A stretch of 63,899 nt of DNA, filler included, from Octopus bimaculoides (taxonomy: Eukaryota), in NCBI RefSeq assembly GCF_001194135.2. It is 5 parts of 4 records of this genome, joined end to end, with 100 filler letters (N's around TTAATTAATTAA, not from the genome) between each part and the next. Parts side by side here need not be neighbours in the genome. Positions count along the whole stretch, not along the records: positions 34,612 to 41,270 come from NC_068991.1; 4 more parts are not named here. One strand, given 5' to 3'. Position numbers and translations under genes: made by a program. The notes below the pieces were generated by a model. That model searched no databases. It saw only the letters and a list, made by a program, of their open reading frames with translations, and was not told the DNA's origin. Each line of letters opens with the position of its first letter. Positions within the stretch are counted from its first letter, which is position 1. Of this stretch, positions 1 to 63,899 are shown in pieces.

Positions 1-33
1 AGATAGATAAATAGATAGATAGATAAATAGACG

Positions 34-91
<58 letters not shown>

Positions 92-769
92 GAGACAGAG
101 ACAGACAGACAGATGAAATATTTCTCTGTGCTTCTGGTATTATATATTAATGGTGCTTGGTGCTGTACTCTACTGAGCGATTAAATATTTACTAGTGTTA
201 CTGATATATTTATCCATTGCTCCATGGGGAAAAAGAGACAGAGAGAGGGAAAGAAAGAGGCGGAGGGAGAAAGCGAGAGAAACAAACTGACAGACAGACA
301 GAAAAAGAAAAAGAAAAAGAAAAGAGAGAGATGAAATATATACCAGTGTTACTGTTATTCTTGTTCCGTACTCTACAAAGAGTTATTACTTATTGCTAAA
401 ATATTTATTCAGTACTGTTTTAGCAAAATATATTATTTTTGTCTGAAGAGTAGCAACTCTGTCTGAAACGTTGGGTTTTCCCCCCACTTCTCTTTAATGG
501 TAAAATAATTGATTCTATTTTTGTATAGTTTTTCTACTGACTACTTGCCGACGTTCGACCATCATTACTTTCCTGGGATTCTACTGCTTTTCACTTTGAT
601 GATCAGAAATAGTTGTAGGTAAGGAGTAAAGACGATGGTGTGGGGTGGAAAATTGCTTGTAGGATTGTGAGGCGAAATATTATTGTATTACAACGACTGC
701 CATTTTGGAGGACTGAATACTGGAACTTACTGGCAACATTGACCTGTTTGGAGGACAGGAGATGTAGTG

Positions 770-1800
770 AGGATGATGATGGTGGTTGTGGTGAGGCGAT
801 GGTTGCGCGAGTGTGGTGGTGGTGGTGGTGGTGGTGNNNNNNNNNNNNNNNNNNNNNNNNNNNNNNNNNNNNNNNNNNNNNNNNNNNNNNNNNNNNNNNN
901 NNNNNNNNNNNNNNNNNNNNNNNNNNNNNNNNNNNNNNNNNNNNNNNNNNNNNNNNNNNNNNNNNNNNNNNNNNNNNNNNNNNNNNNNNNNNNNNNNNNN
1001 NNNNNNNNNNNNNNNNNNNNNNNNNNNNNNNNNNNNNNNNNNNNNNNNNNNNNNNNNNNNNNNNNNNNNNNNNNNNNNNNNNNNNNNNNNNNNNNNNNNN
1101 NNNNNNNNNNNNNNNNNNNNNNNNNNNNNNNNNNNNNNNNNNNNNNNNNNNNNNNNNNNNNNNNNNNNNNNNNNNNNNNNNNNNNNNNNNNNNNNNNNNN
1201 NNNNNNNNNNNNNNNNNNNNNNNNNNNNNNNNNNNNNNNNNNNNNNNNNNNNNNNNNNNNNNNNNNNNNNNNNNNNNNNNNNNNNNNNNNNNNNNNNNNN
1301 NNNNNNNNNNNNNNNNNNNNNNNNNNNNNNNNNNNNNNNNNNNNNNNNNNNNNNNNNNNNNNNNNNNNNNNNNNNNNNNNNNNNNNNNNNNNNNNNNNNN
1401 NNNNNNNNNNNNNNNNNNNNNNNNNNNNNNNNNNNNNNNNNNNNNNNNNNNNNNNNNNNNNNNNNNNNNNNNNNNNNNNNNNNNNNNNNNNNNNNNNNNN
1501 NNNNNNNNNNNNNNNNNNNNNNNNNNNNNNNNNNNNNNNNNNNNNNNNNNNNNNNNNNNNNNNNNNNNNNNNNNNNNNNNNNNNNNNNNNNNNNNNNNNN
1601 NNNNNNNNNNNNNNNNNNNNNNNNNNNNNNNNNNNNNNNNNNNNNNNNNNNNNNNNNNNNNNNNNNNNNNNNNNNNNNNNNNNNNNNNNNNNNGTGGTGG
1701 TGGTGGTGGTGGTGGTGGTGCTGCTGCTGCTGCTGCGGGGATGATGATGACCATGGTGATGATGCTGATGATCATGACGATGATCATGATAAGGAAAAGG
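770..1800 (+). repeat. (GGT)n/(GAT)n trinucleotide repeats flanking an assembly gap
   Basis: Trinucleotide runs on both sides of N 837-1693; source of spurious poly-G/W/H/M ORFs. Confidence 0.9.
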
Positions 1801-2011
1801 AGGAAAAGGAGGAAGTAAAGGAGATTATGATGAGAATAATAAAGGCAGTAATAATAGTGATGATGGTGGTAAGTATGATGGCGAAGAAGCTGCCGCAGAT
1901 GATGATGATTACGACAATGACAATGCCATGATTATAATAATAACGGTAGCGATGGCGATGAGCAGAGACAAGGCTAGACTAGGCACGAATAGGATGCAAA
2001 TGCTATAGATA

Positions 2012-2140
2012 TTTTGTATATGGACGATTTCATGTTGCATACTGCAGTTGGGAGACAACTAGAAACACTGCTACAAATAGTATACGGAATTATTAGATGG
2101 CTTGATATGAGTTTTGGATAATAAAGCGGCATTTGCACTG
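2012..2140 (+). mobile_element. R4/Dong-like LINE RT fragment
   Basis: LYMDDFMLHTAVGRQLETLLQIVYGIIRWLDMSFG** resembles the LYMDDLKL...L..V..FS.DIGM.FG RT motif. Confidence 0.55.
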
Positions 2141-2181
2141 TGGACAGCTGGATCTGGAACGATGATGTGCATATGTATTCT

Positions 2182-2316
2182 TAATACGTTCCGGCAGATC
2201 CGAATGCAATGAACCGAGTGTGTTATGAACGCGCGTCGCCGTAAAAAGAAATTGTTCGCATGTGACGTACACAGCAGCGATTAGCATTTACGCGTCCGAA
2301 TCTGCGGAACGTATTA
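2182..2316. mobile_element. Short MITE with ~26-bp TIRs (TA or TTAA target)
   Basis: TAATACGTTCCGGCAGATCCGAATGC versus the reverse complement of GCGTCCGAATCTGCGGAACGTATTA. Confidence 0.55.
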
Positions 2317-3085
2317 CGTCGCCAAAATATTTTGAGTAAGGATAAATATAGAACGTTCATAAAATTTTAATTTGCATTTCTCATAAACTGGAAAAGTTAA
2401 AACATGACCAATTCACTAGTCTCTATTTTACTAGATAACTTAAGCAAACAGTGGAATAGACAGGAGCGAGGATGATGTAAATAAACAACATGCGATCAAA
2501 TTTATGCCAACATTAACACGATATTTGTGACTCTAAATAGGAGAACAATACAATTGACAATCTTCTAAACAAAGCTATTTTAGTTTATAATATTTTTTGA
2601 GAATCACTCGCTGTCTTTCTTTGAAGCACGTAATGTATTTTTACAAAAAAAATGATACTGAAATTTAGACAAGTTATTTTAGAGAATCTTTTTTATTGAC
2701 ATATCAGTTTCGTAGCAGCCATCTACGTTTCTGTTGTTAAAGTAATGTCTCATCTTTGTCTCAGTTTGCCTTCTTTTGCGCTTATTCATCTCTTTTTGTT
2801 TTGGTTGTTTGCGTTTTTGTTTCATGCAAAATGATTTATTCTTTTATTGTTAGATTCTTTAACGTGTTTCAGTCATTGGACTGCGGCAATGCTGGAGCAA
2901 CCCCTTTGAAGAGTTTTGCTGTTGCGGTGATGACGTGTATGTACCCGAGTTCTTGAAGGTCGTTTTCCAGTACGAATAACGATGAAGTTCAAAAGTAGCT
3001 GTAACAACAAACTGTGCCTCTTCGCGTGAGCAGGTTTTATCTCTCTAAAATAGGACCAATGTAACTAGATTCTAGTTTTGATATG

Positions 3086-3944
3086 CCGTAGTCTCTCGAC
3101 TATCGCGGGTGTTACGTTCCAACACCCCACGCCATAGGTGAAAATCCGCGAAGTAGAAACAGTGCTGTACTGGCATTTACTCTTTTACTCTTTTACTTGT
3201 TTCAGTCATTTGACTGCGACCATGCTGGAGCACCGCCTTTTTAGTCGAGCAAATCGACCCCCAGGACTTATTCTTTGCAAGCCTAGTACTTATTCTATCG
3301 GTCTCTTTTGCCGAACCGCTAAGTTATGGAGACCTAAACACACCAGCATCAGTTGTCAAGCGATGNNNNNNNNNNATATATATATATATATATACGACGG
3401 GCTTCTTTCAGTTTCCGTCTACCAAATCCACTCACAAGGCTTTGGTCGGCCCGAGGCTATAGTAGAAGACACTTGCCCAAGGTGCCACGCAGTGAGACTG
3501 AACCTAAAACTATGTGGTTGGTAAGCAAGCTACTTACCACGCAGCCACTCCTACGCCTATGTTTGTATATAGTTATTTTATTATCAATGCAAAACAACAC
3601 AACACACTCGCCTCCTGCGTTTCGTTTTCCATTAGTATGTGCGATTCTTTGTTTACTCATCTACGGTACATTACGTATTTTCTTTTGATATATTTTAAGT
3701 AATGTGTTATACAGGTCAGTACTGTACTGTATTTTTATTCATTAATTTATTAATTTTTAGGTGTGAAAATGCTTAGTTTACCACATAAATAATTAAAATC
3801 TAAAAACAATAGAAATACCTATCGACCGCAGAAACCCACGATATACTGAGGAGTCCGCGATATAAATTTACATATATTAGGCAGAAAAATCCGCGATGTA
3901 ATGAGGGCGCGATGGGTGAACCGCGATATGGCGAGTGATTACTG
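3086..3944. mobile_element. Tigger/pogo-like MITE interrupted by a SINE (3180-3560)
   Basis: Degenerate TIRs CCGTAGTCTCTCGACTATCGCGG and CCGCGATATGGCGAGTGATTACTG(TA). A related terminal sequence occurs at 15632-15712. Confidence 0.6.
3180..3560 (-). mobile_element. Bipartite SINE family B (tRNA-like head, CORE-like ccttgggcaagt, internal microsatellite, 3' tail)
   Basis: Multi-copy in the window: 23625-24020 (+), 29745-30045 (-), 38970-39700 (-), 41385-41500, 42045-42120, 42780-43710 (four copies), 45895-46265, 59095-59245, 62050-62145. Confidence 0.85.
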
Positions 3945-4482
3945 TACATTCATTCAATAGACTTCAGCAGAGAAAATCTGTAGTAAAACCGCTCTGATTA
4001 CTCTACACATCGAAGATAAATTGTTTCTATAATTATTCGTAATTATCCAGAAATGCTATGTAATGCATTATTAATTATATAATTATATCATTGATGAATA
4101 AATCATGTTGTTATTGAATACAGTTATGCAAATTAGACAAACCAGTTTAACTGTATCGCAGATTGTATACACTATAAATAGCAACACCTACTCACCAAAT
4201 CACGTTGTTATTGCAAACAGTTATCCATGTTAAAAAGACCAGATTGTATACTTTGTAAATAACTATACCTCCTCATCTCTTCGTGGACAAAAGAAGATAT
4301 TATTTTCACTGAATGAAACTCCAACAAGAATAAAATTTGTCAGCTCTATATCATTTTCTTCTGGCAATAGTGAAACTAAAATTATTTCCTTATTAAAAAA
4401 AAAAAACGTTGTAACTTACGTTGCATTTCAAATAATCGCTCCAAAAATGTTATGTACATAATTAATTAATATGCGTGTGTAA

Positions 4483-4525
<43 letters not shown>

Positions 4526-4803
4526 TCCATATAGGCATACATATATGCATACATATATACATACATATATATGTGTGTGTNNNNNNNNNNNNNNNNNNNN
4601 NNNNNNNNNNNNNNNNNNNNNNNNNNNNNNNNNNNNNNNNNNNNNNNNNNNNNNNNNNNNNNNNNNNNNNNNNNNNNNNNNNNNNNNNNNNNNNNNNNNN
4701 NNNNNNNNNNNNNNNNNNNNNNNNNNNNNNNNNNNNNNNNNNATATATACACACACATATATATGTATGTATATATGTATGCATATATGTATGCCTATAT
4801 GGA

Positions 4804-4843
<40 letters not shown>

Positions 4844-5470
4844 CGCACACATGCAAATATGCATGCATATACATATATTTACATGTGTATGTGGACGTAT
4901 ATTTATACATATATATATGTGTATGTATGTATGTATGTATGTATACACACACACACATATACATATACGTACGTATATATTTACATACGCTTCTACCCAT
5001 TCGCATATTGCCTGGGGCATATACAGACTCCAATGTCCCCTCTTTTTGCCATTATTTATCTTTTATCAAACGACATACTACAGGGATATATTCTGAAAAG
5101 AAAGGTTTTTTGTTGTTTTTTTATATTTCCTTTATTCATCTAGTTATTCTTGGAGAATATTGCCGAGAGCCAGGAATTCAGACAGTGAGGCAAGCAGGCA
5201 AACAGGCAGACAGGCAGGTAAACAAAAACGAGGCATTAGGATCTGCGAGGTTGGGGGCTCCGTCGTATTCAGATGGTGGTGTCTATTAGTTAACTAATTT
5301 TACTCTGCTACATTGTCGCGATGATGATGCTGCTAGTAATGACGATGATGATGATGATGATGATGATGATNNNNNNNNNNNNNNNNNNNNNNNNNNNNNN
5401 NNNNNNNNNNNNNNNNNNNNNNNNNNNNNNNNNNNNNNNNNNNNNNNNNNNNNNNNNNNNNNNNNNNNNN

Positions 5471-5515
<45 letters not shown>

Positions 5516-5579
5516 TAACCCGCTGCTGCCTCATTGAACACACTTGGTGCGAAACTCAGAGTTACAACAGTGAGAATTA

Positions 5580-6111
5580 TCACAGGCACTTGACGTAGGC
5601 TTCCGTGTTGAGTCTGAGGTAGTGTTGGGAAGATGAATGGAGACATAACGTGGCCGTCACTAGTGATCACTCTAAACACAATAATGTTGACTGGATGTTT
5701 GATTTTTATCACTCTCAGGACATGTTTTGGGAATACGGTAAGCCAACGGTTGTTCTGTATGTTCAGCATCTGATTCTGGTAGCAATTTTTCTCGTCTGAG
5801 AAAAACCAAAGCATGTTCGGTTGGAGGGGATGCTTGAGTTTGTTCAAAAGCTTCGTAGTGTAGTCTTTCCTCCTGTCTTTAATGGCTTGGGATAAAAACT
5901 AACCCTTTCTCATCTGGTATGAGGAATATCGAATGTCTTCATGCACTACCTTGCATGATATCAAACTCAGACACTCCCATATCCCTGGCGATCGACCTGA
6001 TTGGTTTGGAAGGATCGTTGTTAATCATGGCCTGGATCTCACTAACAAATTCAGGAGTTCTTTTCTTATTAGAGCGATCAGTATGTGTTTTCCGAACTAC
6101 CGTACCTCCGT
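5580..6111 (-). mobile_element. Tc1/mariner transposase relic (DD37D/maT-like)
   Basis: RKTHTDRSNKKRTPEFVSEIQAMINNDPSKPIRSIARDMGVSE (HTH) and WFFSDEKN..Q.Q..N.QNNRW...HPVNIIVFRVITSDGHVMSPFIFP (first catalytic D); frameshifted and cut by a gap. Confidence 0.75.
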
Positions 6112-7073
6112 NNNNNNNNNNNNNNNNNNNNNNNNNNNNNNNNNNNNNNNNNNNNNNNNNNNNNNNNNNNNNNNNNNNNNNNNNNNNNNNNNNNNNNNNN
6201 NNNNNNNNNNNNNNNNNNNNNNNNNNNNNNNNNNNNNNNNNNNNNNNNNNNNNNNNNNNNNNNNNNNNNNNNNNNNNNNNNNNNNNNNNNNNNNNNNNNN
6301 NNNNNNNNNNNNNNNNNNNNNNNNNNNNNNNNNNNNNNNNNNNNNNNNNNNNNNNNNNNNNNNNNNNNNNNNNNNNNNNNNNNNNNNNNNNNNNNNNNNN
6401 NNNNNNNNNNNNNNNNNNNNNNNNNNNNNNNNNNNNNNNNNNNNNNNNNNNNNNNNNNNNNNNNNNNNNNNNNNNNNNNNNNNNNNNNNNNNNNNNNNNN
6501 NNNNNNNNNNNNNNNNNNNNNNNNNNNNNNNNNNNNNNNNNNNNNNNNNNNNNNNNNNNNNNNNNNNNNNNNNNNNNNNNNNNNNNNNNNNNNNNNNNNN
6601 NNNNNNNNNNNNNNNNNNNNNNNNNNNNNNNNNNNNNNNNNNNNNNNNNNNNNNNNNNNNNNNNNNNNNNNNNNNNNNNNNNNNNNNNNNNNNNNNNNNN
6701 NNNNNNNNNNNNNNNNNNNNNNNNNNNNNNNNNNNNNNNNNNNNNNNNNNNNNNNNNNNNNNNNNNNNNNNNNNNNNNNNNNNNNNNNNNNNNNNNNNNN
6801 NNNNNNNNNNNNNNNNNNNNNNNNNNGTGTGTGTGTGTGTTTGTGTGAGTGTGTGAGTGTGCATATAAACATATAACAAGGTTTTCATATGACATACGGT
6901 TGTCTTAATACATAATACGCAAGAAACCAGGCATACACATATTGCAATATCCACAATTATAGATACGTACACATAAAAACACACATATCGGTATATATAT
7001 CTGTACATTGAAACACACAAACACACATAAATAATTGCAATCAAGAAGTCGAAAACGAGCACTCGAGATTGCA

Positions 7074-7119
<46 letters not shown>

Positions 7120-7419
7120 CAGACAAAGATTCGCAGATACTCCTAGATACACGTACACAATAGCTAGCATCTGGCTGACTGTTTTACTTATACCGGAGGG
7201 CAGCCCCCGAGTTGTTCTTTGAAAGTAATTTTGGAACAGCCAAGTGGAAAGGAACTAATTCAATCTTGTCTTGTGCTGTAGTGTAACTCGCGTATACACT
7301 AACACACACACACACACATACTCACACACACTAACACATACACACAAATTTATTTGTGTATGTCTGTATGTGTTTGTGTGCGTGCGTACATACATATATA
7401 TGTATATATATATGTATAC

Positions 7420-7453
<34 letters not shown>

Positions 7454-7535
7454 TATTTACATACATACACATGTCTATATATATATGTATCTATTCACAT
7501 TCACACACACATATATATACATATACATATATGTC

Positions 7536-7566
<31 letters not shown>

Positions 7567-9514
7567 TCTGCCTAAACCCAGCCGACTCCAAGTATGGACG
7601 TTTCTTTTTCAGTATTCAAAATATATTAGTACGCCCTTCTAAGTTAATCTTCTTTCTTGTGGAATACTTCTGCCCACCCCCACCTCTCTCTCCCTATCCC
7701 TCTCTCTCTCCCTATCCCTCTCTCTCACCCTATCTCTCTCTCTCTCCCTCTCCTTCTCCCCCTCTCTCTCTCCCTCTCCTTCTCCCCCCCCTCTCTCTCT
7801 TACTTTTTTTAATCCTTTATAGTACTTTTATATGCTATATTGGTAAGCACAAGACAATCCTTCGCAACCACGATGTCGTAGGCTGAAGCCCACAGCGTGG
7901 CAGCATCTGAGGGTAGATATCATATTCTTTAACCGTTGGGGATTCCTGCCTTATGAGTGAAAATGTATTGAGTAGTGGAAACTGTATAGAAACCTTTCAT
8001 ATGGATAATATCATTATATCTATAATTCAAATGTCCAACACAGTCACATATTCTGTCCTACTGATTCTGCCTGAAGATTACTCAGATTACACATGTCTGT
8101 GGAATACTCAGCCACTATACGTTAATCCAGGAAAGGATAATTCCGTTGATCGACTAGTTTGCAGCTTATCTTTTAACAACAATGCAATATGTGTTACATA
8201 TCATTCCTCTTTCTGTATTTAATTCCTTATTATCTCTTAATATTTTCAAGTTCATAGCACTGTGTCAATGGACATCTTGGTGAATTCGGACATCTAATAT
8301 GACAGAACGACAAAAAACATAACCAAAAACAAATAACTGAATTCTATGCACCTTTTTCCTTATAATTCTTTAGTTTCAGATTCGAATTTCTAATCCCACC
8401 AATTATTATGAAGAAAGGGATCCACACGTGTTTGACCACCAAAGTAAATGAGTCTAATACAAAATAAGACGGATACATTAAACAAGAAATGATATTAACA
8501 AACTTTTAATCGTACCTTTTGTCTTGGTTTCTCCCTCGGTTTCATTCCTTCCCTTCCATTATTTTTCTCCTCAACTCTTTCTCTCCTATCTCTGTCTATC
8601 TCCTCTCTCTTTCTCCCTCTCTTTTCTTGCTATATCTAATTTCCTCGTTCATTATATAACTATTTCCTTTTTTTCCTATTGCAGTTTTCTTTTTCTCCCT
8701 TACTTTTCCACACTTAATTCCATCTTATTGTTTTACTTTCATTGTCTTGGAAACTTTTATCTTTTGTCTAATCTTCATTCTTAATTTCTTTTTCCTTTTT
8801 TTTTTCTTTTTGGAATCTATTCGGTCTTTCTCCTAAGAATGTCTTCGTTTTGTGAGATGGTTTAGTTTCTTCCACAGAAGAGACATTTGACACATCTTGA
8901 TCAAACACAGACACAAACACATACAAGCTTACATACATACATACATACATACATAAATAAATAAACGCATACATACACATATACATTTATGTATGTATCT
9001 CTGTGTGCGTGTGTGTGCGTGTGTGCGCGTGTGTGCCTTTTTGTGTATTGCTAAATTACTATCGCTCTATGAAAAAGAAACACATACACATTCCTCAAAT
9101 TTCCTTCAGACTAATCATTTCTATCTTAATGAAATGTCTCACTTCGTAAAATGTTTAATCAATAAATTGCAGTTATCATGCTGATGATTTCTAAAAATAA
9201 TGAAATGGTGCTATACATAATTACAACAGACTATAAATTTTGAGAAATTAGTAATAAGTGAACAAAAAGATTAATGTGTGAATTATATATATCGTTTCCC
9301 TTCTAATTCCTTAATATCAAATTCAAATTCCTAATCTCGCCAAATATTAAGAAATGATGTATTAGTTTAACGCTCGGGAAGTGAAGAAGTCTTTAACGTT
9401 TCGAGCCTACGCTCTTCCACAGAAAGGAACACAGAAAGAAACAAGGAGAGAAAATAAAGAATGTGTAGTGGCTAGCGATCTATCATGTATATATATATAT
9501 ATATATACAGTACA

Positions 9515-9867
9515 AATAGTTTTAAGCATGGAGGCTGGAGATTCCAAAGAACAGATATAGGTAGTCCAGTTTAAATAAATAGGTAGTGATGTTCCAACGG
9601 CTGTTTCAGGAGTACAAAAATCCATAGATTTGAGATATTCTAATCCAAATATTAGATACTGCTTCCTTCATCAGGGAAAAAACACTATTTAGGATTCACA
9701 TTTCCTGATGAAGGATGCAGTATCTAATATTTGGATTGGAATACCCTCCGATCTGTGGATTACTGTAACCCTGAAACGGCCGCTGGAGCACCACTATCTA
9801 ATTATTTAAACTGGATTACCTATATCTGTCCTTTGGAAACCCCAACCTCTATGCTTAAAACTTTATT
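9515..9867. repeat. Long inverted repeat (~165-bp arms, ~20-nt loop), each arm carrying a hammerhead-like motif
   Basis: Arms 9515-9680 and 9701-9867 align as reverse complements over their full length with scattered substitutions. CTGATGA...GAAAC is present on each arm. Confidence 0.85.
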
Positions 9868-10527
9868 CATTCACTTTCTCGTAATAATTTATATTTTTAT
9901 TCTTTAATATTTTTAACATCGTTTTAAATCTATTAACAGAATAGGAGTTCGAGATGTTTATATATAATTTTACACATCAACATTTTTATATCTCAATTGG
10001 ATTTTTCTACCCATATATGTATATTATATTTTTATATATTTATATATTCACAAATTTTGATAACTGATAATAACTGATGGCTGAATATATGTTTATATAA
10101 ATTGTTAAACCTACTTGAATTCTCCTCTTAAATATCATTTAAATATACATATATGTAATTTTCTGATTCTATACGTATGCACGAGAATAACAGCCACAAA
10201 TTGTGCAGCTCCGATTTTTCTATACTTCTCTACAATAGCGTATAGAATCTGTAATAAGTTATAACGAATGCTGAGCGCAAGGAGTATTAAAAAGTATATT
10301 TGCACTGAGTATTTATAACTGCCGTATGATGTGAAATTTTTGAAATACCAATTATATTCTTCATCTTCTCTTCTTTCTATTGCCCTCGCGCACATCTCCG
10401 TACCCACACACATATGTATATGTTCTGGCACTCCGTCGCTTACGACGTCGAGGGTTCCAGTTGATCCGATCAACGGAACAGCCTGCTCGTGAAATTTAGT
10501 TCACCTGTGAACTAAACTCCCATACTT

Positions 10528-10597
<70 letters not shown>

Positions 10598-11975
10598 CAT
10601 TAGCATGCTGGGAAAATGCTTAGCGGAATCTCACCTGTCTTCGTTCTCGGTTCAAGTTCTGCCGAGATCTCTTTGCCTTCTATTTATTTCGGGGTCGATA
10701 AAATAAGTACGTTGAACAATGGGGGTTGATGTAATCGACTTACCCAGTTCCCGAAATTGCTGGCCTTACGCTAAAATTTGAAACCAATGTATGTATATGT
10801 ATGTATATGCATGTGTACATGCATATACATACATACATACATACATACATACGTACACACATGGAGACTCTACTCCATCTGATCTCTCATCTATCTATCG
10901 ATCTATCTATCTATCCAATCGACTTTCCATATTATCAAAGGTGTTCTGTAAAGTACTGACTATGCAGGTAGATAAAGGTTTCTTTCAGTGAAATGGTAAA
11001 TGAAGTGCCTTTATATGTTTTCTTTCCACAACACCTGCTTTCCCTGAAAATTAATGACTTATGTCGTCATCGTCTAACGTTACCTACATTCGTGTACACT
11101 TAGCTGCCATGTATGAATAAAATTGCGCGTGATCGATTTTTTTATGTCTGGCTCTATTTGTTGCGTTAACGCGTAAAATGAAAATCTGTTTCGTTGTCGT
11201 GGAAATGGCCCTCCTGCTGATCTAATAATAATGCAAAATGTACCGACTGCTTGGTGGACTATGGCCTGATGTTCAACAAGATTGATCTGGTACCGCCTAC
11301 TAATAGCTTGCTAAACCGAATTAGTGGACGCTATTCTGAAGCAAAACCTGATCGATCTGCTACATAATCCAAATAACTTGGTAAGGATAATTTTAATTCT
11401 AGTCTGAGGTCGAACCAAATTAATATGGCACCTATATCCGACAACTATGTAACCCAAACAGGTAACCCAAACAGGGATCTCAGGATTGAGGAAGAACCGT
11501 ATGATGCCGGAGCCTCCTGGAGCTTTAGGTGTTTTCGCTCAATAAACACTTACAACGCCCGGTCTGGGAATCGAAACCACGATCCTATGACCGCGAGTCC
11601 GCTGCCCTAACCACTGGGCCACTGGGCCATTGCGCCTCCTCATTTCGAAGTTTATATAAATATTTAAGAACGTAAATATGTATGTATGTGTATGTATAGA
11701 TGCGTTTGAGGAAATGGTTGTAACCTCGATTAGAAATTAAATCACGAACTCGAAATTCCAGGGTTCATGTATTCACTAAAGCCTTTGCTCCTACCAAAAA
11801 TTTCCATGAGGATGTGAATTAGAAATTCGTAGTCACTGCATCATTTTACAGATTAAATCATTATTTCTTACATTAGAAATATATATTCATTTCAAATGTT
11901 GGCACAAGGCCAGTAATTTCGGGGGCAAGGGTAAGTTGATTAAATTGACCATAGTGACCACATCTCTCTGCCTTC

Positions 11976-12034
<59 letters not shown>

Positions 12035-12190
12035 CACTATGTAGAAATCCAAATATATGGTACCCTAGGCATAACACCTACATGAACTTCTAACTTGTCT
12101 CTTGAGGTCTCTGGGTGAGACTTGGATCCAACTTGTACAAATGCAAAGCAAAAGTCAAACATAAAATAATAATAATAATAATAATAATAT
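12035..12190 (+). mobile_element. Probable 3' terminus of an R4/Dong-like LINE within (TAA)n
   Basis: Unique 3'-UTR-like segment ending ...agtcaaacataaaa(taa)n, preceded by a long (TAA)n. Dong/R4 elements are known to target TAA repeats. Confidence 0.45.
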
Positions 12191-12419
12191 TAATGGTTTC
12201 AAATTTTGGCACAAGGCCAGCAATTTTGGTTGGGGCGTAAATCGATTACATCGATTCCTGTACACAACTGGTGCTTATTTTATCGCCCTTGAAAGGGATA
12301 AAAAGTAGAGTCGACCTCGGCGGAATTTAAACTGAGAACGTAAAGACGGACGAAATACCGCTTAGAATTTTGCTCTGCGTGCTTAACGATTCTGCTAGCT
12401 CACCGCCTTGCGCGCACGT

Positions 12420-12479
<60 letters not shown>

Positions 12480-25758: not shown

Positions 25759-27801
25759 TATATATATGCATTTAATGCTGTTACTTTATGTCGTTTGTGA
25801 TATAAATATTTCAAAGCATTATGTATTCCGTGTCTTCCAGAACTGATTCTTAGACAATTTTGTCTCTTTAATAATTTTGAAAGAGCGAATTATCAAGGAG
25901 CGATAATTAGTGCCAATTGTTTTACGGGTTTAACAAAGTATTATTTACACCGCCCTGTATGCGCTATTTACACTTACAATCACGTTAGGTGCACATGCGC
26001 ATTCTAATGGTATAAATCACATAATTTGCGCCTTTTTACCGTGTTTGCTTGTTGGCAAGGTCTCTTTCACATGTAAGTTTGTTTCTCAATTGTTTTTTAA
26101 AAATAGTTTTTGAAGGCTTGTGGCTAGGTATACGGTATCGTCCAATAATTATACATTAATATGTTTGGTCGCGATAGTTATTCTATGTCTGAAGATGTTA
26201 AATCTGCTGTGTTCTTTCATTTCTCTAAATAAAGCTAACTGGTTATCTCTATGTAATCTTAAGGACGAAAATTGCTTATAAACATCAAAGGACGAAAACT
26301 GCTTATAACACCCACCTTTTTTGACAACGTTTCTTAGCAATGTTGACATACCTGAGATTTTTCCGAGCTGCTGTCAATCGTAGTAGACATTTGCCAAAAC
26401 GTCGCCAAAGAAGTTTGGCATATAACCATGAAGTTCATAGGATTGACCATCCAAACCAAGAGATTTGTCCTTCGCGCAACAGCTCACCGCCTATCGTTTC
26501 TCAGTTGCAATTTAATAGCCTCTTGCAGTAATTTGCGCCTTCTGATAAGAAGCACAGGTGGTCTTCAAAGTAGTCACTAAAGTTCACTACCCTTCTCTGA
26601 CCCACGACTCGTTCCTAACAGTCTAATAAAAGTGTTGCAGGAACGCCGCATACATACGCCAGGCCTGGTCCGTGAAAGACCAAATGAGAGTTTTGTTGCT
26701 GCGTTGCGCTTCCATCACTGAAGCCCGTCAAACGGCTGTTGTTTTCTTCTCTTGTTTTAGTACATGGTCTCTGGAACTGACAACGTAGCATTCGTGTTTT
26801 GAGTTGCAGAAATGGTCGAACGATTTACAAAGACACAGTAAAGCTGTTATTCATTCTAATAAAATCTATATCACATCACATTTTGTCATATGATATGTAG
26901 CCGATACCGTGCAATGTTTGTTCTTGCCTATTTTGTTTACTACAAATATATACACAGCATATTAATTGAAGCTTTTTTTAAAAAAAAATAATGTAGAAGA
27001 CCCACAAGCAGGTGGAGGACCCTGGGCTGCCTCTCCCAAAGGCCATTCCTTAATTCAGCACTGCATAAATATTAAAGAAAGATACTACGCTAAATATTTC
27101 TTCTCCGGAATCAAGATCGTGTTGATGCCGTCATCAGCGGGTAGCAAAGAGCAAGTATCGACAGAAAATTACAGGTTGTATGCAAAGTCAATGAAGTGAG
27201 ATTCTAACATCAAAAATATCGAGGAGTCATTTTACGATATCTTTAACTGTGAAAAATGAAATGAGCGTTGTTAACTGACGCTAACATTAAAAACTAATTT
27301 TAAATCAACAAATATAAATGCAGATTATTGTTGAATTAGGAATAATTATCTTACAAATATAAAGAAAATTCGTTTTCCCTATAAAGAATCTTAATTTCGA
27401 CCTCTTGTTTGTAAATAAGCTGAAATTTTCTATTAAATCTTCTTTGTTATCCAATGAGGAGGACACAAATAATTTTATTGATTCGACTTCTAGAAGCACG
27501 GACTTGTGTCCAAATTAAATATGTTTAGTATATGTAGATACATTTCTTTTAAGATGTATGACAGGATTTTATTTTCTATTGTTCTTTTGTTTTAGCCATC
27601 ATTAAATTTGATTTTATTATTGCTGTAAACATTAATTTGTTTCCTGTTTATCGAGTTTTCTGCTAAGAAGTCAAACACACTAAACACGGCATTTATGGTT
27701 TTTACGATAAACTTACAGACACACAGATACATACATAAATGTATGCGCGTGTATATATACATACATACATATATATGAGTTGGTGTGGGGGTGAGTGTGT
27801 G

Positions 27802-27834
<33 letters not shown>

Positions 27835-28106
27835 ATATATATGTATATATATATATATATATANNNNNNNNNNNNNNNNNNNNNNNNNNNNNNNNNNNNN
27901 NNNNNNNNNNNNNNNNNNNNNNNNNNNNNNNNNNNNNNNNNNNNNNGTGGGATAAATCCGTTGTAGTTCAGGCTTACGCTGCTGCATTCCACTTGATGCA
28001 ACCCTCAGGCATCAGTGTGCTGACCGGCATCGTTAGGTGAAGTCGGACTGCCACGTTGTGCGTCTTTATTTTGCAATGCTTCTTCCCTGTTCGTCGATTC
28101 TTGCGA

Positions 28107-28380
28107 TGACTGAAACGAAAGAACATCGTGTTTCCGTGAAATTTTGTTTTTACTGCTGGGGAAAACGGCAGCCGAAACAGTTGTGATGCTTCAGACAGTT
28201 TACAAGGACGCTACCATGAGCAAAACATAAGTTTACGATTGGTTTTCACGCTTTGGTGAGGGTCACTTATTAACTTGAAGGCCAACATCGTTCAGGGCGA
28301 CCATCGACCTCCCGAACGAGCAAAAACATCATGAAAATTCACGAACTGATCTTGGAGGAACGTCGCCGAACAACTGACAA
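28107..28380 (+). mobile_element. mariner transposase N-terminal relic
   Basis: MTETKEHRVSVKFCF-GKTAAETVVMLQTVYKDATMSKT*VYDWFSRF...RSGRPSTSRT...IHELILEERRRT (HTH and GRP motif). Confidence 0.8.
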
Positions 28381-28429
28381 ATTTCTAAATCTCTCAAAGA
28401 GATTTATGCAGTAGTGATACGATGAAGTG

Positions 28430-28473
<44 letters not shown>

Positions 28474-28535
28474 GTTGTTGTTGTTTTTTTTCTTCTTTCT
28501 TCAAATTTTCTTCCATTTCTCGCCGAGTGTTTTCC

Positions 28536-28567
<32 letters not shown>

Positions 28568-28667
28568 NNNNNNNNNNNNNNNNNNNNNNNNNNNNNNNNN
28601 NNNNNNNNNNNTTAATTAATTAANNNNNNNNNNNNNNNNNNNNNNNNNNNNNNNNNNNNNNNNNNNN
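28568..28667. other. Artificial 100-bp scaffold spacer 44N-TTAATTAATTAA-44N
   Basis: Identical structure at 34512-34611, 41271-41370 and 48108-48207. TTAATTAATTAA places stops in all six frames. Confidence 0.9.
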
Positions 28668-28782
28668 CCAGTGGCACTTATATTCGTAGTGGTTGATGAC
28701 ACCAGGTAGCCAAAGACAGTGAACGTGCTTTAACAGCATACAACCAGGTATAGACACAAGTTTAAAAGAATTATGTATATGT

Positions 28783-28826
<44 letters not shown>

Positions 28827-29569
28827 TATGAACAGACAGTTATTTGTATTGAAGCAAGATTTATTTGAATCTATGTAAACTTTCAAACAAATATAATCTC
28901 ATCATGTATAGATATATCTATTTTACATATTACTCTGTGGACAGTGTCAAATTATTCAGACTGTTTTCTGTCCACAGAGAGATGCAGGAAATAAAAGCGT
29001 GTTTGCACGGGGTCAGTGTATCGTTTAAATATACACGCAGCCTCGGCTAACTGTTGTATTGATTCAGAAGATATATATATATATATAAAGAGTTATCGTT
29101 TAGAACACAATTAACTTTCTATGTGGGAGTATGTGTTTGTATCAATGAATAAATTTTAAAAATGTATGTACACACACATATACACAGACATATATATATA
29201 TTTTATTAATATTTAGCAGAAACAACAGAGTGACATAACAGCCAAGACCTTCGTGCGCTAGAACACTCGGGCCGTGAATCATTTGCTTCTAGTATGATTA
29301 AAAAAATATGCATGCAATCTTTTGTGTTCACATTTTCCTGTTTGCATCACAAGTCTCTCTTTCTCTGTACACACACACACTTATACATACACACATCGTT
29401 TGATGACAGAAGGTGAAAAACATTTAAGGAAATAGGTAACAGTTATTCCAATAATTGTTTTTCAAGTATACTAGCAAACCTTTGGGGACGTAAGTAAACC
29501 GACTGTGAAGCGCTAGCATGCGGCACAAACAAACAGAAAGAAAATATCACACACAGATATATAGCTACG

Positions 29570-29617
<48 letters not shown>

Positions 29618-30652
29618 TTACAGTACGGTGCTATCGCTACATATTTCTCGCTCAGAGATTCAAAACTAGCTATTTTTCTCTTTACGAGATCAGTGACTGT
29701 GTGTCGCATTAAAAGTATATACTGATTGATTAACTCTTAGTTGAATCAATCGACCTCAGTACTATTTTTGCCAAGCTTGGTACATATTCTCTCTGTCTCT
29801 TCTGACCCACAGCTAGGTTACAGGGACGTAGAACAACACCGGTTGCCTAGCAGTCAAGAGTAAAAACCACAGACAAAAAGACACACACGTCAGACCTCCT
29901 TCAGTTTCCCTCTACCAAATCCACTCACAAGGCTTTGGTCGGTCCGAGGCTGTAGTATAAGACACTTAGCCAAGGTGTTACGCATTGGGAATGAACCCAC
30001 AACCATGCGGTTGGGAAGCAACCACACAACCACGCCTACACCTATAGTGTTGTATGTCTATGTTTCTTAATAAACCATAAACATTCTGAGGATATCTTCA
30101 GCGCATCCATTCAAGATTTTAGCAGAAGCAGTCCGACGCAGACTGGTATTTTTGTTTCTAATTTTTCTCTTTTTGTTTCATAATTCGAAATATTTATATT
30201 AGACAGGATCTGAGGAGTTTTCTTTTAAAAAGAAACTCATTTACAAAGCTGGAATTTGTATATCAAGAGCGGTAAAATTGCCATATAATAATTTCGAAAG
30301 CTTTGTTTAATTTTATTGTTTCGCTCACAGATTTTATTTCCAAAGTACGTGATTGGCCCTGGCAATTAACACACTGGCCTTATTGCGACCCAACACTGCA
30401 TCACTTGCATTTCAACATATTTTTCTTGTCAATCGGAATCCACCGAAATCCTAAGCCTAAACGAAGCCGACGGATTTCGTTGGACTTTCAGCAAGCAAAT
30501 CGTTGGGTGAGACTACATAGATATGTCAAGGATAAATGTGCAAATGTCGCACTACGGAGCGCAGAAAACGATTGTCTATAATTACGTACATGCATATGCG
30601 TGCTTAAGTGTGTGTGAGTGTGTTTGAGTCTATCTCTCTGTATATATATCTT

Positions 30653-30692
<40 letters not shown>

Positions 30693-30897
30693 CCTCTATA
30701 TCTATTATGGCGTAGTCTATCAGAAACTACACAACAGCACACACGCACACTAGCTATAACACCCATTTCTCTAGATGTGGCAGTGGAGGACTGCTGCACC
30801 ACTGTATCAAAAAAATATTGCTTTACATCTAATGTTACTTCCTAACTGAATATATTTCTTTCCTTGACGTTATTTTTATTTTTTTTCATCATTTTTG

Positions 30898-30970
<73 letters not shown>

Positions 30971-31554
30971 GAGGTTTTTACCTGTCTGAAGTATTAGCTA
31001 GGTCCGAGCATACCTTTATGGCTGTTTCTTTTTTATGGTCACGGTATTCCCTTTAGTATAGCTGTTTTTGATGTTGCCTTCATTTCAGATCTCAGCTGTT
31101 CCACATCTAATGTAATATCCCGGTAGATATGTTCAGCTGCAACGATAATCGATATTGATACCCTTCCTACGAATTTAATCAGCAAAGCTATACAGCAGGA
31201 CTTTATGGTAAAGTGTTCAGGTAGGATTCTACATTAACAGCTGCCATCTTTGCATTCTCAATGATACTTAATTATCCCCAGAGAGTTTCTCCATTACGCA
31301 TGCGTATTCGTTAAATGACATACGAATAGAATAAATATTATGGGGATCCAATGCACCCTGTATTGAGTACTATATCTTTCCTTGCAAGCGAAATATAGAA
31401 AACATACACACATATACGTATATAACAAATTGAGAGGTGTATATATTTGTTATGAACAGGATTAGATGATAATTAATTATCTTATGAACATTTAATAAAA
31501 TGACCCAACTTTGAAGTTACTGAAGAACTTTATACTTATATACATTCATGCAGC

Positions 31555-31608
<54 letters not shown>

Positions 31609-31804
31609 GAGAGAGAGAGAAAGAGAAAGTAGTGGTACTCCTAAGCACGAATGTTTACTAGAAATAGCAGTCGATACATTTACGAAAGCTTCAATGTGTA
31701 TATACTTGCAAAGACGTATAAATGATAATATTAATAATAACAACAACAACAACAACATCGAAAAATATCATAGGAAGTAGAACCCAGGTTCGAAATTTCC
31801 CCAA

Positions 31805-31850
31805 GACACCTGATGAAGGCTGGAAGGTATATTAGCCGAAACGTTGTGTC
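31805..31850 (+). ncRNA. Minimal type I hammerhead ribozyme motif in a Penelope-like terminal repeat
   Basis: GACAC-CTGATGA-A-GGCTGG(AAGGTATA)TTAGCC-GAAA-CG-TT-GTGTC: stem I, canonical core, 6-bp stem II and a palindromic loop-less stem III. Confidence 0.7.
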
Positions 31851-33145
31851 AACAGCAAACAAGATGAGGACAAATATCCGTCAAATGTAAGTAATGTAAA
31901 TAATGTAAATAATTCCTCACGTCTTAAATATAGAACTGTATCGGCTTTCCTTTGTCAACGTTCAGGAAACCTCGGCCTCTGAAATCTCCTCGTTGCTGAT
32001 AAATCTGTCTGTAGTTAAACCTGCAGTGACTTAGATTATAGCTAATCGACACATTACAGTCCAGTTGATATTTTTCCCGTTTAACACTATTTTAGTGATT
32101 AGAATGTGTGATCTGATATAACTAAAAGCCCTATGATAAAAGTGCTCAAGAGATGTTTTTATGAATACAAATGCTAAACCAGTAATGTGTGAGCTGAAAC
32201 ATTTAAGAGTTAATAGCTGTAACCATTAAAATAATAAATCATATGTTATTGTCGATAGACAGAGTCGATGTGATTAGTTGTTTAACAAAATGGAAGACAG
32301 ATCGTTACTGATTAATGTTCTGTCAACAATTGAACTGTCAACAAAATTTAGTTGTGACTGATGACGCTACTTTAGAAATGGAAAAAAATAAAAATATTAA
32401 AAATTTAACAATCAAGGATATATTTTTTTTTTTTTTGGTGTTTAAAATTCCTGCTTTATATTTATATTCAATTTTATATTTTATACTTATTTCCAGTTTC
32501 TTTTAAAGTAAAATCGCGGATACATTTTTAATGCAAGCAATATATTTTAATGATATGCCCTTCAATATGTGAATGATTCTGACGTCATTCATTGAAAGGC
32601 AGATATCTCTGAGAGGTCGATGAGAGTTGACAAATGTATGCCCCACTTATGTTATTTAGTACCGTTTCATATTCATCCACTCTTTTACCTCGTGTGAAAC
32701 AGACGCGCGTCCTTATGGTCAGATGCTCGCTCTGCTCTCAAAAACCACCACCACTCACAGCACAGAGATTTCAGCGGATATTGGTTCATGACTTACATGC
32801 ATTGAGACTGATTTACAAGCAGAGGTTCATGACAAATTAAGCAGATATGGTCAGTGTTTTCAGAAAGGTCTTTCCAAAGGTCATCTCTTTAAAGGAACTG
32901 TGAAACTCGGTGGGGAAAATGATCAAAAATTTTCGTTTGGTATCTCGAATGCTATCGCGAAATGCTAGGTGATAATTCTACAACTGTTGTTGCATTCTAT
33001 GATGATGGTGGTGGAAATAATGTTCTCGTAGAGATTGCAGATGCCGATGTGAATACGAAATGCTGCCTGTGTATATATACATATGTATATATAATGTGCA
33101 TATACACACACACACACACATACATACATACATACATACATACAT

Positions 33146-33182
<37 letters not shown>

Positions 33183-33237
33183 TACACACACACACACACA
33201 CACATACACACACACATATATATATATNNNNNNNNNN

Positions 33238-33293
<56 letters not shown>

Positions 33294-34463
33294 CACACGT
33301 TTATTAATATTTATATGTGTTTATATATGTATAATGATTGTTTGTCTATTTCTAGAGAAATTAGGACGCAAAATATTATAATATATATATATATAAATGT
33401 ATATCCTCAATAACGAAGTGAATTGTCACTCGCATTTTGGTGCACGGAATATCTGCGTTCACTTAATATAGAATCAACGAATCTATTTAAACCACTCTAG
33501 TTCAGTTAATCCTTACAGAGTAACATGAATCACGTAGTTTCTTGTTTGAAATGTCAAGGGTGTATTTGTGTGACTGACTGTACTGAAGTAGAAACTGACT
33601 TTTACTGACTCACGACATTTGGAGGCAAATGAACGACGCAGTCTGTTTGGTCTACGGTAGTGGTTGTTTATTAATACACCCTGGGATTTTGAAACGTATG
33701 GGGCATATCCATTGTTAATTTCGTCCAAATATGGCATTTAGAAGATACTTGCTATTTGAAATAATCGATACCATTGTCTGCTCTGATATTTGGAACTTTC
33801 CGATGAAACGAAATCTACAGATCCGTGATCCATTGTAGAAAGGAATGGATTTATTGAAGATGTCTGTTATTATAGAATGTTTATATCTCTGCTCTCTGAT
33901 TAACGAAAGAAAGAAAATAAATAGCGTTGGATATATAACATATGTAATAACAGAGCCTTCCATTAACACACACACACACACACACACACATATCTATGCA
34001 AACATACATACATCTCTATCTCCATAGATTCTAGTCAAAATATTCTAGAACGCTTGGTGGTGCATCATTGCTGTTAATGGATACGTCCGTGGTCGTGATT
34101 TTCCGACAGATTACGCTTTACTATGATGGCGGGTGTGCAAATGGCTGCGTGAATATTAATGACGTACTTGTATTCACCACCAACACAACCACCGCCGCCA
34201 TCACCACAATCGACACCCTTTTCCACAGCCGCAACGGCCCTACCCAACACCGACCTCACCGTTACTGTAATTGTTTCCGTTTTCCCGAATATTTCCGCTC
34301 ATCTTTGCACCTTCGACCACTCAAAGCAATTTCCATGCACCGTCGATACATCTCGCTTACTTCTCTCCTTCTACATCGCGTTTACTTATCCACATTTCCT
34401 GTCGTTCCTCAGATCAAAGTCGACATCAACCGCTTTATCTTTATTTCACTGTATATGTGTTTG

Positions 34464-34511
<48 letters not shown>

Positions 34512-34803
34512 NNNNNNNNNNNNNNNNNNNNNNNNNNNNNNNNNNNNNNNNNNNNTTAATTAATTAANNNNNNNNNNNNNNNNNNNNNNNNNNNNNNNNN
34601 NNNNNNNNNNNTCAACATCAGCAACAGGGTCTTGATGTATGTATGTATGTATGTATGTATGTATGTATGTATGTATGTATGCATGCATGCATGTATGTAT
34701 GTATGTATGTATGTGGGAGAATATACGAAAAAACAACAGACGAGGACAGGTGGTGTAAATAACAAAAGGATGTATTAGTATGACGCTCGGGAATACGGAA
34801 AGT

Positions 34804-34838
34804 CTTTGACGTTTCGAGCTACGCTCTTCAACAGAAAG
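34804..34838 (-). ncRNA. Minimal hammerhead-like motif, variant core CUGUUGA
   Basis: Minus strand CTTT-CTGTTGA-A-GAGC(GTA)GCTC-GAAA-CG-TC-AAAG. Related copies at 9391-9426 and 62277-62312. Confidence 0.5.
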
Positions 34839-35169
34839 AATACGGAGACAAGGAGAAAAACACGGAGAAAAAAAATTGAATAGTGTTCAGTCAACGGTCA
34901 ATCATAATAATGTATGTATGTATGTATGTATGTATGTATGTATGTATGTATGTATGTATGTATGTTTTATGTTTGTATTCTCATGCATGCAGTTACATAT
35001 GTAGACATGCTCACATATATTTAAATGATAAACTTCTGGAAAGCTTTACAGATTTTTATAGTTCCAGTGATGGACTGGATCTGTAGTCTTCGAATTAGAT
35101 TACTCCTTTCTGGTTTTGAGAAGCCTAATTTCTCAAGATTGGTATTTAAGCAGTATGTATGTATGTATG

Positions 35170-35720
35170 TATGAAGTCACTTGGAATGGTTCCAGAAGAT
35201 ATAGAAACCCTCGCTTCAGATGAAGTTGAATGGCGAACAAAAGTGTGGAATGGAATGAAAGCGTTTGAAGAGGCCAGGATAACGCAAGCAAGACTCAAAA
35301 GATATTTAAGGAAGAATGTAAAGATCGAGAAGGTGAATGACAAGGACCTTTTTGTGTGCACAATCTGTGACAGACCATGCCTGTCTTTGGCTGGCCTCAA
35401 ATCTCACCTGCGAACCCATGGAAAACAAACTTCAACCAACTATTCTGACTATATGTCTGTGCACACGTTTGAATCTGGTGTATGCCAGAAGGCTTGCAAA
35501 TCCAATGGGGGTCTTAAAAGACATGTTAAGATCCACAATGAACAGAACATACCTGCAGGTATCGGTAGTTCAAATCAGAGGTGCAATCTGTGTGGTTGTT
35601 TTTTCAGAACATTGTCTGGTTTAAAAAGCCACATCAGACACCATGAAGGGGCTAAGGTGTAGGTACAGGAGGTGGTCAAATTCTGTGTAAGGAGTAGACA
35701 ACCACCATGTATGTATGTAT
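35170..35720 (+). mobile_element. 5'-truncated RTE-type LINE 3' end: ORF2 C-terminus with three C2H2 zinc fingers
   Basis: KSLGMVPEDIETLASDEVEWRTKVWNGMKAFEEARI is the typical RTE ORF2 C-terminal pattern. It is followed by CTIC...HLRTH, (S)GVC...HVKIH and CNLC...HIRHH, stop at 35662, a short 3' UTR and a (TGTA)n tail. Flanked by (TATG)n. Confidence 0.75.
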
Positions 35721-35899
35721 ATATGTGTATGGGGGTTAAATAGTTAGCACTCTTGGCAAACATTTGATCACTATAAACATATCATCTGTGCAGATTGCTC
35801 AGAACTAAAGAAAATTCGGAACTCTAATTTAGCCTTTTACGACAGGGAAGTCTGCAATGTGTGTATGTATGTTTGTATGTTTGTATTTATATATGTATG

Positions 35900-36335
35900 T
35901 GATCTTTTGTACTCTAGGCACAAGGCCCTAAAAATTTTGGGGGAGGGGCTAGTGTCTTAGATTGACCCCAGTACGCAACTGGTACTTAATCTAACAACCA
36001 CGAAAGGATGAAAGGCGAAGTCGACCTCGGCGGAATTTGAACTCAGAACGTAGCGACAGACGAAATACCGCTAAGCATTTCGCCCGGCGTGCTAACGTTT
36101 CTTATTTCTTTATTGCCCACAAGGGGCTAAACATAGAGGGGACAAACAAGGACAGACAAAGGGATTAAGTCGATTACATCGATCCCAGTGCATAACTGGT
36201 ATTTAATTTATCAACTCCGAAAGGATGAAAGGCAAAGTCGATCTCTGCGGAATTTGAACTCAGAACGTAACGGCAGACGAAATACCGCTAAGCATTTCGC
36301 CCGGCGTCCTAACGTTTCTGCCAGCTCGCCGACTT
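35900..36335 (-). mobile_element. Two tandem SINE family A copies upstream of the GALNT gene
   Basis: Two nearly unmutated minus-strand copies (~35900-36100 and ~36100-36335). Confidence 0.85.
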
Positions 36336-36606
36336 TATGTATGTAATGTGTGTGTGTGGTATGTATGCAAGTGTGTGTGTGTGTGTGCATGTATGACCAT
36401 TTATGCATGTCATCCTATTGTACTGCGTACAATTTAAGTTCATTGACCGTGTCAAAAGTCAAATGTGTCAACAGAGAATTTATGATAATCGATATTGCCA
36501 ACTGTTACAACAGGAAACAACAGGATAGCCCCAACTAAATGAAACTAAGTTCATATATATTGAAAAATAATGCGTCGATTTTTAAACGCGCGTGATCTAA
36601 CTGATA

Positions 36607-36619
36607 TGACTCACGTGAC
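36607..36619 (+). promoter_or_regulatory. Overlapping AP-1 (TGACTCA) and E-box/CLEAR-like (TCACGTGAC) motif ~90 bp upstream of the GALNT ATG
   Basis: Sequence atgactcacgtgaca in a locally CpG-retaining, repeat-free stretch; motif match only. Confidence 0.25.
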
Positions 36620-36705
36620 ATCTAGTCACCATTAATTTTCATAAATACTCGCCTAATATTACAGCAGTGCATCACAGGGTAAAAAGTTTGCTTAATTTTT
36701 TCGCT

Positions 36706-38073
36706 ATGAAAATATCGACTTTCTTTAGATGGATTGTGACAATTTATGGTTTATTTTTAATTGCTTTTGGTTATTATTGTCTAATTAAACAAAAATGGCA
36801 ATTAGAACAAAAGCATGCAAATGACAATCGGCTTATTTTTCGGAGGATAAATATTAACACATCAAAAAAGCGAACCAGTGATTTGGATAAAACAAGATAC
36901 AAAATCGACTGGCACGATTACCAAAAAATCTTATTGGATTCCTTTAGGGAAGGACCTGGAGAACAAGGTAGACCCGTGGTGCTCAGTGCCGCAGAAAGAA
37001 TAAAAGAAGAACAGTTGTTTGCAGTGAATGGATTTAATGGTGCGGTCAGTGATAAAATATCACTATATCGTTCTTTGAGAGACATTCGCCATCCGGATTG
37101 CAAGCATAAGAAATATCTGAAGAACTTACCAAAGGTGAGTGTTATAATTCCGTTTTATAATGAACACTGGACTACATTGCTTCGCACTATATATGGAGTT
37201 TTGTGGAGGTCACCTCCAGAACTGATACAAGAGATCATTCTGGTGGATGATTTCAGCACCAAAGATCATAATAAAGAACCCTTGAGCGATTACGTGAAAG
37301 AAAACTTCAAGAAGGTCAAATTAATTCGCAACTCTAAACGGGAGGGTTTGATACGGTCCCGACTTCAAGGGGCTGAAACAGCAAAAGCTGAAGTAATAGT
37401 GTTCCTCGACTCTCATGTGGAACCATCTGTGAATTGGCTTCCTCCTTTACTAGAACCAATTGTGTTCAATGAGAAAACTGTTGTATGTCCGTTTATTGAT
37501 GTTATTGATCACACCACGTTTTCACAGATTGCTCAGGATGAAGGAGCACGTGGAGCGTTTGACTGGAATCTTAACTACAAACGTTTACCACGTCTAAAGG
37601 GAGATCAAATAGATCCCACTGAAACGTTTGAGAGCCCTGTGATGGCCGGTGGGTTGTTTGCAATGAATAAAGCATGGTTTTGGACATTAGGTGGTTATGA
37701 CCCACATCTGGATATTCGTGGAGCTGAACAGTTTGAAATTTCGTTTAAGATTTGGTTATGTGGTGGTCAAATACTTGACGCGCCTTGCTCAAGAGTTGCT
37801 CATATATATCGCGAATTTATTCCTTATTCTTCAAGTGTAAAGGCGTATGGTGATTATCTGTCACGGAATCACAAGAGAGTAGTTGAAGTCTGGATGGATG
37901 AATATAAGCAATACGCTTATAAAATGAAACCGAGTTTTAAGCGTGTGGATGCAGGAAATATTTCACAACAACTGGCTCTTCGCAAAAAGCTTCGCTGCAA
38001 ATCATTCAGGTGGTTTCTTGAGGAAGTTGCTTTTGATGTTGTTCAATATTATCCGATCGATGAAGGAAAATAG
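36706..38073 (+). CDS. GALNT10: Polypeptide N-acetylgalactosaminyltransferase, GALNT10/17-pgant6-like; single-exon ORF, 455 aa, no C-terminal ricin-B lectin domain
   Basis: Uninterrupted ORF; first ATG at 36706 (the track's 36667 start is a GTG). Type II membrane anchor (WIVTIYGLFLIAFGYYCLI), stem, then GT-A catalytic motifs SVIIPFYNE, EIILVDDFS, REGLIRSRL, FLDSHVE (DxH), GARGAFDW, SPVMAGGLFA, ISFKIWLCGG, PCSRVAHIYR, EVWMDEYK, CKSFRWF. AATAAA at 38155-38160. Subfamily assignment is from motif recall. Confidence 0.92.
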   Translation: MKISTFFRWIVTIYGLFLIAFGYYCLIKQKWQLEQKHANDNRLIFRRININTSKKRTSDLDKTRYKIDWHDYQKILLDSFREGPGEQGRPVVLSAAERIKEEQLFAVNGFNGAVSDKISLYRSLRDIRHPDCKHKKYLKNLPKVSVIIPFYNEHWTTLLRTIYGVLWRSPPELIQEIILVDDFSTKDHNKEPLSDYVKENFKKVKLIRNSKREGLIRSRLQGAETAKAEVIVFLDSHVEPSVNWLPPLLEPIVFNEKTVVCPFIDVIDHTTFSQIAQDEGARGAFDWNLNYKRLPRLKGDQIDPTETFESPVMAGGLFAMNKAWFWTLGGYDPHLDIRGAEQFEISFKIWLCGGQILDAPCSRVAHIYREFIPYSSSVKAYGDYLSRNHKRVVEVWMDEYKQYAYKMKPSFKRVDAGNISQQLALRKKLRCKSFRWFLEEVAFDVVQYYPIDEGK

Positions 38074-38969
38074 AACGATACATAGACAGGAATTTGAATC
38101 ATGATAATTTTTTCATTGAGAGGAAGTTTTTGCAAAAAGAAAGAACAAAAATTAAATAAATATTAAACCGTTTCGTTCGACTGAGAAATACATTAATTAG
38201 AAACATGAAAAATATTAATGATGAAATAAAAGTTTGAAACTTAATTAGACATGATACCAATTAGGGTCAGAAGAGATGACTATATGTTTATCAGAATGGA
38301 AAAATGTATTCTTTAACATGAGACAATTCTCAGAGAGATTTCTATTCTTGTTTATGTTTCTTTTTTATTTTATTCTTTTGTTGCTTTTGTTTCGTTTGTG
38401 ATTGCGACATCAAGAAATCTGTTCCAAAAATTACGTAACAAAGAAGAATTGCCCAACCAATGTCTGGACAGTGAACCATTCGTTTATCGTACATTCTTCA
38501 ACTCTTTCACTCTTTAGAATTGTTCAGTCGTGTGTGACGGTTAGTAGCCGAATATCTCAATAGGAAATGCTAAATTCGTCATCTTCATCATCATCATCAT
38601 CATCATCATTATCATCATTATCATCATCATATTCGTCATCGTCGTCGTTGTCGTCACCACAACTCTTTTCACGACGACCACGACCACCACGACCACCACG
38701 ACCACCACCGCTACTTGAGTCAGCACCACTATTACTACAGCCATGACATCACAACCACAACCATAACCACCAACATAATTATAAAAACACGGTTACAGAA
38801 TAGAAAACAGAATACTGGAAGACAGTTGACTCTAACCTAAATAAATAAACAAATAAAATAAAAGCTCAATATAAAATAATTTACAGAATCAAGTTTAACA
38901 GCTACGTCACACCGCATATGATTATTATAACAAGTTGAGCTAAGACTCATACACGCCAATGAAATACAT

Positions 38970-39469
38970 TTACTCTTTTACTTGTTTCAGTCATTTGACT
39001 GCGGCCATGCTGGAGTACCGCCTTTAGTCAGGCAAATCGACCTCAGGACTTATTCTTTTTGGAAGCCTAGTACTCATTCTATCGGTCTCTTTTTGCCGAA
39101 CCGCTAAGTTACGGGGATGTAAACACACCACCATCGGTTATTAAGCGATGTTGGGGGGACAAACACAGACACACAAACATACACANNNNNNNNNNNNNNN
39201 NNNNNNNNNNNNNNNNNNNNNNNNNNNNNNNNNNNNNNNNNNNNNNNNNNNNNNNNNNNNNNNNNNNNNNNNNNNNNNNNNNNNNNNNNNNNNNNNNNNN
39301 NNNNNNNNNNNNNNNNNNNNNNNNNNNNNNNNNNNNNNNNNNNNNNNNNNNNNNNNNNNNNNNNNNNNNNNNNNNACATATTTGTTTTGCAAGATTTTTG
39401 ATGTGAAATCGTGTGTTGAAACAGATGTTGTTGTACTTGGCTAAACTGGCAATATGACCATCCCCAAGT

Positions 39470-39508
<39 letters not shown>

Positions 39509-39700
39509 TACGACGGGCTTCTTTCAGTTTCCGTCTACCAAATTCACTCACAAGGCTTTGGTCGGCCCGAGGCTATAGTAGAAGGCTATAGTAGAAGTCT
39601 ATAGTAGAAGACACTTGCCCAAGGTGCCACGCAGTGGGGATGAACCCGGAACCATGTGGTTGGTAAGCTACCTACCTACCACACAGCCACTCCTGCGTTT
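38970..39700 (-). mobile_element. SINE family B copy with gap in its internal microsatellite
   Basis: Tail 38970-39185, N gap, head 39500-39700. The head contains a 13-bp triplication (gctatagtagaag). Confidence 0.8.
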
Positions 39701-40591
39701 CCAAAATATACCACCAAGACGCACATAAAAGAAGGCAACATTAGTACATTCTACTAAGACCACAACTTGATTATTTCCTTGCGTCTTGCACAAGAAAACC
39801 AATTAAATTATCTAAGAATACGAAAGTCTCAGATAAACGTTACGTGATTATACAAAAACAATTACTTCAGGTCTAAAGGAGGTTTGCACTCACCAATAAA
39901 TTCTGAACTCTCGAAGCAAACCAGATTGTCGTTCAACTAGCTAGAAATTTCTTTCTAGGCATACTCTACAATCTTATGGAAAGGAAGGAGACATTGGACA
40001 GTGTCGTATTGAGTACATATAAAACGATTGAGTAGTCAAGGTTAGATAGAGCCCTTTTGGTCATAGATCCTACGTGATCAGGGATTAACTGGAGATAGTC
40101 AACAATTCACGTCAGTGTCAAACGACCCAGAATCTGGAAACTGGGAACAATTTTAAAACCAATCAACGCGGGATCACACAAGATAATCACCTTTCAATGC
40201 AAACCTTAAACAGTCCACGAGAAATTCGATTATGCTATCACCAAATTACATCTGAACATTAGCTGGACTAGTCCAGCTCCCATTAACTCTCTATATATAT
40301 ATTTATCATTACCAACACTACTACAACCAACAAAATTGCCCCCACGTGGACTATTGACACCAGTAAGGAACAATTATGAACTCTTCATTTAATTTCATTT
40401 TTTTAAATATGTATTTTTGATAAGGTTCGTTTTTAAAAGAACCGAAATATGTTAAAAATATCTCTGACAAAATTTTAAATTAGAATTCATTTTTAATATA
40501 TTGGCGTTTTCAAACTTCTTTTTTATAAATATATACCCACTCGTATGCCACCTACACTTTTTTTATCTATCTATATATATATATATAATAT

Positions 40592-40850
40592 AAAAGTGAA
40601 GAGAGTAAAGAAATTGAGCGTTCAAACTTTATGTTTATTTCCAGCTGGAATAAAAGTCCGGCACGTGTTTCGATCGCACCAATCGCATATTGTTGCATAT
40701 TCGTATCCAGCGATTTATAAATGCATATATCTCGGCATATGAATATGTAATAATATGCGACTGGTGCGATCGAAACACATGTCGGACGTTTATTCTAATT
40801 GATAATAAACATGAAGACTGAATTTTCAAATTCTTCATTCTCCTCATTTT
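40592..40850. repeat. Long inverted repeat (~115-bp arms, ~30-nt spacer)
   Basis: AATAAAAGTCCGGCACGTGTTTCGATCGCACCAATCGCATATT pairs with AATATGCGACTGGTGCGATCGAAACACATGTCGGACGTTTATT, with weaker outer extensions. Confidence 0.85.
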
Positions 40851-41187
40851 GATATTGTCTTTTTTAGACTCTAAGTAGCCAAGAAATAAATTGGTACATC
40901 GGATGAGAGCTGACGGTAGATTACCAAAAAAACGCACCATGGGAAGGTACACAAATATTGCTCTGAACTGAGTGGGAACGCTTAACACTCTTGTTCAAGA
41001 ATATAAGGACGCAGATAGTGTGTCGTATAGGCAGCTGTAGACGGTGTTATCTGGGGCTAAATAACAGTAGCAATCGTCCTAACCAGGACAGCCACATCAT
41101 GTTGGCAAATAATCTTTACTCGAGAGTACTGTTACTGAATGCCTCTCGTTCAGAGATTTAGAGATAATAATTTTATATATGTATGTG

Positions 41188-41270
<83 letters not shown>

Positions 41271-42736
41271 NNNNNNNNNNNNNNNNNNNNNNNNNNNNNN
41301 NNNNNNNNNNNNNNTTAATTAATTAANNNNNNNNNNNNNNNNNNNNNNNNNNNNNNNNNNNNNNNNNNNNATATATATATACATATATACGACGGGCTTC
41401 TTTCAGTTTCCGTCTACCAAATCCACTCCCAAGGCCTTGGTCGGCCCGAGGCTATAGTAGAAGACACTTGCCCAAGGTGCCACGCAGTGGAACTGACCCG
41501 AGATTTTTCAAACAATTTTTTTTTCAGAATCGGAATCTCCATAGCCTAAAACGTGGGACACATATATATATATATATATATGTAATTAAAAAAGTTCAAT
41601 CGGGAAACTATTCCATTAAATATCATGTTTAATTATGGAGATTATGTAAAAAATATATTTTACACTTCTATATTTAACTGTGCGTGTCTTGTGTATTCCT
41701 TATTTTTGCTTCTGTCGGGAATTAAAGCGAAGAAAAAATCGTATGCAACAGATAAGTCGTCTTAACATTTCTGTGTAGCAGACCTTTAGCTGTTATTTCT
41801 AGCATAGGCTAGAATCACTGGATTTAAGCAGACTTTCACTTCCATTTCCAGCACAATTCTATGTGGTAAAAATGAAACCCTCCTCACAGGTTTCACGATT
41901 TATCTCCCCCGCGCCGTTAAAAAATATAGATTTGCACACACGCAATTCACATATTACCACATATATGCACACACACAAACAGGAACGTGTATGTAGGTAT
42001 GTATGTATGTATAGATATATACACATACATATATACATACATATTTATACTATAGCCTCGGGCCGACCAAAGCCTTGCGAGTGGACTTGGCAGACGGAAA
42101 CTTAAAGAAGACCGTCGTATATATATATATAATAATAATAATATTAGGGACAAAATCCAAAATTACAGGTAAAAACTCAATTCAAATCAATTTTCCCTAA
42201 AACTATATATATATATATATATATATATNNNNNNNNNNNNNNNNNNNNNNNNNNNNNNNNNNNNNNNNNNNNNNNNNNNNNNNNNNNNNNNNNNNNNNNN
42301 NNNNNNNNNNNNNNNNNNNNNNNNNNNNNNNNNNNNNNNNNNNNNNNNNNNNNNNNNNNNNNNNNNNNNNNNNNNNNNNNNNNNNNNNNNNNNNNNNNNN
42401 NNNNNNNNNNNNNNNNNNNNNNNNNNNNNNNNNNNNNNNNNNNNNNNNNNNNNNNNNNNNNNNNNNNNNNNNNNNNNNNNNNNNNNNNNNNNNNNNNNNN
42501 NNNNNNNNNNNNNNNNNNNNNNNNNNNNNNNNNNNNNNNNNNNNNNNNNNNNNNNNNNNNNNNNNNNNNNNNNNNNNNNNNNNNNNNNNNNNNNNNNNNN
42601 NNNNNNNNNNNNNNNNNNNNNNNNNNNNNNNNNNNNNNNNNNNNNNNNNNNNNNNNNNNNNNNNNNNNNNNNNNNNNNNNNNNNNNNNNNNNNNNNNNNN
42701 NNNNNNNNNNNNNNNNNNNNNNNNNNNNNNNNNNTG

Positions 42737-42767
<31 letters not shown>

Positions 42768-42779
42768 TAGGGACATCAC

Positions 42780-43710
42780 TTTCCGTCTACCAAATCCACT
42801 CAGAAGGTTTTGGTCAGCTTCAGGCTATAGTTGAAGACACTTGCCCAAGGTGCCATGCAGAGGGACTGAACCTGGAAGCATGTGGATGGGAAACAAGCTT
42901 TTTACCACACAGCCATATGTGTGCCTAGATAAATTCTTTCAAATGTGTGGCTGTGTGGTAAGAAGTTTGCCTCCCAACCATATGGTTCCAGGTTCAATCC
43001 CACTGCATGGCACTTTGGGCAAGTTGTCTTCTATTATAGCCCTTAGCTGGCCAAAGCTTTATGACTGGATTTGGAAGACAGAAGCTGAACAAAGCCTGTC
43101 ATATATATATATATTCTTTTACTTTTATCAGCCATTTGACTGTAGCCATGCTGGAGCATCGCTTTGATGGGTTGTTTTTTAGTTGAACAAATCGAACACA
43201 GGGCTTATTTTTTTCAAACCTGGTACTTATTCTATCGGCCTCTTTTGCCAAACTGCTAAGTTACGAGTATGTAAACACACCAACACCAGTTGACAAGCAG
43301 TGGTGAGGGACAAACACAGACACACACACACATATATGATGGGCTTCTTTCAGTTTCCATCTACCAAATCCACTCACAAGAATTTGGTTGACACAAGGCT
43401 ATAGTAGAAAACACTTGCCCAAGTTTTCACGCAGTGGGACTGAACCCAAAATCATGTGGTTGAGAAGCAAGCTTCTTACCACACACACGCACATATATAC
43501 TCTTTACACTTTTACTTGTTTCAGTCATTTTACTGCAGCCATGCTGGAGCACTGCCTTTAGTCAAGCAAATCGACCCAGGACTTATTCTTTGTAAGCCTA
43601 GTACTTATTCTATCGGTTTCTTTTGCCGAACCGCTAAGTTACAGGGATGTAACCACACCAGCATCGGTTGTCAAGTGATGTTGGGGGGGGACAAACACAA
43701 ACATACATAN
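42780..43710. mobile_element. Cluster of four CpG-decayed SINE family B copies
   Basis: Copies at ~42780-42925 (-), 42945-43110 (+), 43115-43490 (-) and 43500-43710 (-, tail). Confidence 0.8.
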
Positions 43711-45068
43711 NNNNNNNNNNNNNNNNNNNNNNNNNNNNNNNNNNNNNNNNNNNNNNNNNNNNNNNNNNNNNNNNNNNNNNNNNNNNNNNNNNNNNNNNNN
43801 NNNNNNNNNNNNNNNNNNNNNNNNNNNNNNNNNNNNNNNNNNNNNNNNNNNNNNNNNNNNNNNNNNNNNNNNNNNNNNNNNNNNNNNNNNNNNNNNNNNN
43901 NNNNNNNNNNNNNNNNNNNNNNNNNNNNNNNNNNNNNNNNNNNNNNNNNNNNNNNNNNNNNNNNNNNNNNNNNNNNNNNNNNNNNNNNNNNNNNNNNNNN
44001 NNNNNNNNNNNNNNNNNNNNNNNNNNNNNNNNNNNNNNNNNNNNNNNNNNNNNNNNNNNNNNNNNNNNNNNNNNNNNNNNNNNNNNNNNNNNNNNNNNNN
44101 NNNNNNNNNNNNNNNNNNNNNNNNNNNNNNNNNNNNNNNNNNNNNNNNNNNNNNNNNNNNNNNNNNNNNNNNNNNNNNNNNNNNNNNNNNNNNNNNNNNN
44201 NNNNNNNNNNNNNNNNNNNNNNNNNNNNNNNNNNNNNNNNNNNNNNNNNNNNNNNNNNNNNNNNNNNNNNNNNNNNNNNNNNNNNNNNNNNNNNNNNNNN
44301 NNNNNNNNNNNNNNNNNNNNNNNNNNNNNNNNNNNNNNNNNNNNNNNNNNNNNNNNNNNNNNNNNNNNNNNNNNNNNNNNNNNNNNNNNNNNNNNNNNNN
44401 NNNNNNNNNNNNNNNNNNNNNNNNNNNNNTGATTTCATGTGATGGTTGTTAACAAATGTGATTGTTATGCAAGCAATGTTGTTTGTTTCTAGCTTTCTGC
44501 GTAAACATACCTGGCCAGGGGGAAATATTACCTTACTTGGACACAGCAAAGGTAACTGGTACACTTTTTATGAAACCCAAAAAGCTGGCAGGCAAAAATC
44601 AATCTTGGTTTAATTTGAACTCAGAACACAGAAGCTGGAGGAAATGCTGCTAAGCACTTTGTCCAATGAACAATTCTGGCACCTCGTCACCCAAATTTGT
44701 TTTTACTATAGGCACAAGACCTTAAACTGAAAGTTAAGGGGTCATTGGTACTGATTTCATCAACCATGAAAGGTAAAGTAGATCATGGCAGAATTTGAAG
44801 TGTAAGTGTAAAGCATTTTCTCTGGTCTGCTAACCATTCTGCTAGCTTACCTCCTTAACACCATGTAACAAAATTTATTTATTTTTTTTTTTGCATCTTT
44901 GAAACTGACTCAATAAGATCCCAACTTGTTTCTTGTATAAAAAAGAAAAAACCGCAAATACTGGGGACGATCTTTGACTAAAATCCTTCGAGGTCAACTA
45001 CACTTGAATGTTTTCGAAGCTGCCACTGTGCATAATTACCAAAGATCAAACTCACTTTCCACTACATA

Positions 45069-45875
45069 CTGTAAATCCTCGAGTATAATACGCAGGGGAT
45101 TTTTAGGGGGCTGTACCTCTGAAAAACCTAAACCTTGTGTATAATACACACCCATTCTCTAACTTGAGTCAAGGAGGTCTATATAACGTCCTTGGTTTGT
45201 AAACATATATACAGTAAAGTCTTTTATTATTATTGCATATATAACAATGCAAACATGTAGCTTATTTGTGCACTTTGTTTGCAGAAAATAAAGAAATAAC
45301 AGTAATAACGTCAGTGAACAATAAATATTAAGTGAATTGCCTTTCACATATTTATCACTATCAGTTACAAAAGCAAAAACATTTATTCAAATCCTTCCAA
45401 TTCAGCATCGAATAACTGTTCCATTTGTTCCTCCGTAAACGTGTCAGCATCATTGTAGTGTAAATCTGTCATTGTCAGATTCATAGTCAACATCAGAAGA
45501 TTCACTTTCATTTATTTCATCTTTCCATACAACGTCATCCTGAGTACCATCCAGTGCAGACGACATACAACATCACGGTAATGATGCAAACGGTCAATAC
45601 AAACAGCAGGATGAACTATTTATTTTAATAAATGTTGCTTACTGCAAGTTATGGATGATTCTTTTATGACTTCATTGCTTTCAGGCTTAGCTTAAGGTAT
45701 TTTCACACCCAACATCACAAAATGCGTCTGAATAAACATTGCCGGACAGCAAATAGAGACTCGGACATTGCTTAGGAAATATTTTTAATTTTTAACCTCG
45801 TATATAGTAAGCACTAGGGATTTGGACCTTTAAATTTTGGGGGGAAAAATGCGGATTATACTCGAGGATTTACAG
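45069..45875 (-). mobile_element. pogo/Tigger-like non-autonomous DNA transposon
   Basis: 26-bp TIRs CTGTAAATCCTCGAGTATAAT(A/C)CGCA with one mismatch and TA on both sides. The internal minus-strand acidic remnant DGTQDDVVWKDEINESESSDVDYESD resembles pogo C-termini. Confidence 0.8.
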
Positions 45876-47174
45876 TATTCTCCAGAATTACAAAATTCTC
45901 TTACCTGTTTCAGTCATTTGGTTGTAGCCATTCTGGAGCGCCGCCTATAAGAGTTTTTTAGTTGAAGAAATTGACCCTAGGATTTATTTTTTTTAAAGCC
46001 TTGTACTAAGTTACAGGGATGTAAATACACTAACACCAGTTATCAAGTAGTGATGGTGAGGGACAAACAGACACAAAGACATACACATTAGATATATACA
46101 TGTATATGTATATATACAATGGGCTTCTTTCAGTTTCCGTGTACCAAATCCACTCACAAGGCTTTGGTCGGCCTGAGGCCATAGCAGAAGTCACTTGCCC
46201 AAGGTGTCACACAGTGGGACAACCTGGAACCACATAGTCGGAAAGCAAGCTTCTTACCACATTGCCTATGCAACAAAATTTTAATCTTTTTTTTTTTGTC
46301 TTTGGTCAGTGTTATTTTCCTATCTGCTTCTATCTAGAAATCAAAGGAAATGATTATTATTCCCTTCAAACCTTGCTTTTCTCACCTGGACATCAATGTT
46401 TTGAAACTGACCTATTTTCCATTACATTTCACACAGATTCAGTGCCGAGTTGCTGAAGCAGAAATATCATTAATGATTCTGGCAGTTGTCCACCTTAATA
46501 ATGATAATAGTAATCCTTTCTACTAAAAGCAATAGGCCTGAAATTTGGGGGCAGGGGACTAGTCGATTACATTGACCCCAGTGTTTCACTGGTACTTAAT
46601 TTATCAACCCCAAGAAGAGAATTTTGCCCAATGTGCTAATGATTCTGTCTGCTAACCACTTTAATAATAATAATAATAATAAATGCCCCAGACAGTGGCT
46701 CTCATGGCTTCTGATCTTAAAGAATTGGAAGTGTTATCATGGACACTGTTTTGTCTTGGTATAAAATACAGCAAATATTCTGCTCAATACCACAGATCTG
46801 CTTGTCACTTGTTTGACATTAATCAGTTGAGTATGTCCCTAAGTAGCTGAGGATATGTGCATCTGTGATCATGAGCAGAAGTAGTGGGGGAGCATCATAG
46901 CCATGTGTTGAGAGGAATTCTTTGGGGTTTGAATAATTCACCTTTGGAAACATGGGTGTTTTGCTCAACATCCTTAAACGAACCTTATTCAGGGACCTTT
47001 TGAGCGGGATGGGCTACTCGACCTGGAGAAAATTGTAACTGGGCCCCACCTTCGAGGTCATGCGCTGTTTATTTTAATATAAGGCCACCATGTCATGGAC
47101 ATAGTTGTGACGGATGTGTTTCGTGTACCCTTATCAGACAGGTATTCATTGGGCTTAGTATATTTGTATCGTGT

Positions 47175-47566
47175 GGAGGAGCAATGGCCCAGTGGTTAGG
47201 GCAGCGGACTTGCGGTCATAGGATCACGGTTTCGATTCTCAGACCGGGCGTTGTGAGTGTTTATTGAGCGAAAACACCTAAAGCTCCACGAGGCTCCGGC
47301 AGGGGATGGTGGCGAACCCTGCTGTACTCTTTCACCACAACTTTCTCTCACTCTTTCTTCCTGTTTCTGTTGTGCCTGGAATTGAAAGGGTCAGCTTTGT
47401 CACACTCTGTGTCACGCTGAATATCCCCAAGAACTACGTTAAGGGTACACGTGTCTGTGGAGTGCTCAGCCACTTGCACGTTAATTTCACTATTAATTTC
47501 CACTGGCTGTTCCGTTGATCGGATCAACTGGAACCCTCGACATTTGAAGCGGCGGAGTACCAGCAG
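47175..47566 (+). mobile_element. tRNA-derived SINE family C, full-length
   Basis: Reverse-complement match to 14087-14468 throughout. Confidence 0.85.
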
Positions 47567-47829
47567 TTTGTATCATGGTGTCAATTTTTTGGCATGCATT
47601 GCTCTCTCACTCAATCATAATAACAATAATAAGACAAACAATATTTGTAGCAAAGTTTAATCAGCATAAATTTTGAAAATGAAGGCTGGGGGAAAGGATC
47701 AATTTTATATACGTTGACAATACGGAGGCAGGAGATGGGAGAGGTGGGGGAATACTGTGTTGGAGAAAGAAGAAGAAAAAAGAGGATATAACTCGATGTA
47801 GATCATCACACACACACTAGTATATACAA

Positions 47830-47881
47830 GTTTTGCTATATATACATATATACATATATATATATATATACATATACATAC

Positions 47882-47912
<31 letters not shown>

Positions 47913-47918
47913 CACATA

Positions 47919-47950
<32 letters not shown>

Positions 47951-48107
47951 CATATATACATATACATACATATATACATATATATATACACATACATATA
48001 TACATATATATATACATATACATACATATATATATATATACATATATACATATACATACATATATACATATACATACATATATACATATATACATATACA
48101 TACATAT
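47830..48107 (+). repeat. Compound (TA)n/(TACA)n microsatellite
   Basis: Direct inspection. Confidence 0.95.
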
Positions 48108-48207
48108 NNNNNNNNNNNNNNNNNNNNNNNNNNNNNNNNNNNNNNNNNNNNTTAATTAATTAANNNNNNNNNNNNNNNNNNNNNNNNNNNNNNNNNNNNN
48201 NNNNNNN

Positions 48208-48443
48208 CGGGTGGCACATAAAAGACACCATTTCGAGCGTGGCCGTTTTCGTGCGGGTGACACGTAAAAGCACCCACTACACTCTCTGAGTGGTTGGCGT
48301 TAGGAAGGGCATCCAGCTGTAGAAACTCTGCCAAATCAGACTGGAGCCTGGTGTTGCCATCCGGTTTCACCAGTCCTCAGTCAAATCGTCCAACCCATGC
48401 TAGCATGGAAAGCGGACGTTAAACGATGATGATGATGATGATG
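48208..48443 (+). mobile_element. 3' part of a SINE/RTE-tail retroposon ending in (GAT)n
   Basis: ggcgttaggaagggcatccagctgtagaaac...catgctagcatggaaagcggacgttaaac(gat)n is a typical RTE-partnered tail. Confidence 0.6.
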
Positions 48444-48457
48444 TTTATTTGTTACAG

Positions 48458-48587
48458 ATCTCTCATCTAAAAGATAATTTGAACCAGTCCCAGTTACAAG
48501 CCCTCACCAACAAAAGTAAACTGTTACAAGAGAAATTACTGAGAGAACAGGAAAATCTGAAAACTAAAGGACCAGACTACTGGAAGG
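48458..48587 (+). CDS. CC2D1A: CC2D1A/B (lethal giant discs)-like, third-from-last coding exon (ISHLKDNLNQSQLQALTNKSKLLQEKLLREQENLKTKGPDYWK)
   Basis: Acceptor ttgttacag|ATC and donor AAGG|gtaact. 130 nt, phase 0 to phase 1; the terminal G joins CC of the next exon to give Ala. The spliced peptide resembles the CC2D1 C-terminal helical tail from memory. Confidence 0.72.
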
Positions 48588-48693
48588 GTAACTCCTCACC
48601 TTCTTCTTAACGTATTGTCATTGTTGAATATTGTTTGTCATTGTTGTTGTTCTCATCATTCTCATTATTGTTATGTTTTGTTGTTTGTTTTGT

Positions 48694-48725
<32 letters not shown>

Positions 48726-48728
48726 ACA

Positions 48729-48769
<41 letters not shown>

Positions 48770-48879
48770 ACACACACATACACAAGTGCAGCTGTTCTGT
48801 ATATGTATACTTCTACCTTTAATGTGTGTCACTACCTGTTGGCTCTGTGTACAGACATAAAGTCTAACACTCCTCAAGA

Positions 48880-49670
48880 GAGCTACCTGGGCATTTGAGA
48901 GAGTTTAAGTCCTGCGTGCTCTTAGTACTTATTGTTCCTGCGCATTGCCACACATCAAAGCGACCTTATCTGATAACCTACCCATCATTCCACTGCATCT
49001 CTTATGCATCCATAGCTCACACTTGGTGCCGCAAATGGAATTACGTTCCACTCCCTTCCATTTACCAGCCAGAATGAGAGTCTTATCTCCTTTCTCGCTA
49101 ACAACAAATTTAGTTTTAGCTAAGTTAACTTTAAGGCCCTTTGATTCCAGGTTTTGCTTCTAAACCTGGAACTTCTCCAATTCTGCTTCAGATACTGTAA
49201 TAAGAGCAAGAACATCAGCATATAGCTGTTCCTATGGGCATCCAATTTTGAATTCATCTGTTATGGCCTGGAGAACTTTGATGAATAAGAGTGGACTAAG
49301 GACTGATCCTTGGTGTACTCCAACTTGTAAGTTAAATTCATCACTGTACTCAAGGCCAACTCTCACCTTACCATCAGCACCGCTGTACATGGCTTGAACA
49401 GCTCTAACAAGCTACTCCTCTACTTCTATATTCCTTATAGACCACCAAGTAAGAGAGTGGGGAACCCTGTCGAAAGCTTTCTCCAGGTCAACAAAGGCAA
49501 AGTACAATGGCTTACTTCTTGCCAAATACTTTTCTTGCAACTGTCTCACTTTGAAGATGGCATTTGTGGTACTTTTCACTGGAACAAAACCAAACTGCAT
49601 CTCATCTAGTTTAATTTTATCCCTAACTAGTTAAGATATAACTCTCTCTGTAATTTTCATGACCTGTAAA
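48880..49670 (-). mobile_element. Degenerate RTE (BovB-like) LINE reverse-transcriptase fragment
   Basis: QFGFVPVKSTTNAIFKVRQLQEKYLARSKPLYFAFVDLEKAFDRVP, GVHQGSVLSPLLFI, LYAD, GLKVNLAKTK, with stops and frameshifts. Lies in a CC2D1 intron. Confidence 0.85.
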
Positions 49671-51139
49671 GCAGGTAGATGAATATGACGCCATTATATC
49701 AAATAATTCATTAGATACTTGAGAAAAAAGCCAACTCAATTAAAAAAAAAAGGGAAAAACTTATCTGTAATAGATCATAACAGAAATAAAGTTAACATAA
49801 AAAAAATTTATGGTCAAAGAGAGATAAATCTAGCAAAATAATATAAATTTTTTTAGAATCTAAATAATTCACTCAATGTGACTAATCCCATCAAATCATT
49901 ATATTGATTTTAAATTAAAATATTTTAGAGACAATTAAAGGATATGTAATCAGGATAATTAAGAAATTTTAACCAATATATAAATAATACTTAATCATAT
50001 CAAAGGGAAATGGAAATTAATAAAAATTTTCACCTCCAAGTGGCCTAGCGTATAAAAGTTTAGTCCGAAGACTATGAATTACTCATAAGGTACAGTGTAT
50101 ATTTAAATACATAAGAGGAATCCACTCATGGGATTCCTTACGCTAGAAAGAACAGCTAAGTTCCAGAATCACAAAAATTGGGGATAAAATTCCGAAGGGA
50201 ATGAAATGAAGCAAATTATGCTAAAATAAAGTCAGAAACCAATTGGTCCAGGCGAACAGATGGTAAAAAGTTTTTATTTTTTCATTTCGTTTCCTTCGGA
50301 ATNNNNNNNNNNNNNNNNNNNNNNNNNNNNNNNNNNNNNNNNNNNNNNNNNNNNNNNNNNNNNNNNNNNNNNNNNNNNNNNNNNNNNNNNNNNNNNNNNN
50401 NNNNNNNNNNNNNNNNNNNNNNNNNNNNNNNNNNNNNNNNNNNNNNNNNNNNNNNNNNNNNNNNNNNNNNNNNNNNNNNNNNNNNNNNNNNNNNNNNNNN
50501 NNNNNNNNNNNNNNNNNNNNNNNNNNNNNNNNNNNNNNNNNNNNNNNNNNNNNNNNNNNNNNNNNNNNNNNNNNNNNNNNNNNNNNNNNNNNNNNNNNNN
50601 NNNNNNNNNNNNNNNNNNNNNNNNNNNNNNNNNNNNNNNNNNNNNNNNNNNNNNNNNNNNNNNNNNNNNNNNNNNNNNNNNNNNNNNNNNNNNNNNNNNN
50701 NNNNNNNNNNNNNNNNNNNNNNNNNNNNNNNNNNNNNNNNNNNNNNNNNNNNNNNNNNNNNNNNNNNNNNNNNNNNNNNNNNNNNNNNNNNNNNNNNNNN
50801 NNNNNNNNNNNNNNNNNNNNNNNNNNNNNNNNNNNNNNNNNATATATATATATATATATATAATTAAGATTCAGTAGAATTAGGTACTTAAATTGGGCAC
50901 CTTGCTAGTTCGGTATAATCTGCACACCCTAAGAATATTATTTATATATTGAATATCAAGACAATGTGTAGGGATATTTGTACCCAATATTCCTGTCATG
51001 TGTAGACAATGCAACCCAGCTAAGTGAAGATATATGCTCTTGGTAATTCAGACGTACTTTTTTTAAAGGTGCTTTCTATAGTATTTCCAAAGTGCAGATT
51101 CCAAGTTAGATGAACAGAATATAAATAAGTAGCAAATAT

Positions 51140-51805
51140 ATGCATGTGTCAATTCATTATGGCCATTTAAAGCGGATACATTTAATTATTGTAAACATTA
51201 CATTTTGAAAGAAACCATTCTCATCAGGTGACTGCATAGATATCAAACATAAAGGATAAACCATTTTTTAACAAATTTACATCAGTAATGGAAACAAAAA
51301 TATTTACATTGTTTCCTTTTTATATCTGTGGCAGACTGAGTTTAGAAAATAAGGCATACTTTGTTCAGTCTACTATAATTTAGAGAGTAACAGAGGAAAT
51401 AGTGGGGGGTCATGATAGAAGGATTGGTGACAAGTTATATATATATATTTAGAAGACTTTTTTCTAGTATGTAGTCTTCAACCATTTAGAATTAAATCCA
51501 TTGTGAGTTGTCAACTGTATTCTAGTTAATAGGGATAACTCAATTAATGTCAGACAATCTACTAGACTCCCTAGGTATGCATTATTTTCTAAACTCACTC
51601 TGCCACAGATATAACAAAAGGAAACAATATAAGTATTTTGGTTTCCATTATTGATGTAAATTTGTTAAGAAACGGTCTATCCTTTATGTTTGAAGTCTAT
51701 GCGGTCACCTGACAAGCATGGTTTCTTTCAAATTGATGTCATGTTTACATTAATCAATTAAATGGAACCACTTGATACAGCCGTAATGAATTGACACTTG
51801 TACAT
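51140..51805. repeat. Fold-back inverted repeat (~220-bp arms, ~215-bp spacer) in a CC2D1 intron
   Basis: 51140-51360 and 51575-51805 align as reverse complements (e.g. TTTGAAAGAAACCAT, TCAAACATAAAGGATA, TATATCTGTGGCAGA, GAGTTTAGAAAATAA). Confidence 0.85.
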
Positions 51806-52830
51806 CTTTGTTACTTATATATATATATATATNNNNNNNNNNNNNNNNNNNNNNNNNNNNNNNNNNNNNNNNNNNNNNNNNNNNNNNNNNNNNNNNNNNN
51901 NNNNNNNNNNNNNNNNNNNNNNNNNNNNNNNNNNNNNNNNNNNNNNNNNNNNNNNNNNNNNNNNNNNNNNNNNNNNNNNNNNNNNNNNNNNNNNNNNNNN
52001 NNNNNNNNNNNNNNNNNNNNNNNNNNNNNNNNNNNNNNNNNNNNNNNNNNNNNNNNNNNNNNNNNNNNNNNNNNNNNNNNNNNNNNNNNNNNNNNNNNNN
52101 NNNNNNNNNNNNNNNNNNNNNNNNNNNNNNNNNNNNNNNNNNNNNNNNNNNNNNNNNNNNNNNNNNNNNNNNNNNNNNNNNNNNNNNNNNNNNNNNNNNN
52201 NNNNNNNNNNNNNNNNNNNNNNNNNNNNNNNNNNNNNNNNNNNNNNNNNNNNNNNNNNNNNNNNNNNNNNNNNNNNNNNNNNNNNNNNNNNNNNNNNNNN
52301 NNNNNNNNNNNNNNNNNNNNNNNNNNNNNNNNNNNNNNNNNNNNNNNNNNNNNNNNNNNNNNNNNNNNNNNNNNNNNNNNNNNNNNNNNNNNNNNNNNNN
52401 NNNNNNNNNNNNNNNNNNNNNNNNNNNNNNNNNNNNNNNNNNNNNNNNNNNNNNNNNNNNNNNNNNNNNNNNNNNNNNNNNNNNNNNNNNNNNNNNNNNN
52501 NNNNNNNNNNNNNNNNNNNNNNNNNNNNNNNNNNNNNNNNNNNNNNNNNNNNNNNNNNNNNNNNNNNNNNNNNNNNNNNNNNNNNNNNNNNNNNNNNNNN
52601 NNNNNNNNNNNNNNNNNNNNNNNNNNNNNNNNNNNNNNNNNNNNNNNNNNNNNNNNNNNNNNNNNNNNNNNNNNNNNNNNNNNNNNNNNNNNNNNNNNNN
52701 NNNNNNNNNNNNNNNNNNNNNNNNNNNNNNNNNNNNNNNNNNNNNNNNNNNNNNNNNNNNNNNNNTATATATATATATATATATATATTTAACATATACA
52801 CACATAAATCTATATTATGTTATGTTACAG

Positions 52831-52955
52831 CCTATATTGCACACATAGAGAATGACATGAAATCTTATGCTGTTGAAGCTCAAGTTTTAGCCAAGAAAGG
52901 AGACATACAGAAGGCACATGTTATGATGACAAAGAAGAAACTTGTTGAGAAAGAG
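52831..52955 (+). CDS. CC2D1A: CC2D1A/B-like, penultimate coding exon (AYIAHIENDMKSYAVEAQVLAKKGDIQKAHVMMTKKKLVEKE)
   Basis: Acceptor atgttacag|CC and strong donor GAG|gtaagt. 125 nt, phase 1 to phase 0. Resembles the recalled human CC2D1A tail EYAAQLERQLQFYTEAARRLGNDGSRDAAKEALYRRNLVESE. Confidence 0.8.
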
Positions 52956-53059
52956 GTAAGTTTAGATATGTTTTTAACTGTGAATTATATTTATTTTTAC
53001 ACCAGCTACAGAACATGTCCGGGTGGTTTGTGTGTACTCTTCTGATTTTCATTCCACCA

Positions 53060-53710
53060 CCATTTACCACTGGAAATACTCTCTTAGGACTGTCACTATC
53101 AATGTTGTGATGCAAAGTAGACCTGAGGAGATCATAGAGGTGTTTGAACAGAGGCAAGTAGATATATGCTGTGTGCAAGAGATAGGATGGAAAGGAACCT
53201 CAAGTAGACTCCTCATGGGCAAAGAACACAGCTGCAGATTCTTTTGAGTAACAGCTGGGGTGCATGGAGTGGACATTTTGTTAGTAGAGAAATGGAGAGA
53301 TAAATTAACGAGGTTGTCAGAATATGTGACAGTATAATTAAGCTTAGACTAGTCATGGGCAGCATAGCAACATTAATTGTCTCTGTATTTGAACAACAAT
53401 CATGACTGACTGAGAAGCGAATGGACCATTTCTGTAAGACCCTTTTTTCAAACTAGCTTGGTAACAGATGACAGTGACCTTGTTATTATGGTTGATGACC
53501 TTAATAGGTATGTAAGGTAACACTATAATGACTACTTCATTATACAGGGTGGCTTATGGATATGGTGAATGGAATGTGGAAATATCAGTCTTTGGAGTTC
53601 TGTGATGCAAATGATGTAATCATTTTAAACACAAATTGCAGTAAATTGGTTTGCCATCTAGTTACTTACAAATCAGGTGAACAAATAAAGTAGATAGACT
53701 AAATGTTCCT
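53060..53710 (+). mobile_element. Degenerate RTE LINE APE-endonuclease fragment
   Basis: LRTVTINV...RQVDICCVQEIGWKG...GVHGVDILL, then decayed GDLNG/YG.WN-like and FCDAND segments, with stops and frameshifts. Confidence 0.75.
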
Positions 53711-54109
53711 TGACCTCAGGTTATGAGTTCAAATCCTATTGATGTTGAATCACTATTTTGTTTTTATTGTGAGCTAATCAACACCAGTAATATAATAGGG
53801 CCAATTAAAATAACTATATTGCAGTTAGCCTGCTGTGCAATTTGATCTTGCATATAAAAAAAAGAAGCAAAAGATAATGACAGTAATTTCTAACTTTAGA
53901 AGAATGCCATGGATTTTGGATGGGAAGTGTAGTTGACTGAATTGACCACACTTCAATACTTGAGTGGAATTAATTTTTTTCAACTCCAGAAAGATGAAAG
54001 TCAAAGTTGACTCCAACATGATTTGAACTGTAAACATTAAGGAATATAATTAAACAGTAGTACAAAACATTTTGTTCCTAATTCTCTTATCCACCACCTT
54101 AAACATGTG

Positions 54110-54490
54110 CCAAGCAAGGTACATGGCAGTGATCAGGCCACAATTGTCTTAGATATGCATGTTCAAATTGACAAAGAAATCAAAGCTAATTTCCCAGACA
54201 TAATAATCAAGGATTGTAAAAATAAACATCTGCTTACTAATAGATATTGACAGTTTATCCACTTCTTTTTGGGCAGTATTTTGGTCAGAAGGGGCTGCAA
54301 AGTACAAAGATCTTGAAATTGAAGTATTCAAGATGTGGGCCATGAAGATAAAAACAATACCAGTAATAAGTGCAGTTGTGTGTATGATAAAAAAAATGTA
54401 AGAACAAAAATGTAGAAGCCATACCTGGACCCTCAGTACTACACACTGTCCCCAAAATAGCCCTCCTAGGAACATCCTGTGCAAGACACT
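54110..54490 (+). mobile_element. R4/Dong-clade LINE restriction-like endonuclease (REL) fragment
   Basis: DMHVQIDKEIKANFPDIIIKD...LIDI...KYKDLEIEVFKMWAMKIKTIPVI matches the R4/Dong PD-(D/E)xK REL motif pattern; frameshifted. Confidence 0.75.
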
Positions 54491-54877
54491 ATCAATTCAA
54501 TAGCACAACCCAAATAAAACAATCCACAAACATAAGACACATTCTATACAGTAAATATTCAATAAAATAAATAACTCCCACAACTTCCATTACACACACA
54601 GCTTACAATACAAACGCTAATGCAACAAAAGACCCAAGCCAAGCCCCATAACAAAACAAACTGATGCAATACAGTGTTGGGAAGAGTCTGCACTCCTTCA
54701 ACACCAACAAAGACAAGAACACTCACAGCTTCACACACCTCAGCAACACAGAGATGTAGCAGGTGGTGTGGTAGAATTTGCCTGAAACTATCAAATATTG
54801 AATAATAACAATACTAATAATTGTAATGATGATGATAATAATAATAATAATAATGGTATAATTTTTCTCTTTTTCAG

Positions 54878-54913
54878 ATTGCTGCTCTAAAAAGTCGTAT
54901 CCCTGATGTTTAG
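54878..54913 (+). CDS. CC2D1A: CC2D1A/B-like, terminal coding exon (IAALKSRIPDV*)
   Basis: Strong polypyrimidine acceptor atttttctctttttcag|ATT, phase 0, short peptide to TAG. Matches the short terminal segment (LQRLRR* in human) expected after LVE(K/S)E. Confidence 0.68.
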   Translation: MAALKSRIPDV

Positions 54914-55010
54914 CTGTGATTTCAAACAACTGTTGTTATATAAACAGTGATAACTACATTAATTGATGACTTGCACTTTATATATCAGCTTCTGGAGCTA
55001 GCTACTGATA

Positions 55011-55068
<58 letters not shown>

Positions 55069-55204
55069 NNNNNNNNNNNNNNNNNNNNNNNNNNNNNNNN
55101 NNNNNNNNNNNNNNNNNNNNNNNNNNNNNNNNNNNNNNNNNNNNNNNNNNNNNNNNNNNNNNNNNNNNNNNNNNNNNNNNNNNNNNNNNNNNNNNNNNNN
55201 NNNN

Positions 55205-55245
<41 letters not shown>

Positions 55246-55684
55246 TACCTGTGTATCTCACATAAATATCTAATTTAATATTATATATTTTCTTAGTTTC
55301 CTGTTGTTGTTTTTAGTTGAATTATTTTTATTATTATTATTTTAACTTCAGTTATGTTGGTTTTTATGTTAAACCCTCACTCACTCTATCACCCATCCAC
55401 CCATGATAAAGTGAGGTGGTGGTGGTGGTAATGGTGTGGGTTTAATAACTAATAAAATATACTAACATTAACTCCATTAAACGAATTTCTCTTAAAACGA
55501 AGGGGAAAAAATCACACAAAGAACTCAATATCACACCTTTGCACCTTCTTTTGACAGAGAACTATTTTTTGATATTTTCGAATGAAGACATCTTAAGAGC
55601 TATTTAATAGGTTGCTTTGGTTTTCTTTTTAATTTGCATTATTGTTGTTTTTATTATTATGATTATTATTATTATTATTATAAT

Positions 55685-55898
55685 AAAGGTGGCAAGCTGA
55701 CAAAATCATTAATATGCTGGGGAAAATACTTCGTGGCGTTTCATCTGTCTTTACATCGTGAGTTCAAATTCTGCCAAGGTTGACTTTACCTTTCATCCTT
55801 TTGAGGTTGGTAAAATAAGTACCAGTTGAGCACTGAAGTCGATGTAATCAACTTTCACCCTCCCATGAAATTGTTGACCTTGTGCCAAAATTTGAAAC

Positions 55899-55943
<45 letters not shown>

Positions 55944-57299
55944 GACTGGCAGAATCGTTAGCATACTGAACAAAATGCTTAGTGGCATTTATTCTGGCTT
56001 TATGTTCTGAGTTCAAATAACCTCTGAGGTCAACTTTGCCTTTCATCTTTTCAAGGTCAGTAAAATAAGTACCAGTTGAACATGAGGTTCATGAAATCAA
56101 CAACCCCGTCTCCCACCCAAAACTTCAAGCTTTATGCCTATAGTAGAAAGGATTATTATTACTATTATTATTAAGATGGCAAGGTGGCAGACTCATTAGC
56201 ATGTCAGACTTAACCTATTGCAGTTCATCCATCTTCACACTCTGAGTTCAAATTCTGCCGGGTTTGATAAAATAAGTACCAGTTGAACACTGGGGTCAAT
56301 TTAATTGACTTAGCTCCTCCACAAAGCTGCTGGCCTTGTTCCAAAAATTGAAGCCAATATTAATATTATTAAGGTAGCTAGCTCACAGAATCATTAGTGT
56401 GTCAGAGAAAATGCTTAGCAACATTTCTTCTGACTCTTTACATTCTGAGTTAAATCATGCTGGTGTCAACTTTGCCTTAAATCCTTTCAGGGTTGATAAA
56501 ATAGAGCACCCGTCAAGTACTGGGTCACTGATATCAATTGTCCACCTCCCACTAAAATTGTTGGCCTTGTGCCAAATAGTAAAACCATTATTATTATAAT
56601 TTTTATTATTGTTTTATTATCATTATTATTATTAATAACAAGGTGGCAAGAAAGCAGAATTGTTAGCATGGTGGGCAAAATGCTTAGCGGCATTTCATCT
56701 GTCATTATGTTCTGAGTTCTAATTCCGCTAAGGTTGACTTTACCTTTCATCCTTTCGGGGTCGATAAAATAAGTACTAGTTGAGTACGGAGTCTATGTAA
56801 TCAATTTATCCCCTCTCCCAGAATTGTTGACCATTTACCAAAATTTGAAATCATTATTATTATTAATTTCTTTCTTTTGTTTTTTTCTGCACAATTGCTT
56901 GTCTCATGGCAAGAGAAAGTAAGTTATGAATTACTTTCAGATGCTTGAGTTGCCTCCTTCCATACTGCTTTGGAAGAATCATTACAGCCTTGGACAAAAT
57001 GCCATATAGTATTTCTTCCAGATCTTAGACATACTGGTTTCAAATTGCACCATGGTCAATTTAACCTTTTAACTTTTTGAGATTGTTAAAATAAAGTGTC
57101 AGTCAAGTACTAGCTCCTGGGGTCAATGGCATTGATTAAGCACTTTCTTAAAAACTGCTAGCCTTGATGCCTATATCAGAAACTATTATTATTTTCAGGG
57201 TCAATAAAATAAATACCAGTTAGGTGGTGGTGGAGTGTTCAATGTAATTGACTTCTCCCTACTTTTAAAATGACTGACTTTGTGCCAAAATTAGAAAGA

Positions 57300-57332
<33 letters not shown>

Positions 57333-57427
57333 TTTTTTTTTCACAGAGTCACTAAAATAAAGTACTAGTTAAGTGCTGGGGTTGATGTATTCAACTAACC
57401 CTCTACTCTTCCTTTAAAGTTGCCAAA

Positions 57428-57468
<41 letters not shown>

Positions 57469-58780
57469 GAAGGTGGAGAAATGGGTAGAATCGCTAACGA
57501 GCCAGGCAAAATGCTTGGCAGCATTATTTGTCTGTCTTCATGGTTTAAGTTCAAATTCTGCCAAGGTCAACTTTGTCTTTCTTCTTTCTGGGGTTAATAA
57601 AAAAAGTACCAGTTGAGTATTGGGGGCGATTTAATAAACTAGCCCCCTTCCCACTAAAATATCAGGCCTTGTGCCTATAGTGGAAAGAATTATTATATCA
57701 GTGTTCTTGGCTCATTTTATGAGCTCAAACCCCATCTAAGTTCTTCTTTTCATTCCCCTGGGGTCAACAAAATAAAGCACCACCTGTCATCAATGGTATT
57801 TCCTTAATTACAAATCTTATGCCTAAATTAAAAATTATCATTGTTAGCGCAGTAGATGCAGAATAATGCCAGGTGATATTTTATCCAGCTCTTTGTTTTG
57901 AGTTCAAATCCTGCTATGGCCAACTTCACTTTTCATCCTTTTGGAGTCTGTAATTATCAGTTAGGTACTGTATACAATATAGTCATACAAAATTTCTAGT
58001 TTTGTGCCTGTACAAGAAACTATTATTATTATCATTATTAAGGTGATGGATTGACAGAATTATCAGAGTGTTGTATGAAATGCCTTGTATTTTTTCAGGC
58101 TAATTAATGTTCTGAGTTCAAATTCCACTGAGGTCAACTTTGCTTTCCATCCCTTTGGGGTTGATAAAATTAAGCATTAGTCAAATACTAAGGTCGATGT
58201 AACTGATTAACCCCACTGATTAAAATTGCTGGCCTTTGTGTCAAAACTTGAAACTATTATTATGATAATTATTTTTATTATTTTATTATTGTGGAGAATG
58301 GTAAACTCAGTAGAGCATTCAATAAATTGTCTTTCACAGCATTTAGTTGCATCTCTTTTACATTTTGAATTCAAATCTTGCTGGGATGGGGTACCACTTT
58401 ACCTTTCATCCTTCCAGTTAACAAAGACAGTAGGTGCAGGATTGAGTAGAGCAACAACTGGGATTGCCTTGTATTTATTTTACATTCAGCATTTATTCTC
58501 ATGCTGAGGTTGACTTCACCATTTATCTTTCTGAGGAATCAATAAAATAAGTAACTATCACATGGTGTTGATTCTCTCAACTGTTCTTGGTCCTTCTGCC
58601 TTCAGAAACCAAGGTAGCTGTGAATTGGCAGAAATGGTAGAGAGTAGGACTAAATGCCTTATTATATTTAGTTATGTTCCTTTATACTTTGAGTCCAAAA
58701 CAAGTCAAGGTTGTGCGTCAATTTAGCCAACTTCCGTTTTCTAAAGTTTGTGGCCTTGTGCTAAAGTCAAAGATTTTAAT
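55685..58780. mobile_element. Dense array of degenerate SINE family A copies separated by (ATT)n
   Basis: Roughly a dozen or more copies of gagttcaaat..gcc.aggt..actt..cctttcatcc...ataaaataagtaccagt, almost all on the plus strand. Confidence 0.8.
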
Positions 58781-59302
58781 TAACATAATCTTAAAATGCT
58801 AATGCAAAGTAAAAAAATACTTTTTTAACTTGAAAGAAAACACAAGATTGTAATAATTTCACTGAGCTTGTTAATTGTGATTAAAAGATAATTTGTTGCT
58901 TAATCTGTTTTAATTTGTCTAATTTGTCTGTCTGTGTTGGTCTGTCTGCATTAATGTTTTTTAATAATCCAGTTTTAATCCACATCAGGATACTTCTTAA
59001 CCTTTTTAGTCATTTAAAAAAAAAATCACATGGATCAATGTTGCCAGTGTTCATGTTCAGTTTTGATCACAGTAAACAAATGAAACATAGGTATAGGCAT
59101 GGTTGTGTGGTTAAGGAGTTTGTTTCTCAACTATGTGGTTTTGGGTTCAATTTCACTGCATGGCACCTTGGGAAAGTGTCTTTTACTACAGCCCCAGTCC
59201 AACCAAAGCCTTGTGGGTGAGTTTAACTGAAAGAAGCCTGTCATGTGTGCGTATGTATATATATATGTATATACACACACACGCACATATACATACACAT
59301 GT

Positions 59303-59345
<43 letters not shown>

Positions 59346-59449
59346 CACATACAGACACACACACTCATGTATGTATATATTATGTTGAGTGAAACTTTTT
59401 GCTATATTTTGGTAATTATTTGCTTTATTTGTCGTGTACAACAAAAAAA

Positions 59450-59545
59450 GAGCTAGCATTCAAAGTAGAGGTCATTATGTTGCACCGTCTGAAGCCATCT
59501 TTCTGCCAGTTCTTTGATCCCATGCCGATGCTGTACTTTGTATAT
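59450..59545 (-). mobile_element. mariner transposase extreme C-terminal relic
   Basis: HRHGIKELAERWLQTVQHNDLYFEC* resembles the GI..L.ERW.KVV...G.YFE mariner terminus. Confidence 0.5.
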
Positions 59546-60789
59546 TAGGCTGCTTTTGTTGTAACTTAACAAATAAAGCAAGTAAGTCACCAAAATATTG
59601 CAAAACTTTAACATATGTATGTGGTGGTGGGAGTGAGTAGGATTTTATTGAATGTTCACTTGCAGTAGATTCTTCTAAAGATTTTCATTGTGTAAAGTAT
59701 TCAAACTTTGCTGCTTCATCACTGTTGTCTTTGACCATTTGCCAGCATCTAATGTTTAATCTAAGGATAGAAACTGCCAGTTATTCAATGTTGAACAAGA
59801 CAAACATTGACATTCCATATTTGGGATCTAAAACTTTATTGAAACAAAAACATAAATGGCTACTAATGAGAAATAAATTTAATTTTAATTTTGTTTTGTG
59901 GCAAGGAAACAAAAACAGGAATTTATCAAAATGTTTAAATGTGTCACAAATTTTGGTTAAATATTTAAATGTCTGAGATGAGATATTAAGTAGCCTATAA
60001 TTATAATAGCTATTAATTAACTTCATATTTTGATATGAAAGCCTTTTCGGTATTTATATATATGCTGTTTCATTCAGAGAGCAAACACTTCCATACCTGG
60101 TTTCAAAATAAATATTGAAAATATTTTTATCTCTAAAGATTATGTTAATTGTCCAGAAAATCATTATAATCTTTAGTTTTATTCCCCAAGGATATGAGTT
60201 CAAGTCTCACTGAACAGATACTCACTCTCTCTAAGTCACACAAACACACATTTTCCAAATGTAGGGTTAACCAAAATATTTAAGATGAAAGACTACCAAA
60301 ACTTGGGATGGTGGAATTGCAAGCAACACAAATAACCACCACTACTGTTCCAATCATCTGCCCAGTCAAAACATCAAGACATTATCATCATAGTTCTCTG
60401 CTGAGTACTTTCTGTCCTTATATTATCCCTGATAAACAACACCAACACAGAGCCACCACTACAACTACATATCTAAACACAAACAATACTCAATGATAAC
60501 ATGCACAGCTACCACTCCATACATAAATATCTAGAAACAAACAGAGCAGTTTGCAATAAGAGTACCTGTAAAATATACATCAACTACTCAAGAGGCTCAT
60601 AGAAATAACAGCTTCTGTTTCCTAAGTGAACCAAATTACTAGTGGAGGAGGGTGTGCTGAAAGCATAGTGTCCAGAATAAGAATGAGATGGAGTTGTCAC
60701 CTCTACAAGCAACAAAGTGATTTTCTCTGCAAGTGAATGGCAAAGTGTATGATATTTTTGTACAAAGGACAAAGTTGCATGATAGCCCT

Positions 60790-61620
60790 TTCTTCCTTTC
60801 AGGTTCATAATGTTAGGACTGCCACCATAGATATCAGCGCAGTCAAAGGTAGGTTAGGAGAGATTGCTGAACTGAAGGTAAGTGGCTGTGTGCTGTACTG
60901 ATGAGTAAAATGGAGGGGAGCTTCATCCAAACTCCTCACAAGCAAAGAACAAAGATATAAATTCTAGATGGCTAGCAGTGTTGGGATGAATGGAGTTCAT
61001 GTGTTATTAGAGAGTGGGATTGTTAAAGTAACTGGGGTTGAATGTATATTCAACCTTAGTTACTTGAATAAGTTAAGATTGGGCCAATCATAGACAAAAC
61101 AACATTGACAATTATCTTCATATATATACCACAAATAGGGCTGACAAAGGAAGAGGACTGCTTTTATAAGCTGTCCTCTTTATATGAATAAATATATCCT
61201 ACCAAGCCTACATTTTTTTGCATTCTTTGATCTCCTCTCTCCACCTCCATTTATTTGTTACTCATCTTCTGCATCTCTTGTCCATCACTGGGCTGCATAC
61301 ATAGACTGTAATGGACCATCCTCATCACACTAATTTTTTTCACTCATTGCTACATCTATGTATAAGAGAGTGTACCAAGCCATTTGGACCTAGTTCAGTC
61401 TAACTTCACCTTTACTGTACTGCCAGCCATCACTCTTTCCTGTCACCCATCACCTCATGCCCTTGTCATCTGTCAGGTGAACACACAAGCCAGATACTCT
61501 TTATTCTTACCAGGAGATATGATAGAGAGACGGTTGTGAATGCTAAGTTTTTTCCTTGGTAAGGAATGTACTACCTAACATAGGTAAGTGATTAGTGACT
61601 TCAGAGTAAAAGCCAGATAG
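60790..61620. mobile_element. Highly degenerate, rearranged RTE APE-endonuclease fragments
   Basis: Plus-strand pieces VRTATIDISAVKGRLGEIAE and ILTRRYDRETVVNAKFFLGKECTT*HR*VISDFR. A minus-strand piece near 61280-61330 resembles the YAPQ region. Confidence 0.5.
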
Positions 61621-62142
61621 AATCAAAGGCAAAAGACAATCTGGAAAAGGAAGACTAAAACAAAAAATAGATACTCTTGGTCAGTCATAGGTTAAGAGAG
61701 GTTCAAGTTGATGGTTATAAGTGGGAGGGTTATAAAGACTTATGACATACAGGGGAAATTGACTTATGACATACACGATAACATATTGCTGGGGCCAAGG
61801 TTTCAGCAGATGGAAGATGAAGTAGAGTTGGAAGAGTAGATAGAGTTATAAAAGCTAAAATACAGGATTGTGTATGTATGCACACATACAAACTTGAATG
61901 TTAAAATAATACTATTATTTCAAAGCACTTTCAAAAGTTGCAACTGAGCATTTACTGCAAGTGTGACTTTATACTGAGAGTAGAGTCAAATTTTGAAGTT
62001 CCATTCAAGTTGACCTTCAAAATATATACCTATATATTCATATATATAGGTATGGTTCTGGGTTCAGTCTCACTGCATGGCACCTTGAGCAAGTGTTTTC
62101 TACTATAGCCCCAGGCCAACTAAAACCTTGTGAGTGGATTTG

Positions 62143-62174
<32 letters not shown>

Positions 62175-62376
62175 GTATATATGTGTAGTTGGAATTTACA
62201 AAAAAACAAAAGACAAAGACAAGTGTATAAACAACAAACAGGTGTATTAGTTTAATGCTCAGAAAGGAGAGAAAGTTTTTTATGTTTCGAGCCTCTGCTC
62301 TTCAACAGAAAGGAACATGAAGAAATAAACAGAGAGAAAATAAAAAAAGCTTTATATATATATATATATATATATA

Positions 62377-63862
62377 CACGGCGTTCTGTAAAGGGTGCTG
62401 AAGTTGAAAGGTGAATAGTTAAAATAAATTCTTATAAACATGGATATATTCTGCATATTTCTAATGAGTTATGTCTCCTGTTTAGGTATGGAACACAATG
62501 TCGGTCATATGTCCACCTGCACTGAGTCTGCATACATTTATGCACTCCTCGAAATTTCCGATAACTCTCTCACAGATGTGTGGCCCAATGCCTCCACTCA
62601 CAAGCCTGATTTCAGCTTTGAGTTCAGGAATTGTGTGTAGTTTCTTGACGTATACCTGTGGCTTCACATATCTCCATTAGAAGAAATCACAAGGGGTAAG
62701 ATCGCAGGATCTTGATGGCCATTGCTGGTCACCTTGCAAGGACATCATTCATTGTGGAAACTTTTTGTGGAATGATGCAAGTGTTTGGCACGAAGTGTGA
62801 CAGGTCGCTCCAACCAGAGGTTGTTAATCCCCATATCTTCCAAGTTCAGCTGCGGCTGAGTGGATATCATGTCTCGATAATGTTCTCCATTAATGGTAAC
62901 TGCATTCCCCTCATCATTTTCAAAGAAGAACAGTCCAAGCACTCCACCTGCCCAAAAACAATCCACACAGTCACTTTCAGTGGATGCATTTCATGCTCTT
63001 GCATTATTTGAGGATTTTCATTTCCCTAAATCCAGCAGTTCTGTTTATTGGCAAATTCACTCAAGTGGAAGTGGGCCTCACACTAACATAGCTAGGGGTC
63101 AGGTCGGGGTGGTCTGCCCTGGGTGGCACTTTTAAAGGGGCACTACTTTTGGGTCTGCTGTAGGTAATATGTGTTTTTTGTGGTGTCTGGGGTGGCAAGC
63201 GTAAGAGCCACTCCGGGCAGCACACACTCTAGCTACACTAGTTGGGCCTTGTCACTGAAGATGATTTTTTTTTTTTTGCAAAATTTTCATCAGCTGCAAG
63301 TCTCCACAACCTAGTCAGCAAATTTCCTCTGCCTCCTGTGGTCAGGTGGCTAAAGATGCTGTGTAAGTTGAATTTTGTACACATGCATATGGAGATCTTA
63401 ATGCAGAATTCGATGTAATGAAGTATTCAGGATGCCCAACTGCAACAAAATGTCGGCAAATTGATTTTCCCAAAAACAGAATGACACTCTTGTACAACAG
63501 CAATTTGTTGCTCTGTCTGATGAGAACAATTCTGCCCAGGTGATTTGGCTGGTGCAACTGACCTAGTTATTTTAAACTTTGTCATTAGTTTGCATACCAT
63601 AGACTCATTGGGTGCTTCATTTCTCCCCAAAATGGTACAAAGTGCTCAAGCTGTTTGTGTCGTACTTTCTCTGTTTTGTCTTCATGATTTGAACGCATTC
63701 TCAGTTGTAAACTACTCCATGACACACTGCACACTATTCTGAAAAACAAACAAAACACTATTAATCGGAGTGAAGAGAGATAGCAAACATGATAAAAGCA
63801 TGCCTTCAAACTTCAAAACACAAAAGTGTTGCCCAATTCAAATTCAGCACTCTTTATGGAAC

Positions 63863-63867
<5 letters not shown>
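62377..63867 (-). mobile_element. Full-span but decayed Tc1/mariner element (DD41D/rosa-like) with TIRs
   Basis: TIRs CACGGCGTTCTGTAAAGGGTGCTGAAGTT (62377-) and the reverse complement of AATTCAGCACTCTTTATGGAACACCTT (-63867), both ends in (TA)n. Transposase pieces: DLHMHVYKIQLTQHL, IIFSDKAHFHLS, CFWAGGVLGLFFFENDEGNAVTINGEHYRDMI, KPQVY...TIPELKAEIR...GGHMTDIVFHT*. Confidence 0.85.
63079..63242. mobile_element. hAT-like MITE nested in the rosa-like transposase
   Basis: TIRs CACTAACATAGCTAG / CTAGCTACACTAGT and duplicated target TGGGCCT (63072-63078, 63243-63249). Removing it restores FSDKAHFHLS. Confidence 0.65.

Positions 63868-63899
<32 letters not shown>

Follow-up and report, generated by a model that had tools for sequence, protein, structure and literature searches.

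The window analysed here is a 63,899-nucleotide stretch of Octopus bimaculoides DNA, in which positions 34,612 to 41,270 come from record NC_068991.1. An uninterrupted open reading frame of 1368 nt was located on the plus strand at positions 36706-38073, with a C-terminal end of ...VAFDVVQYYPIDEGK-TAG, and was found to be identical to a called O. bimaculoides gene in GCA_001194135.2, record CM046611.1. Orthologs of 455 amino acids with the same TAG stop were present in Octopus vulgaris and Octopus sinensis, and the public gene models for all 3 octopus proteins stop at 455 amino acids. The gene is surrounded by microsatellites and repeats, and Rfam and tRNA scans of the sequence piece gave no match. 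The features of the locus, all on the plus strand, are as follows.

36706..38073, plus strand: complete, intronless coding sequence for a lectin-less GalNAc-T10-like protein, 455 amino acids and TAG
36730..36786, plus strand: candidate type II signal-anchor/TM segment (residues 9-27, WIVTIYGLFLIAFGYYCLI), a hydrophobic stretch read from the sequence
36817..36891, plus strand: short disordered stem (residues 38-62), pLDDT <50
36901..38055, plus strand: GT-A catalytic domain of the GT27 ppGalNAc-T type (residues 66-450), from Pfam, PDB match and AF2
37156..37158, plus strand: Tyr151, in place of the invariant His of FHNE (T2 His145 / T1 His125)
37408..37416, plus strand: DSH (D235-x-H237) Mn2+-binding motif, kept
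37702..37728, plus strand: rebuilt Trp loop (PHLDIRGAE; PGLDIWGGE in relatives) within the Gal/GalNAc-T motif
37801..37812, plus strand: H366 (third Mn2+ ligand, T2 H359) and R369 (T2 R362), kept
38056..38073, plus strand: five-residue tail IDEGK and TAG, without detectable homology, in place of the linker and lectin domain
38074..38972, plus strand: conserved 3' flank, putative 3' UTR, with about 94% identity of O. bimaculoides to O. vulgaris
38155-38160, plus strand: conserved AATAAA, putative poly(A) signal, 82 nt past the stop

Judged from the homology of its GT-A catalytic domain, the protein belongs to the GT27 ppGalNAc-T family, and its relatives place it closest to the glycopeptide-preferring GalNAc-T10/T7-type subfamily: the named top sequence matches were all GALNT10 or N-acetylgalactosaminyltransferase 6-like. 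Pfam recovered Glycos_transf_2 (PF00535, 3e-32) and gave no match to Ricin_B_lectin (PF00652), as the initial annotation had anticipated. The best solved relative was human GalNAc-T10 (2d7i; E 5e-147, about 55% identity), with an alignment that covered query residues 54-451, as far as the linker that joins the catalytic domain to the lectin domain. The AF2 model had a mean pLDDT of 87.8, and its top Foldseek match was 2d7i_A, with an rmsd of 1.5 Å over 389 columns and a TM score of 0.82. An N-terminal helix spanned residues 3-44 in the model, and the TM assignment combines this helix with hydrophobicity read from the sequence. Taken together, the Pfam, 2d7i and AF2 results bear out the initial description of a reading frame with a TM segment, a stem and a complete GT-A catalytic domain, and we expect the product to be a membrane protein of the Golgi or ER, type II in topology, with the GT-A fold intact.

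The octopus proteins were compared with a decapod paralog, here called B, which was represented by Sepia pharaonis CAE1241128.1 (650 amino acids) and by an ENA contig, ERZ21867824 (653 amino acids). These B genes are uninterrupted stretches of 1953 nt (Sepia) and 1962 nt (ENA) that include a Ricin_B domain scoring 87-94 bits. The acidic stem is about 120 amino acids long in the decapod B proteins, and much shorter in octopus.

The residues that act as metal and sugar ligands are kept in the octopus protein. D235-S-H237 and H366 align with the Mn2+ ligands D224/H226/H359 of T2, the roles of which are given together with that of R362 in Table 2 of PMC4388629. The protein likewise retains the GalNAc pocket (A314-G316, E341, R219), the residues F285 and W287 of the peptide groove, the conserved cysteines, and every member besides Trp331 of the list of crucial residues in PMC4388629. 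It was also noted that no metal or sugar ligand has been lost, which argues for a remaining catalytic or ligand-binding constraint.

The loop of the Gal/GalNAc-T motif has been altered by the replacements G334H, W338R and G340A, with E341 (T2 E334) kept, so that the octopus proteins read RGAE in place of an intact WGGE motif. The PF02709 score is about 22 bits (22.6), below the curated cutoff of 23, compared with 34-35 bits in the relatives. The codon for W338R lies at 37717-37719, and the position is equivalent to T2 Trp331. This Trp has been termed a key catalytic or gatekeeper residue (PMC4432651, PMC6994419); it is in CH-pi contact with GalNAc, is hydrogen-bonded to the leaving phosphate, and is listed among the residues that experiments mark as crucial for reactivity (PMC4388629). 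The Trp is present in 194 of 197 homologs, and Arg is confined to the 3 octopus proteins. The effect of a change from Trp to Arg is drawn from work on other isoforms, and an Arg could still hydrogen-bond with the phosphate. G340A was considered as a diagnostic change and dropped, because WGAE is present in other family members. The His of FHNE is Tyr in octopus, although decapod B and all of the 115 canonical sequences (100%) have the His; the equivalent His145 of T2 and His125 of T1 contact UDP through the uridine (PMC6994419, PMC3960557). Further changes relative to the GalNAc-T10 relatives were at Y274 and Y343. In total, 17 of 162 near-invariant columns were altered in octopus, among them H151Y, G334H, W338R and G340A, versus 9 in decapod B.

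Comparison of O. bimaculoides with O. vulgaris or O. sinensis gave dN/dS values of 0.30-0.41, and that of O. vulgaris with O. sinensis gave 0.09-0.12. In the pair O. bimaculoides and O. vulgaris, single hits numbered 31 nonsynonymous (on 1077 sites) and 28 synonymous (on 288 sites), which is a deficit of nonsynonymous changes with a binomial P of 6e-6. No indels separated these 2 species in the 1368-nt reading frame, compared with 9-11 gaps on either side in flanks of 750-890 nt, and the frame stayed open in only 3% of the runs in which 63 random substitutions were simulated. The octopus reading frame is under purifying selection, and the dN/dS values of 0.3-0.4 represent relaxed constraint. 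Its evolution has also outpaced that of the canonical paralog about 4-fold when the same pairs of species are compared (31-33 amino acid differences in 455 versus 10 in 604). Tajima tests against decapod B gave 44-56 unique changes in octopus versus 22-34, with 8 of 10 comparisons at P<0.05 (range 1e-4 to 0.17). The truncation and W338R were both seen in a sample of 3 closely related Octopus species.

Among the functional readings, we rank first a weakly active or non-catalytic pseudo-GalNAc-T similar to GALNTL5, with a confidence only slightly above an even chance, and second an active transferase of short range. The latter would be a fully competent T10-type enzyme that consists of the catalytic domain only and performs follow-up glycosylation beside existing GalNAc, with Arg338 standing in for the Trp at the leaving phosphate and only the lectin-guided long-range activity lost. 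The retention of the DxH motif, H366, R369, the pocket and groove residues and the cysteines is in line with such an enzyme, as are the purifying selection on the octopus reading frame and the activity of a snail enzyme without a lectin domain (PMC6994419); the occurrence of WGAE elsewhere in the family indicates that G340A is tolerated. However, the gatekeeper Trp is present in all of the other 194 homologs and figures in the list of experimentally crucial residues cited above, the UDP-contacting His has been replaced as well, the changes in the octopus protein include 4 that cluster within a nine-residue invariant loop, and its evolution has been accelerated relative to decapod B. We therefore consider full competence possible but rather doubtful. 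It is unlikely, in our judgement, that loss of the lectin domain, a cationic Arg for the Trp and Tyr for the His have turned the old retrogene into a new kind of GT27 member, either with a UDP-sugar or acceptor chemistry unlike that of the known ppGalNAc-Ts or as a non-catalytic regulator of mucin-type O-glycosylation that binds glycopeptides or UDP-sugars. Such a regulator, if real, would have arisen independently of mammalian GALNTL5 and converged on it, and its expression might be in the germline, as is that of many retrogenes.

A non-functional relic, that is, an unexpressed or recently dead retrocopy with a frame that is open by chance, is very improbable. The position of an intronless gene amid microsatellites and repeats and a dN/dS above that of typical housekeeping genes would fit a relic, but the nonsynonymous deficit, the lack of indels next to the roughly 10 per flank and the low survival of neutral frames would not, and neither would the conserved stop codon and 3' flank or a frame that has remained open, with about 60% identity, ever since the octopus and decapod lineages diverged. 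No transcript-derived copy of the reading frame from any octopus was found in the database, which is uninformative since the canonical octopus paralog lacks such copies as well.

The canonical GALNT10 of O. bimaculoides (P0008, 604 amino acids) lies on a different chromosome record and, judged from its span of about 298 kb, must be a multi-exon gene. A single-exon coding sequence at one locus and a multi-exon gene of the parental type at another is the arrangement of a retrogene. Downstream of the stop there are only short runs rich in A, and the flanks contain no direct repeats that bracket the gene; if the retroposition is older than the split between octopus and decapods, the poly(A) tract and the target-site duplications are expected to have been erased. 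A literature search returned no published account of octopus retrogenes in the ppGalNAc-T family.

A neighbor-joining tree inferred from Kimura distances (383 columns, 500 bootstraps) placed the 455-amino acid octopus proteins and decapod B in one clade with 99% bootstrap support. Both are long branches, and long-branch attraction is possible in a distance-based tree of this type. The 2 groups also have in common the derived states S164G, F384Y and Y389H at columns that are at least 97% invariant elsewhere, and the motifs NHKRV, DAGNI and CKSF.WF.EE.AFD.V..YP. The 2 decapod B loci are collinear with each other, and tblastx comparisons of the octopus and decapod flanks yielded only microsatellite noise, which is uninformative about synteny. 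Since the intronless decapod relatives keep the lectin domain, this domain was lost secondarily in the octopus lineage, and the octopus gene looks like an old retrogene of cephalopods that has been truncated. The arthropod entries P0105 and P0107 (455 and 423 amino acids) end a few residues past '...YPPVEP..GE', resemble read-through or partial models, and were left out as further natural lectin-less cases.

The alternative that the octopus gene is not an ortholog of decapod B and instead arose as an octopus-specific retrocopy of a truncated or prematurely polyadenylated GALNT10 mRNA is very improbable. Its identity to the canonical octopus GALNT10 (56-62%) is close to that to decapod B (59-62%), synteny with the decapod loci is not detectable, the branches of both lineages are long, and the 2 arthropod entries would suggest that forms ending just past the catalytic domain arise readily; against this stand the bootstrap support, the common derived residues and motifs, and an octopus tail that does not match the '...GE' endpoint of those entries.

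The similarity to all relatives stops at 38055, with '...YYP', and is followed by IDEGK or IDEEK and the conserved stop codon across the 3 Octopus species. The same stop and 3' flank were common to 3 independent assemblies, which disposes of the possibility, raised in the initial annotation, that the TAG is an assembly error. With 3 lectin-bearing relatives as queries, tblastn at E<=10 was run over flanks of 10 kb in both directions for O. bimaculoides and for O. vulgaris (21 kb each) and, for O. sinensis, over 10 kb of upstream and 4.3 kb of downstream sequence (15.7 kb in total); none of these held a remnant of the lectin domain. A purpose-built HMM of the lectin domain, which scored the Sepia sequence at 2e-60 as a positive control, gave a best E of only 4.9 in six-frame translations of the same flanks. 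The last 29 nt of the coding sequence contain no GT dinucleotide; the nearest reasonable donor-like site, CAG|GTGGTT at 38010, would if used delete conserved sequence of the catalytic domain. The earlier statements that no obvious donor lies at the end of the frame and that the next few hundred bases hold no lectin remnant are thus upheld, the latter over a much longer distance. The AATAAA and the conserved flank that contains it probably act as poly(A) signal and 3' UTR. The least probable reading of all is that an exon more than 10 kb downstream encodes the lectin domain or that the stop is an artifact of assembly or annotation: very long introns are possible in cephalopods and the window piece extends only 3.2 kb downstream, with a 190-nt assembly gap at 39186-39375, but the agreement of the 3 assemblies and the 3 gene models, the lack of lectin-like coding potential over the 10 kb downstream of the gene in both O. 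bimaculoides and O. vulgaris, the absence of GT at the end of the frame, the conserved AATAAA and the contiguous, intronless lectin of the decapod orthologs, which would make a new intron necessary, all speak against it.

This is a real, intact and selectively maintained Octopus gene, and as the overall explanation we consider it likely to be a truncated B retrogene in which catalysis has been impaired or re-tuned. The ancestor would have been the old intronless, retroposed GalNAc-T10-type paralog B, common to cuttlefish, in which one exon still encodes the catalytic and lectin domains. In the octopus lineage, the coding sequence was cut about 5 codons past the catalytic domain, with loss of the linker and the ricin-B lectin; the stem became shorter, the gatekeeper-Trp loop was rebuilt from PGLDIWGGE to PHLDIRGAE, and the uridine-contacting His changed to Tyr. 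The catalytic domain may still bind Mn2+/UDP-sugar and a peptide or glycopeptide, and lectin-guided long-range glycosylation would be lost. Removal of the Trp, which stacks on C6 of GalNAc and holds the phosphate by a hydrogen bond, would strongly reduce or re-specify GalNAc transfer. The data show the structure and orthology of the gene, its truncation, the substitutions and the purifying selection, whereas we infer the localization, ligand binding, reduced catalysis and biological role of the octopus protein.

The initial annotation had proposed a lineage-specific truncated paralog of the GalNAc-T10 type, which agrees with the 455-amino acid octopus orthologs and the tree, and an altered or non-catalytic function, which the replacement of Trp by Arg and of His by Tyr, in a reading frame under purifying selection, makes plausible. 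It had missed the intronless, retrogene-type locus, the lectin domain of the intronless relatives and the changes at the Trp and His of the active site. A dominant-negative role, which it had also raised, is pure conjecture.

Human GalNAc-T10 (2d7i), with the protostome GALNT10/pgant6-like proteins, is the best match in sequence and structure over the whole catalytic domain. It has in common with the octopus protein the DxH motif, the third His and the Glu of the WGGE motif, as well as the GalNAc pocket and peptide groove, whereas the octopus protein lacks the linker and lectin domain, has Arg for the gatekeeper Trp and Tyr for the FHNE His, and is encoded by a single coding exon, unlike canonical GALNT10. 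In T10-type enzymes it is the catalytic domain that confers glycopeptide preference, and catalysis can proceed without the lectin domain (PMC3173194, PMC8472655), so that loss of the lectin domain does not by itself predict inactivity. The delta-ppGalNAcT of the snail Biomphalaria glabrata, which lacks the lectin domain, is fully active on peptides and has a stable fold (PMC6994419). Engineered lectin-deleted ppGalNAc-Ts, of which this is one, consist of the catalytic domain only and stay active, but these constructs keep the native active site, whereas the octopus loop is naturally altered. Decapod B, the sister clade, resembles the octopus gene in its single-exon coding sequence, its derived residues and its fast evolution relative to the canonical paralog; it retains the WGGE Trp, the FHNE His, the full Ricin_B domain and the long acidic stem, all of which are lost or changed in octopus.

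Of the 20 human isoforms, GALNTL5 alone is without a lectin domain (PMC8472655); it has no transferase activity in vitro and works via interactions with ER chaperones (PMC11655647, PMC8472655). Our literature search returned no report of Caenorhabditis elegans GLY-8 without a lectin domain. GALNTL5 (GALNT20), which is testis-restricted in human and mouse, has a type II anchor, a stem and a GT-A unit without ricin-B, as does the octopus protein; the GT1 and Gal/GalNAc-T motifs occur in both catalytic units, and both genes are atypical yet kept as functional genes. The resemblance is one of architecture only, and the octopus gene differs in being intronless. The 2 genes are not orthologs: that of octopus groups with the GalNAc-T10-like sequences of protostomes, in a cephalopod-specific intronless clade, and its lectin loss was therefore independent of that in GALNTL5.

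By analogy, a GALNTL5-like mode, without transferase activity and with protein interactions, is in our view the most likely for the octopus protein. The gene is a clear case of an ancient retrogene of cephalopods with later domain loss, and is of moderate specialist interest rather than a new system. The retention of GALNTL5 without detectable activity is a puzzle that an independent, selectively maintained lectin-less paralog can inform as a natural comparison, with a specific gatekeeper-Trp change and with lectin-bearing cuttlefish sister genes for side-by-side assays. The octopus/cuttlefish pair would allow the contributions of the lectin domain and the Trp loop to be tested, and bears on whether pseudo-GalNAc-Ts are a recurrent evolutionary outcome. 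The octopus gene is an independent cephalopod parallel to lectin-less human GALNTL5, analogous and not orthologous.

The gene under study is the single long open reading frame (ORF) on the plus strand of the piece at 34612-41270, and its main features are:

36706-38073, plus strand, coding sequence of the lectin-less GalNAc-T10-like protein (ATG at 36706, TAG at 38071-38073; 455 amino acids, C-terminus ...KSFRWFLEEVAFDVVQYYPIDEGK)
38155-38160, AATAAA, 82 nt after the stop codon, conserved in three species

The protein contained a Pfam match to Glycos_transf_2 (3e-32) and none to the ricin-B lectin domain. Its top solved relative was human GalNAc-T10 (2d7i; E 5e-147), with an alignment of query residues 54-451 that ended at the linker joining the catalytic domain to the lectin domain in the 570-residue chain. 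The initial annotation, which had described a GalNAc-transferase ORF with a catalytic domain and no lectin domain and had proposed the Pfam comparison, was therefore correct. It had also reported no obvious GT donor at the end of the ORF, and the final 29 nt of the coding sequence indeed contained no GT; use of the closest donor-like site, CAG/GTGGTT at 38010, would delete sequence with homology to the final part of the catalytic domain.

The identical protein is encoded by a called gene on the O. bimaculoides chromosome record CM046611.1 of GCA_001194135.2 (locus L001, to whose coordinates 26705 is added to obtain those of the window). Its 90% cluster contained 2 further proteins of 455 amino acids each, CAI9729828.1 in O. 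vulgaris, annotated as "hypothetical", and XP_029654206.1 in O. sinensis, annotated as "polypeptide N-acetylgalactosaminyltransferase 10-like". The coding sequence was 1368 nt long with an identical stop in all 3 assemblies, which ruled out the assembly error at the TAG that the initial annotation had raised. The gene is already publicly annotated as GALNT10-like, and a literature search identified no paper on it. What is new is its reading as an ancient cephalopod retrogene with secondary loss of the lectin domain, replacement of the gatekeeper residue and demonstrable constraint.

The octopus coding sequence was uninterrupted by introns; the canonical GALNT10 gene of O. bimaculoides, which encodes a lectin-bearing protein of 604 amino acids (P0008), spanned about 298 kb on another chromosome record. 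The nearest relatives outside Octopus, with 59% to 63% identity, were CAE1241128.1 in Sepia pharaonis (650 amino acids), the cluster of which also contained Logan members, and a protein of 653 amino acids from an ENA contig. Both of these, here called decapod B, were encoded by uninterrupted stretches (1953 and 1962 nt) and contained full Ricin_B domains (87 to 94 bits). In a neighbor-joining tree inferred from 383 catalytic-domain columns with Kimura distances and 500 bootstraps, the octopus proteins and the intronless lectin-bearing proteins formed one group with 99% bootstrap support, in a tree that is distance-based and has long branches, while the canonical cephalopod GALNT10 proteins formed a separate clade with 100% support. 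The octopus and decapod B proteins also shared the derived residues S164G, F384Y, and Y389H, at columns where 115 canonical relatives are at least 97% invariant, as well as the motifs NHKRV, DAGNI, and CKSF.WF.EE.AFD.V..YP.

The simplest reading of these sequence comparisons is a single old retroposition of a GALNT10-type mRNA that predated the split between octopus and cuttlefish, followed by loss of the lectin domain in the octopus lineage. This split is more than 200 million years old. No poly(A) or target-site duplications were recognizable at the octopus gene, as would be expected for a retroposition of the proposed age, and the best relatives of the Sepia protein included no lectin-bearing B-type octopus protein. 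The lectin-bearing intronless loci of S. pharaonis and the ENA contig (L004 and L005) were about 74% identical at the nucleotide level, with similarity reaching about 550 nt 5' of the start codon and a second upstream block (L004 4452-5000 vs. L005 4497-5000 and L004 3351-4003 vs. L005 3705-4351), possibly representing a conserved 5' UTR or retrogene promoter.

Homology to all relatives stopped at 38055 (YYP; HYP in Sepia), after which the octopus sequence continued with IDEGK and the stop, and the Sepia sequence with PVIPKSSAHGEIRN... into the lectin domain. The absence of a lectin-like remnant downstream, as first suggested in the initial annotation, was confirmed within 10 kb to either side of the O. 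bimaculoides and O. vulgaris genes and within 4.3 kb downstream of the O. sinensis gene, both by tblastn with 3 lectin-bearing queries (E<=10) and by a lectin HMM of 116 domains in six frames (best E only 4.9, with 2e-60 on the Sepia locus as positive control). The TAG and the AATAAA were conserved across the 3 species, as was the 3' flank over its first 300 nt, and the identity between O. bimaculoides and O. vulgaris was about 94% in the 3' flank versus about 88% upstream, which fits a putative 3' UTR. Two other GALNT10-like entries without a lectin domain, P0105 (455 amino acids, 66 member sequences) and P0107 (423 amino acids, Ranatra chinensis), ended a few residues past ...YPPVEP..GE with unrelated tails, and are more suggestive of isoforms with intron read-through or of partial gene models than of true lectin-less genes.

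The surrounding sequence contained the following features:

34635-34978, 35857-35900, and 41174-41270, dense microsatellites, of (ATGT)n, (TA)n, and (TG)n, flanking the gene
35159-35662, plus strand, ORF of 167 amino acids encoding three C2H2 zinc fingers, located roughly 1 kb upstream of the gene and beginning within an (ATGT)n array
35957-36102 and 36174-36319, 146-nt direct repeat, its copies 88% identical and 217 nt apart, located 400-750 nt upstream of the start codon
38579-38708, low-complexity arrays of (TCA)n and (CACGACCAC)n, some 500 nt past the stop
38969-39185, SINE-like interspersed repeat of 217 nt, adjoining a 190-nt assembly gap (N run 39186-39375)
40587-40856, inverted repeat with 132-nt arms, 79% complementary, and a 6-nt loop

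The zinc-finger DNA was present at the O. bimaculoides locus only, with no counterpart in the loci fetched for O. vulgaris and O. sinensis, and so has the look of a lineage-specific insertion; our guess is a transposable-element fragment. The direct repeat, probably an interspersed repeat, had copies at the orthologous position in both O. vulgaris and O. sinensis, and in inverted orientation about 11 kb downstream in O. vulgaris. Several copies of the SINE-like repeat (79% to 92% identity, both orientations) were identified in all 3 Octopus loci, with no tRNA or Rfam match. The inverted repeat, which may represent either a MITE-like element or a long hairpin, was located at the orthologous position in all 3 species, with arm identities of about 94% between them. 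Spurious ORFs arose from the microsatellites (translated as repeats like YIHTYIHT and MYVCMYVC) and from the low-complexity arrays (poly-Met/poly-Val, minus strand).

The coding sequences of O. bimaculoides and O. vulgaris differed by 63 substitutions and no indels; the aligned flanks, of 750 to 890 nt each, contained 9 to 11 gap events apiece. The dN/dS values were 0.30 to 0.41 when O. bimaculoides was compared with O. vulgaris or O. sinensis, and 0.09 to 0.12 between the latter two. Nonsynonymous changes were in deficit between O. bimaculoides and O. vulgaris (31 single hits at 1077 sites vs. 28 synonymous at 288 sites, binomial P = 6e-6), and when 63 random substitutions were simulated, the frame stayed open in just 3% of runs. 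Together, these patterns point to a gene that is constrained, but loosely, among 3 closely related Octopus species. Between species, the lectin-less protein differed at 31 to 33 of 455 residues, versus 10 of 604 in the canonical paralog. In Tajima relative-rate tests, the octopus protein had 44 to 56 unique changes versus 22 to 34 in decapod B (P<0.05 in 8 of 10 comparisons, range 1e-4 to 0.17), and decapod B was itself far faster than the canonical gene (65 vs. 15 unique changes, P = 2e-8).

A set of 115 canonical GALNT10-like proteins gave 162 columns with an invariance of at least 97%; all 3 octopus proteins deviated at 17 of these and decapod B at 9. The octopus-specific changes were H151Y, Y274Q, R275I/F, G334H, W338R, G340A, Y343F, L345I, M356I, and F374Y; four of them were located in a single invariant loop, in which PGLDIWGGE is replaced by PHLDIRGAE. 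G340A was discarded as a diagnostic change, since WGAE is present in other family members. The Anopheles GALNT10-like proteins P0149-P0155 have WGAE instead of WGGE and are nearly double the normal length (about 950-1090 amino acids); they may represent gene models fused in tandem or genuine double-domain proteins.

By motif register, R338 is the equivalent of Trp331 in GalNAc-T2 (W331...H359 and R338...H366 are both 28 apart), a gatekeeper that has been described as "key catalytic" and is coupled to the flexible loop (PMC4432651, PMC6994419). Trp331 forms a CH-pi contact with C6 of GalNAc, and its hydrogen bond to the leaving phosphate reaches its greatest strength close to the transition state; it is listed among the residues experimentally crucial for reactivity (PMC4388629). 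Of the 197 fetched homologs of at least 400 amino acids with a locatable motif, 194 contained Trp, and Arg was found only in the 3 octopus proteins. H151 corresponds to His145 in GalNAc-T2 and His125 in GalNAc-T1, which contact uridine/UDP (PMC6994419, PMC3960557). The Pfam model over the motif, PF02709, scored 22.1 to 22.6 bits in the octopus proteins, under the cutoff of 23, and 34 to 35.5 bits in decapod B and the canonical octopus enzyme. The remaining residues of the published list (PMC4388629) were all kept (R219, D235, H237, A314-G316, E341, H366, and R369), as were F285 and W287 of the peptide groove and the conserved cysteines.

An AlphaFold2 model from a 45-sequence alignment was confident (mean pLDDT 87.8, pTM 0.82) and contained a complete GT-A domain, in which the flexible loop at about 370-380 was the sole internal segment of low confidence, preceded by:

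Residues 3-44, N-terminal helix, with a hydrophobic anchor at 9-27 inside
Residues 38-62, disordered stem

The top Foldseek match was GalNAc-T10 (2d7i_A), with an rmsd of 1.5 Å over 389 columns.

The octopus gene encodes an intact, constrained, membrane-anchored GT27 protein that consists of the catalytic domain only; the metal and sugar ligands are present, and the gatekeeper Trp, the uridine His and the lectin domain are all three missing. Lectin-guided long-range recognition would be lost, and any glycopeptide recognition would have to come from the catalytic domain, where +1 GalNAc recognition is located in T10-type enzymes (PMC3173194); the T10 lectin domain is not needed for catalysis (PMC8472655). 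Given the rebuilt Trp loop, we lean slightly toward transfer being strongly reduced or re-specified, in a pseudo-enzyme or weak enzyme like GALNTL5 (PMC11655647, PMC8472655), with the effect of W338R extrapolated from other isoforms. Arg338 could still bind the phosphate, so residual or altered donor use may be possible. An active short-range transferase is a distinctly less probable reading, and the remaining alternatives are jointly improbable.

In architecture, the octopus gene resembles GALNTL5, the lectin-less mammalian family member. The two are not orthologs, however, and the lectin domain was lost independently in octopus. The octopus gene belongs to the GT27 family by homology, although it lacks two of its hallmarks, the lectin domain and the Trp of WGGE, and represents a rare, known kind of protein.
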